Positions 1-64,000 of a stretch of 64,000 bases of DNA are shown in pieces. Numbering within the stretch: the stretch's first letter is position 1; each line of letters opens with the position of its first letter. Source of the DNA: Mobula hypostoma (lineage: Eukaryota); contig NC_086097.1 in the NCBI RefSeq assembly GCF_963921235.1, positions 124,374,001 to 124,438,000 on the forward strand. Direction: 5' to 3'. Under the pieces are notes generated by a model. The model saw only the letters and a program-made list of their open reading frames with translations, was not told where the DNA came from and did not search any database. The position numbers were made by a program, and so were the translations under genes.

Positions 1-138
1 AAAATATGTTAATTGCTCACATCATCACATGACCATGTGATTCATATGGGCCTCACTTAAAGATAAAACTACATTTGCATTCCCAGACTCCCTATCTTCC
101 TTTGAATTAGTTTAATGTTTTGAAGTTACGAAACATAG
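1..138 (+). mobile_element. 3' part of a Gypsy LTR (related to the LTRs at 12915 and 24062)
   Basis: Ends ...ttagtttaatgttttgaagttacgaaacatagca, similar to the LTR end ttagctttatgttttggattataaaacataaca. Confidence 0.65.
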
Positions 139-199
139 CACCTAACTTCTCCGTCTTTCTCCGAATCCATTCCTATGGACCTAAAGAACCAACTATGTC

Positions 200-477
200 T
201 GAACTAAGAGGGTACCCATTTAAAACAGAGATGAGGAGAAATTTTTTTAGCCAGAGGGTTGTGGATTTATGGAATTCGTTGCCACGTACAGCTGTGGAGG
301 CCCGATCATTGAGGCTGCTTAAGGAGGAGATTAACAGGTATCTAATTAGTCGAGGTATCAAGGGATATGGGGAAAAAGCCAGAAATTGGAACTAGTTGGG
401 AGAATAGTTTAACTTATGGTGGAGTGGCGGAGCAGACTCGATGGGCCAAATGGCCTACTTCTGCTCCTTTTTCTTGT
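200..477 (+). mobile_element. CR1-clade LINE 3' fragment
   Basis: Translates to FKTEMRRNFFSQRVVDLWNSLP..., the CR1 ORF2 C-terminus, followed by a 3' UTR. Confidence 0.85.
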
Positions 478-559
478 GAACTACAAGCTCACCAAAGACT
501 GCGGCGCGGTGCCACCTTCACAGGAAGATTGCTTTTCGTACGCTACTTATTCATGCTAC

Positions 560-900
560 CTTTCCAGAATCACTCAGGATGGCAGGTCGCATCGTCCACT
601 TGTCTGACACCAGACTTTGGACCGCAGTTTTCATGAGGACAGAGAAAATATTTTGAGGAGATTCTCAAAGTCTCCATGAAAATCTCTCAATGACTTGTGG
701 GAATCGCTGACTCATGGAAATGACTCAAAGAGGCGAGGAGCATCTGGAAGAACCCAGTATGCTTTCAATGGGAGCAGATGGAAGCCAAGAACAAAATGAG
801 TCATGTATATCGCCTGGGAAACATTAGCTACATCAGTACACAAAGAACTGTAGTGGAACCAGTTATCCCCACACCCAAGGGAACTTTGTCATAGAAGTAG
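560..900 (+). mobile_element. Highly decayed RTE-clade LINE 3' remnant
   Basis: Remnant similarity to the RTE ORF end (..SDTRL..GQRKYFEEILKVSMK..WESL). Confidence 0.45.
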
Positions 901-944
901 AACAAGAAGTCCATTCCATGCAAGGCTGTCAAGATAAAATGTAA

Positions 945-1200
945 AAACATGAGATTCTGCAGGTGCTGGAGATCCAGGTCAACACAAGATGCTGGAAGAA
1001 CTCACCAGGTCAAGCAGCAACTATGGAGGGGAGTAAATAATCGTCATTTCGAAACCCTTCATCAGAACGGGAATGGAAGGGGGAAGGAACCGAAAGAAGG
1101 TTGGAGGAGGGGCACCAGAGGGAGGTGATGGGCAAGTGAGTAGAGAAGAGGTCAGGGAGGGGCCAGACTGGGTAATGGAAAAAGAGAGAAGGGGGAGATT
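945..1200 (-). mobile_element. Penelope-like element pLTR fragment
   Basis: Same sequence family as 2332-2908 and 44915-45440 (gatgctggaggaactcagcaggtcaggcagcatc...cccttcatcag). Confidence 0.7.
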
Positions 1201-1654
1201 ACCCTTCTCTCTTTCTGATGTGTTAATTCACAACCAAAATATTAAATGTACTTTTACAGTTTCGTTGTTGCATGTTTGTTTGGGCTTCCTGCCTCTTTTT
1301 CAAAGTGTCTAGACCTTTGAATTCATGGCAGTAAATGTTATTGATTATGTTAAAACTCTCACAATGCATGAATACTGCTGTCTCTAAACCAAGTTTGACA
1401 AAACCTGTCAAATTTGAATGGAATAAAGGCATGCAGATTTTGAAGTGAGGCTCACAGGAGCAAGAAAATGTAATAAATTCTACATGGTTTGAAAATGTGG
1501 AATTGTACTTATGTAACTTCCTTCCAGAAAGAGATTGAGAAGAGATATTAAAACCACAGAATTCCATTATTGGAATTCATGAATTTCTATTGAAGGGAGA
1601 AAAAAAATGTTGAGGCCTTAAATAATAAAAGGAAAGAGCGTAAAGCCAAAAATC

Positions 1655-2097
1655 TCTAGCCATTCTCAGGCTCGAGGAGCAACACCTCATATTCTGTCTG
1701 GGTAGCCTCCAATCTGACAGCATGAAGATCGATTTCCTTAACTTCTAATAATTTCTCCCCTCCTCCTTCTCTTTTTTCCATTCCTCACTTTGGCTCTCCT
1801 CTTACCTTTTCTTTTCTCATCACCTTCCTCTGTTGCCTCTCCTCCTTCCCTTTCTCCCACGGTCTGTTTCCCTCTCCTATCAGATCCCTTCTTCGTCAAC
1901 CCTCTACCTTTTCCAGCTGCAGTATCACCTCCCAGCTTCTCACTTCGTACACTTCCCCCCCCCAACACAGCCCTCACCTGGCTTTACCTATCACCTGCCA
2001 GCTTGTCCTCCTTCCCCTTCCCCCACCTTCTTATTCCGGCTTCTTCCCCCTTCCTTTCCAGTCCCGATGAAGGGTCTCAGGCTGAAATGTCAGCTGC
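1655..2097 (+). mobile_element. Penelope-like element 3' end (GIY-YIG C-terminus plus pLTR with decayed hammerhead)
   Basis: Translates to LRLEEQHLIFCLGSLQSDSMKIDF, then a pyrimidine-rich UTR ending gtcccgatgaagggtctcaggctgaaatgtc. Confidence 0.75.
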
Positions 2098-2331
2098 TTT
2101 TGGAAATGGCTGCTACTGGTCTCTGCCACGTCTCATGTTTTGTAGCTCATTGTCCTCAAGGAGATGAGACTTCAATCCCTTTAATGCAGCCCAGAAGATG
2201 CAAGGAGAATGAAAGAGGGAATTTGATGGTGTTCCCTTAATCGCAGGGATTCATTATCTACAATCATGTCTTTACGGAGACTACTCTGGCAACCTCTTGC
2301 TGGGAGTACCAATCTCTAAATTCTCTCCACC

Positions 2332-2908
2332 ACACAAAATTCTGGAGGAACTCAGCAGGTCAGGCAGCATCGAGGGAGAGGAATAAACAGTCGACATTTC
2401 AGTCTGAGCCCTTCGTCAGGACTGAGGAGGAGTTGGGGTGTGGGGAAGAAGGTAGAATAAGAAGGTAGAGGAAGGGGGAAGAGTACAAACTGGCAGGTGA
2501 TGGGTGTGACCAAGTGGGGGGGATGGTAGGTGGGAGGGGGAGGGTGGGGCTTGAAGTGAGACGCTGAGAGGTGATAGGTGGAAAAGGTAATGGGTTAGGT
2601 AGAAGGAATATGATAGGACAAGCGAGTGGACCATGGGAGAAAGGGAAGGAGGAAGGGCACCAGAGGGAGATAATGAGCAGTATATAGAAAATGAGGGGTA
2701 AGAAAGGGAAAAAAGGGGGAAGGGAGAGAAATTATGGAAGGCTAGAGAAATTGGTGTTCAAGCCACCAGGTTGGAAGCTACGCAGACAGAATATGACCTG
2801 CTGCTCCTACAACCTGAGAATGGCCTCATCATGGCAGTGGAGGAGGCCTTGGATCAACATATTGGAATGGGAATGAGAAGTAAAATTAAAATGGGTGGAA
2901 ATCGAAAC
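2332..2908 (-). mobile_element. Penelope-like element 3' end (GIY-YIG remnant, pLTR, hammerhead motif 2388-2424)
   Basis: Minus strand reads THFNFTSHSHSNMLIQGLLHCHDEAILRL..QVIFCLRSFQPGGLN and contains CAGTC-CTGACGA...GAAATGTC-GACTG. Confidence 0.75.
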
Positions 2909-3109
2909 TCTAAATTCTTTGTGGGCCCTTTGCACCACCTATATCCCTCTCATCCCTGGGAGTGCTGTCCTGCACCATTGCAGCAATTAGTGGCAACATA
3001 AACGAGTTGGAACAATGGTGCTTGAATTGTGATATGCGTCCCCTAGACCTGGCTTGCCTGTGTTGAGCCATGCACAGACAACTCACTGTAAAAGATACCA
3101 AACCCTGGT

Positions 3110-3800
3110 TAGACTGCACTTGGAATATTGTGTTCAGTTCTGATCAATGCATTTTAGGGAGCAGGTAGAAGCTTTGGAGAGGGCGCAGGGGCGATTTACC
3201 AAGATACTGCCCAGAATAGGGAGTACGTCTGACGAGAATAGGTTGAGTGAGCTATGGCTTTTCTCTTCGAAGTGAAGGACGATGAGAGGTGACTTGGCAC
3301 CAGAGGGAGGCGGTGGGCAGGTAAGATGGTTAGAGCAGACTGGGGAATGAAAAAAGTGAGGGATTGGGGGGGGTTGAAAAATGTCAGAGATTAAATAAAT
3401 CAATGTTCATGCCGTCAGGTTGGAGGCTACCTAGATGGAATATGAGGTGTCATTTTGTACTTGAGATAATAAGAGGCATAGACTGAGTGGATAACCAGAC
3501 TTTTGCCAGGGTGGAAATGGGTAATACCAAAGTCACAACATTAAAGTGATTGGAGGAAAGTATAAGGGAGGGGGTTACTCGTGGTAAGTTATTTACACAG
3601 AGAGAGGTGGATATGTGGAACATGCTGCCAGAGATGGTGGTAAAGGCAGATACATTAGGAACATTTAAGAAACTCTTTGATAGGCACATGGATAACAAAA
3701 ACATAGAGGTCTATGAAGGAGGGAAGGGTTAGATTGATCTTAGAGTAGGATAAAAGGTCAGCACAACATCATGAGCTGGAAGGACTGTACTGTGTTGACT
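3110..3800 (+). mobile_element. CR1/HER1 3' fragment interrupted by a minus-strand Penelope fragment (~3296-3450)
   Basis: CR1 ORF2 end motifs (LFTQREVDMWNMLPE) flank a PLE-family sequence. Confidence 0.7.
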
Positions 3801-4164
3801 GGTCTTTGTCCTTTGTAACTACTAAAGCTTGCAGCACATCAAAAGGGAATGTCAGTGTTGATTCTAGTGTGGTATGTATAGCATGGAGAAACTCAACATT
3901 ATCCTGGAAGCTCACAATTCAATCTCCTGCTCTTTACCCATCGATCACAAATAGCAATCGAGTGACCCACTATCCTCTTTTAACACAAACAGCGTGTACA
4001 GTTATTTCTGGCCCACCTCCTACTGTGACGCATTGTTTATGAATTTTTGGCCAAGATTTTTGTGCTTAGGTCTCTTGAGCCCTCTGACTCAACGATGAGA
4101 GTCACAACTGATCCATAGCTGACACGGGTGGCCCTTTTGAATGCGGAGTCCTGGAGTCATATGT

Positions 4165-5665
4165 TAATACAGTACAGACACAGGCTCTTCAACCCATTGG
4201 TCCATGCTAACCATTCTCCCTGCTGGTCCCAGTTGCCTGCATTCAGCACGTAACCTTCCAAATCCCTCCCCTTCATGTACCTATGCAACTGCCTCTTATT
4301 TTGTACCCATCTTAGCCACTTCCTTTGACAGCTCATCCCAGGTCCTCTAACCTTTGCGTAACGAAGTTACCCATCAGGTCTCTTTTAAATACCCATTCCC
4401 TTGTACCCATCTTGTACCCATTCCCTCCCCAACCCTGGGGGAAAGAGTATGACCATCCACCTTATCCATTCCCCTCCTGACTTTATAAACTTCTATGAGG
4501 TCATCTCTCATTCTCCTGCAGTCTAGGGAATAAAGATCCAGTGTGGCAAATCTTTCCCGATAACGCAGGCGCTCCAGTCCAGGCACCATCCTCATAGATC
4601 TCTTCTGTACCCTCTCCAGCCTGACAACGGCCTTCCTATAACAGGATGACCAAAAGTGTAAAGTGTACAGGGCACTCCAAGTGTCTCCTCACCAATGACT
4701 TCTATAGCTGCAACGTAGTGTCCTTACTTCGAAAATTGATGCACTGACTGACGAAGGCTAACATGCTAAATGCTCTCTCCACCATCCTGTCCACTTACAC
4801 AGCCACTTTCTGCATACTATATACTTGTACTCCCAGGTCACTCTGTTCCACCACTCTCACAGGTATCCTGCCAATCACTTTATAAGTCCTACCCTGGTTT
4901 AACTATCTAAAATGCATCAGCTCCCACCTACCTAAGTTGAAATCCATTTGCTATTCCTCAGTCATCTCCCTAACTAAATAAGGTCTCTTGGCAATTCATT
5001 ATAACTTGCTTCACTATCATCAAGACCCCTTAATTCTCATCAGCAAACTTGTTAATTGTGCTATGTTCACTTATGTCCAAATCATTTACATAAATATTGG
5101 ATAACAGAGGTCCCAGCATAATTCTCTGGGCATCCCACTAGTCATCGGTCTCCAGTCAGAGAGTTGATCTTCAGCCATCACCTTCTGCTTCCTATCATTG
5201 AGCCATTTCTGAATCCACCTCTCTAGGTCTCCTTGAATTCCAGATGAGCTAATCTTCCAGATCAGACTGCCTCATGGCACCTTGTCTAAGGCCTTACTGA
5301 AGTCTATATACTGTAGACAGCATCCACTGTCCTATCTTCATTTATCCCCTTAGTTACATCTTCAAAAAACTACAAAAGATTGATCAGACATGACATCTCA
5401 TGCAACTGGGCTTGACTATTCAAGTGATGGTCGATCTTGTCCCTCAGAATTCCCTCCAGTAACTACCCTACAACTGAAGTCAGGCTCACCGGCCTGTAAC
5501 TCCCCAGCCTGTCCTTGCTACCCTTCTTGAACAATGGAACAACATCAGTCACCCCAATCTTCTGGAACTTTGCCAGTGGCTAATGAAGAAAATATCTCTG
5601 CAATAGCCTACAATTTATTTTCTGGCCTCCATAACAGTCGGTAGTGCACTTGGTCAGACTCGTGT
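4165..5665 (-). mobile_element. Decayed CR1-clade LINE (RT domain to 3' UTR)
   Basis: ORF 4374-4595 MRMVPGLERLRYRERF..RRMRDDLIEVYK, with RT motif remnants upstream. A more 5' piece lies at ~10860-11050. Confidence 0.8.
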
Positions 5666-7764
5666 TATGACCTTTTTAAAAGCCTCCATCTTATCAACTG
5701 TCCCTTTGCCTAGAAATAGAGTTAATTACAGGGAACGACTACAACCAAGAGATAGGATAAGAGGCTCTGAGTGCCCAATGTGTTGGTGTGGGAGAGTGTT
5801 TTCCAGCATTAAAGGTTTACAAGTCCACCAAGCAAAGTTGAAGTGCTATTCCATCCCAGTGGATGAAGATGAGATTACTTCACCAAGCACAGATGATGTG
5901 CTCTTTTCAACCACTGATTCACAAGCCACAGCAATTCACTCTGGAGAGAGGCATCATACTCCAGGTCAGACGAGAGATAACCCAGGTCAGGTTTCAGACC
6001 ACAGTACCCAGGTAGGTCCTTCGCATGATGGTGGTGGTGAGGAGGTAGAGAAGAAGAGAAAGGTCAAGTGGCCAGCAATGGCAGATGAGAAGGCTTGGTG
6101 TGTATTTGATGAGGATATCAGTATGACATTGGAGAACACTCTCAGGGGAACATCAGAGAGAAAGTTGGAAGTGATGGGCAATATGATTTATGATGTTGGA
6201 AAGTACAGGTTTGGTTTGGTTGAGTTGAAGAAAGCAAAGCCTACACAGCAACCAAGCAGGCGCCAGAAGGAGATTAGTAGGTTGAGGAGAGAGCTTAGAT
6301 TGTTGAGACAGAGGTGGAAGGTAGCAACTGAGGGTGACAAGCCAGGGCTTGCTGATCTCCGAGAGTATTTTCAAATAAAGTTAGCAACACTCCGTCATGC
6401 AGAGTCACAACGTAAAAAGAGAAAGAAGAGAGAGAAGGCAAGAAAGTCGTTCTTTGAGAACCCTCATGAGTTCACAAAGAAACTGTTTGAACAAAGTAAG
6501 AGTGGGAAGCTTAACATCTCTCAACAAGAACTTGAGGATCACCTGGCAAGCACTTACACTAACGAACAGCGGGAGGCTCCTTTGCTTGACATTTCAGGGC
6601 TTGTGAAGCCTACCAAGCCAGGAGTGAAGTTCAATCTGTCAGAACCCAAACTGGCAGAAGTCGAACGGTTCATCAGAAAGGCAAGGTCAGGCTCAGTGCC
6701 AGGACCTAATGGAGTGCCATATAAGGTGTTTAAGAAGTGTGAACAGCTGAGGAAATACTTGTGGAGATTGTCAAAGGTGGTGTGGAGACAAGGTGTTGTT
6801 CCTCTGTCATGGAGTGAGGCTGAAGGAGAAAACATCCCGAAGAAAGAGAATTCTTCTACTTTGAATCAGTTCCGACCAATTTCACTCCTGAATATAGAGG
6901 GGAAGATTATGTTTGGCATTCTAGCAGAAAGAATATCTTCATTTGTGATAGAGAATGGATTGGTAAATACATCTGTGCAGAAGGCAGGAATACCAGGCTT
7001 CCCGGGATGCCTTGGACATTCTAGTATGATATGGCATACCATCCAGGAGTCAAAAAGGTTGAGAAGAAATCTGGCTGTAGTTTGGCTTGATCTGGCAAAT
7101 GCGTATGGTTCTGTTCCCCATGTCCTGATAGAGTTTGCGATGGCATTCCTAAGATTGCTAAGATAAGGAATTGCTACGGTAAGGAACTTTGTTATGCAAT
7201 ACTACAATGATTTCCGGATGAGGTTTTCCACTCAGCAGTTTACAACTAGGAGGCAGAGCTTGGATGTTGGAATCCCAATGGGATGTGCGATTTCACCCAT
7301 CCTTTTTGTGTTAGCCATGGAGGTCATTGTGAGGGCTGCAGAATCAGTGGGACCAGGTGTCGCACTTGATGGCGGAGGGGAGTTACCACCAATACGAGCG
7401 TTCATGGACGATCTCGCCCTTTCGGGTCCCAGCACGGAGGCAGTGGAAAGTGTACTAGCTAGACTCGAGGAGCTAATGGACTGGGGAAGAATGAAGTTCA
7501 AGACCAAGAAGTCAAGAAGCCTTGTTCTTAGGAGAGGAAAGCTGGTTGACTTTCATTTCACCCTTTGTGGAGAGGAGATTCCATCCATTCAGGAACAACC
7601 AGTTAAGAGCCTTGGGCAATGGTACACAGAGGAGCTGAGAGACACCAAGAGGGTTCAAGAGACAAGAAAGCAGATCAGCAGAGGTCTGATGTCTGTTGAC
7701 AAGTGTGGCTTGCCTGGCAAGTTGAAGTTGTGGTGCTTGCAGTACGGACTGATGCCATGGATAA

Positions 7765-8081
7765 ATAAATAAATAAAGGCATCCGTTAGTCTTGCAAGAC
7801 CATGGATCAGCACCTGGAAAGTCTTCACTCTCCAGGGTGCAGGCCTGGGCAAGGTTGTATGGAAGACCGGCAGTTGCCCATGCTGCACGTCTCCCCTCTC
7901 CACGACACTGATGTTGTCCAAGGGCATTAGGACCCATACAGCTTGGCACCAGTGTCATCACAGAGCAATGTGTGATTAAGTGCCTTGCTCAAGGACACAA
8001 CACACTGCCTTGGCTGGGGCTCGAACTCATGACCTTCAGGTCGCTAGTCCAATGCCTTAACCATTTGGCCACGTGCCCACG
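7765..8081 (-). mobile_element. tRNA-derived SINE inserted in the HERO ORF
   Basis: A box TGGCCAAATGG, B box GAGTTCGAGCC, CORE-like gtgtccttgagcaaggcacttaa and a (TTTA)n tail. TSD tgccatggataa (7753-7764) / tgccacggataa (8082-8093). Removing it restores YGLMPRIMWPL. Confidence 0.85.
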
Positions 8082-9573
8082 TGCCACGGATAATGTGGCC
8101 ACTAACTGTCTATGAAGTGGCAATGTCCCATGTTGAGGCAATGGAACGGAAGATCAACAAGTATGTGAAGAAGTGGCTTGGAGTACCGAGCAGCCTCACC
8201 AATGTTGCAATCCACAGTAGCCAGACAAAGCTTACCATCCCAGTGCAATCCCTTGTTGAGGAGGTCAAGGTAGCCAAGGTAAGATCATTCTTGATGCTTC
8301 AAGACTCAAAAGACCCTGTCGTCAAGGACATCCAGCCGGATGTGAGATCGGGCAGGAAGTGGTCAGCCCGTGTAGCAGTTGATGAGGCAGAGTCTAGATT
8401 GAAGCACAAGGAGACGGTTGGGGCTATCCAGCTAGGCCGCCAGGGACTTGGGTGGACAACCCACAAGTGGTGGTCATCTTCTACAGGTAAGGAGCGCCGT
8501 GAGCTTGTAACACAAGAAATACGAGAGGTAGAAGAGGAGAAGAGGTTAGCTAAAACAGCTGGCCTGGCCATACGAGGGGCTTGGACCTGGTGGGAAAGTG
8601 TTGAACAATGACATCTATCTTGGAATGTTCTGTGGCAGATGGAACCGCTCTGCATTTCTTTTTTATCCGGAGCAGCGTATGATCTGCTCCAAACACCTGC
8701 AACCTCAGCACCTGGTATGAAGGTAAGACAGACAGGTGCTGCATGTGGCGAGAAGGGAACACTTCAACATATTTTGAGTGCATGCAGAGTCAATCTTTCC
8801 AGCGGCATGTACACTTGGAGACATAACAACGTTCTCAAAGTTGTAACAGAAGCGGTTGAGCAGAGAGTACTGCAACACAACTTATCTCATGCCCCATGCT
8901 GCACAGAACATCGCATATCATTTGTGAAAGAAGGCTCCAAGACAAGGGTGTACAGCGCAGGCTCACGATCAAGCATACTTTCTTCAGCCAATGATTGGTG
9001 TGTCAAGGCTGACCTGGATGGGAAAGGCAGTTTCCCGGAGCAAATAGCTTTCACCACATTGCGTCCAGATATAATCGTATGGTCTGACACCAGTAGGGAA
9101 GTGGTTATTGGTGAACTCACAGTCCCCTGGGAAGACAACATCGATGAAGCCCATGAGCACAAGTTAACCAAGTATGCAGAATTAAGATCAGAGTGCAGAG
9201 ACAGAGGGTGGAAGGTCTCATGCTATCCATTCGAAGTAGGCTGCCATGGGTTTATTGCGTTCACTTTCCAGAAGTGGCTGCGTGACCTTGGCTTCACTAG
9301 AAGAGAGATCAAGTCAACCAGCAGGGCTGTAGCTGAGGCAGCAGAGAAAGGATCAGCATGGGTGTGGAGCAAGTATGTCCAGAGGGGCAGAGAGTCAGAC
9401 AGTGTATACATACCTTGCAAACCCTTCAGTAGTTGCATAGACACCTGAAGGGTAGACTATCTGTTGGATGGAAGCAACCAACAACTCTGATAGAGGCAGA
9501 TGCCAAGTCTTAAAGTTCACCAGTGGGAAGGTGGTGCTTTAGCACTGCTGGCCCACTACCTTGAGGGAGACTT

Positions 9574-10726
9574 TTTTTTAATATAATTTTTATTGAGTTT
9601 TCAAAATGATTACATAGAATGATAATATCTACCCTTCCCCCCGATATATACCCCTATCTGAAAAAAAAGAAAAAAAGAGAAAAAGAAGGAAGAAAGAACT
9701 GCCTGGATATTGGAAAGTTTCCACATGCTCCATGGGATTCAAAATAAATTTAGTGTATTTATTTATTACTTTCCCCAAGGGACCAACATCTTTATCATCG
9801 GAGCAACTAAATATGCCATCCTATCTTTTGTAAATATGGGCACCAAATGTTCAAAAATGTATCATATTTATCTCTTAAATTATAAGTAATTTTTTCAAGT
9901 GGAATACAACTAGAAATTTCATTATTCCAACGATCCATACTTAAATACGAATCCAATTTCCAAGTAACTGCTATAGCCTTCTTAGCTACTGCCAATGCAA
10001 TTTTTATAAGTTCTTTCTGATATTTATTCAGTTTAAGTTTCGGTTTTATCCCTTCAATATCACCTAATAGAAATAATGTAGGGTTAAGTGGAAGTTGCGT
10101 TCCAGTAATTTGTTCCAATAAAACTCTTAAATTTATCCAAAAAGGTTGAATTTTGGAACAAGACCAAATAGAATGTAAGAAAGTACCAATTTCTTGATTA
10201 CACCGAAAGCATTGATCAGATAAGTTTGAATTTAATCTATTTATTTTTTGCGGTGTAATATATAATTGGTGTAAAAAATTCTATTGTACTAATCTAAGTC
10301 GAACGTTTATTGTATTTGTCATACTGTCAAGATACAGTCTTGACCAATTTGTTTCATCAATATTAATATTCAGATCTGTTTCCCATTGTTGTTTTGACTT
10401 TTGGATTCCTTGTTTAATTGTCTGTTTTCGTATCAAGTTATACATAAAAGAAATAAATTTTTTAATTTTTCCTTTTTGAATTAAAATTTCAATTTCATTG
10501 GGTTTTGGCAAAAACATTGTTTGACCCAGTTTGTCTTTTAAATAAGCCCTTAATTGAAGGTAACAAAAGAAAGTGTTATTTGATATTTTATATTTATTCA
10601 TTAATTGTTTAAATGACATCAATATACCTCATTCATAACAGTCTCCTATAGATCTCATCCCTTTTTGGTACCAATTATATAAAAGTCTGTTTTGAATCAA
10701 AGGTCTCCTTGCTAATAAAGATTTCT
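9574..10726 (-). mobile_element. 5'-truncated L1-clade LINE in the HERO 3' UTR
   Basis: ORF2 C-terminal knuckle CFRCNQEIGTFLHSIWSC and ORFs 9807-10118 and 10281-10622, with AATAAA and poly(A). TSD ttgagggagactt (9561-9573) / ttgagggagtctt (10727-10739). Confidence 0.85.
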
Positions 10727-10730
10727 TTGA

Positions 10731-10797
10731 GGGAGTCTTGATCATAAGTGGGCCAAAACTCCTGAAGACGGGAGGCAGATCAACTGATGATCCCATT
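10731..10797 (+). ncRNA. Permuted hammerhead-ribozyme-like motif in HERO-1 3' UTR (probably inactive)
   Basis: GGGAG-TC-TTGATC ... AGTGGGCC-AAAA-CTCCT ... GATCAA-CTGATGA. Stems I and III pair, and a stem II partner GGCCCACT lies at 9550-9557 across the L1 insertion. Confidence 0.65.
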
Positions 10798-11184
10798 GGT
10801 GATAGCACAGGACAGTTAACATCTTAGTCCAAGTGTATTTTCAATTCAATTCATATCAACCCCAGCTAAATCTTGCCTACTGCCTACCAGGTTGGCCTTG
10901 CTCCAGTTCAGGACTTTAACCTATGGACCTGTTCTATCTTTTTTCATAATGTTGCAGTCATCAAACTCAAGGTGGTCCTTAACTGTCACTTCAGTTACTT
11001 GGCCTACATTGTTCACCAAGAGGAGGTCCAGTATTGCTCATTCCCAAGGATTGCCTTGGATCCCATGCAAACTCCATCCCATCCAGGCCTCAACACCCTG
11101 GGTGAGAGAGAGTCACAAGGGTCAGTGCTGGTCCTGTAACTATTCACAATCTAGAATCACAGTGTAGAATCTAGAGGACAGAGT

Positions 11185-12510
11185 GTAATGTATCTAAGTT
11201 TGCTGATGGCACTAAATAGAGTAGAAAAGCAAAATGTGCAGAGGATGTGGAGAGTCTTTGGAGAGATTTAGATAGGTTACATGAGTGGGCAAGTGTCTAG
11301 CAGATAGAGTGCAACACTGGTAAATACAAGGTTATCCACTTCGGAAGCAAAAGTAGACCATAAGATATAGGAGCAGAAGTAGACCATTCAGCCCTTTGAG
11401 TCTGCTCCACTATTCCATCGCAGTTGATTTATTATCCCTTTCGACCCCATTCTCCTGCCTTCACCCTGTAACCTTTGACACCCTTACTAATCAAGAACCT
11501 AACAACCTCTGCTTTAAATATACCCCATGACTTGGCTTCCACAGCTGTCTGTGGCATGAATTTCACAGATTCACCATCGTTTGACTAAAGGAATTCCTCC
11601 TCATCTCTGTTCTAAAGAGATGTCCTTCTACTCTGAGGCTCTGCCCTCTGGTGCTAGACAGGAAACATCCTCTCCACATCCACTCTGTTTAGGCCTTTCA
11701 ATACTTAATAAATTTCAATAGGATCCCCTCTCACTTTTCACATTTCCAGCAAGTACAGACACAGAACCATCAAATGCATCAAACTTAACTGGTAAAAGAT
11801 TGCAGCATTCTGTGCAGAGGGACTTGGAAATGCTGGGACATGAATCCCAAAAGGTTGGTTTGCCAATGCAACAGGTTATCAAGAAGGCAAATGGAACATT
11901 AGCCTTTATTGCTAGAGGGACTGAATTTAAGAGCAGGGTGGTTATGTAACAACTGTATAGGATACTGGAGTACTGTGTTCAGCTTTGGTCTCCCTACTTG
12001 AGAAAGCATATATTGGCTTTGGAGGTGACGTAGAGGAGATTCACCAGGCCGATTCAGGGGATAAGGGGTTTAGCCCATGAGGAGAGATTGTCACCTGGGT
12101 CTATACACACTAGAATTCAGAAGAATAAGAGGGGCTCGTATAGAAATATATTACATTTTGAAAGAGATAAGATAGAGGCAGGGAAGTTGTTAGTAAGTGA
12201 GACTAGAACTAGGGAACATAACCTCAAGATAGGGGGAATAGATTTGGTACAAACATGAGGAGGAACTGCTTTTCCCACAGAGCAGTAAATCTGTGGAATT
12301 CTCTGCCCAAGGAAGCAGCAGAGGCTACCTCATTAAATACACTTCAATCACAGTAAGATAGATTTTTGCATAGCAGAGAAATTATAGACTATGGGGAAAA
12401 GACAGGTACGTGGAGTTGAGTCCATTGCTAGATAATTCATCATCGTACTGAATGGTGGAGCAGGATTGATAGCCAAATGGCCTGTTCCTGCTCTTATTTC
12501 TTATATTTCT
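11185..12510 (+). mobile_element. Decayed CR1 LINE (RT to 3' UTR) with a nested minus-strand CR1 3' fragment (~11355-11785)
   Basis: KFADGTK remnant and ctgtggaattctctgccc (LWNSLP), plus an inverted copy of the CR1 3' UTR inside. Confidence 0.75.
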
Positions 12511-15500
12511 GTCATGGCCACAATATACCAGTCCCTAGAGGCAATCCACACCCTCTGTTTGTCCACCTTACCTATCAAGCTATGTGTATTGAAACAGATG
12601 CAATATAAAACAATGGCCACATCTGTACTTGTACTATAAGCTTAGCTATCCAGGTTGCTAGGCTTACACAATTTGGTTGCTGTTTGCACTCCTGTATTCA
12701 CATTCTCTCAAGTCTCACCCCAGTGCAAATTTCCACATTAGGATATTGGTCCCCACCAGTTCAAGGATCATCTTTTCTGGATAATCTGATTTAAATTCAC
12801 ACGACAGCTTTAGCCCTGTAATTTCTTTTCTCTTCAATGCATTCAATTATTTTCTTCTCTCCAATGTTGACCAACCATCTTTAAGTTACCAGAATTATCA
12901 TTTTTTAAATTTACTGATGTGTATTTAATATTTCAGTTACATTTGAATAATATTGTAGATAAATCATTTAATTAAGCCTTCTTTGTTGTTTACATAATTG
13001 ATTACGGGTTATATGTAAAAGTATGTGAATGGCATACGTCATTATGCCACCACATCATATGTCTGTGTTGTTATTGCACCATGTCATACGTGCACGCCTT
13101 GCTAAAAGTAAAATGAAACTAAGACACATTATTCCTGGCTCTATGTTGTTCTTTCAATTAGCTTTATGTTTTGGATTATAAAACATAACAGCGCCGATAA
13201 GGAAGTTTTAAGCAAATCTGAGATGGCTACCTACCTGTTGAAAAGCAGCAGCTGAGTTAAATCAAAAGACAGAAAACAGACAAACTCACGAGTTCATAAA
13301 AAGTGAGTACCAGGTGATAATAATCATAAGTTTAATAAAATAACAGAAATGACTGGCAACAGCAGAAAGATAGACATGTTTGATGCACAGAAGTTGAATG
13401 GATATTGGATACTGAGAGAATTGAGCAGTATTTTGAAGCTAATAAAAAGTGAGTGGCAGTTTTGCTGAGTGGATTGGCTGCAAAAGCATACAGTTTGCTT
13501 AGTAGTTTAACTATTCCAACCAAACCAGCTGGAAAGAACTTTGCTGATATTGCAAAAATAATGTGGGAACATTTACAACAGAAACCACTGTTGACTGCAG
13601 AACGCTTTAGGATTCATAAGTGAAATGAAAAGGAAAAGAAGTCCATTTCAGTGTACATGGCTGAATTGAAGAGATTGTCTGACATTGTCAGTTTGTTAAT
13701 TGTCTTAATGACGCACTGCAAGATCATTTAGTTTGTTGAACTTTACAAGAAAGCATTCAAGAACAGCTTCTTACGGAGGTACAACTCACATTTAAAAGAA
13801 CAGGTGAAATCGCTGTATCAATGGAAACAGCAGTCAGAGATGCAATTACATTCAGGAATGAAAGTGAACAAGAACAAAATTGCAATGTCTAAATGGATTA
13901 GTGCTTGGGAAAACAAATTGTGTTACCATTGTGGCAGGGGCTCACAACACCAGACCAATGTAGGTTTAAAGGCAAAACCTGCAAAAAATGCAACAAAATA
14001 GGACACATACAAAGAGCATGTTGGGCAGACAGAAATAAATGGTCTGCACAGGGAAGAGGCAAAGATAAAAAATCAAGTTGCAGTTTCAAAAGGAGCACTA
14101 ATCTGCATGCTGTTGGTGAAAAAGCTGATCACAATGAAAGTCTTAAAAGACTGGGTAGCCTTGGGATGTGAATTTTACAAGGTAAAAACTAACAAGAGAC
14201 AAGCAATATGGCTTAGATCAGACGTGAACAGCAAATTAATTAAAATGGAATTGGACTGTTTCAGTCATTCCACAATATGAGTTTGTACGGCATTTCAAAG
14301 ATTCTGAACTGAAGCCTGCAGATATCCAACTAAGAATTTATACTGGAGAGAAGGTAACTCCCATGGGAAAGACATATGTAATAGTGAAATACAGCAATCA
14401 ACGAGCCACATTCGGCTTGTATGTGGTAAAAACAGAAGGGACAGCATTGTGGGATTATGAATGGCTGAGACAGCTACAACTTTATTGGAGGTCCATCCAT
14501 CATTTGCATGCCACATCTCCTGTGTCAAATGAAAGCGAATTAAGAAAGGTACCGGATGGCGCCACAGCAGTGATCAAGGACGGCATTGGAAAACTCAAAC
14601 ATATCAAGGGCAAAATAGTGTTAAATGAACATGCCACACCCAAGTTTTGCAAAGCCCATCTGGTTTCTTATACTATCCGTGCTAAAGTAGCCAGTGAGCT
14701 AGATCACATGGAGGCTAAAGGAATTCTTTTGAAGGTTAAATGGAGCCCGTAGGCAACACCAGTGGTCCCAGTAGGCAAGAAGAATGCGTCTGTCAGGATC
14801 TGTGGTGATTTTAAGGTCATCATCAATGCAGTAATGGAAGTAGATCAATACCCTTTGTCCAGGATAGAGGATATCTTTGCAAACCTTTCGAGGGGAAAAG
14901 ACCTTGGCAAAGTGGACTTACCTGAGGCCTACCTACAGATGGAAGTAGAAGAAGAGTCCAATGTGTTTCTGACCATAAACACTCACAAAGGGCTTTATTG
15001 TTTAAGTGGGCTTCTATTGCTGGAATAACATCTGCACCTGCTGTCTGCTAGAAAGCTATAGACTAGATTCTACAGGGCTGCACTGGTACTCAGTGTTACC
15101 TGGATGACATTGTTACTGATAAAGATTACAAGGCAGACAGTGTTTAAAAGTTTAGAAGGTTATGGGCTCAGAGTTCGATACAACAAGTGTAAAATCTTTA
15201 AATCCAGCCTCACTTACTGGGTTTGCACCACTGATGCGCAAGAATTACACAATGTGCTGAGAAAATTCAAGCAGTGGTGGATGCCCCAATGGCAAAGGAT
15301 GTTTGGTTTCAGTTTTAGTCTTATTTAGGATTTGTCAATTACTATAACAGGTTCCTCCCAAACCCGGCTACTATGCTTCACCCCTTCAATGGTTCAATGG
15401 TTCCATTTACTATCAGAGAATGTGTGCAGTATCAAGCTGAAATTCTTACTCTTCACAGACATCCACAAAAACAGAAGAAAACCCTAAAGAAGGAATGACA

Positions 15501-15571
15501 AAAAACATCAGAACTCCAAAAGCCCCCTCCACCCCTCCCATAAACAAGCAGCTGCATAGCATCAGCCCCCC

Positions 15572-16113
15572 GTTCCCCCACTTGTTCCAGCAGAATCCAT
15601 CAACCCCCCCATTCCCCCACTTGTTCCAGCAGAATCCATCAACCTCCCATTCCCCCACTTGTTCCAGCAGAATGTACCAGTCCCCCAATTCCCCCAATTG
15701 TTCCAGTAGAGTGTATCAACCCCCCCATTCCCCCACTTGTTCCAGCAGAATGCATCAACCCCCCATTCCCCCACTTGTTCCAGCAGAATCCATCAACCCC
15801 CCATTCCCCCACTTGTTCCAGCAGATTGTATCAGTCCCCCCATTCCCCCACTTGTTCCAGCAGAATGTACCAGTCCCCCCATTCCCCCACTTGTTCCAGC
15901 AGAATGTATCAACCCCCCCATTCCCCCACTTGTTCCAGCAGAATCTATCAACCCCCCATTCTCCCACTTGTTCCAGCAGACTGTACCAGTCCCCCCATTC
16001 CCCCAATTGTTCCAGCAGAATGTACCAGTCTCCCCATTCCCCCAATTGTTCCAGCAGAATGTATCAACCCCCCCCCATTCCCCCACTTGTTCCAGCAGAA
16101 TGCATCAACCCCC
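15572..16113. repeat. Minisatellite, about 14 copies of a 38-39 bp C-rich unit
   Basis: Unit ATTCCCCCACTTGTTCCAGCAGAATGTATCAACCCCCC repeated in tandem; it explains the overlapping repetitive ORFs. Confidence 0.95.
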
Positions 16114-16362
16114 ACCACCCATGGAGTAAGCAATAGCAAAGCCCCCAAAGAGACCAAGATCTAGGTCCGTCAAAAACTACTGTCCATATTCCGGCACTTT
16201 GACAGGCCTCAGCCCCCCCCCCTCTCTCTCTACAAGGGACAGAGAAGCGTCACCCCTTCCACAGCAAAGGGGGAGACCAACAGATCACCGTTTTAATGTT
16301 ACAGTTCGAAGCTACGCTTATTTGAGCACACCTGACTCGAGAACCAACAGACTAATCCCCGA

Positions 16363-16364
16363 GT

Positions 16365-16408
<44 letters not shown>
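16363..16408. repeat. (GA)n microsatellite
   Basis: Direct observation. Confidence 0.95.
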
Positions 16409-16410
<2 letters not shown>

Positions 16411-17245
16411 GCCCAAGTGCAGAGACCTCCGACATCCACACCCCCTATTTCGATGTTCCGATTTCCCGTGGCGTACCAGTTGGTGACACTGGCGAGGAAT
16501 CAAGTCCACAGGGGTCTGCACAAGACCACACCCCAAAGGCACGTGTCTTCCAGGCCGCTCCTGGAAATAATGAAAACAGTGTGTCGGCAACCTCCAGAAG
16601 CAGGAACCCACTGCCAAGAACCACCATAGTTTGAGTACAGCTGTAGATCATGGACTCCAACAGTACCCCAGCCACCTTCAGCTCATTACTACAGATCAGG
16701 AAGAAATCACAGTGGACAAAGCAGTGTAAGGTGGCTTTCCAAAAGGTAAAAGAAATGGTGACATCAGACACTGTACTCACACATTATGATCCACATTGTC
16801 CAGTGAGGCTTGCCTGTGATGTTTCGCCTTATGAGTGATGGAAGTGACTGTCCCATACCCTTTGCATCATGTTCCCTTAATGCTACAGAGAAAAAAATAC
16901 ACACGTATTGACAGAGAGACCTCTGACGGACCTCGACCATGGTCTTTTTGGGGGCATTACCCTTGCTTGCTTGGTGGGTGGTGGGCACTGATGCGTTATG
17001 CTGGAATTTTGCCATATCCACAGCCTCTCCTCACTACAGTCTGCCTCTGTTTGTAAACCACCTACCTCATCTTCAGCCCTATCACTCTGGCTCCCATTCC
17101 CCTGGGGTGGGTTGATGCTTTGCTGCTGCATGTGCATGGAAGGGGAGGTGGGGAGGAGTTTGGGCTGTGAAACATTTCAACCAGTACTTGTATGGGAGAG
17201 AGCTTACCCTCATTTCTGATCATCAACCACTGGTGTCCATTTCAA

Positions 17246-20200
17246 TGTTGCCTCCCTGGTGCCAGGAACAGGGATGTCTCGGATCTGGTCCATGGCATTC
17301 TCCAGGGCAAGGGTGAGCAGCCAGAAGTCTTGGTACATATTGGCACCGATGACGTGGGTAGACAAGGTGAGCAGGTCCTGAACGGAGATTTTAGGGAGCT
17401 GGGTAGACAGCTGAGAATCTCTGGATTGCCACCTGTGTCACATACCAGTGAGGGTAGGAATAGGATGATTTGGCAGGTGAATGAGTGGCTGAGGAACTAA
17501 TGCAGGGAGTAGATGTTCAGATGTATGGATCATTGGATCTCTTCTGGGGAAGGTATGAACTGTACAAAAGGGATGGGTTATGCTTGAACCAGAGTGGGTC
17601 CAATATCCTGTGGGCAGGTTGGCTAGAATCGTTCAAGAGGGTTTAAACTAATTTGGCAGGGAAATGGGAACCAAAGAGATCAAGCTGACGATGAGGTAGC
17701 TGGTTTACAAACAGAGGCAAAGAGGAGAGGCTGCTGATAGAGCAAAATTACAGGCAACAAGATGAGTTGGAATGTAAAAGGCAGACAAGATCAAAAAGGG
17801 TGAATACTGAAAGTGTTATATTTGAATGCACGAAGTATATGGAATAAGGTAAATGAATTTGTAGCACAGTTACAGATTGGCATGTATAATGTGGGCATCA
17901 CCAAATCATGGCTGAAAGAAGATTATAGCAGGGAGCCTAATGTAGAAGGATACACTTTGTATCAAAATGACAGGCAATAAGGCAGAGAAAGTGGTGTTGC
18001 TCTGTTGGTAAAATATGAAATCAAATCATTAGAAAGAGGTGCCATAGGGTCGGAAGATGTTGAATCATTGTAGACAGAGCTAAAGAACTGCAAGGGGGAA
18101 AAGACCCTGATGGGAGTTGTATACAGACCCCCAAACAGTAGTAAGGATGCTGTCTACAAATTACAATGGGAGATAGAAAATACTTGCCAAAAGAACAATG
18201 TTGCAATAGTCTTGGGGAATTTCAATATGCAGGTAGATTGGGAAAATCAGGTTGGAACTTGATTCCAAGAGGGAGGATTTCTGGAATGCCTATGAGATAG
18301 CTTTTAAGAACAGCTTGTGATCGAGCCCAATAGAGGATCAGCTATTCTGGACTGGGTGTTGTGTATTGAACTAGAATGGATTAGAGACCTTAAGGTAAAA
18401 GAACCTTCAGGGGCAAGTGATCGTAATATGATTGAATTCACCCTGAAATTCGAGGAGGAGAGGCTAAAGTCAGTTGTATCAGTATTACTGTGGAGTAAAG
18501 GGAATTACAGAGGCATGAGAGAGGAGTTGGACAGAATTGATTGGAAAAGAACACGGCAGGGATGACAGCAGAGCAGCAATGGCTGGAATTTCTGGAAGCA
18601 ATTCGGAAGGCACAAGATATATACATCCCAAAAAGGAAGAAAGATTCTAACTATGGCTAACAAGAGAAGTCTAAGCCAACTTAAAAGCCAAAGAGAGGGC
18701 ATATAATAGAGCAAAAAATAGTACAAAATTAGAGGATTGGGAAGCTTTTAAAAACTAACAGAAGACAACTGAAAAGTCATCAAGAAGGTAAAGATGGAAT
18801 ACGAAAGTATGCTAGCCAATAATATTAAAGATTTAATATTAAAATACTAAATGTTTTTTCAGAGACATAAAGTGTAAAAGCAAAAATGGATATTGGACTG
18901 CTGAAAAAAGATGCTGGAGAGATAGTAATGGGGGACAAGGAAATGGCAGACAAACTGAATAAGTATTTTGCATCAGTCCTGACTGTGGAAGTTCCAGATA
19001 TCAGGGTTCATGAAATGTGTTGTTATCAGTACTTGAGAGAAGGTTCTGGAAAACTGTAAAGTCTGAAGCTAGATAAATCACCTGAACCAGATGGTGTACA
19101 CCCCAGAGTTCTGAAAGAGGTGGCTGAAGGGGTTGTAGAGACATTAGTAATGATCTTTCAAGAACCATTAGATTCTGGAATGGTTCAGGAACACTGGAAA
19201 ACTGCAAGTGTCACTCCACTCTTCAAGAAGGGAGAGAGGCAGAAGAAAGGAAACTATAAGCCAGTTAGTCTGACCTCAGTGGTTGGGAAGATGTTGGAGT
19301 TGATTACTAAGGATGATGTTTCAGGGTATTTGGAGGCACATGATAAAATATGTCATAATCAGTATGGTTTCCTCAAGGGAAAACCTTGCCTGACAAATAT
19401 GTTGGAATTCTTTGAAGACGTGAAAAGCGGGAGAGACAAAGGAGAATTGGTTGATGTTTTGGACTTGGATTTTCAGAAGGCCTTTGACAAGGTGCCACAC
19501 ATGACACATGCTGATTCTAGCATGGATAAAGTAGTGACTGATTGGCAGGAGGCAAAGAATGGGAATAAAGGCAGCCTTTTCTGGCTTCCAGTGTCTACTG
19601 CTGTTCTACAGGCATTTGTGTTGGAACCAATTCTTTTTACATTATATGTCAATGATTTGGATGATGGAATTGATGGCCTTTTTACAAAGTTTGCAGATGA
19701 TATGAAGATAGGTTGAGGAGCAGGTGGTTTTGAGGAAATAGAGAGACTACAGAAGGACTTAGACAGATTAGGAGAATGGGCAAAGAAGTGGCAGATGGAA
19801 TACTGTGTCAGAAAATGTATAGTCATGCACTTTGGTAAAAGAAATTGAAGGGCTGACAGTTCTCTAAATGGAGTGAAAATACAAAAAATTGAGGCAAAAG
19901 GGACTTAGGAGTCCTTGTGCAGAATTCCCTAAAGGTTAATTTGCAGGTTGAGTCTGTGGTGAGGAAGGCAAATGTAATGTTAGCATTCATTTCAAGAGGT
20001 CTAGAATGTAAAAATAAGGATGTAATGTTGAGGCTTTATAAAGCACTGGTGAGGCCTCACTTGGAGTATTGTGAGCAGGTTTGTGTCCAAAGAATGTGCT
20101 GAAACTGGAGAAGATTCAAAGGAGATTCACAAAAATTATTCCAGGATTGAAAGGCTTGTCATATGAAGAGTGTTTGATAGCTCTGGGCCTGTATTGACTA

Positions 20201-20522
20201 GGATTCAGAAGAATGTGGGGTGACCTCATTGAAAGCTATCAAACAGTGAAAGGCCTTGATTGAGTGGATGTGGTGAAGGTGTCTCCTATGGTGGGAGAGT
20301 CTAATACCAGAGGACACAGCCTTGGAATGGAGGGCTGTCATTTTAGAACGCAGATGAAGAGGAATTTCTTTAGCCAGCGAGTGGTGAATCTGTGGAATTT
20401 TTTGCCCAAGGCAGCTGTGGAGGCCAAGTCTTTATGTATATTTAAGGCAGTGGTTGATAGATTCTTGATTGGTCACGGCATGAAGGGATAGGGGAGAAAG
20501 CAGGAGAGTGGGGCTGAGAGAA
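17246..20522 (+). mobile_element. CR1 LINE (ORF1 SGNH-esterase remnant plus ORF2 EN/RT) nested in Gypsy
   Basis: CCLPGAR..PEVLVHIGTDDVG (ORF1 esterase), then YLNARS, NYKPVSLTSVVGK, DFQKAFDKVPH and KFADDMKIG, with many stops. Confidence 0.9.
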
Positions 20523-21934
20523 AAACCATTAACAGCAGCAGCACAAATGCAGAGATGGGTCCTGTATCTTGGAGGACACACTTACAAGATTGAATTCAAG
20601 AGGACAACTAATTATGGAAATGCTGATAGATTGTTCTATTTACCTTTGGAAAAGGAAATACCTGGAACATTTACAAAAGAGGACACGCCTTTTGGTAAAT
20701 TCTCACTAATGCTACTCGAAAGGCTCCGTATTTTGGCAGAGATAGAAACCAGAACATTTCCGACACTGCATGGCCACCCAAAATAACTTCAATTTTGCAG
20801 CAGATATTCCAATTGCTCCACCTTTAGCATCACTGGGACAAACTTGCTCTTAATGGAGGTTACCTTATGTGGGCATTGAGAATTGTTGTACCATCAAAGC
20901 TGAGAGTTGAAGTGTTGGGGGACCTAAAGTACATGACAGTCATTTGGACGTGGTCAAAATGAGAACATTGGCTCAAAGCTGTGTCTGGTGGCCTGGGATA
21001 GATCAGCAGATCGAGTGGCTTGCCATGCTCTGTTTGGGATGCTGACACATACAGAAGGTGCCAAGAGATGCTTCTTCATTCCTGCGAATGCCCTGCATTG
21101 CCCTGGCAGAGCGTTAATGTGGATATTACCAGACCATTCATGGGCACAAATTTCTTGGTAGCAATGGATGCAGCTACAAAGTGGCCGGAAGTGTTCCCAG
21201 CAGTCTCCATTACGACCCTGCACACTGTTGATGTGTTGAGAAGCAACTTCTCAAGGACCAGTGTTCCAGAACACATAGTCATTCCTGAAAATGAATGGAA
21301 TACCACATATTACATCTGCACCATACCATCCAGCTACAAATGGTTCGGCTGAAAGTTTTGTCGAGAGTCTAAAGAATGCACTGCAAGCAATGTCAGCAGA
21401 ACACACTGCACCAACACTGAATCAGAAACTCACCCATTTTTTCCATGTGCATCGCAATGCAGCACACTCTCCAGCCAAAAACTCATTAGCTGTCCTGTTC
21501 CTGAGTCATCCCTCGCACTCATCTTGGATCTGCTCAGACCCAGTCTCAGAAGGAGTATGCGGGACAGACAGCTGAGACAAATTGAGGGCTCCTCAAACAA
21601 GGAGGCCGATGTTTCACTTCTCCTGGTGAAGGACTACGGAAATGGTTCTACAACATGAGTGCTTGCATATCCAGATCTGTCAGAACCACTTCCTTCAGTC
21701 CCAGAGTCAACTCCTACAACCACCATGGAGGAGGCCCCCAAATCTGAGATCGTTTCACGTCTCACCAGAGAGTGACCCTTGCCCCCCCCCCACCTGCCCT
21801 TTGTCAGGAAAGGCATTATCTCACAAGAGTAATTAATTCTTTAGGTGTGAATAGGGCAATTTAAAATTTACTATGCTGTGAATATCTATATATTAGTTGC
21901 ATTATATAGAATATAGTATACTGTTTTATTATTC

Positions 21935-22808
21935 ATATATATATCTTCGGTCGTCTATTGAAATCCGATGACGATGTCCACTCCTTTAACGGTGAGATCT
22001 TTGATGTCTATACAGTCCTATCCTGGACCCACAAGCTCTATTGCAGGTGGGACATGTATATGTGGTAGTGGTGGCAACCATGGCTGCATTTCTCCTGGCT
22101 CTCTTCTGCTGTCTTCTGGTTGTTCTTTCTATCTCCAGAATATGAACCCCATCCCTATACAGCTGTCGCCAAGTGGTACGGTCAGCAGCAACTTCCTCCA
22201 GGTCCTTCAGTCTGATCTTGCACTTCCTTAAAGCATTCTTCATCTGATCCTTATAGCGCTTCTTCGGCCCTCCGACTGAGCGTCGACCATGATGTAGCTG
22301 GCCGTATAACACTCTGTGGGGTAGCTGACATCCTCATCACATGCCCCAGCCACGGCAGCTGACGCTGGGTGATCATGGCCTCAATACTCCTGCAGTTGGT
22401 CTTTACAAGTATTTCAGTGTGAGGCACCCACTCATGCCAGGTAATTCCCAGGATGTGCTGGAGCCAGCTTATGTGGAAGCGCTCCAAGAACTTGATGTGA
22501 TGGCTGTAGGTTACCCAAGCTTCACAGCTATAAAGGAGGGTGGTGACACAGACTGCTTGGTATACGGTGACCTTTGTGGAGGGATGAAGGCTCCTGTTCT
22601 GAAAAACTCTACGCGGAAGTCTCCCAAAGGCAGCTGATGCCTGTTTAATGCAGCTCTGGATGTCGTTGTCAATGCCACTATCCTCAGAGAGAATGCTCCC
22701 CAGATATTTGAAAGATGGCACTACTGACAGCTTTTCATCGCCAACAGTGAAGGCAGGTAGAGTAGGTGGGACACTAGTACTCCATTGACAAACCAATTCT
22801 GTCTTGAT
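21935..22808 (-). mobile_element. 5'-truncated RTE-clade LINE nested in the Gypsy 3' region
   Basis: ORFs 22251-22796 (FKYLGSILS..ASAAFGRL..) and 21986-22312 (GGPKKRYKD..CPTCNRACGSRIGLYRHQRSH), with a (TA)n tail. Confidence 0.9.
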
Positions 22809-22844
22809 TTACACACACTGTATACGTTGGGAGGTATTCTATAT

Positions 22845-24021
22845 CAGCGGTCCCCAACCACTGGGCCGCGGACCGGTACCGGGCCATGAGGAAACGATAT
22901 GAGTCAGCTGCACCTTTCCTCATTCCCTGTCACGCCCACTGCTGAGCTTGAACGCACGCGAGATCATTACGCGCGCATCATCCACGTTAGCGCAGGAAGG
23001 AGATCAACTCCTCGAGTTTGCAAATGACGGCGGGCTGAAAAGTATGTTTGACATAACATCTCTGCCGGCATTCTGGATCAAAGTCAAGGCTAAATATCCT
23101 GAGATAGCCACGGAAGCACCGAAAACGTTGCTTCTATTTCCAACATATCTCTGCGATGAATGCAACAAAGACTAAATTGCGGAATAGACTGGACATAAGG
23201 AACCCCCTTCGAGTATCACCCCTCAATAGGACCGTGTTGTTGCAGGGAAACAAGCCCAGGGCTCCCAGTGATTCAGCGATATTGGTGTGTTGCAATGATT
23301 ATATATGTTCATACGAGGAAAAAATGTGCTGTGTGTTTAATATCCAAACGTTACTTAAAATGTTATGATGCTATTGACTTACTTATATCACCATATAACA
23401 ATTACAGCACGGAAACAGGCCATCTCTGCCCTTCTAGACCGTGCCGCGCGTGACTCTCACCTCGTCCCACCGACCTGCACTCAGCCCATAACCCTCCATT
23501 CCTTTCCTGTCCATATAGCTATCCAATTTAACTTTAAATGATGATATCGAACCTGCTTCTGCCACTTCTACTGGAAGTTCGTTCAACACTTACTTCAAGC
23601 TCTCCTGTCCTCCCCTGAAAACTGACATCACTATATTCATGTGAGGAAAATATGCGCTGTGTGTTTAATATTAAATTCGTTAGATAACCCCTTTTAGAAA
23701 CAAAATTGTGTGTATTAGCCACTTATCACCGAGATTCCAGTCGTGATTATCTAACCCCCCCCCCCCCAACCCGCGTGAACAGAATCGCCAAAAACGAATT
23801 GTAAAATAAATTGGCACATGCAAGTCACACATGCGCACTGGTGCCCGCACAAGGCTTCATGGTCATTGCAGTCTTTTCGGGGTAAACGCAACGTATTTGA
23901 CTGCTACTCTTGTCCGTTGGCAACCACCCCTCCCCCCCGCCCCCCACCCTGGTCGGCCGGTCCGCAAGAATATTGTCAATATGAAATCGGTCTGTAGTGT
24001 GAAAAAGGTTGGGGACCCCTG
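22845..24021 (+). mobile_element. Non-autonomous hAT-Charlie DNA transposon
   Basis: TIRs CAGCGGTCCCCAACC / GGTTGGGGACCCCTG and a perfect 8-bp TSD TTCTATAT (22837-22844, 24022-24029). Contains a hATC dimerization remnant SLPAFWIKVKAKYPEIATEAPKTLLLFPTYLC..TKTKLRNRLD. Confidence 0.92.
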
Positions 24022-24604
24022 TTCTATATTAAATTGGAGTTTTTAGCTAAGCAGGGAGAAGCTGTATTTAATATTTCAGTAAGATATATTGTTTGATTAA
24101 GTATTTTGTTGGTTACATAATTTATTACAGTTTATATGTTAAAGTACATGAATTGCAGACATCATTACGTGACCATATTATATGCACTTACCTTGCTAAA
24201 AGTAAAATGAAACTAAGACATGTTATTCCTGGCTCTGTGTTTTTCTTTCAATTAGTTTTATCTTTGGAGTTACAAAACATAACATGTACTATTCCCATGC
24301 ATAGCTTAATTATAAAGTTGCCAATTCTAGTAACTGCAGGATGGTCATATGGTTATTTATATGTTGTTTCTTTATTTCTTATTGTGTAGCATTTTGCATG
24401 TCTTACACTGTACTGCTGCCACAAGACAACAAATTTCATGACATATAGTAGTGATATAAACCTGATTCTGATTTTGATCCATCTAACACCATCATTTAGG
24501 AAAAGGGAAGCATTTTTTCATTTTCAGATTAAACCAATTTGAAACTAAATATTGAATTCAACATTTTCAGGCAACAAGCTTATTTTTCTTTGCTGAATAT
24601 TTTC

Positions 24605-25128
24605 ATGATGCTGCCTGGATTAGAGAGCATGTCCTGTGAGGACACGTTGAGTGAGCCAGGGCTTTTTTCTTTGGAGCGAAGGAGGATGAGAGGTGACTTG
24701 ATAGAGATGTGCAAATTCATAAGGGGTATAGATTGAGTGGGCAGCCAGAAACTTTCTCTCAGGATGGAAATGGCGAATATGAAGGGGGCATAATATGTCA
24801 GAGGAAATTTTTTTTAAATACAGTGTGTGGTGGGTGCATGATAAATCTTGCCAGTGGTGGTGGTAGAGGCTGATACATTAGGGGCATTTCAGAAAGTCTT
24901 AGATAGACACATGGATGACAGAAAAGTGGAAGGCTATGTAGGAGAGAAGGGTTAGGGATTGATCTTGGAGTAGGCAAGAGATGCTTCTCTATTCCTGGGA
25001 ATGTCCTGCATTGCCCTGGCAGACCGTTAATGCGGATATTACCGGACCGTTAATATCCACATATTAAACGTCGGCAGAACATCATGGGCCACAGGGTCTG
25101 TACTGTGCTGTAACGTTCTACGTTCTAT
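24605..25128 (+). mobile_element. CR1/HER1 3' fragment
   Basis: LPGLESMSCEDTLSEPGLFSLERRRMRGDLIE, with a tail ending gttctacgttcta. Confidence 0.8.
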
Positions 25129-25304
25129 TTCAGTTTCAATTCCTTTATTTGTTCCTTTTTCTTCTCTCTCTCTCTCTCTCTCACACTCACTGCAAGTATT
25201 TAATGTGATAGTTATCATGACCACTTTGACCTACACCTGCACCATACCATATCACAAACATTTCCTCTGTTCTCTCCACTTCTCAGCAACTCAACCCATG
25301 CTTA

Positions 25305-25630
25305 AACACCAGAGGTTCTGCAGATGCTGGAAATCCAGAGTAAATCAGAAAAACTCAGCAGGTCAAGCAGTATCTATGGAGAGGAATAAACAATCGATGT
25401 TTCAGGCCAAGATCCTTGTGCTTAATAACCCATGCTTGTTTTCTCACTCTTCCATAATCTACTCTGTTTTTCTCTCCACAGATGCCGCCTGATTTACTTC
25501 CACCATTTTCTGTGCACGTTTCAGATCTACAGCGTCTGTAGTATAACAGACAAAAAACACCGGAGGAATTCAGCAGGTCAGGCAGCATCTATATTGACGT
25601 TTTGGGCCAAGACCCTTCATCAGGGTCCAG
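25305..25630. mobile_element. Cluster of Penelope pLTR fragments in mixed orientations
   Basis: Repeated aactcagcaggtca..gcagcatctat motif and a decayed hammerhead at ~25594-25627 (-). Confidence 0.65.
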
Positions 25631-26249
25631 ATTAATGAGTTGATGTGGATGGAAGTTTGAGTCATTCTGTAGTACTACCACCAGGCGCTTGCTGCTGCCA
25701 AAGGAAGAGAATCAATCTGGTTACTGTTTGGTGCTGACTCGAGCAGATATCAGAAGGAAAATGACAGATCAGTGGCCATAGTAATAGACCAGGATCAATG
25801 GTCAATCAGAGTTTCAAACAGAAAGGTGTGAAACTAAATTCAATAAACTTAGTAACTTAGAGGCTGGCATCAAAAGAAGAAAGATTACCATGGAAGCTGC
25901 CAGGGTGCATAAAAATCCACAAGTTCATCAAAGTTCTTCAGGGGAAACTTATGACTCCAAAATGAGGAGACAAACTACCTTGATAAACACAATTGCAGTC
26001 ACTCCTCAGAATGATTGAAGGCTGGTAATAAGTGTGCAAACCTAGAACATCTTTTTATAAAACGCATGAGGTCTCCTGCAGGAAAACTCCATGAAAGAGT
26101 TAGATACTTGCAGCTTGGTAGTTTCAGATCCATCATCACTAATTAGTAAAATTACGCTCAATTACAAACTAGAAATAAGATTAAGTAAAACCATCTGTAA
26201 TACAATATATCAAAGTTAAACATAGATCAAATTCACTCAGTGTCCACTT

Positions 26250-26700
26250 CATTCAAAGATTGCTTAACGTCATTTCCAGTAAGCAAGTGTGAAGGAGAAC
26301 GAAATAATTGTTACCCTGGATCTGATGCAACGTACAAACAAACAATAAGATAAAGAATACAATAATTAAAAAAACACAATAAATATAAATACTTAATCAG
26401 ATAGCTTATATACATAGATTGATTGTATGTACATAAAGTGATGCTTTGGCACAGGAGTGTCTGTACACAAGCTGACTGACAGGAAATGATTAAGTAGTAG
26501 TGATGGGAGTGTGAAGGGGTGGGTTAGTGGGTGGAGGTGTCGATCAGCCTTACTGCTTGGGGCAAGTAACTGATTTTAGGTCTGGTGACCCTCGTGTGAA
26601 CGCTATGTTGGGATGGAAATGAGACAAAAAGTCCATGAGCAGGGTGGGTGAAATCCTTCATGATGTAACTACCCCTTTTCTGGCACCTTTCTGTATATAC
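26250..26700 (-). mobile_element. Rex-Babar-like LINE 3' fragment
   Basis: ORF 26524-26736 RCQKRGSYIMKDFTHPAHGLF..YLPQAVRLI. Confidence 0.7.
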
Positions 26701-26879
26701 GCGAGGGGGTTTGGGAAGTTTAAAGGAGATTTGCAAAACAAGTTCTTGTTTTTACACAGATAGTGGTTGGCTGCCAGAGGACCTAATGAAAACAGATGGA
26801 ACAGGAATGTTTAAGAGGCAGTTAGACCTGAAGATGAAAAGCAGGGAATGGCAGGGCATAAAGATGAGCTAAATTTGTT

Positions 26880-27190
26880 GAATGTACATTGAACCGAACT
26901 GTAAAATGGGCCATTTGCATCAAATCAAATCAGTGAGGCTTGTGTCAGAACAGCTTGTAAGTATTGCCACACTTTTGGCTCCAACTTAGCATGGCCACAA
27001 CTCACTAACCCTAATCGTGCAACTTTGGAATGTGGGAGGAAACCAGAGCACCCGGAGGAAACCCACGTGGCTGGAGGATTCGGGGAGAACATACAAACTC
27101 CACGTGGACGGTGGTGGAAATTGAACCCTGATCTTACAGCTGATGCTGTAAGTCATTTCGCTGACCGCGATGCTACCATGCCACCCCATA
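26880..27190 (-). mobile_element. V-domain SINE (HE1-like)
   Basis: V-SINE core gtgggtttcctccgggtgctctggtttcctcccacattccaaag on the minus strand. Confidence 0.75.
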
Positions 27191-27274
27191 ATATTCAGGC
27201 AGATGTGCAGTTTGATATGGCAGCAAGGTTGGCACGGAGACTATGGGCGAGAGGGCCTGTACTGTGGTGTTGTA

Positions 27275-27765
27275 CACCCAGTGGCTACTTTACTAGATAC
27301 CTGCTTGTTAATGCAAATATCTAATCAGCCAATCATGTGGCAGCAACTCAATGCATAGAAACATGCAGACATGGCCAAGAGGTTCAGTTGTTGTTCAGAC
27401 CGAACATCAGAATGAGGGAGAAATGTGATCTATGTGACTTTGATAGTGGAATGATTGTTGGTGTCAGACAGTGGATTGAGTGTCTCAGAAACTGCTGATC
27501 TCTTGGGATTTTCATGCACAACGGTCTCTGGAGTTTACAGAGAATGCTGCAAAAAAGACATAAAAACATACAGTCAACAGCAGTTCTGTGGGTGAAATGC
27601 CTTGTTAATGAGAGAGGTCAGAGGAGAATAGCCAGACTGATTCCAGCTGACAGGAAGGCAACAGTAACTCAAATAGCCATGTGTTACAACAGGGGGGGCA
27701 AAAGAGCATGTCTGAGTAACCATGAAGTGGGCAGGCTTCAGCTGCAGAAGACCACAAGCATACAG
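27275..27765 (+). mobile_element. Tc1-like deletion derivative (left end)
   Basis: TA plus TIR cacccagtggctacttt, then transposase N-terminus KCDLCDFDSGMIVG..ETADLLGF..KCLVNERGQRRIARL. Confidence 0.8.
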
Positions 27766-28080
27766 AAAGAGAGCAAACATAGTGAAGTAATGATCGTGGT
27801 TTCATTGGCCGTCCAGAAATCTGATGGTGGAGGGGAAGAATCAGGAATCCCAAGGCTCTGGAAACATTTGCATTTTAGCTGAATTATGGGAATGTAAGCC
27901 CAGAGAGAAGTAAACAAACAAAAATAAAGCAAACTCTTTAAAATCACTGTTATGAAACCTTTGAGCAAATGTTTTAAGGAGATGTGAAACAATTTAAAAT
28001 ATGCCGATGTCAGAACAGGAAGATGGAGAGAACGAGAAAAGAGGGGAGAGTCAGTTTATACTTTCAAATGATCTAATACC

Positions 28081-28712
28081 AAATGAAAGAAACAAACATT
28101 CGAAGTTTCTTTTGGTGGCCAGACTGTTTATTATGGCTCAATATACAACACTATGTATTGCTTCATTGCATAACATCTCAATTCAAAAGATAATAAACAT
28201 TCAAAGTGAACAATATGAGAGCTTCAGAGTTGAAGCAGTCAAGTAGCTCCATTTTATGAATCATCGTTTAAAAAACCGTGTATGACTATGTGGTGTGTGA
28301 TTAAATATTCCACTTTAACTATGATTCACTTTATTGGAATTCATATGCAGTCCAACACATGTTAAAATGTTTTGTCAGTTCTTTTAATATCTAATGGTGA
28401 TCATCACAATCAAAAACATTGCTAAAAATGCTCAGACTTTCATATGTGTACTCATTCCTCGTCTATATTGGCTTTACGGTACATCTTAGTAACACCACAG
28501 TGATAACTATTCCATTATTTTTCATCCAGATAACCAGTTCCTTGGGAGAAATTAGAACTCCCAAACATTAACCCTATTAAGTATTGAGAGAAGGCAATGT
28601 GTATCTTGATCCCTCGAGACAGCTGAAGTTGGTGGCCCAAAGTACGGTCAGTCAGATAGGGTATTGCACCAAAAAACCATGTTAATGCTGTACTTAATGT
28701 TTTTGTCCATGG
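28081..28712 (-). other. Putative SNX31 3' UTR with poly(A) signals
   Basis: Repeat-free AT-rich sequence after the stop codon. Minus-strand AATAAA at 28330-28335 and 28127-28132; the latter is followed by a GT/T-rich tract (tgtttgtttctttcattt, ~28081-28100). Confidence 0.55.
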
Positions 28713-28811
28713 TCACAATTGATCATCAGCTATGTCATCAAATACACTTGCATCGCATTTTCCTATCACTGCCTTATACTGATTTTGTTCTGCTGTTCCG
28801 GAATGTTTACT
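28713..28811 (-). CDS. SNX31: SNX31-like terminal coding exon (with stop)
   Basis: Acceptor tgtttcattttctAG. It encodes SKHSGTAEQNQYKAVIGKCDASVFDDIADDQL-TGA; the C-terminus resembles the SNX17/31 FxxIxDEDL tail. Confidence 0.85.
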   Translation of the reverse strand, partial: SKHSGTAEQNQYKAVIGKCDASVFDDIADDQL

Positions 28812-29984
28812 CTAGAAAATGAAACAGAATTATTTGCGTTCAGATTTGCACAAAAACATTTATAATCATGCATAAAACGTGTATGTCACTAAAAAATTCC
28901 GTGATGACTTTTTATGCAGCAACCTAATCTTCAACACAAAAATGGTAGTTTGGTAATGGGATACATTTTGGAAAGTTTGTGCACCTTCTATTTTAACAAC
29001 TCTGATCTGGAAACGTTAATTAATTCATTGTTTATAGATTCAAAGAGATATATAGAGTGGAAATAGTCCAACATGCCCTTGCTGAACCAAGATGCTCAGC
29101 TGTGTGAATCCCATTTTCCTGCATCGGGCCCATGTCTCCCTCATCCTTTCCTATCCATGTACCTACACAAACATCCTTTAATCGTTCTAATTGTACCCAC
29201 CTCCACCACTTCCACTAGCAGCTTGTCCCATATACCCAGCACCTTTGTCCTTTAGATCCCCTTTAAATGTTTCCCCTCTTACCTTAAACCTAAAAATCCT
29301 CTACATTGGGGAAAAGTTGACCATCTACCACCATCAACGTCAACCAGAAGACATCGGAGTAGAATTATCCTCCAAGCCACACTTAGCTGTCAACGCCTTC
29401 TATTTGAGTGGTGGGCTCCCCCTCCTACTAAGGGGGAGATACTTACAGCTAACAAAGTAGTTTAACCCACAGTTCATTTATTTTTAGTGATACACATTTA
29501 AATCCAGATAAAATTCTCCAGCGTCATTTGGAGGCGTGGTGCATACTGCTTGCAAACTGTGAATAGTCGAAGGTCCAAAAACTTGATGGGACGTTTGTAC
29601 TGGGGAAGCTCCCTGTACAGGAACTTACCCCTGTATTCTTCTTTTCCTAGCTATAGTCAATCTTTTAGGTAATTCTTGTGCATATTCCCAAGCATCTGTT
29701 CTACAGACTTTACTTATACCTCTAGGGTATGCTGGTGTGGGTGCTACCTCATGTGAGCCTGGAAGGAATATGCAACATCCCATGCATTGGGACCAAGATA
29801 TGGGTCACCAGGTGCTATCACGTAAGCATGTGGTTCCCACCTGGGTGTTTGGTTTCTATTTAAAATAGGGGATACAATTCCTATAAGCTAAAAAGACATA
29901 CCAATGATGTAGATGAACGAATCATCCATTGCAGAAATCAAAGGCAGAGGAATGGATTCCAGTTCTGAGTTTCATCCTCCTCAG

Positions 29985-30490
29985 AAAGTAGAGGCTTTGG
30001 TGAGCTTTCTTGACTATGTTGGATGTGTTCTGGGGCCACGGGAGGTTGTGTGTGATGTACACCCCCAGGAGTTTGAAACTACTTTTTCACTGCTGTGTCA
30101 CCAATGTAAAAGGGAGTGTGAGTGGTGCAAGTTCTCCTGAAATCAATAACCATCTCCTTTGTCTTGTTGACATTAAGGAACAGGTTATTTGCCTGACACC
30201 AAGCCTTGAGTTCTTCCAGCTCCTCTCTGTGGACTATCTCATCGTTGTCGGTGATGTTCCCTACCACTGTCGTGTCAGCAGCAAGCTTGACGATGTGATT
30301 GCTCGGGTGTTTGGCCGTGCAGTCGTGCGTGAGCTCAGCACACAGCTCCAGGAGGGCAGCCATGTTGAGGATAATGGGGAGGGAGGAGTGGCTGTGCACC
30401 TTGACTATTTGAGACCTGGTCATTAGGAAGTCCAACACCCAGCTGCATGGTGGTGTATTTAGACCAAGGAGTAGAAGTTCGTCCACCAAG
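29985..30490 (-). mobile_element. Rex-Babar-like RT fragment
   Basis: WVLDFL..KLAADTTVVGNI..WCQANNLFLNVNKTKEMVIDFRR. Confidence 0.8.
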
Positions 30491-30494
30491 GTCC

Positions 30495-31265
30495 CCCCAG
30501 TAACCTTTAATGCCTTTACTAATCAAGAACCTACCAACCTCTCCACTTTAAATATTCCCAATGATTTGGCCTATACAGCTGTCTGTGGCAATGAATTCCA
30601 CAGACAGATTCACCACCCTCTGACTGAAGTAATCCCTCTATTCAAAAGGGACATCCTTCTATTCTGAGGCTGTGCCCTTTGGTCCTAAACTCACCACTAC
30701 AGGAAACGTCATCTCCACATCCACTCTATCTAGGCCATTCAATATTTGATAGGTTTCAGTGAAATCCCCCCTCATTCTTCTAAACTCCAGCAGGTACAGC
30801 CCCAAAGCTATCAAACACTCCTCCTATGTTAACCTTTTCATTCCTGTGATTATTCGTGAACCACCTATGGACCCTCTCCAGTATCAGTACATCCTTTCTT
30901 AGTTAAGGGGCCCAAAACTACTCCCAATACCCCAAGTGCAATCTGGCCTTATAAAGCCTCAACAACATATCTGTGCCTTTATATTCTGGTTCTCTTGAAA
31001 TGTATGCTAACATTGCATTAACAATGCATTGACTCAACCTGCAAGTTCACCTTTAGGAAATCTAGCACAAGCACTCCCAAGTCCCTTCGCACCTCTGATT
31101 TCTGAATTTGCTCCTCATTTAGAAAATAGTCTGCGCCTTTATTCTTTCTACCAAAGTGCATGACCATACACCACCCTACACCGCTTTCCATCTGCCACTT
31201 CTATGCCCATTCTCCTAATCTGCACAAGACCTCTGCGTACTCTGTTTCCTCATCACTACCTGGCC
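30495..31265 (-). mobile_element. CR1 LINE 3' fragment
   Basis: Matches the CR1 3' sequences at 11355-11785 and 56876-57300. Confidence 0.8.
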
Positions 31266-31944
31266 CTGGTCACAAGCCTTTTACTCATTCAAGGACCTGT
31301 ATAGAGATACACTGGATCATGTGGAGCCCATCAATCTCATTTTCCATGCAGGAAAACGCGCCCATGGGTAGTGCCAGGTTATGTTTGACCCGAGTACATC
31401 AGCTCCACAGAAAGGAATGGCAGAGATCAGCCATTGCATGTAATGTAATAAGAACTTTTAAATATTTGATTTAATTAAGCTGGCTTAATTTTTTTTAGCT
31501 GTTTTTAATTTTAAAGAAATGATAGTTCACATGTGAATTTTAATGTCTGCGATAGCTTTGAAGCTGGGGCCTGGACCGCACCGCACTCTGTTAAAGCGGC
31601 TATGTCAGCGCAGACAGAGAGCTTTGCTGGGAAAGGTGTCTTATGACACCACACCGTGCAGAGAAACCCTGATGGGGGAGGTTTGCACTTGGCAACAAGT
31701 GGCCCCGCTTCAAGAGCAGTCAGCCAGTGATATCAGGGCAGAAAAAAGTGCAAAGTATAATGGAGGTTTGTTTAAGAGAATAGATGAAGCAGATTCAGTG
31801 AAAATAAACTGAATTTAGTTTATTTTAAACTCTTGGGCCAGAAGTTAACTGACAGCGTGCACCCTGTGTAAGGCCACTAGTGGACTACCACTCATTCCAA
31901 GCATGGTCATGAATGCTAAGTCCATTTAATACCATAAAGTGAAG

Positions 31945-33730
31945 ACATAGAAACATAGAAAATAGGTGCAGGAGTAGGCCATTCGGCCCTTTGAGCCTGC
32001 ACCACCATTTATTATGATCATGGCTGATCATCCAACTCAGAACCCCGCCCCAGCCTTCCCTCCATACCCCCTGATCCCCGTAGCCACAAGGGCCATATCT
32101 AACTCCCTCTTAAATATAACCAATCAACTGGCCTCAACTGTTTCCTGTGGCAGAGAATTCCACAGATTCACCACTCTCTGTGTGAAGAAGTTTTTACTAA
32201 TCTCGGTCCTAAAAGGCTTCCCCTTTATCCTCAAACTGTGACCCCTCGTTCTGGACTTCCCCAACATCGGGAACAATCTTCCTGCATCTAGCCTGTCCAA
32301 TCCTTTTAGGATTTTATGTGTTTCAATCAGATCCCCCCTCAATCTTCTAAATTCCAACGAGTACAAGCCCAGTTCATCCAGTCTTTCTTCATATGAAAGC
32401 CATGCCATCCCAGGAATCAATCTGGTGAACCTTCTTTGTACTCCCTCTATGACAAGGATGTCTTTCCTCAGATTAGGGGACCAAAACTGCACACAATACT
32501 CCAGGTGTGGTCTCACCAAGGCCTTGTACAACTGCAGCAGTACCTCCCTGCTCCTGTACTCGAATCCTCTCGCTATAAATGCCAGCATACCATTCGCCTT
32601 TTTCACCGCCTGCTGTACCTGCATGCCCACTTTCAATGACTGGTGTATAATGACACCCAGGTCTCGTTGCACCTCCCCTTTTCCTAATCGGCCACCATTC
32701 AGATAATAACCTGTTTTCCTATTTTTGCCACCAAAGTGGATAACTTCACATTTATCTACATTAAATTGCATCTGCCATGAATTTGCCCACTCACCCAACC
32801 TATCCAAGTCACTCTGCATCCTCTTAGCATCCTCCTCACAGCTAACACTGCCACCCAGCTTTGTGTCATCCGCAAACTTGGAGATGATGCATTTAATTCC
32901 CTCATCCAAGTCATTAATATATATTGTAAACAACTGGGGTCCCAGCACTGAGCCCTGCGGTACCCCACTAGTCACCGCCTGCCATTCTGAAAAGGTCCCG
33001 TTTATTCCCACTCTTTGCTTCCTGTCTGCTAACCAATTCTCCATCCACATCAATACCTTACCCCCAATACCGTGTGCTTTAAGTTTGCACACTAATCTCC
33101 TGTGTGGGACCTTGTCAAAAGCCGTTTGAAAATCCAAATATACCACATCCACTGGTTCTCCCCTATCCACTCTACTAGTTACATCCTCAAAAAATTCTAT
33201 GAGATTCGTCAGACATGATTTTCCTTTCACAAATCCATGCTGACTTTGTCCGATCATTTCACCGCTTTCCAAATGTGCTGTTATCACATCTTTGATAACT
33301 GACTCCAGCAGTTTCCCCACCACCGACGTTAGGCTAACCGGTCTATAATTCCCCGGTTTCTCTCTCCCTCCTTTTTTAAAAAGTGGGGTTACATTAGCCA
33401 CCCTCCAATCCTCAGGAACTAGTCCAGAATCTAACGAGTTTTGAAAAATTATCACTAATGCATCCACTATTTCTTGGGCTACTTCCTTAAGCACTCTGGG
33501 ATGCAGACCATCTGGCCCTGGGGATTTATCTGCCTTCAATCCCTTCAATTTACCTAACACCACTTCCCTACTAACATGTATTTCGCTCAGTTCCTCCATC
33601 TCACTGGACCTTCTGTCCCTTACTATTTCTGGAAGATTATTTATGTCCTCCTTAGTGAAGACAGAACCAAAGTAATTATTCAATTGGTCTGCCATGTCCT
33701 TGCTCCCCATAATCAATTCACCTGTTTCTA
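31945..33730 (-). mobile_element. Young 5'-truncated CR1 LINE with an open 530-codon RT frame (32124-33716)
   Basis: Intact RT motifs (NYRPVSLTSVVGK, GVPQGSVLGP, KFADDTKLGG) and a (TTTCTATG)n tail. Near-identical to the copy at 63808-64000. Confidence 0.95.
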
Positions 33731-34010
33731 ACGATGTAGTGTTGTGGTTAGTGCAATGATATTACAGCTCCAGGCATTCAGAGGAGTTCAATTCCAGCAC
33801 TGTCTGTAAAGATTGTCTTACGTTCTCCTTGTGACAGTGTGGGATTCCTCCAGATGCACCGGTCTCGTCCCACAGTCCAAAGACGTACCGTTAATTGGTC
33901 ATTGTAATTTGTCCTGTGTTAGGCTGGGGCTAAACAGGCAGATGGCTGGGTGGTGCAGCTTGTTGGGCTGGAGGGGTCTGTTCCATGCTGTATCTCTAGA
34001 TAAATATATC
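33731..34010 (+). mobile_element. V-domain SINE (HE1-like)
   Basis: tRNA-like head with gagttcaattcc and V core tcccacagtccaaagacgtacc. Confidence 0.7.
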
Positions 34011-34319
34011 TGAAGTGGACGTGTTGTTGAATTAAGAATATACATGGAACGGGAAGTAGCTACAAACATTGATCCATTTGCTGGAACGTGTCCTTATTCT
34101 ACTTTAAAATGGAAAGTAAATGTGTCTTCGTTAAGCCAGCAGTTGGATGACATTTGCAGACTGCCCAAGCTTTCACAATCAAATAGCAAAACGGAAACTT
34201 TGAAAAGTATAGCACTGTTTTGACAAGAAATGGTGCAATTTACGTCGCACAGGCAAAGCAATAAAAAGATGCTTTTGCATCTGGCTTCACTGAAAGTGAG
34301 AATCTGTCAAGTTACAGTA

Positions 34320-34615
34320 TAGAACATAGAAAACCTACAGCACAATACAGGCCCTTTGGCCCACAAAGCTGTGCCGAACATGTACTTACTTTAGAAATTA
34401 CCTCGGGTTACCCATAGCCCTCTATTTTTCTAAGCTCCATGTACCTCTCCAGGAGTCTCTTAAAAGACCCTATCATATCCACCTCCACCACTGTAGCCGG
34501 CAGCCCATTCCACACACTCACCACTCTCTGTGGAAAAAAAACTTACCCCTGACATCTCCTCTGTTCCTACCTCCAAGCACCTTAAAACTGTGCCCTCTCA
34601 TGATAGCCATTTCAG
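34320..34615 (-). mobile_element. HER1/CR1 3' fragment
   Basis: Near-identical to 37960-38270 (inverted) and 55148-55450. Confidence 0.85.
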
Positions 34616-35619
34616 TACGGAGTGCAAGAGGAGCTTGGCAGAGTTAATATCTATTCCGGATAGATTGTATCTTAAACTACTAAGGGAAAGGAAGGAGGCA
34701 GTGCGATCTTTCGACTGAGTACGATATTCACTTAGCGATGCATGGGCAGCTACCATCACCGGCCCATGACAGAGTGGTGTCAGGGTCCAGTGGCATTGAA
34801 CGCAGGACGACTGGGGACCCCTTCACTGCCGTTGTGATGTGTCATCATCTTCTGCCAGCTCCACTGTTGAGGTCTTGGTTGAATCACTCTTTGTCTGGAA
34901 CCTCACTCTTGACCTCTCTGCCATGGGTGACCCTAGCAGGAGCTAAACTCTGGACAGTACTGCTCTGGGGATCTCAGGAACTCACAATGTAGAAGTGTAG
35001 AGGCTCTGACCACACTTCTCCATTTCTCGGCGGTAAGAAAGTGGTAGAGGACAACAAATGTCATATTCCTGCTTAAATAATGACTAGGAATTTAAAGCAT
35101 ATGAGTCACACACTAATAGTGGGAGACTAAAATCTGGGGCAAAATTAATTGCAATTAGAAAACCCATTGCTGATAAATGAAATTTACTAAAGATTTGTTA
35201 AGGTAAATAGTGTCTGACTGATCATCATTGACAACTTAGTGGAAAAGATTCATATGAGCATTTAGAGTTTTAAAAATAGCATTTTAAAATAATAGGCTTG
35301 TTAGTAAGGCTAAAGCCCATGAGATGTAGAGTCAGTAGTTGCTAAGATATGAAAAAGCTAAGGGGAGAAGACTAATGAACGGTTCTGTTCAATTTGGAGC
35401 AATGTGTGCTCAGGTTTTCCTTGGTTATTAGGACTATTTCTATTGTTAGATTGAAGTTCATAACCTATATAGGTTGAGGAAGAATAATTTCAATATTTGC
35501 CAATGACACACAAGTCAAAAATGAGGACAATGGTTTCAGAAGAACATGGACTGGTTGAGGTGGAATGGGGAGGTGGAAAGAAGATGAATTTTAAAGTATT
35601 AATGGGAGCGAAGTGTTTA

Positions 35620-35860
35620 ATTTTTATTTAGAGTACAGCATGGGTGGCAGCCCTCTTGGGCCAACAAGTCTGTGTCGCCCAATTTCACTCAAGTCACCAA
35701 TTACCCTGCTGACCTGTACGCCTTTGGAATGGGGGAGTAAACCAGAGCACCTGGTGTAAAACCGTGCGGTCACAGAGAGAACGTACAAACTCCTTACAGA
35801 CAGTGGCGGGAATTGAAACTGGGTCACTAGCACTGTAATAGCATTACACTAACCGCTACA
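35620..35860 (-). mobile_element. V-domain SINE
   Basis: ggaatgggggagtaaaccagagcacc...gggaattgaaac on +. Confidence 0.7.
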
Positions 35861-36256
35861 TTATATAAGAGTTCCAAGAACAATGGTGTACATCCAAAAA
35901 TCTTTCAAGGTAGGAGCAATCCCTATTAACTGAATATATCTAAACTTAAATAAGTCATCCTGTGCATCATTCAATGCAATTCCTTTTCCAATAATTTCCC
36001 CTGAAAGTATTACTAGCATGAGAAATAATCACAACTTTCATAAGCACGAGAGATTCTGCACATACTGGAAATCCAAAGCAACACACACAAAATGCTGGAG
36101 GAACTCAGCAGGTCAGGCAGCATCTATGAAAAGGAATGAACAGTCAATGTTTCGACCAAGGTTCTGAGTCTGATTCCATGCTGGAGAACATAGAATTGAA
36201 GAAAATCATAATTTCTTCAGCTGCTCCTGAAACTTTGACTCTGATCATGAACTTAC

Positions 36257-36316
36257 CATTGTGGTCTGAGCACTGCGGGGCTTTGGTTTATAATCCAATA
36301 CAACACTCTCCAACTG
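36257..36316 (-). CDS. SNX31: SNX31-like penultimate coding exon
   Basis: 60-nt phase 0/0 open exon QLESVVLDYKPKPRSAQTTM in non-repetitive sequence. Acceptor tttccattttaCAG/CAG, donor ATG/GTAAGT. Size and phase fit between the flanking exons, but protein similarity is weak. Confidence 0.7.
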
Positions 36317-36589
36317 CTGTAAAATGGAAATTCATAGATTAATTTATGTTCTACCAAGTTACAAGTTATTAGAGAGATTTGATTCGCTCAAGGTACAATT
36401 TCTATTCTGGAATAGCTTATGGCAGGTTTATTAAATATATTTAATTCTAGTCATATTTTAAATGCCTCTGAAAGGACATGTCAGGTTAGCAGTATGTAAT
36501 CGTTTGAGACTCTACAAAGTGGAGAGTGCCAGCTGCTAAGAGTGGAAAGCATTGTTTCAACAGAGGCAGCACTTAATACAGTAAATGGT

Positions 36590-37510
36590 GACAGTGCCTC
36601 TACTTTCTTAGACGTTTGCGAAGCTTCAGCATGTCATCTAAGACACTGATAAATTTCTATAGATGCACAGCGGAGAGCATCCTGACCGGTTGCATCATTG
36701 CCTGATGGAAAAACTAGTGCTCTTGAATGGAAAATCTTACAAAAAGTAGAGAATGCAGCCCAGTCCATCACAGGAAAAAAGTCTCCCCACTATTGAGCAC
36801 ATCTGCAAGGAATGCTGCCACAAGAAAGCAGCATCCATCACCAAGGACCCCCACCATCCAGGCCAAGCTCTCTTCTCACTGCTGCCATTGGCAAAGAGGT
36901 ACAGGAGCCTTATGTCCACCACCACCAGGTTCAGGAGCAGTTATTACCCTTCAACCATCAGGCTGTTGAACCAACGTGGATAACTGTTATGTTCGGTAAC
37001 TCCAAGACATAAAGCTAATCAAAAGTAAAACACGAAGCTGGAGATACAGGAGTGCACTTTGTTTTTACTTTTCCTGAGGTGAACAGATATATTGTGGAGG
37101 CATGATAACGTATGCCATTCACATACTTTTACATATAACCCATAACGAATTATGTAAACAGATTGCTTAAACAATGTATTTACAATATTACTCAAGTATT
37201 ACTTAAGTATTAAATACACATCAATAACTTCGCTCACCCCTACACCCAACTAATTCCATTACCTATGGACTCGCTTTCAAGGACTATACAGTTCATGTTC
37301 TCAATATCATTTATTATTTATTCATTTATTTATCTTGTTTTTCTTTTTTTATTTGAAGAAGTTGCTGTCTTTTGCACATTGCCCATTTTTGTGTGTAGCT
37401 TTTCTATTGATCCTATTCTGTAAATGCCTGCAAGAAAATGAATCTCATGGATGTGTATGGTGAAATATACTGTACGCACTTCGATAATAAATTTACTTTG
37501 AACCTTGAAC
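36590..37510 (+). mobile_element. Rex-Babar-like LINE 3' fragment, interrupted by a solo LTR
   Basis: LPTIEHICKECCHKKAASITKDPHHPG..RFRSSYYPSTIRLLN, with tail aataaatttactttgaaccttga. Confidence 0.8.
36985..37223 (-). mobile_element. Gypsy solo LTR
   Basis: Reverse complement is TGATGTG...CATAACA like the LTR at 12915-13190, with a perfect 5-bp TSD ATAAC (36980-36984, 37224-37228). Confidence 0.9.
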
Positions 37511-37859
37511 TTGTTCTGCAGAACATGTATATCAAGCAAGTATAATCTATAACTAAAAGATTTAGAGTCATGGATCAGTGTATTACATTAGGAGTTTCAG
37601 TGCAGGGTTAGAAATATCAATAACAAATCGTTTAAATGAAAATCTATCAGGTAGTATCAAGCCAATTGCAAACTCAGCTGGTGCTGAAATTTTCTTGGGT
37701 CTCTTCAATACTTAAGAACGATAAAGGAGGAGAAATTCCAAAAATCAAGGTTCCTGCTTTTAACACAATGTGTCACAGAGTCCAGCGAGATAGACTTCAG
37801 TATTAACTTCAATTAAGTTAGAGGAAACTCTATATCCTTATTTTGATCATGCTGCCTAA

Positions 37860-40800
37860 TTAGTTGAAGTCAAAGTAAATTTATTATCAAAGTATGTACA
37901 GTATATATGTCATCATATACACAGAAACATCTGGAACTCCAACATTTTGTCTGTTACTTCAGATTTGGCTGAAATAGCCAGCACGAGAGGGCACAGTTTT
38001 AAGGTGCTCAGAAGTAGGTACAGAGGAGATGTCAAGGGTGAGTTTTTATTTTTACGCAGAGTGGTGAGTGAGTGGAATGGGCTGTCGGCGACAGTAGTGG
38101 AGGCAGATACGATAGAGTCTTTTAAGAGACTCCTGGACAGGTACATGGAGCTCAGAAAAATAGAGGGCTATGGGTAATCCAAGGTAATTTATAAAGTAAG
38201 GACATGTTCGGCACAGCTTTGTGGGCCGAAGGGCCCGTATTGTGCTGTAGATTTTCTATGTTCTATGTTTCAGTATCTGCAGAATCTTGTGTGTTTATGT
38301 CAGCATGGACAACCTTGAGATTAATTTTCTTGCAGGCATTTATCTGAAAATAAAGAAATATACAACATAATTTATTAAAAAATTATACTCAAGTAAAGCC
38401 CAACAAACAACCAATGTGCAAAAGAAGAGAAATTGCGTGAATAATACTGATAAAATAAGTTGTAGAGTCCTTGAAAGTGAGGCTGTAGGCTGTGGTACCA
38501 GTTCAGTGTTGAGGTGAGTGAAGTTATCCATGCTGGTTCAGGAGCCTGATGGTTGTAGGGTAGTAACTGTCCCTGAACCTGGTGGTGTGAGACCCAAGGC
38601 TCTTCAAAGCTAAGGCTATTAATGGACAGAATGGATGTGCTGGCACTGGAGAGGGTCCAGAGGAGGTTCACGAGAATGATTCCAGGAATGAAAGGGTTAA
38701 TGTATGAGGAACATCGGATGACCCTGGACCTGTACTCAATGGAGTTTAGAAGGGGTGGGATCTCATTGAAACCTATCGGATATTGGAAGGTCTAGATACA
38801 GTACGGTGGAGAGAATGTTTCCTACAGTGGATGAGTCGAGGACCAGAGGACACAGCCTCAGAATAGAGGGACATACTTGAAAGCAGATCAGGAGGAATTT
38901 CTGTAGAATTCATTACCACAGAAGGCTATGAGGTAATTTCACTTGATATTTTTAAAGTGGAATTTGATCATTCTTGATTAGTAAGCATGTCAAAAGTTAG
39001 ATGGAGAAGTCAGATGAAAGGGGTGGAAAGGGATGATAAATCAGCCTTGATAGTTTGGCAGAGCATACTCAATGCACCAAATGGCTTAACTTTGCTCCTA
39101 TGTCTTATGGTCTAATGCAAGCAGAGAGGATTATTGGCCAGAAAGTAGTTCAGTGACTGACTTGAACACAAAAACAACAATGAGGGATGGGCAGAAAATG
39201 CCAGAAACGCTGAAGTAGGGCAGCAGCTTTGGAAAAAAAAAATCAGATTGAAGGCATAATGAGAATGCCCTGGACATTAATTCTTTTTATCTTTCCACAG
39301 ATTTTGCCAGATCTATCGAGCATTTCCAACATTTTCTGTTTGTAGTTCAGACTCCTGGCATCTGCATTTCTTTAATTTTCAATGAGGTAAAAGAGCAGGC
39401 AAATATCCACTGGGTAAACCAAACAGTAAGAGACAAAGCAAGGGCACCCTCACTTTCAAGGGCTCAACAGCTCATGTTCGCAGTATGATTTCTTTCTTCA
39501 TTATTTTTTTGCTGTATCTGCCCAGATTGTCTTCCTTTGCATGTTGGTTGTTTATCAGTCTTTGTGTGCAGTTTTTCATTGATTCTATTCAATTTCTTCA
39601 TTTTACTGTGGATGCCTACCAGAAAATGAATCTCAGGGTAGCAAATGATGACATGTACATAATAGATTTACTTTGGACTTTGTAGAGTACTCAGCAACAG
39701 TTTGGTGGGATACTTGCCAAAAACAAAATTCAACAATAGACTCATCATAGGCTTGTATGCCAAACCAACAATGAGATTTCTGTACAACACTGAACTTATT
39801 AGATGACCTAAAACTCACTTTAAAGGACTCTTTACAACTCATGCTCTCAGTATTATTCATCTTCATAATTTATGTTCTTTTGCACATTGGCCATCAGTCC
39901 TTGTTTATGCACAGTTTTTCCATAAATTCTACTATATTTCTTTATTATCCTGTGAATGCCTGCAAGAAATTGAATCTCAGGGTGGTATATGGTGACATAC
40001 ACGTCATTTGATAATAAGTTTACTTTGACTTATCTTCAAAGGCAACTATTTGTTCTCAGCAGATGCAAGGTATCAGAGTTACTTGAGATTCATTTTCTCG
40101 CAGGCATTTACAGAAAAATTAAGGAATACAGTTGATGAAAAAGTGTACACAAAGATTGACAAACAACCAATGTGCAAAAGAGGACAAATTGCGCAAAGTA
40201 ATAAATAAACCATACTGTGAACACGAGTTGTAGAGCCTTTGAAAGTGAGCTTGTAGGTTGTGGAATCAGTTCAGTGTTGAGATGAGTGAGGTTTATCCGG
40301 GCCGGTTCAGCGGGCTGATTGTTGTTGGGTAATAACTGTTCCTGAACCTTGTGGAAGGCTGCTGACACTCGGGCCTCCAATACATGACAGATAAACCTTT
40401 GCTTCCATTAACCCATCAGCAGATTATACCACTATCTGTGTATGTTAGGTGTGACAGGTAAAATAATAAACTAAAAGAGAATAGGTACTGAACCATTGCA
40501 CAAAGAACCAATGCAAGGATGATTACAATCATTCTTGCCGCTCAGCGCCGACGTCACCTGATATGTCGGCAGAACGTTTTAAATGACTCGGACAGAATTT
40601 ATTAGCCTCAGCAATGCTTTGTTTCACACTATCTGCAAACTTGCGTGAAAGCAGAACTGATAGTAGTTGATCAAAGCATTGAGGAAATAGCTTGAATTAG
40701 TACTTTTATCTTAGGGGAAAGATGCAAAAAAGCTTGAAGTGGTGTTGCAATCTGTAACTGTTGTGAAATGCGAGTGTACCAGTAACCAATCATACCAATT

Positions 40801-41360
40801 CCGCTTAATTGTTTACAGTTTTTAAATGAGGCCTCAAGAATTAGCAACAAGCAGCATTTGTGGACATAAATATGACACGAGCAAGTTTCATTTCCACACA
40901 TTGGTGGACAAGCATCTGACAGGATTTGAGAAGGTGATATCAGACTGGATGGGCTACAATTTGAAGACAGACACTGGATAAGGATCTTCTATTCTGAACA
41001 CTACCGTTTTTCACCTCATTGGATATTCAGTCTTTGAGCATGCTCAGTGCCAAGAGTAAAGTGTGTTGCTTCAAAGTACATATTCTGTATCCCACCATAC
41101 ACTACCTTGAGATTCATTTTCTTGCAGGCATTCAGAGTAGAACTAAGAAGAACAATAGAATCAATGGAAAGCTACAAAGACTGACAAACAACCAATGTGC
41201 AAAAGAAGACAAGCTGTACAAATACAAAAAAAAAGTAATAAATAAATCAGTAAATAAATAATGCTGGGAACATGAGTTGTAGACTCATTGAAAGTCAGTC
41301 TGTAGGTTGTGGTATCAATTTAGTGTTGAGGTGAATGAAGTCATCCGCACTGGTACAGCA
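37860..41360. mobile_element. Cluster of short Rex-Babar 3' ends and CR1/HER1 3' fragments in both orientations
   Basis: HER1 37960-38270(+), Rex-like 38295-38600(-), CR1 38625-39110(+), Rex-like 39445-39680(+), 39810-40030(+), 40080-40350(-) and 41080-41360(-). Boundaries approximate. Confidence 0.7.
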
Positions 41361-41494
41361 ATGTGATCATTTGTTATCTTATGAGGAATGGTCGAGCAGG
41401 CTTTGGCCTTTTTCTTTGGAGCGAATGAGGATGAGAGGTGTACAAGATGACAAGAGGCGTTGATCGAGTGGATAGCCAGAGACAGAAATGATTA

Positions 41495-41977
41495 TGAGGG
41501 GTGATTGATAAGTTCGTGGCCTAAGGTAGAAGGAGTCAATTTTAGAAAACTTAGCACACTTATTTTTCAACATAGTCCTCTCCTACATGTACACACTTGG
41601 TCCAGCGATCGTGGAACATACGGATCCCTTCTTTGTAGAAGTGGTCCACAGCAGAGTTGATTGATAAGTTCGCGGCCTAAGGTAGAAGGAGATGAGTTAT
41701 ACAGCTTTTGTTACATGCACATGCAGTCCAACTCTTTGAGTGAAAATGCAGAAAGTTTGAAGTTTCTCCTCATCTCCTTCTACTTTAGGCCACAAACTTA
41801 TCAATCACCCCTGCTGTGGTCCACTTACTGGAGGTCCAAGACGCCGACTTCTACAAAGGGATCCGTATGCTCCACGACTGCTGGACTAAGTGTGTAAATG
41901 TAGGAAAAATAAATGTGCTAGGTTTTCTAAAATTGACTTCTTCTACCCTAGGCCATGAACTTATCAATCACCCCTCG
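41495..41977. mobile_element. Mariner-type palindromic MITE inserted in a CR1 fragment (~41380-42190)
   Basis: TA TSDs (41493-41494, 41978-41979), TIR (C/T)GAGGGGTGATTGATAAGTTCGTGGCCTA, long inverted arms and an internal second TIR copy. Confidence 0.9.
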
Positions 41978-42182
41978 TAATACAAGGGGTTTTAAGGTGA
42001 TTGGAGAAAGGTATAGTGGGGATGTTAGAGACGAGTTTTTTTTTAAAAACACAGATCAGTGTGTGAGTGAAACACCCTGCTTGGTTCATGGCAAAGGCAG
42101 ATATATTAGGGTCATTTAAAAAGACTCTTCGATAGGCACAGAAAAGTTAGAAAAACTGAGGTTAGTGTGGGAGGGAAGGGTT

Positions 42183-42480
42183 AGAGTGTGAGAGAGAGCT
42201 GGAGAAGAGAGCGCGCACGAGGGAGAGTGCAAGAGAGAGAGAGTGTGTGAACGAGGGAGAGCAAGAGGGAGAGAGCGAGAGAGAGTGAGAGGGAGAGAGC
42301 GAGAGAGAAAGCACGAGAGAGCACGCAGCAGAGAAAGCGGGCACGCGTGGCAAAGAGAGTGTAAGAGACAGACAGATCGCGACAGAGAGCGAGAGAGCAT
42401 GAGAGAGAGTGCGACAGAGAGAGCATACGAGAGAGAGAGCACGCGACAGAGAGAGAGCGTGCGAGGGAGAGAGCCCGAAT
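42183..42480. repeat. GA-rich low-complexity / degenerate microsatellite
   Basis: Direct observation; source of several spurious ORFs. Confidence 0.9.
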
Positions 42481-42719
42481 GAGTGAAGTGGCAGTATGAA
42501 GGCATGTGGAACAGAGAAAGGAAGGAATTGAAAATAAATAATTAAAATTATAGAATGTGAGATTTCTTTAAGCATGCATAAACAGAATCAAACACTCTGG
42601 ACCTGTTCCACTTGGACCCAGAGGCCAATTGGAATTTAATTATCTTTTTAGTAAACAACTTCAGTGGGAAGTACCAAGAAACTTTCTCGTACTCCAAGTA
42701 TTTCCTGGTACTCCATGAT

Positions 42720-43115
42720 TAGAATTAGAATCAGAATCAGGTTTAACATCACCAGCATACGTTGTGAAATTTGTTGTTTTGTAGCAGCAGTACAATGCAA
42801 TACATAATAATAAAAAAAATGACAGCAAATAGAGGGGAAGAAGCTGTTCCTGAATCATTGAGTGTGTGCCTTCAGGTTTCTGTACCTTTTTCCTGATGGT
42901 AGCAATGAGAACAAGGCATGACCTGGGTGATGGGGGTCTTTAATGATGACTGCTGCCTATTTGAGACATCACTCCTTGAAGATGTCCTGGGTACTACAGA
43001 GGCTAGTGCCCATGATGGAGCTGACTGAGTTTACAACTCACTACAGCTTACTTTGATCCTGTGCCATAGCACCACCCTACCCCTGTATCAGGCATTAACG
43101 CAGCCAGTTAGAATG
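42720..43115 (-). mobile_element. Rex1-like LINE 3' fragment
   Basis: (GATTCT)n tail (agaatcagaatcagg on +); same family as 63275-63807. Confidence 0.8.
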
Positions 43116-44045
43116 CCAAGGTGAAACTTTCTGTGGTAAATGGAACATGCAATTAAGTGCAACCCAGAAAATTCCCGTAATAGTTGACTGGGCGAAACAA
43201 AGAGAAGGACAGCATGTATCGACTTGCAAGCACCAAACGACTTGTCCTGCATCCTGATCTGTTGAATCTAGAGTAGATTTCTCCTGAATTCACGGCAAGT
43301 TAAACTAAAACAGCAGGCATTGTTACCATACTGGAGGAATTCAGCTGGTTGAGCAGTAGTTGAGGAGGGGAAAGGAATTATTAATATTTCATGTCAAAAA
43401 TCCTGAAACAGTTCTGAGAGAGAGGGGAAGGGAGTGGTGAGTCAGCAACTCAGCAGGACAGGCAGCATCTGTGGAAGGGCATAAGATGCCAATGTTCTGA
43501 ACAGAGACCCTATACCAGACCTGATGAAGAGTCTTGGCCCAGAATGTCTACTCTGTATTCCATCATCTGCAGAATCTCTTGTGTTTGTGGTGAGACAGGG
43601 GTCAGAAGGTGATTGGAGGGCTGAGGAACAGTGAGGGATCACAGGCAGATGGAATGAGTTGGAAATTCCAGAGGGAATTTGTAACAGTCAGCATGGCTTT
43701 GTGTGGGGCAGGCTATGCCCTACTAACTAGGCTGAGTTTTTGAGGTGACAGGTGATCAATGAAGGTTGAGCTATGGGATGTTATCATATGGATTCTAGTA
43801 AGGCTTTTAATGGGTTATGGGGAGAAGGCAGGAGAATGGGGTTGAGGGGGATAATAAATCAGCCACGATGGAAAGGTGGAGCAGTCTCGACAGGAGCAGA
43901 ATTAGGCCATTCAGCCCAAGTCCTATGGTCAACCAGGTAGAGATGGGGGAGAGGGGAGTTACAGTACAGAGGCAGGTGTATGATAGGCAGAGGCTGACAA
44001 ACTAAAAGGCAGGTGGAGGGAGGGGAGGGTGAAGGTGGTCAGCTA

Positions 44046-44590
44046 CACTTACTGGCCACGTGGCAAGGTCCCGCCTGTACCTGACAAGGTGGCTGCTGAG
44101 TGTATGTTCGTGGCATTCTGCTGTTGTAGGCCACCCACTTCAAGGTTTGACGTGTTCTGCACTTGGAGATGCTCTGCTGCACACCACAGTTGTAGCATGT
44201 TTATCTGAGTTACTGTCGCCTTCCTGCCAGCTTGAACCAGTCTGGCCGTTCTCCTCTGACCTCTGTCATTAACAAGGCACTTTCACCCACAGGACACCAC
44301 CCACTAGATGCTTTTTGCTTTTCACACCACTGAGGTGCATGAAAATCCCACGAGATAAGCAGTTCCTAAGCTTAATCAAACCACCCCATCTGGCACCAAC
44401 AATCATTCCACGGTCAAAGTCACTCAGATCACATTTCTTCCCCCATTCTGATGTTTGCTCTGAACGAATGAACTCTTTGACCATGTCTGCATGCCTCTAT
44501 GCATTGAGTTGCTGCCTCATGATTGGCCGATTAGATATCTGCATTAACAAGCAGGTGTACAGGTGTTCCTAATAAAGTGGCCACTGAGTA
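44046..44590 (-). mobile_element. Tc1-like non-autonomous element
   Basis: TA-flanked TIRs (cacttactggccac / cctaataaagtggccactgagta) and GKKCDLSDFDRGMIVGAR on the minus strand. Confidence 0.85.
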
Positions 44591-44685
44591 TAAAAGGGAT
44601 GATAAACAGGAACACAGAGTCTACCAGAAAAGTCTGCTAACAATCATTTTCTCAGCTGAGCTCAGCTATTTATTTCAGCACTTAC

Positions 44686-44760
44686 CATTTCTGCATGGTT
44701 CCCAGATAACTTTGGTTGATGTGCTGAGATTTCCTTAATGCAACTTCCCAGAAGAAAGGC
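44686..44760 (-). CDS. SNX31: SNX31-like coding exon
   Basis: 75-nt phase 0/0 exon with acceptor ccttttgcAG and donor ATG/GTAAGT. It encodes AFLLGSCIKEISAHQPKLSGNHAEM, matching the SNX31-type AFLLSSCLK...EM segment better than SNX17 AIMMSICLQ. Confidence 0.88.
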
Positions 44761-44914
44761 CTGCAAAAGGTTTAACAATTAACAAAGCATGAAATAAAAC
44801 AGACACTCCAAAAGCAACACCTCTATGGTTCATACTCGCAGCTGAAATGTTTTGATCTGATGGAAACAACTGAAAAGATACCTGGAGAACTTGTGTGACA
44901 ACCAGGCTTTTTCA

Positions 44915-45440
44915 GCAATCACAAGAGATTCTGCAATTGCTATTAACCCGGTGCAAGAGACACAAATGCTGAAGGAACTCATAGAGGGTCAGGCAGCATC
45001 TGTGCAAAGGAATAAACAGTTGACATTTAGGTCTGAGGCCCTTCATCGGGAAGAAGGGGGAAGAGGCCTGAATAAGACAGTGGGGGAGGAGGCAATGATA
45101 GGTGAAGGAGCCAGGTGAGAGGGATGATTTGGGTGGGGAAAATGAGATAAAGTGGGAAGCCGGGAGGTGTTGGGTGGGAAAGGTAAAGGGCTGAGGGAGG
45201 AGGAATATGATAGGAGAGCAGAGTGGACGGTGGCAGAAAGGGAAGGAGGAGAGACAACACGGGGAGGTGATAGGCAGTTGAGGAGGAGGAGAAGGAGCAA
45301 GAAGGGAGTCAGAATGGGGAATAGAAAAAGAGAGGTGGAGGTGGGGGTGGGGGGGGGTTGAAATTACTGGAAGTTAAAGGAATCGATGTTAATGCCATCA
45401 AATTGGAGGCTTCCCAGGCAGAATATGAGGTGTTGCTCAG
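44915..45440 (-). mobile_element. Penelope-like element 3' end
   Basis: EQHLIFCLGSLQFDGINID remnant plus a pLTR with decayed hammerhead at ~45018-45050. Confidence 0.75.
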
Positions 45441-45744
45441 CAAGTAATTCAGTGTCAATTATGCACAATCTCCTTATGAATGGTCCACTTGGCATTCAAA
45501 ATGCTCATATGGACTATTAACCAGCACCGTCCCTTTGTGGGACATGGTCATCTGTTCCGCAATGGTGGTTTAAACGAAAAAGCCAAAAGAACAAAGGTGT
45601 AGGTGGTAATAGGGTAAAAAAAACATTCTCGGGTACAAGAAAGTAAATGAATAATTTATGGAAAATATAATTAGGGTAAAGATGGAACCATTACAATTAA
45701 TGATTTAAATTCAGTTAAGCTTTCTAACAAACTGAAGCTTTCTT

Positions 45745-46605
45745 TGGGAGTGGCACAGTCGGGTAGTAGTGAGGGCATCGCTTTACAGTGCCAGTGATCG
45801 CTGATCGGGGTTCGATTCCTGTCTCTGCGTGTAGGGAGTTTCCATGTTCCCCACATGACCATGTCGGTTTCCTCTTGGTGTTCTGATTTCCTCCCACCGT
45901 TCAAAGACATACCGTTATCAGATTATTATTAGATTATGAGGACATGCAGTCCTCTCTTATTGTCATTTAGTAATGCATGTATTAAGAAATGATACAGTAT
46001 TCCTCCGGTGTGATATCACAGAAACACAGGACAGACCAAGACTGAAAAACTAACAAAAACCACATAATTATAACATATAGTTACAACAGCGCAACAATAC
46101 CATAACTTGATGAAGAACAGGCCATGGGCACAGTAAAAAAGTTCAAAGTCTCTCCAAAGTCCCACATCTCACACAGACAGGAGAAGGAAGAAAACTCTCC
46201 CTGCCATGCCCGACCACAGTCCGGCTCTGAGTCGTCCGAAAACTTCAAGCCTCCGACCAGCCCTCCGACGCCGAGTACCATCTCTGCCGAACACTTCGAC
46301 CCCAGCCTCGGTTGCCAGCAGTAGGCAAAGCTGGGGATTTTGGGGCCTTCCCTCCGGAGATTCTCGATTGCACAGTAGCAGCAGCAGCGAACCGGGCATT
46401 TCGGAAGTTTCTCCAGATGTTCCTCTGCACTTCTCACGTCTGTGTCAGAATTAGAATCAGTGAATTGCAGGCATGCTACATTGGCATGGATGTAAGGCAA
46501 CACTTGCAGACCACTCCCAGCACAATCCTCGCTGATTTGATTTGACACATTTCACTATATGTTTTGATGTAAATGTATCAAATGAAGCTAATCTTTAATC
46601 TCCTT
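45745..46605 (+). mobile_element. V-domain SINE split by a GC-rich minus-strand insertion (~45920-46445)
   Basis: Head with ggggttcgattcc and V core, and a tail matching the 26880-27190 family. The intervening element is unclassified. Confidence 0.6.
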
Positions 46606-46664
46606 AAAAATCTTTAAACAGTAACTATGTATCTATTCAAGTTCTTATCTAATCTTATCTGTAA

Positions 46665-48500
46665 CCCGCGGCCCGACGCTGGAGTTGGATATTGTTCAGC
46701 TGGCTCTAAGAGAGTTCATGGACAACATCACTATAACGACTGTGTCACATGTCCAAGCAAGACATGTAGCCACTTGGGCGAGGATGTCCTTCAAGGCCAA
46801 GAAGTCCAGGTGCATGGTGATCAGAAAGGGCAAAGTTACTAGCAAGTTTAGTCTCCAAGTTCAGGGTGAGGTCATCCCTTCCATCGAAGATAACCCGATA
46901 AAATGCTTGGGGAAGTGGTTAATGTGTCACTAACAGATGGGGCGAATGTCACCAATGCTGTGAAGCAGATAGACGAATTGCTGAAGAAGATCGACAAATC
47001 CGGACTTCCCGGTAAATTCAAGACCTGGCTGTACCAGTACGGCCTTCTGCCCAGGCTTCTCTGGCTCTTCACACTTTATGAGCTCCCCATGACTGCCGTA
47101 CAGGGCATCGAGAGAAAAACCAACAAGCACCTGCAGAGATGGTTGGGAGTTCCCCCAAGCTTCTCTTCAGTGGGTCTCTATATTCGATCTGGGCAACTGC
47201 AGCTTCCCCTGTCGTCTGTTGTGGAGGAATTCAAGGTGGCAAAATGCAGAGCCTTATTAAGCTTGAGAGATTCCATTGACATCTTGGTAAAGCAAGCAGG
47301 TGTTACAACCAGATCTGGGCACAAGTGGGCAGCCAACGCAGCTGTGGAGCAGGCAGTGTGTTCTCTGAAGCTGTGAGATATCATCGGCAACCCCTGTGTC
47401 GAGTGGCAAGGCCTCGGCTCAGTTCACTTCCAGCAGTAGGGAAACGCAAGCATAAGGAACAGGCGAGACATGGTACAGGCAGAAGTACGGATCCGTGAGG
47501 AAGAGAAGTGGATGTCAAAGGCAGTGGAACAAGGGTCCCAGGGTGCCTGGACAAAATGGGATCTGCCTAAGCACCAGATCTCATGGGCAGAGTTATGGAG
47601 ACTGGAGCCCTTCCATATTTCCTTCCTCTTGCGATCTGTGTATGACACCCTTCCTTCACCATTACATCTGTACACATGGGGGATGAGAGAGGACCCAAAT
47701 TGTAAGCTCTGTGGTCAAAAGGGGACACTGGCTGATATACTGTCCGGGTGTAAAACAGCTCTAACTCAAGGATGGTATAGATGGCGCCATGATAAGGTGC
47801 TTCTGGCTCTTGCTGACACACTAGAGCAGGAGAGATGCAAGAGGAGGACGGCTGACACAGATTTGAGGAAGGCCACCACCTTCATCAAAGAGGGAGCCAG
47901 GCCTTTCGTAACCAAACAACCAAAGCCCAATCTGCTGCTAACGGCCAGGTCCTGGGAGATGAGGGTCGATGTGGGAAGGAGGCTGCAGTTCCCGGATGTT
48001 GTGCACACAACCCTATGCCCGGACATTGTACTGTGGTCAACCGAAGACAAGAAAATAATTCTGGTTGAGCTGACTGTGCTGTGAGAGGAGGGATGGGAAG
48101 AGGCCCACGAGAGAAAGGCCTTGAAGTACCAGCTCTTAGTGCAGGAGTGTAAAGACAAGGGATGGCAGGCATGGTTGTTCCCTGTGGAGATCGGCTGCAG
48201 AGGTTCCCCAGCCAAATCAGCATGGCGGTTGTTGTCAGATCTGGGCCTGGACGAAAGGAACAAAAAACAAGCAGCTCGTAGGATGGGGGAAGAGGCAGAA
48301 CGAGCCTCTTGTTGGATTTGGAGTAGGCAAGAGGAGGGGAGCTGGAAGACAGGAGCAGATGGGCAGTGATTTGGCCACCACTGCCGGCCCATCAACTGGA
48401 GGGTGTCATGGTTAACGGTCAAAACACTCGGTGAAGGTTGGGAACCACCTGATGACATCTGCTCCTGGCTGAAGGCTACAGTTACCTTTTAAGGTAACTG
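46665..48500 (+). mobile_element. Second, divergent 5'-truncated HERO-clade retrotransposon
   Basis: FMDNITITT, SGLPGKFKTWLYQYGLLPRLLW, CKLCGQKGTLADILSGC..WRHD, PDIVLWS..ELTVL, KY..GWQAWLFPVEIGCRG; stop at 48367-48369. Confidence 0.9.
48386..48461 (+). ncRNA. Permuted hammerhead-ribozyme-like motif in HERO-2 3' UTR (probably inactive)
   Basis: GGCC ... GGGTG-TC-ATGGTT ... GGTC-AAAA-CACTC ... AACCAC-CTGATGA; same architecture as 10731-10797 with covarying stems. Confidence 0.65.
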
Positions 48501-50376
48501 GAGAATGCACCCTAACAGGTGTATGTAACAAACAAGTAGAGAACTAAAGCTGATGGAGTTATGTTTCTCATAAAAGAAAAATTTTTACCAAACACTAATA
48601 AAGTCTAAAAGAGCTTCTGTAACAATAGCAAAAAGTCCAAGCCTTACTTCTCTTCAGTACCTACACTGCTGTATTAATGAGAACTTCATCAATGACTCGG
48701 CTGCTTCAATACAAGGACAAGCAAAAACAGACCAGCTGATTTTCATTTGACTGTCCTCTATCTAGTGGAGATATTCATTGGTGCATTAAAGTATTACAGA
48801 CTCATCGACTTCAGCCATCTTATGACAACAAATTTCTAAAACAACTCTGATATGGGCAGTCCCAAGCTCGGCTGTGAAAGGAGAAAGGCTGGGCATGAGG
48901 CTAGCAACTCCATCCCGTAGAAACCCAGTGCTACAGAAATGCCAACAGAGGCTCCAAAGACCTCATCCCTGGCAGAGGAAAGATCTACGCCTACATAATG
49001 TATGAAGTTGTGTGGTGGAAGCGGAGGCCGCAGGCCGATCAACTTTTGGCCCAGGACAGAGGACTCTGGTGAGCTGCAAAGGCCCCAGAAAAAGAGGGGG
49101 TGATGAGAGAGAAGAAAATGCTTTGACCCTTGTCCTTGCCTCGCATTTGCTCACCTCTTCATTGTTTGCAGTGATCATTTACCATAATTATCATTAACCG
49201 TAAAAATGTTATTAATAAAGTATTTAGTTGTATTCCTTGTTTTGTTAACCACCAGAAAGCAGTCACTCGCCCTCTTAAACTGGAAGTTTTATGCTTTGGA
49301 GTTACTAAACAACAGTGGTGAAGATTAAGTTTTAAACGAACCCGAGACAACTACCTATCTGTTGAAGCACAGTGAGATGTTAGAGTTAATAAAAAAGCAC
49401 AGCAAGAAACGATTGAGTCAAAAAAAAGCAAAGCATGGTCGGGTTAAAAAAAGCAGATAACAGACACATTTATAGACATATAAACAGTGAATACTGAGTA
49501 CTGTATGATAATCATAAATAAAAAGCAGCAAAAATGGCTGGCTGCATCAGGAAGATCGACACACTTGATTGCACAGGGTATAACTGAATATTGTATATTG
49601 TGCAAATTAAGCAGTATTTTAAGGCAAATGGAACAGCTGATGAGAAGCAAGAGCCAGTTTTACTGACTGCGTTAGGTGGACGAGCATACAGTTTGCTTCA
49701 AAGTTTGACTGTTCCAACCAAACCAGCTGAAATTAGCTTTGCTGATATCGTGAAAGTAATGCAGGAACATTTAGAACCGAAACCAGTGTTAATTGCAGGA
49801 TGATGTAGGTTTCATAGGTGGAATCAAAAGGAGGGGGTGTCTATTTCAGCGTATGTGGCTGAATTGAAGCTGTCCAAGCATTATCAATTCAGTGATGGGC
49901 ATAACAATGCACTGAGAAGCTGTTTAGTTTGTGGAGTCTTTCAAGAAAGCATTCAAAAATGGCTTGAAAGGACAGTTGAAATAGGTCTATCGATAGAAAC
50001 AGCAGACAGGGATGCATGTGAGATGCAGTCAGGAAGGAATTTACTATGAACAAAATTGCAACGTCTAAACAGAAATGGGCCTGGTCGAACAAACTGTGTT
50101 ACCGTTGTGGCAAGGGCTCTGATACACCAGACCAATATAGGTCTAAGGGTGAAACTTTGTAGAAAATGCAATGAAGTAGGGCAGATAAAAAGAGCATGTC
50201 AATCAGACAAAAATAAATGAGAAGGGAAAAGAAAAAGATTAAAAAAAAGTCAAGTTGCAGTTTCAAAAGGAGCACTAATCTGCATGCTGTTGGTGAAAAA
50301 TATGATAATGATGAAAGTAATACAGGACTGAGTAGCCTTGAGACTTACAATGTGAAAACTAACAACAGACAAGCAA

Positions 50377-50516
50377 ATAAGAGAAAATTTGCAAATGCTG
50401 GATATCAAAGCAATCAACAGAAAATACAGAAGGAATTCAGCAGGCTAGGCAGCATCTATGGAAAAGAGTAAACAGTCGATGTTTCAGGCAGAGATCATTC
50501 ATCAGGACCCTTCATC
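50377..50516 (-). mobile_element. Short Penelope pLTR insertion in Gypsy
   Basis: TSD aacagacaagcaa (50364-50376) / aatacacaagcaa (50517-50529); absent at the equivalent position of the first Gypsy copy. Confidence 0.8.
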
Positions 50517-50813
50517 AATACACAAGCAATATGGCTTATACCAGAAGTGAACAGTAGATTTATTAAAATGGAACTGGACATTGGCTTCAGTTTCTGTCAT
50601 TCCGCAAAATGAGTCTGAATAGCATTTCAAAGATACTGAACTGAAGCCTGCAGACATCAAACTAAGAACTTATATTGAAGAAGAGAATAGTCCTGTGGGA
50701 ATGACATTTGTAACAGTGAAATACAACAACCAACAAGCCACATTGGGCTTGTAAGTAGTAGACACAGGAGGGCCAGCATTGTGGGGTCGTGAGTAGTGGA
50801 GACAACTACAACT

Positions 50814-51030
50814 TCTGCCATCCGATTTCTAAATGGACATTGAACCTATGAACACTACCTCACTTTTATTCTGTTGTTGCATTATTTTTAATTTAACTAC
50901 TTAATTAATTTCATTTCTGTAATTGATTTATTTTTTCCTATGTTCATCATGAATTGCATTGTACTGTTGTTGCAAAGTTAACAAATTTCACGACATATGC
51001 CAGTGATATGAAAGCTGATTCTGATTCTGA
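50814..51030 (+). mobile_element. Rex1-like 3' end inserted in Gypsy
   Basis: Tail ctgattctgattct; Gypsy sequence is collinear on both sides. Confidence 0.75.
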
Positions 51031-51989
51031 ACTTGATTGGAGGTCTATCCACTATTTGCATGCCACATCCCCTGCAATAGCATCAACTGAAAGCAAATTA
51101 AGGAAGGTACTGGATAATGCCACGGCAGGGTTCAAGGATGGCATTGGAAAACCCAATCATATTAATGGTAAAATAGTGTTAAATGAAAATGCCACACGCA
51201 AGTTTTACCAAAGCCCATCTGGTTCCTTATACTATCCGTCATAAAATAGTCAGTGAGCTAGATTGCATGGTGGCTGAAGGAATTCTTTCCAAGGTTGAGC
51301 AGAGCTCACAGGCGACGCCCGTTGTCCCAGAGGCCAGGAAGAATGGGTCTGTCAGGATCTGAGGTGACTTTAAAGTCACCATCAACCTGGTACTGAAAGT
51401 ACATTGAAATTCCTCCGCTCAGGATAGAGGATATCTTCGCAAACCTTTCTGGGGGACAACACTTCAGCAAAGTGGACATAGCTGAGGTCGACCTACGGTT
51501 CGAGATGGAAGAAGAATCCAAAGTGCTTTATCACAAAGAGCTTTATCACTATAATGGGCTTATTTTTGCAGTAACATCTGCACCCGCACTCTGGTAGTAA
51601 GCCATGAAAGCTGCAAGACTGCCTAAGAAATCAGTTTTACCTGGACGCCATCATTGTTACCAGTAACGATGACAAGGAACATCTCCAAAACCTCAAGACA
51701 GTGTTAAAATGATTAAAAGATTATGGGCTCAAAATACAATGCAACATATGTGAATTCTGTAAACCAAGCACCACTTACTGTGGTCACACCATTGAAGCAC
51801 AAGATTTACACGTGTGATGAGAAAATTCAACCAGTGGTGGATGCCCCAAGGCCAAAGGGCATGTCACATTTGCAGTCCTTTTTAAGATTTGTTAATTGCT
51901 GTAACAGGTTCCAGCTAAACTTGGCTACCGTGCTCCACCTTTTGAACTCATTACTGCAGATCAGGAAGAAATGACAATGGGCAAAGCAG

Positions 51990-52135
51990 CATACATCAAA
52001 GTTGCTGGTGAACGCAGCAGGCCAAGCAGCATCTATAGAAAGAGGTGCAGTCGACGTTTCAGGCCGAGACCCTTCGTCAGGACTAACTGAAGGAAGAGTG
52101 AGTAAGGGATTTGAAAGTTGGAGGGGGAGGGGGAG
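51990..52135 (-). mobile_element. 146-bp Penelope pLTR insertion
   Basis: Perfect 13-bp TSD ATGGGCAAAGCAG (51977-51989, 52136-52148). Confidence 0.88.
52049..52084 (-). ncRNA. Minimal type I hammerhead ribozyme (Penelope-associated)
   Basis: Minus strand AGTC-CTGACGA-AGGGTCTCGGCCT-GAAA-CGTC-GACT: stem I AGTC/GACT, intact CUGANGA and GAAA, palindromic short stem III ACGT and a GUC cleavage triplet. Confidence 0.8.
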
Positions 52136-53809
52136 ATGGGCAAAGCAGAGTGAGGTGACTTTCCAAAAGGTAAAAGAAATGGTGACGTCAGACACTCCAC
52201 TCACACGTTATAATAAGCGTCATCCAGTGAAACTTGCCTATGACACCTTGCCTTATGGTGTAGGTGCAGTCATGTCGTGTGTTATGAGTGATAGGAGTGT
52301 ACGCCCATAGCCTTTGCATTACGATCCCTTACTGCTGCAGAGAAAAATTATGCACAGCTTGACAGAGAGGCCTTGAGTCTGGTTTGGGGTGTAAAATGAT
52401 TTAACCAGTACTTGTATGGGAGAGAGTTTATCCTCGTTACTGATCATCAGCCACGGCTGTCCAGTTTCAATCCACGGAAGGGTGTTCCACCAACAGTAGC
52501 AGCACAAATGCAGAGATGGGCTCGGTTTTTTGAAGGACACAAATACCAGGTTGAATTCAAGAGGACAACTAATCATGGAAATGCTGATGGATTGTCCTGT
52601 TTACCCTAGGAAGAAGAAATACCTAAAATATTTACAAAAGGGGATACTCTCCTTGAGTATTCTCTCTAATGCAAATTGAAAGTCTCCCCATTACAGCACA
52701 CTGTCTCCGCTCTGCATGACCCCCACACTGTCTCAGGTCTGCATGGTGACTCAAAATGGCTGGAATGTGCAGCAGAAATCTCAGTTCCAAGATGAATTTG
52801 CCCTTAGCAGGGGTTGCCTTATTTGGGGATTCAGCGTTGTTGTACCATCCAAGCTGAGAGCTAAAGTGTTGTAGGAGATACATGCCAGTCACCTAGGCGT
52901 GGTCAAAATGAAAGCATTGGCTCAAAGCTTTGTCTGGTGGCCTGGGATAGATCAGCAGATCGAGCAGCTTGTATACACTGTTCGGGATGCCAGCACATCC
53001 AGAAGAAAGATACTCAGAGCTGTTAGATCCTCTTTCTATTGTATCAGAGTCAACTCCTACATCCATTACAGAGGAGACCTCAGAGCCTGAGATTGTTTCA
53101 CAACCACAAGTCTCACTTGCAAAGCAGAATGAACTCCCTGGTCGGGAAAAACGTTACCCCACAAGAGTAAGAAAAGCTCCACAGTGATAAAATCTTTAGG
53201 CCTGAATGGGTCAATTTAAAATTTGTTGCGTGTATGTCTATATAGTAGTTGTATAGTAGCAATATGCTGTGCATATAGTTGAGATGCATTCTATATTGAG
53301 TTGGATTTTATAGCTAAGAAGGGAGAAGTGTGTATTTCATATTTCTGTAATATTTGAGTAATATTGTAAATATATTGTTTGATTAAGCATTCTTTGTTTC
53401 AATAATTCATTGTGGGTTATATGTAAAAGTATGTGAATGGCATATGTTATTACGTCATCATGTCATATGTGCATATCTCACTAAAGTAAACATGAAACTA
53501 AGACATGCATTCCCAGCTCATGTTTCCCTTCAATTAATTTTATGTTTTGGAGTACAAAACATAAGAGGTCCCACATCCATAAAGAAGGTTGCCTTGCCCA
53601 ATATCAGTGCAGGGAATGAATAAGTCAGACTCATCGAGAGATTTTGCACCAGAACACTCTCTTCAATCCCAACTATCCACGGTCTGCTTACACTAACCCC
53701 ATATTAATCCTTTCTCCATTCTCGCCACACTCTCATCAGCTTACCCAGTTCTAACACTCAGCTACAGATCGCGATCTTAAGTTACAGCAGCAGAATGGGG
53801 GGGGGGCAG

Positions 53810-54050
53810 GGGCATGGTAGTGTAGAGGTTAGTGTAATGCTATTATAGAGCAGTGACACGGATTCTATTCACATTGCTTTAAGGAGTTTGTATATTCTCC
53901 CCGTGACCGTGTCGGTTTCGTCTGGCTCTCACCCACATTCCAAAAAGCCGAATGTTAGTAGATTAATTGGTCACGTGGGCGTAATAGGGAATTGTGAGCT
54001 CACTGGGCCAAAAGTGCCTGTTACTGTGCTGTACCTCTAAATATAAAATA
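53810..54050 (+). mobile_element. V-domain SINE
   Basis: ggagtttgtatattctccccgtgaccgtg...cccacattccaaa. Confidence 0.7.
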
Positions 54051-54119
54051 AAAATTCTCTTCAGTCCCAACTATTCTCTACTTACATAAACTAATCCTAT
54101 ATTAATTCTTTTTTTTATT

Positions 54120-54865
54120 CTTCTCTGAGGAAAGGTTGAATAGGTTCAGTCTTTTTCCCTGGAGTGTAGGAGGATGAGGGTAGATTTGATTAAGGAATAC
54201 AAAATTATGAGGGGAAAAGATAGGGTAAATGCAAGCAGGCTTTTGCCACTGAGGTTGGGTAAGACGAGGACTAGAGGTCATAGGTTAAGGGTGAAAGGTG
54301 AAATACTTAAGGGGAACCTGGAGGAGGAACTTCTTCACTCAGAGGGTGGTGAGAGTGTGGAATGAGCTGCTAGCGGACATGATAGATGAGGGTTCAATTT
54401 CTACATTTTAAGAGAAAGTTGGATAGGTACATGGATAGGTGGTGTATGGAGGGCTGTGATCTAGGTGGTGTCAATAAGCCTAGGCAGAATAATAGTTTGG
54501 CATGCATTCGATGGCTAAAGGGCCTGTTTCTGTGCTGTAATTCTCTGTGACTCAGTGCACTCACATCAACTCCTCCAGATTCTAACATTCATCTACAGAT
54601 GGACATGGAAGTATAATTGGCCCATTTGTCCCATTGAAACTTCACTATTCAATCATGACTGATTGTTCACAAACCTATTGTCCCACCTCCTCTGCTCAAC
54701 CAATATCCCCATACCTACGAAGTACCTATCAACCTCTGCCCTCAGTGACCTGGCCTCCACTGACCTCCATGGCAACGAATTCCACAGATTCACCACCCTC
54801 TGCCTGAAGTAATTTGTCCTCATCTCAGTTTCCAAGGGACATCCTTCTGTCCTGAGGCTGTGCCT
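54120..54865. mobile_element. Two CR1 3' fragments (54120-54550 +, 54600-54865 -)
   Basis: RRMRVDLIKEYKIMRG and ETEMRTNYFRQRVVNLWNSLP. Confidence 0.8.
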
Positions 54866-55147
54866 AACAGCATTTTACAACAACCAATATACTGATCAAG
54901 ATGCCTTTGGTGGAAACCAGAGGACCCATGTGGTCACTCAGAGAATTTGCATTGTACATCAAGCTGCTGTTAATCAACTACAGCTTAGTGTTCAGTACCA
55001 TCATCCCTCCCCGTGCCCCCCCCCACTATTAATCAATAGGCTTCTAATTTGGGCCTCTGAGCATCCCTCAGCAACTGGATCCTCAATTTCCTTATCAGGA
55101 AACCACAGTCAGTGTGGATCAGTGATAACATGTTCCTCACTGACAAT

Positions 55148-56040
55148 GCATAGAAACATAGAAAACCTACAGCACAATACAGGCCCTTCGGCCCACAAAG
55201 CTATGCCGAACATGTCCTTACCTTAGAACTACCTAGGCTTTACCCATAGCCCTCTATTTTTCTAAGCTCCATGTATCCATCCAGGGGTCTCTTAAAAGAC
55301 CCTATCGTATCTGCCTCCACCACCACTGCTGACAGCCCATTCCACGCACTCACCACTCTCTGCGTAAAAAACTTACCCCTGACATCTCTTCTGTACCTAC
55401 TTCCAAGCACTTGAAAACTATGCCGTCTCATGCTAGCCATTTCAGCCCTGAGAAAAAGCCTCTGACTATCCACACGATCAATGCCTCTCATTATCTTGTA
55501 CACCTCTATCAGGTCACCTCTCATCCTCTGCACTCCAAGGAGAAAAGGCAAAGTTCACTCAACTTATTCTCATAAGGCATGCTCCCCAATCCAGGCAACA
55601 TCCTTGTAAATCTCCTCTGCACCCTTTATATGATTTCCATATCCTTCCTGTAGAGAGGTGACCAGAACTGAGCACAGTACTCCAAGTGGGGTCTGACCAG
55701 GGTCCTATATAGCTGCAACATTACTTCTCGGCTCTTAAACTCAATCCCACGATTGATGAAGGCCAATACTCTGTATGCCTTCTCAACCACAGAGTCAACC
55801 TGTGCAGCAGCTTTGAGTGGCCTATGGACTCGGACCCCAAGATCCCTCTGATCCTCCACGCTGCCAAGAGTTTTGCCATTAATATTATATTCTACCATCA
55901 TATTTGACCTACCGAAATAAACCACCTCACACTTACCCAGGTTAAACTCCATCTGCCACTTCTCAGCCCAGTTTTGCACCTTATCAATGTCCCGCTGTAA
56001 CCCCTGACAGCCCTCCATACTATCCACAACACCCCCGACC
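55148..56040 (-). mobile_element. HER1/CR1 LINE 3' fragment
   Basis: ORFs 55240-55551 and 55626-56027 (WAEKWQMEFN..LVRPHLEYCAQFWSP) and a (TTTCTATG)n tail. Confidence 0.9.
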
Positions 56041-56875
56041 TCGAGGATGTGTGCTTAGCCCACTGCTTTACTCTCTTTACGCTTGTGGCTAGGCACAGAT
56101 CAAATGCCAATTACAAATTCACAGATGACACCTCCGCTGTTAACAAAATCTCAGATGAGAACGAGGTGGCATACAGGAGTGAGCTGGATTGGCTGGTTGA
56201 GTGGTTTTGCGACAACAACCTTACACTCAGTGTCAGCAAGACCGAGGAAAGGATTGTGGACTTCAGGAAGGGGAAGTCAGGGGAACGCATGCTAGTTCTC
56301 ATTGAGGTGTCAGCAGTGGAAAGGCTGAGCAACTTCAAGGTCCTGGGGCATGAATATCTCAGGGCCCAACACATCGATGCGATCATGAAGAAGGCACAGC
56401 CAGCAGCCCTGCTCTATGGAAAGCTTTAGGAGATTTGGTCTGTCACATAAGACTTTAGAGATGTAATGTGGAAAGAGCTGACTGAATGCATCACTTCCTG
56501 CTCCAGAGTCTCCAGTGAAGAAGGGGTTCATAGGCTCCACCACCTGCATCATGGGCACAACCCTCCCCACCGTCAAGGACAGTTTCATGAGGCAGCGTGT
56601 CAAGGAAGGCAGCATTATCATTAAGGGCCCTCACCATTCATTGGGCATGCCCTCTCCTGGTTGCGACCATCAGGGATTAGGTACAGGAACCTGAGGAACC
56701 ACACTCAGTGATTCAGAACCATCTTCTTCCGTGCTCCATCATCAAATTTCTGGATCGTTCAGGATCACTACCTCGATATTCTTCTATTTTGCATACTTAT
56801 TTATTTTGTAATTTATTGAAATGCTATACTGTCACAATAACTAAAATTTTATGACATACACAACAGCGGTAATAA
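56040..56875 (+). mobile_element. Rex-Babar-like LINE fragment
   Basis: YKFTDDTSAV..WFCDNNLTLSVSKTEERIVDFRK. Confidence 0.8.
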
Positions 56876-57300
56876 GACCATAAAACATAAAAGCAGAATT
56901 AGGCCATTCAGCCCATCAAGTCTGCTCTGTTATTAGATCATGGAAAATTTATTATCCCTTCAACACCACTCTCCTGCCTTCTCCCCGTAAGCTTTGACAC
57001 CCCACTAATTAAGAACCTTGCAACCTCCGCTTTAAATATACCCAACGGTTTGGCCTCCGCAGCCTTCCGTGGCAATGAATTCCACAAATTCGCTACCCCT
57101 CTGGCTAAAGAAAAAATCTTCTTCATTTGTGATGCCGTGTCTCTTGTCCTAGACTCTTCCACTGTCAGAAACATCTTCTCTGTGGCCACTTCATCAAGGC
57201 CGTTCAATATTCGATAGGTTTTGATGAGATGCCCTCTCATTCTTCTAAACTCCAGCGAGTGCAGGCCCAGAGCCATCAAATGCTCCTTATACGTTTAACC
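56876..57300 (-). mobile_element. CR1 3' fragment
   Basis: ORF 56938-57279 LGLHSLEFRRMRGHLI..NLWNSLP. Confidence 0.85.
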
Positions 57301-57379
57301 TTGTGCTCATAGTAAGTCTGATTCTGGTGCAAACTCCATGCAGGTAGCATCAATGACCAGGACTGAGCTTGGGTCTCTA

Positions 57380-57660
57380 TATTTCCCCAGTGGCCACCCA
57401 TTTTAATTCCACTGTCCACTCCCATTTGAACATGTCGGTTCACAGCCTCCTCTACTGCCATTAAAAGGCCACCCTCAGGTTGGAGGAGAAACCCCCTTAT
57501 ATTATAGCCTCCAACCTGATGGCATAAATGTCAATTTTAAAGTTAAAAGCTGGAGGAAAAGAACCCTATAGGAGAGGACAGTGGACCGTGGGAGGAAGGG
57601 AAGGAGGAGGGGTGCCAGAGAGAGGCGATGAGCAGCTGAGGAGAAGAGGAGTGGTAAGGA
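57380..57660. mobile_element. Penelope fragments (GIY-YIG end on +, pLTR piece on -)
   Basis: PVATHFNSTVHSHLNMSVHSLLYCH..TLRLEEKP remnant. Confidence 0.65.
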
Positions 57661-58157
57661 GTGAACTAAAATTGCTTTGCCTCTGCTTATGCGTGGGAGG
57701 GAGAGCTGGGGGTGTAGGGTTCTTACATTTAACTGTCATTTATTTTTTGGGGCACTCCTCTGTTTTCGTGGATGTTTGCGAAGAAAAAGAACTTCAGGAT
57801 GTACGTATATTGCATACATTTCTCTGACATTAAATGTACCTATTGAAACCTACTGAGAATGGGGAACAGACAGAGAAGAAAGCGAAGGGGGTAGGGCTTA
57901 CCGAGAGTTAGTTAACCTGTATCAGGTCTCCACTTGGCCTCTGCTGCTCCAGAGTAATCAACGCAAGTCTGTCCAGCTTCGTGTTGTAACTTAGCCTCTC
58001 TAATCAAGACAGCCTCCTGGATCAGCAAATCTTTTCTACACCTGCTCAAAAGCCTCCACATCCTTCCTAAAATGTGGCAATCAGAATTGACTGGAACACT
58101 CAAGATGCAATCTAATGAGAGTTTGATAAAGCTGTCACATAGTTTTAGGGAAAAGTA

Positions 58158-58724
58158 CACCCATTGTGCTACTTTATTACGTACACCTGTACACCAGCTC
58201 ATAAGTACAAATATCTAATCAACTAATTACGTGGCAGCAACTCAATGTATAAAAGCATGCAGGCATGGTCAAGAGGTTCAGTTGTTGCTCTGACAAAACA
58301 TCAGAACAGGGAAGAAATGTGATCTAAGTGACTTTGACTGTGGAATGATTGTTGGTGCCAGACAGGGTGGTTTGAGTATCTCAGAAACTGTTGATATTCA
58401 GGGATTTTCACACACATCAGTCTCTAGATTTTAGGAGAATGGTGTGAAAAGCAAAAAACATTCAGTGAGTGGCAGTTCGGTGGATGAAAATGCCTTGTTT
58501 AAGAGAGAGATCAGTGGGGAATGGGCAGACCGAATCAAGTTGACAGGAAGGCAACAGTAACTTAAATGAACACATGTTACAGCTGTGGTGTGCTGAAGAG
58601 CATCTCTGAATGCACAATGCACCAAACCCTGAAGGGGATAGGGTACAGCAAAAGACCGCACCGGGTTCCACTCCAACCACTTAATGAAGTACTCTCCTGT
58701 ACCTAATAAAGTCGGCACTGGGTG
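58158..58724 (+). mobile_element. Tc1-like non-autonomous element
   Basis: TA-flanked TIRs; same family as 27275 and 44046. Confidence 0.85.
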
Positions 58725-60670
58725 TAACTCCTGAAAATAAAGAGCAAACTAGAAAAAAAACCACCTGGTTCCAGCGCAAAATCCATCATTCTTTCAACAT
58801 AATATCATGAGTACAACAGCAGAAACCTTAGCTCAAGTATTTCCACATGCTCAAACTAGCATGGGAAAGACAACCTAACTGACAAATTTACTACAACTGG
58901 ACCACAATTGATTGACTGGTTGTCTGTCGTATCCAACAATGACAGTCTTGTTAACCTGTGCAGAAGAGTTTTGAAAGTGGAAAAGCTATTGCACTGAGCA
59001 GTTTCACTCTCTTGATATCAGAAATCTGGGTTCAGTGGTACAAGTCATCCTCAAAACTGGAGTGGATGACCATGAGCCTTCTGTGTGTTGTCATGCCCTT
59101 CGCTCCCCATGATGCATCATAGAACTGCCTTCCTGGCCTTTGGGTCTCACCATTGATTTCATCCACCCAGTATGACAGAGCTGACTCTTCGTGCTAGGAC
59201 AGGCCAGGGTATTAAGCCCACGGGCTGCCCACACTTCACATAGCCCGCCTGTCAAACCGGTGTACCGGGATGTGGCTGCTGTCACATGTATACAGCTACT
59301 TGGAGCCACAGGTGACTGGTGGGTGTCCCAGAATGGCCACGACAAGCCCCTTCACTAGAAGGAGCTACACCAGTTATAGAGAAAATACAATTTCCTCATC
59401 AACTTAGTTTTAAAAGGAACCAACAAAGGAATTACAGGAAGTCACAGAGCAAATGCTTCTTAAATTATCAAAATAGCACTAAGTTGTTGATACAATAAAC
59501 AGCAACCAGTATGCGATCAAAAAATTACTGAAATTCTCAATTTTAATATGTTCACTACTTAAGAGTTTTAACAAAACTCTTAACGCCAGAGATTCTGCAG
59601 ATGCTGGAAATCCAGAGCAACACACACAAAACACTGGAGAAACTCAGCTGGTCAGGCAGCACCTATGGAGGGGAATAAACAGTTGATTTTTCAGGCTGGT
59701 CTTTCATTATTTAGATGACTATTTAGTGGCTTTTCCTTCATCAATATTTAGTGGTGATAGAATTGGATCCATATAGGAAATGGTTTCTTTAGAACAAGTG
59801 GTTTCTTTCCTCCCTTTAGAACATTGATGAGGAGGAATTTATTTTAGCCAGGGTTTTATGGCTCCCTTCTTGAATATTTTTCCTTGTTCCCTCCTCCTCT
59901 GCCATGCGTCACCCCCACCCCCATTAAACCTAATGGATTAGCTGCTGAAAGGAAGAACCAAAGTTGGAATAAACCAGTTGGGCTCAATCGACTTCTTCAC
60001 CTGTAACTTTTCCCTCAGACAACTGAACCTCCTGTTGACCACTGCCAAAGCATTTGCTGTCATTTTTAACATATTCGGGGCAAATGTCACTATGGATCGC
60101 TCTGCACCTTGCAAGTCAACTCATAAGGAGCCTGAAGACACACACTCACCGTTTTAGAAACAGCTTCTTCAGTTCTGAACAGACAATTAACCAACCCATG
60201 AACACTACCTCATTATTTCTTTGCTCTTGTTTTGCACTATACGTATATAACTGTAATTTATAGTTTTTAAATGTATTGCACTGCACTGCTGCTGCAGAGC
60301 ATCAAATTTCATGACGTGCGCCAGTGAGATTAAATCTGATTCTAATAAGCTGAGAAATTAAATTTCCTGCTTTCCCTGCAGTAGTTACGCTGGTGACCGT
60401 TACTTCAAATGATATTGTAATACGCGGAGAAAAAAATCTCGAACAGAGAGTGCTCTGATTAACTGCTCAACAGCAAAGCAAAAAGCTTTCATTTCCTCTA
60501 TCCACAATCTTCAAAAAATCTCTACCACTAACTGTTCTAACAGGCTCTGATCTGCACTCAATGACTTCAGCAGCTGGGGAATAAACATTCTTTAGAAGGT
60601 TTGTGCGATTATTCCGTTTGCCTGGATCCCCAAATCTTAACTCTGTGGCAAGTCCCAAGTCTGCACCAAC

Positions 60671-60766
60671 CTGATGTGTGCAAATTGTGACCCATCGCCA
60701 TGAATCATGGCTGTCTTGAAATTCAAAACTCAGCTCCAGTTTCAGTTCCGTTTCTTCTTGTGGTAT
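60671..60766 (-). CDS. SNX31: SNX31-like sorting nexin, internal coding exon (FERM F3 / PTB-like lobe)
   Basis: 96-nt phase 0/0 exon with acceptor ttttcctttacAG and donor CAG/GTTGGT. It encodes IPQEETELKLELSFEFQDSHDSWRWVTICTHQ, resembling the SNX17/SNX31 LELxFEY...WxWxxIxxxQ motif. Confidence 0.85.
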
Positions 60767-61179
60767 CTGTAAAGGAAAACTCAAGTGAGAAATGATTTGT
60801 TTAAGTCAAAATTAGACCTTTAAAATCACACCCTGAGCTACACTTGACTAGGTACTCCGAAATCCTATATTCACATTCAAATTAGTTTATTGTCGCTTGT
60901 ACCAGGAAATAATTAAATTCCCTGCTCACGTAAAGCTCACAGTGGACATAATAAATGCAGCAAACAAGGGCCAAGCACAGCATGCACACTGAGGTGGTGC
61001 AGAAAGAAACGTTTGAGAAATGGCAGGAAGAGGATATGAAAGAGGTCACTACACTGAATGAAAACCTTGAATATAACACCTATTATTTTGACGTGGTGAT
61101 GGGCAGGTGGAAACAGCTGGGGGAGGGGATAGGAAATTTTGTCGGAAAAGAGTGAAGATGCGGTCTCTGTTGAAGGCCA

Positions 61180-61662
61180 TGAATGAAAGCTGGAACCACA
61201 CATTGTGTAGAAGAGCACCCCATCATCAAGGAACCCCACCATCCACGCCATGCTCCCTTCTCACGGCTGTCATCAGGAAGGAGGTACCAGAGCCTTAAAT
61301 CCTACACTACCAGGTTCAGGAGCAGTTATTACCCTTCAACCAACAGGCTCTTGAACCGATGTGGATAATGTCACTCACTTCGACACTGAACTGATTCTAC
61401 AGCCTATGGAATCACTTTCAAGGATTCTGCAACTCATGTTCTTAGTATTACAGCATATCTTATTCAGTTATTTATTATTCTCTGTTTTTTTTGTAACTAC
61501 ACAGTTTGCTGCCTTATGCACATTGATTGTTTCTGTTTGTGTGCAGTTTTTCATTGATTCCACTGTGTTTCTTTCTATCTACTTTGAATCCCTGCAAGTA
61601 AATTAATATCAGGGTCGTATATGGTGACATATGCGTACTTCAATAATAAATTTACTTTGAAC
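61180..61662 (+). mobile_element. Rex-Babar-like 3' fragment
   Basis: IIKEPHHPRHAPFSRLSSGRRYQSL..RFRSSYYPSTNRLLN, with tail aataaatttactttgaact. Confidence 0.8.
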
Positions 61663-62429
61663 TGCCCTGGTGTTGCCCCTGGCTTAAATTCTCTGCAAAG
61701 TTTGATTGCCTAAGCTCAGGATGACCTCAGAAGTAATTGAACTAGAAAGTGCAATGTATCAGATCCCAAGGCAAAGCAAATGCAAGAATATCATAAACAT
61801 ATTTACCTTCCATGTGCTTCCTTCATGTTTCAAGAGACAACCTACAGATAAGGGTAGTACCAGTCTTGATCTCTGATCTATGCTGACTTTTCAGACTCTG
61901 ATGGTCACAACTTGCAGGCTTCCCCTGCACAACCCTTGGACTATGCTGGCCATCAACTCAAAACGACACTGATTCTATGCGCACGTGACAAGTAACGTTA
62001 ATCTCATAATCTCTTCTTTCTCCCCCCGCTGTACCTGGCCTCCTTTGTCCATCACCTCCCCCCCACCCTCAACTGGTTGCACCCACCGTGGAACAACTTG
62101 TGCTTTACTCGCACTCTTACGCCCTCTCAATCTTGATGTGGGATCTCAACCCAAAGCCTTTGCCCCACAGATACTCAATTCACTGGGTTCTTGCAGCAGT
62201 TTACATTTCTGCTCTACAGTACAGCATCTGCAGGCTTGAGTCCACACTCCCAAGCCACCAAGCACCCGCGTCAACACCTTTCAGCAGCTTAGCATGCACT
62301 GACAGGCTTGGAACGATAAAGTTTGTGGAGCCTCCTCTTTACACCAGAGGCTTACCTGCCCAACATCAATGCATGGTTGAAAGTGACAGCCTCGATCGGA
62401 TTTGTTAGTCTTGGGGCTGCTGGATTTGC

Positions 62430-63160
62430 TGGGAGCAAATTCAGAAAAAAAAGAGGTGAAAAGGGACTTGGGAGCCCTCATGTATGATTCCCTAAAGGTT
62501 AACTTGCAGGTTGAGTTGGTGGTAGGGAAGGCAAATGCAATGTCAGCATTCATTTCGAGAGGACTAGAACATAAAAGCAGGGATGTAATGCTGAGGCTTT
62601 ATAAGTTGTTGGTCAGTCTGCACTTTGAGTATTGTGAGCAGTTTTGGGCCTCTTATCTAAAAAGGGGAGGGCCCAGATGAGAGTCACAAGAATGAGCCCG
62701 GGAATGAAAAGGTTAATGTACGAGGAGTACTTGATGGCTCTGAGACTGTACTTGTTGCAGCTTAGAAGAATGAGGGGGGAATCTCATTGAATCCTATCGA
62801 ATATTGAAAGGTCTAGATAGAGTGGACGAGAAGATGTTTCCAAGAATGAGAGAGTTTAGGACCAAAGGCCACAACCTCAGATTAGAAGGAAGTCCCTTTA
62901 GAACAGAAATGAGGAGGGAATTCTTTAGCCAGAGGGTGATAAATCTGTGGAGCCCATTGCCATAGATGGCTATGGAAACCAAGTCATTGGGTATATTTAA
63001 CACAGTGGTTGATAGGTTCTTGATTAGTAAGGGTGTCAAAGGTTACAAGGAAAAGGCAAGAGGATGGGGTTAAATGGGATAATAAATCAGCCATACTGGA
63101 ATGGCAGAGTAGACTCGATGGGCTGTATGGCCTAATTCTGCTCTTTGTCTTCTGGTCTTC
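62430..63160 (+). mobile_element. CR1 3' fragment
   Basis: KRDLGALMYDSLKVNLQV..LYKLLVSLHFEYCEQFW. Confidence 0.85.
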
Positions 63161-63274
63161 TATCTACAGCATGCTGGGCTTTGTCATTCAGCACACTTGC
63201 ACACATTTGCCGTGGTTGGCAGCTCGTTTTCAGATCCCACGTGTTCATCTGTGCCAAGCCAGGGTTGGTCTGCT

Positions 63275-63807
63275 ATGATCATCAGAAGCAGAGTCGGGTT
63301 TAATATCATTGGCATATGTCATGAAATTTGTTAACTTAGCAGCAACAGTGCAACACAATACATGATAATAGAGAGAAAAAGAGAAAACTGTGACGTAGTT
63401 ACAGGAAAGTAGGACAAAAAAAAGGAAATTAAAAAAATGTAGTGAGGTAGTGTTCACGGGTTCAATGTCCATTTAGAAATCGGATGGCAGAGGGAAGAAG
63501 CTGTTCCTGAATCGCTGAGTGTGTGCCTTCAGGCTTCTGTACCTCCTTCCTGATGGTAACAATGAGAAGAGGGCATGTCCTGGGTGATGGGGGTCCTTAA
63601 TGATGGATGTTACCTTTCTGGGGCACCGCTCCTTGAAGATGTCCTGGATACTATGGAGGCTAGCGCCTATGATGGAGCTGGCTAATTTTACAACTCTCTG
63701 CAGCTTACTTCAATCCTGTGCAGTCGCCTCGTCCCATACCAGATGGTGATGCTTGTTAAAATGCTCTCCATGGTACATCCACAGAAAATTCTGAGTGTTT
63801 TTGGTGA
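63275..63807 (-). mobile_element. Rex1-like 3' fragment, interrupted by a young CR1
   Basis: Same family as 42720-43115. Confidence 0.8.
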
Positions 63808-64000
63808 CATAGAAACATAGAAACATAGAAAATAGGTGCAGGAGTAGGCCATTCGGCCCTTCGAGCCTGCACCGCCATTCAGTATGATCATGGCTGATCA
63901 TCCAACTCAGAACCCTGTACCTGCCTTCCCTCCATACCCCCTGATCCCTTTAGCCACTAGGGCCATATCTAACTCCCTCTTAAATACAGCCAATGAACTG
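63808..64000 (-). mobile_element. Young CR1 3' end (continues beyond the window)
   Basis: (TTTCTATG)n tail; near-identical to 31945-32130. Confidence 0.9.

Follow-up and report, generated by a model that had tools for sequence, protein, structure and literature searches.

A hammerhead-type fold with its core opened between A9 and G10.1, predicted in the 3' UTR of HERO-like retrotransposons of Mobula hypostoma

RESULTS

Overall Architecture of the 3' UTR Domain

The tails of two HERO-like retrotransposon copies in the window (the whole stretch of 64,000 nucleotides of Mobula hypostoma contig NC_086097.1 that was analyzed) probably carry a decayed hammerhead-type fold, and sequence comparison leads to the prediction that intact members of these families self-cleave after C17, that is between 48407 and 48408 in the HERO-2 copy. 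The same fold is present in two further families of the genome, H3 and H4, and is composed of six helices, namely the closing helix P1, the P2 hairpin, stems I, II, and III, as well as a helix formed between linkers L1 and L3. The order along the chain is P1, P2, IIa, linker, III-GUC-I, 2-4 bases, IIb-GAAA-III, linker, I-CUGAUGA, and finally the 3' strand of P1. Three of the helices are additional to the stems of the initial annotation: P1 straight after CUGAUGA, P2 abutting G10.1, and the helix that connects stem I with stem II at their outer ends.

The HERO-2 pieces placed by the initial annotation (GGCC at 48386-48389, GGGTG-TC-ATGGTT at 48401-48413, GGTC-AAAA-CACTC at 48417-48429, and AACCAC-CTGATGA at 48443-48455) all lie there exactly to the base. 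The predicted HERO-2 domain spans 48352-48465 (Table 1) with the cut 124 bases before the end of the element at 48531, past which HERO-2 copies part into unrelated flanking sequence. The ORF of HERO-1 has RVT_1 matches and that of HERO-2 a weak zf-RVT match, and the C-terminal 278 residues contain a PD..E..K motif and a CCHC-like stretch, both spotted by eye. The name HERO is that of the initial annotation, which was made from the sequence only.

Table 1. Positions of the HERO-1 and HERO-2 features in the window
Feature	Position	Strand	Remarks
HERO-1, first half	9518-9569	+	P1 5' strand 9518-9528; P2 9530-9549; stem IIa 9550-9556; L1 9557-9564; stem III strand 9565-9569
HERO-1, insertion	9570-10726		1,157 bases; splits the motif, with stem III before it and the cleavage-triplet U-C after it
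HERO-1, target duplication	9561-9569 and 10727-10735		9 bases, TTGAGGGAG, flanking the insertion
HERO-1, second half	10736-10853	+	U-C17 10736-10737; stem I 10738-10743; L2 10744-10747; stem IIb 10748-10754; AAAA 10755-10758; stem III 10759-10763; L3 10764-10777; stem I 10778-10783; CTGATGA 10784-10790; P1 3' strand 10791-10801; tail to about 10853
HERO-2, whole copy	46660-48531	+	5'-truncated; homology with longer copies begins at 46660
HERO-2, P1 5' strand	48352-48361	+	GGAGCAGATG; within the last ORF codons; perfect 10-pair complement of 48456-48465
HERO-2, P2 hairpin	48362-48385	+	GGCAGTG/CACTGCC, 10-base loop; abuts G10.1; from sequence and MFE fold
HERO-2, stop codon	48367-48369	+	TGA, inside P2
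HERO-2, stem II 5' strand	48386-48390	+	10.1-10.5, GGCCC; pairs with 48416-48420
HERO-2, linker L1	48391-48400	+	48392-48396 forms the helix that links stem I with stem II
HERO-2, stem III 3' strand and U-C	48401-48407	+	16.6-16.2, then U16.1 (48406) and C17 (48407)
HERO-2, stem I 5' strand	48408-48413	+	1.1-1.6; 48408 is A in the window, G in 34/45 copies
HERO-2, linker and stem II 3' strand	48414-48420	+	2-base linker 48414-48415, then stem II 48416-48420
HERO-2, G12-A13-A14-A15.1	48421-48424	+	AAAA in the window copy, G12 lost at CpG
HERO-2, stem III 5' strand	48425-48429	+	15.2-15.6, CACTC
HERO-2, linker L3	48430-48442	+	48437-48441 (GTTGG) pairs with L1
HERO-2, stem I 3' strand and C3-A9	48443-48455	+	AACCAC, then CTGATGA (48449-48455)
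HERO-2, P1 3' strand	48456-48465	+	CATCTGCTCC; directly after A9
HERO-2, remaining tail	48466-48531	+	to the reverse-transcription start site (...TGTAACAAG); includes hairpin 48479-48500

The HERO-1 copy contains the same pieces, as the initial annotation had set out, although the contiguity implied there is lost as the motif is split by the insertion listed in Table 1. The T run at its start makes the insertion a probable antisense poly(A) retroposon; it is absent from 29 other HERO-1 copies. Both copies in the window are 5'-truncated or interrupted, and neither has a tail copy upstream of it there; a CTGATGA at 43521 was considered as a tail copy ahead of HERO-2 and rejected, the sequence being unrelated.

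Helices and Covariation

The covariation between HERO-1 and HERO-2 proposed initially is real and extends to the two further families. Counted on a segment-by-segment alignment with borders placed by eye (a MAFFT alignment of seven domains misregisters the helices of the families) and with the L1:L3 register picked as the best match, which favors pairing, 120 of the 120 proposed pairs in four natural representatives are canonical, whereas sliding the partners by 1-3 bases leaves 33-43% canonical. Both partners have changed with pairing retained at 6/6 positions of stem I, 4/5 of stem II, 3/4 of stem III, 4/5 of the linker helix, and 4/4 of P1, and the consensus pairs G10.1-C11.1 and C15.2-G16.2 are invariant among the four families. 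Stems I and III therefore covary and G12 is kept in most copies, where a consensus lacking GAAA or such covariation had been named in advance as counting against the fold.

In the HERO-2 family stem I is a perfect 6-pair helix (GTGGTT/AACCAC), and 48416-48420 reads GGGTC in most copies and CGGTC in the window copy. The L1:L3 helix has five pairs at the same place in the four families, with L1 48392-48396 being CCAAC in the HERO-2 family (TCAAC in the window copy) opposite GTTGG at 48437-48441, and CCACC/GGTGG, CCTGG/CCAGG, and CCCTC/GAGGG in the others. P1 of HERO-2 is recovered in the MFE fold of an intact copy, and its sequence differs with pairing kept in 4/4 families; a hairpin likewise occupies the place of P2 in 4/4 families. 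MFE folds recover P1 together with P2 in three of the four families (z-scores -2.2, -3.9, and -3.7), and in H4, where P1 has only 4 clean pairs, the z-score is -0.6. Within H3 one stem III pair is G-C (5 copies) or C-G (3 copies). The most abundant sampled H3 subfamily has a central U.C mismatch in stem III (28/37 copies), and a perfect fold is therefore unnecessary for amplification.

The Catalytic Core in the Window Copies and in the Families

The hammerhead core letters (C3 U4 G5 A6 N7 G8 A9, G12 A13 A14 A15.1, U16.1, and H17) are present in the family state of all four families, which also keep G10.1-C11.1, C15.2-G16.2, and a non-G at 17. All 11 invariant letters are found in 35/45 HERO-2 and 18/30 HERO-1 copies and in 30/30 and 27/30 copies of the other two families, and CTGATGA (C3-A9) is invariant in 45/45 HERO-2 copies. 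Both window copies miss the full core as they have an A at G12, and the initial reading of CpG decay leaving probably dead copies is right for the two of them. G12 is kept in 37/45 HERO-2 and 20/30 HERO-1 copies and in 30/30 and 28/30 copies of the other two families, with CGAAAC, the conservation of which had been proposed as a check, standing in most genomic copies (37/45 HERO-2 and 20/30 HERO-1). The repairs foreseen for the HERO-2 copy, G48421 and G48408, correspond to the majority state (37/45 and 34/45 copies). Position 48402, G in the window copy, is A in 9 in 10 HERO-2 copies, and this majority letter makes stem III perfect. In RNA contigs the letter at 48421 is G throughout the depth of runs X1 and X4, almost throughout that of X3, and in about 4 tenths of that of X9. 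One deep RNA contig, 17% diverged, has a broken CUGAUGA and is most simply a single old copy within a longer transcript.

Short motifs brought together by chance in a 3' UTR rich in A and G would be compatible with CTGATGA occurring alone in the window at chance frequency (14 found, 15.3 expected) and with the Rfam hammerhead models giving no match up to E = 10 to the window and four intact natural copies. The Rfam models assume the classical wiring and are blind to such a strand order, so that the null result is expected and does not count against the fold. A descriptor requiring the core letters, at least 5 pairs in stem I, and at least 4 pairs in stem III finds 105 sites on both strands of 1.85 Mb of loci, every one of them in HERO-like tails of the four families, and 0 sites in a reversed decoy of equal size and the reversed window (about 2 Mb together). 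Chance assembly, to which we attach practically no probability, is refuted by this decoy search and by the covarying helices and invariant core in four families. The window copies themselves fail the descriptor only because of AAAA at the GAAA site in both and the interruption of HERO-1. A first look gives 827 to at least 3,960 candidates per family for the four families in the Mobula hypostoma genome alone.

Comparison with Known Hammerheads

Classical hammerhead types I, II, and III are circular permutations of CUGANGA-II-GAAA-III-NUH-I with nested stems. The strand order in the HERO-like tails is IIa, III-UH-I, II-GAAA-III, I-CUGANGA, in which all stems cross, bearing out the initial statement that it is no classical permutation and needs pseudoknots. 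CUGAUGA leads into P1 and not into stem II, the stem II strand being 59 bases upstream of C3 (48386-48390 compared with 48449 in HERO-2), as in all four families.

The closest relative is type SGC, as described in the available text of Eckert et al. 2023 (PMC10085705). The two are alike in the block order from cleavage site to GAAA to CUGANGA, in three mutually crossing core stems (pseudoknots) with each conserved core letter identical, in an extra helix that links stem I with stem II on their other sides, and in the few bases that lead from stem I to stem II, "typically three" in that text and 2-4 in the HERO-like families. The suggestion that the motif belongs to a published non-circularly permuted family therefore holds for the S-G-C order; the motif is not simply type SGC because block C is split and stem IIa lies upstream. 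Connecting the two ends of type SGC and reopening the chain between A9 and G10.1 gives the HERO-like wiring. In the portions of PMC10085705 available, blocks are assumed to be uninterruptible, whereas the HERO-like block C is split at A9/G10.1, with IIa on the 5' side and CUGAUGA on the 3' side, and two extra helices (P1 and P2) are present at the split. The sources also differ, type SGC (the HRIMA-1 motif and variants) being described there from metatranscriptomes, beside hairpin ribozymes, in presumed circular RNA agents, and the HERO-like domain coming from the tails of protein-coding retrotransposons in a 3.5-Gb animal genome. Cleavage of type SGC is demonstrated in the same source, whereas that of the HERO-like domain is a prediction. 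The literature searched gave no description of the SGC wiring reopened between A9 and G10.1 and no demonstrated cleavage by a hammerhead with the chain broken there.

Hammerheads are also carried by Penelope-like elements and by animal and plant retrozymes (PMC4209133; PMC7229834; 10.64898/2026.07.22.740005). To the extent covered by the text available for these sources, they resemble the HERO-like case as retroelement hammerheads with partial head-to-tail insertions, for which a cycle of cutting, circularization, and reverse transcription is proposed, as it is here. They differ in that standard models detect them as classical type I or III hammerheads and that their elements have a GIY-YIG endonuclease or none, whereas the HERO-like elements have a reverse transcriptase followed by a putative PD..E..K restriction-like endonuclease motif, as in the R2 group, and another ribozyme wiring.

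Within the R2 group itself, HDV-like ribozymes are said to be placed at the 5' end of R2 and of other non-LTR elements, reportedly in the work of Eickbush and Eickbush in 2010 and Ruminski et al. in 2011. The likeness is a self-cleaving RNA, predicted in the present case, built into an R2-group element, and the tail-to-head arrangement described below puts the hammerhead about 125 bases upstream of a 5' UTR, a position from which it could release a 5' end. The HERO-like domain differs in its ribozyme class, in its place in the 3' UTR of each unit, and in that copy ends give no sign of the template usually beginning at the cut.

Copy Starts and Tail-to-Head Joints

Joints and copy starts were sampled in 30 copies reaching the 5' UTR for each of HERO-2, HERO-1, and H3. 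By BLAST, a duplicated part of the element's tail leads without a break into these copies in 28/30, 28/30, and 27/30 cases, a total of 83 of the 90, and the joints are identical in 26 of the 27 in H3. A BLAST-detectable upstream tail is lacking in 2-3 of 30 copies per family, and the two such copies of HERO-1 still hold 10-17 tail bases. In H4 no tail-to-head joint was found within 1.5 kb upstream at 29 loci. The landing of new copies inside older tails was rejected as the source of the joints, HERO sequence following only 1 of 45 tails. The seamless joints imply a reverse-transcription template that is continuous from tail to head, as a circle or concatemer.

In these samples the predicted cut shows no accumulation of copy starts, with 2 of 83 located there, both in HERO-2 (L111 and L119, beginning exactly at nucleotide 1.1), and 0/28 in HERO-1 and 0/27 in H3; this is about the local density of ends, for which roughly 0.6 would be expected per 3-base bin. 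Of the upstream tail copies 59/83 cross the cut site without an indel, as do all first-pass tails. The lack of an excess of ends, the uninterrupted crossing of the site, and the mismatched stem III of the H3 majority would all suit a fold that is real and selected as a pseudoknotted 3' UTR recognition domain bound by the reverse transcriptase, with no cleavage in vivo and the hammerhead letters kept as shape-builders. A precedent is R2, the protein of which is reported in the available part of PMC12222951 to bind a pseudoknotted 3' UTR. A purely binding role is nonetheless unlikely in our estimate, as it leaves unexplained why exactly the catalytic letters (G12, G8, G5, C3, and non-G17) are invariant when nearly every helix position has changed, and the RT start site lies at least 66 bases downstream of the domain, where a separate hairpin sits.

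Comparison of the two tails of locus L203 bears on the form of the template. The upstream tail is 96.6% identical to the locus's own tail, no closer than random copies (95.8-96.9%), and the two have three private variants in common but differ at subfamily sites. They differ at exactly the covarying stem III pair, which counts against a circle because two turns round one circle would not yield such a difference. Differences of this kind are expected for two templates or separately inherited tails, and together with L111 and L119 and with the masters carrying an upstream tail in three families they are in line with a ribozyme that cleaves as a 5'-processing device, much as the HDV-like ribozyme does in R2. 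The ribozyme of the upstream tail would then release the RNA from read-through transcripts, the template would be linear, and the joints would come from tandem masters or RT template jumping. If the RNA were linear from the cut, full-length copies should start at 1.1 in large numbers, whereas only 2 of 83 do, and template jumping should give many true RNA 5' ends and untidy joints, whereas the joints are seamless and few copies lack a detectable tail; we regard 5' processing of this sort as distinctly improbable.

Self-cleavage by intact copies, acting on RNA in which a tail runs into a head, remains the favored reading. The initial proposal that a self-cleaving element defines the 3' region of the HERO RNA is not upheld, as the cut falls well inside the element and the copies point to processing of tail-into-head RNA.

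DISCUSSION

The ribozyme predicted from these alignments likely helps the element to make a closed or repeated RNA template. In the mechanism thought most probable it would cut longer-than-unit transcripts to unit length, the unit ends would be rejoined into a circle by the reverse reaction or a host ligase, and reverse transcription would go round the circle more than once, a scheme also proposed for Penelope-like elements and retrozymes. At the split, P1, P2, stem II, and the G12.A9/A13.G8 stack would come together in a four-way junction in which no base is left over, and A9 could still stack on G10.1 though not bonded to it. More broadly, and more tentatively, at somewhat less than an even chance, this may be a hammerhead topology beyond the six block orders considered possible, its core split at A9/G10.1 around a four-way junction, by which the autonomous R2-group LINEs of vertebrates would gain a step like that of viroids or retrozymes, made up of unit-length cutting, circle formation, and reverse transcription over more than one turn. 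If so, the partial head-to-tail insertions would be explained.

If intact copies do not cleave, the 3' UTR would still hold a well-supported six-helix, doubly pseudoknotted domain in which a catalytic fold is kept for another use. If they do cleave, the rule of three uninterruptible hammerhead blocks would be wrong, and the descriptor and covariance searches built on it would have missed an abundant class. The R2 group of LINEs, members of which are now engineered for gene insertion, would be linked with a non-HDV ribozyme. Circular or concatemeric LINE RNA would become testable, linking autonomous LINEs with retrozymes and Penelope-like elements.

Architecture of the HERO tail domain

The four hammerhead pieces that the initial annotation had read at the end of HERO-2, one of the two decayed HERO-type retrotransposon copies in the window, are all present at exactly the positions assigned to them, and three additional helices accompany them (see the table of features). 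The closing helix P1 is formed by the sequence directly 3' of CUGAUGA and its exact complement upstream, P2 is a hairpin placed between P1 and G10.1, and a linker helix pairs the linker after stem IIa with the linker before stem Ib. HERO-1, the second copy, has all three of these helices, in sequences quite unlike those of HERO-2. The same layout had been claimed for HERO-1 and its pieces are indeed present; in the window, however, they are split by an insertion that separates stem III from the U-C of the cleavage triplet, so the contiguous layout is seen only in other copies of the family. As the insertion starts with a T run, it is probably an antisense retroposon with a poly(A) tail.

CTGATGA by itself occurs in the window at chance frequency (14 against 15.3 expected). 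An Rfam search of the window gave no family above threshold, and the Rfam hammerhead models had no match there even at E = 10 and none to four intact natural copies, the latter being expected because the wiring is unlike that of the models. Two minus-strand open frames were also seen in the window, of which the one antisense over the HERO-2 end and ribozyme domain may be due to chance.

Features of the HERO tail domains and associated sequences (window coordinates unless a locus is named)
Feature	Copy or family	Position	Sequence or description
5'-truncated copy	HERO-2	46660-48531	
Stop codon	HERO-2	48367-48369	
P1	HERO-2	48352-48361, 48456-48465	
P2	HERO-2	48362-48385	7-pair hairpin
Linker helix	HERO-2	48392-48396, 48437-48441	five bases each
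P1	HERO-1		CACCAGTGGGA/TCCCACTGGTG
P2	HERO-1		8-pair hairpin
Linker helix	HERO-1		CCACC/GGTGG
Insertion	HERO-1	9570-10726	1,157 bases
Target duplication	HERO-1	9561-9569, 10727-10735	TTGAGGGAG, 9 bases
3' repeats	HERO-2	48524-48540	TAACAAG-like units
3' repeats	HERO-1	near 10843-10853	AATTC units
Open frame, minus strand		47766-48488	240 codons, stop to stop
Open frame, minus strand		32124-33761	545 codons
Stem I	H3		TGATGTT/AACATCA
Stem I	H4		GTGGGC/GCCCAC
Stem II	H3		GGGTC/GACCC
Stem II	H4		GTTGA/TCAAC
Stem III	H3		GGGTG/CACCC or GGCTG/CAGCC
Stem III	H4		GACG/CGTC
Stem III states, example copies	H3	L142:1534-1649, L132:1018-1133, L219:2332-2447	
P1 and core region	H4	L164:1650-1680	GGGG/CCCC; second outer helix GGGTA/TACCC
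Paired domains		L219:1359-1474, 2332-2447	
Upstream tail copy		L203:3105-3985	
Element's own 3' part		L203:6830-7711	

Family state of the core

The HERO-2 tail is highly repeated in the 3.48-Gb genome, with at least 1,417 first-look candidates, 40 of which were scored, and the family state was read from 45 distinct copies. Both repairs predicted in the initial annotation for the window copy turn out to be the common state, with G at 48421 in 37 of the 45 (giving CGAAAC) and G at 48408 in 34 (giving stem I as GTGGTT/AACCAC). About nine in ten copies have A at 48402, which makes stem III GAGTG/CACTC, and the family has G at 48416, which makes stem II GGCCC/GGGTC. G12 is replaced by A in seven HERO-2 copies, the window copy among them, and is kept in 20/30 HERO-1 copies. 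In the contigs from four public runs, each labelled as a different organism, 48421 G, 48408 G and 48402 A account for most or all of the depth; being contigs only, they are silent on RNA ends.

Covariation across four families

Elsewhere on the same contig lie another copy of HERO-1 and two additional families, H3 and H4, with thousands of first-look candidates each, in which the order of parts is that of HERO-1 and HERO-2 and the stem sequences differ. The H3 core (CUGAAGA and GUA) departs from the other families at two positions only, at both of which the hammerhead consensus permits variation. Two bases separate the H4 core, CCTGATGAC, from a degenerate repeat downstream of it, CGATGAC.

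The alignment used four natural copies close to the majority state (L004, L037, L219 and L164) and was built segment by segment, with borders placed by visual inspection and the linker helix set in its best-matching register; a MAFFT alignment was not used for pair counts because the families are out of register in it. Over stems I, II and III, P1 and the linker helix, every one of the 120 proposed pairs is canonical, and sliding the 3' partner by 1-3 bases reduces this to 33-43%. Both sides change with pairing kept at 6/6 positions in stem I, 4/5 in II and 3/4 in III, bearing out the covariation claimed for these stems, and at 4/5 in the linker helix and 4/4 in P1. Two pairs, G10.1-C11.1 and C15.2-G16.2, stay the same in all four copies; classical hammerheads conserve them too. 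A descriptor combining the core letters with at least five pairs in stem I and four in stem III gave 105 sites, all within the four families, when run over 1.85 Mb of loci, and no site in the reversed window or in an equal amount of decoy. By nested MFE folding, P1 and P2 are recovered for three of the four families, with fold z-scores of -2.2, -3.9, -3.7 and -0.6.

The invariant core, the covarying helices and the descriptor count against decoy support the hammerhead reading of the HERO tails, and the domain is almost certainly a selected hammerhead-type fold. Some observations fit less neatly. In the most frequent H3 subfamily, stem III contains a U.C mismatch (28 of 37 distinct copies, with G-C in 5, C-G in 3 and U.U in 1), the G-C and C-G states being a full compensatory swap inside one family. 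P1 is short in H4, and the two tails at locus L203 are discordant.

Tail-to-head joints and copy ends

The 3' terminus of HERO-2 copies is ...TGTAACAAG; additional TAACAAG-like repeats often come next, before unrelated flanks. These repeats, seen in the window copy and 45 other tails, and the AATTC units at HERO-1 3' ends are variable, which points to slippage, or priming by microhomology, when reverse transcription starts.

When 5' sides were sampled with the initial 150 bases of the 5' UTR, tail sequence stood directly before it, with no gap, in 28/30 HERO-2 copies (27 by BLAST and one by eye, two of the 28 being probably one duplicated locus). The same arrangement is found in 27/30 H3 and 28/30 HERO-1 copies, the other two HERO-1 copies still having 10-17 tail bases. 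The upstream pieces are 14 to >1,500 bases long, and 59 of 83 cross the predicted cut. Simple targeting of old tails by new copies is ruled out, HERO sequence following the tail in only 1/45 HERO-2 tails. Because tails precede 5' UTRs seamlessly, the joints indicate that the reverse-transcription template runs continuously from tail to head and that the "5' UTR start" does not correspond to a genuine RNA 5' end.

No pile-up of copy starts was found at the predicted cut among the 83 upstream pieces and 29 plain HERO-2 tails; two HERO-2 copies (L111 and L119) start exactly there, and no HERO-1 copy, H3 copy or plain HERO-2 tail does. In 45 HERO-2 tails the site is free of indels, and the continuous template would thus be uncleaved or precisely rejoined. 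A modest cluster of starts falls where CUGANGA meets P1, at +38 to +53 relative to the cut (9/83, all three families; upstream tail copies in L100-L129 and L204-L263), weak evidence that reverse transcriptase may stall at the folded core.

The two L203 tails share three private variants and differ at subfamily sites, the upstream copy having the stem III U.C mismatch and the element's own tail C-G, and from these sites the locus looks like a recombinant or two-template product. At L219, L233 and L240-L242, two complete predicted ribozyme domains lie 0.87-1.3 kb apart with a 5' UTR start between them; these loci resemble short retrozyme-like units of H3 and HERO-1 with internal deletions.

Comparison with type SGC hammerheads

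In Eckert et al. (PMC10085705) the hammerhead is split into blocks S, G and C, assumed to be uninterruptible, and type SGC is validated; in this type a linker of ~3 bases connects stems I and II, and an additional helix links the other sides of the two stems. The HERO fold shares the S-G-C order, a 2-4-base linker and a joining helix, whereas its block C is interrupted, with the strand of stem II due after A9 sitting 5' and P1 and P2 filling the gap. The HERO fold formally corresponds to a type SGC hammerhead whose ends have been joined and whose chain has been opened anew at A9/G10.1. Since P1, P2, stem II and the sheared G.A stack adjoin without intervening bases, they could form a four-way junction in which A9 stays stacked on G10.1. 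The main text and one supplement file of Eckert et al. (PMC10085705) do not mention a eukaryotic retrotransposon host, a literature search within openly accessible papers found none joining hammerheads with HERO or RLE-type LINEs, and the accessible part of a 2026 review of R2 diversity names Hero once and hammerheads never.

Intact copies are predicted to self-cleave, which we consider fairly probable, and the ribozyme may, more tentatively, serve in making unit-length circular RNA for reverse transcription.
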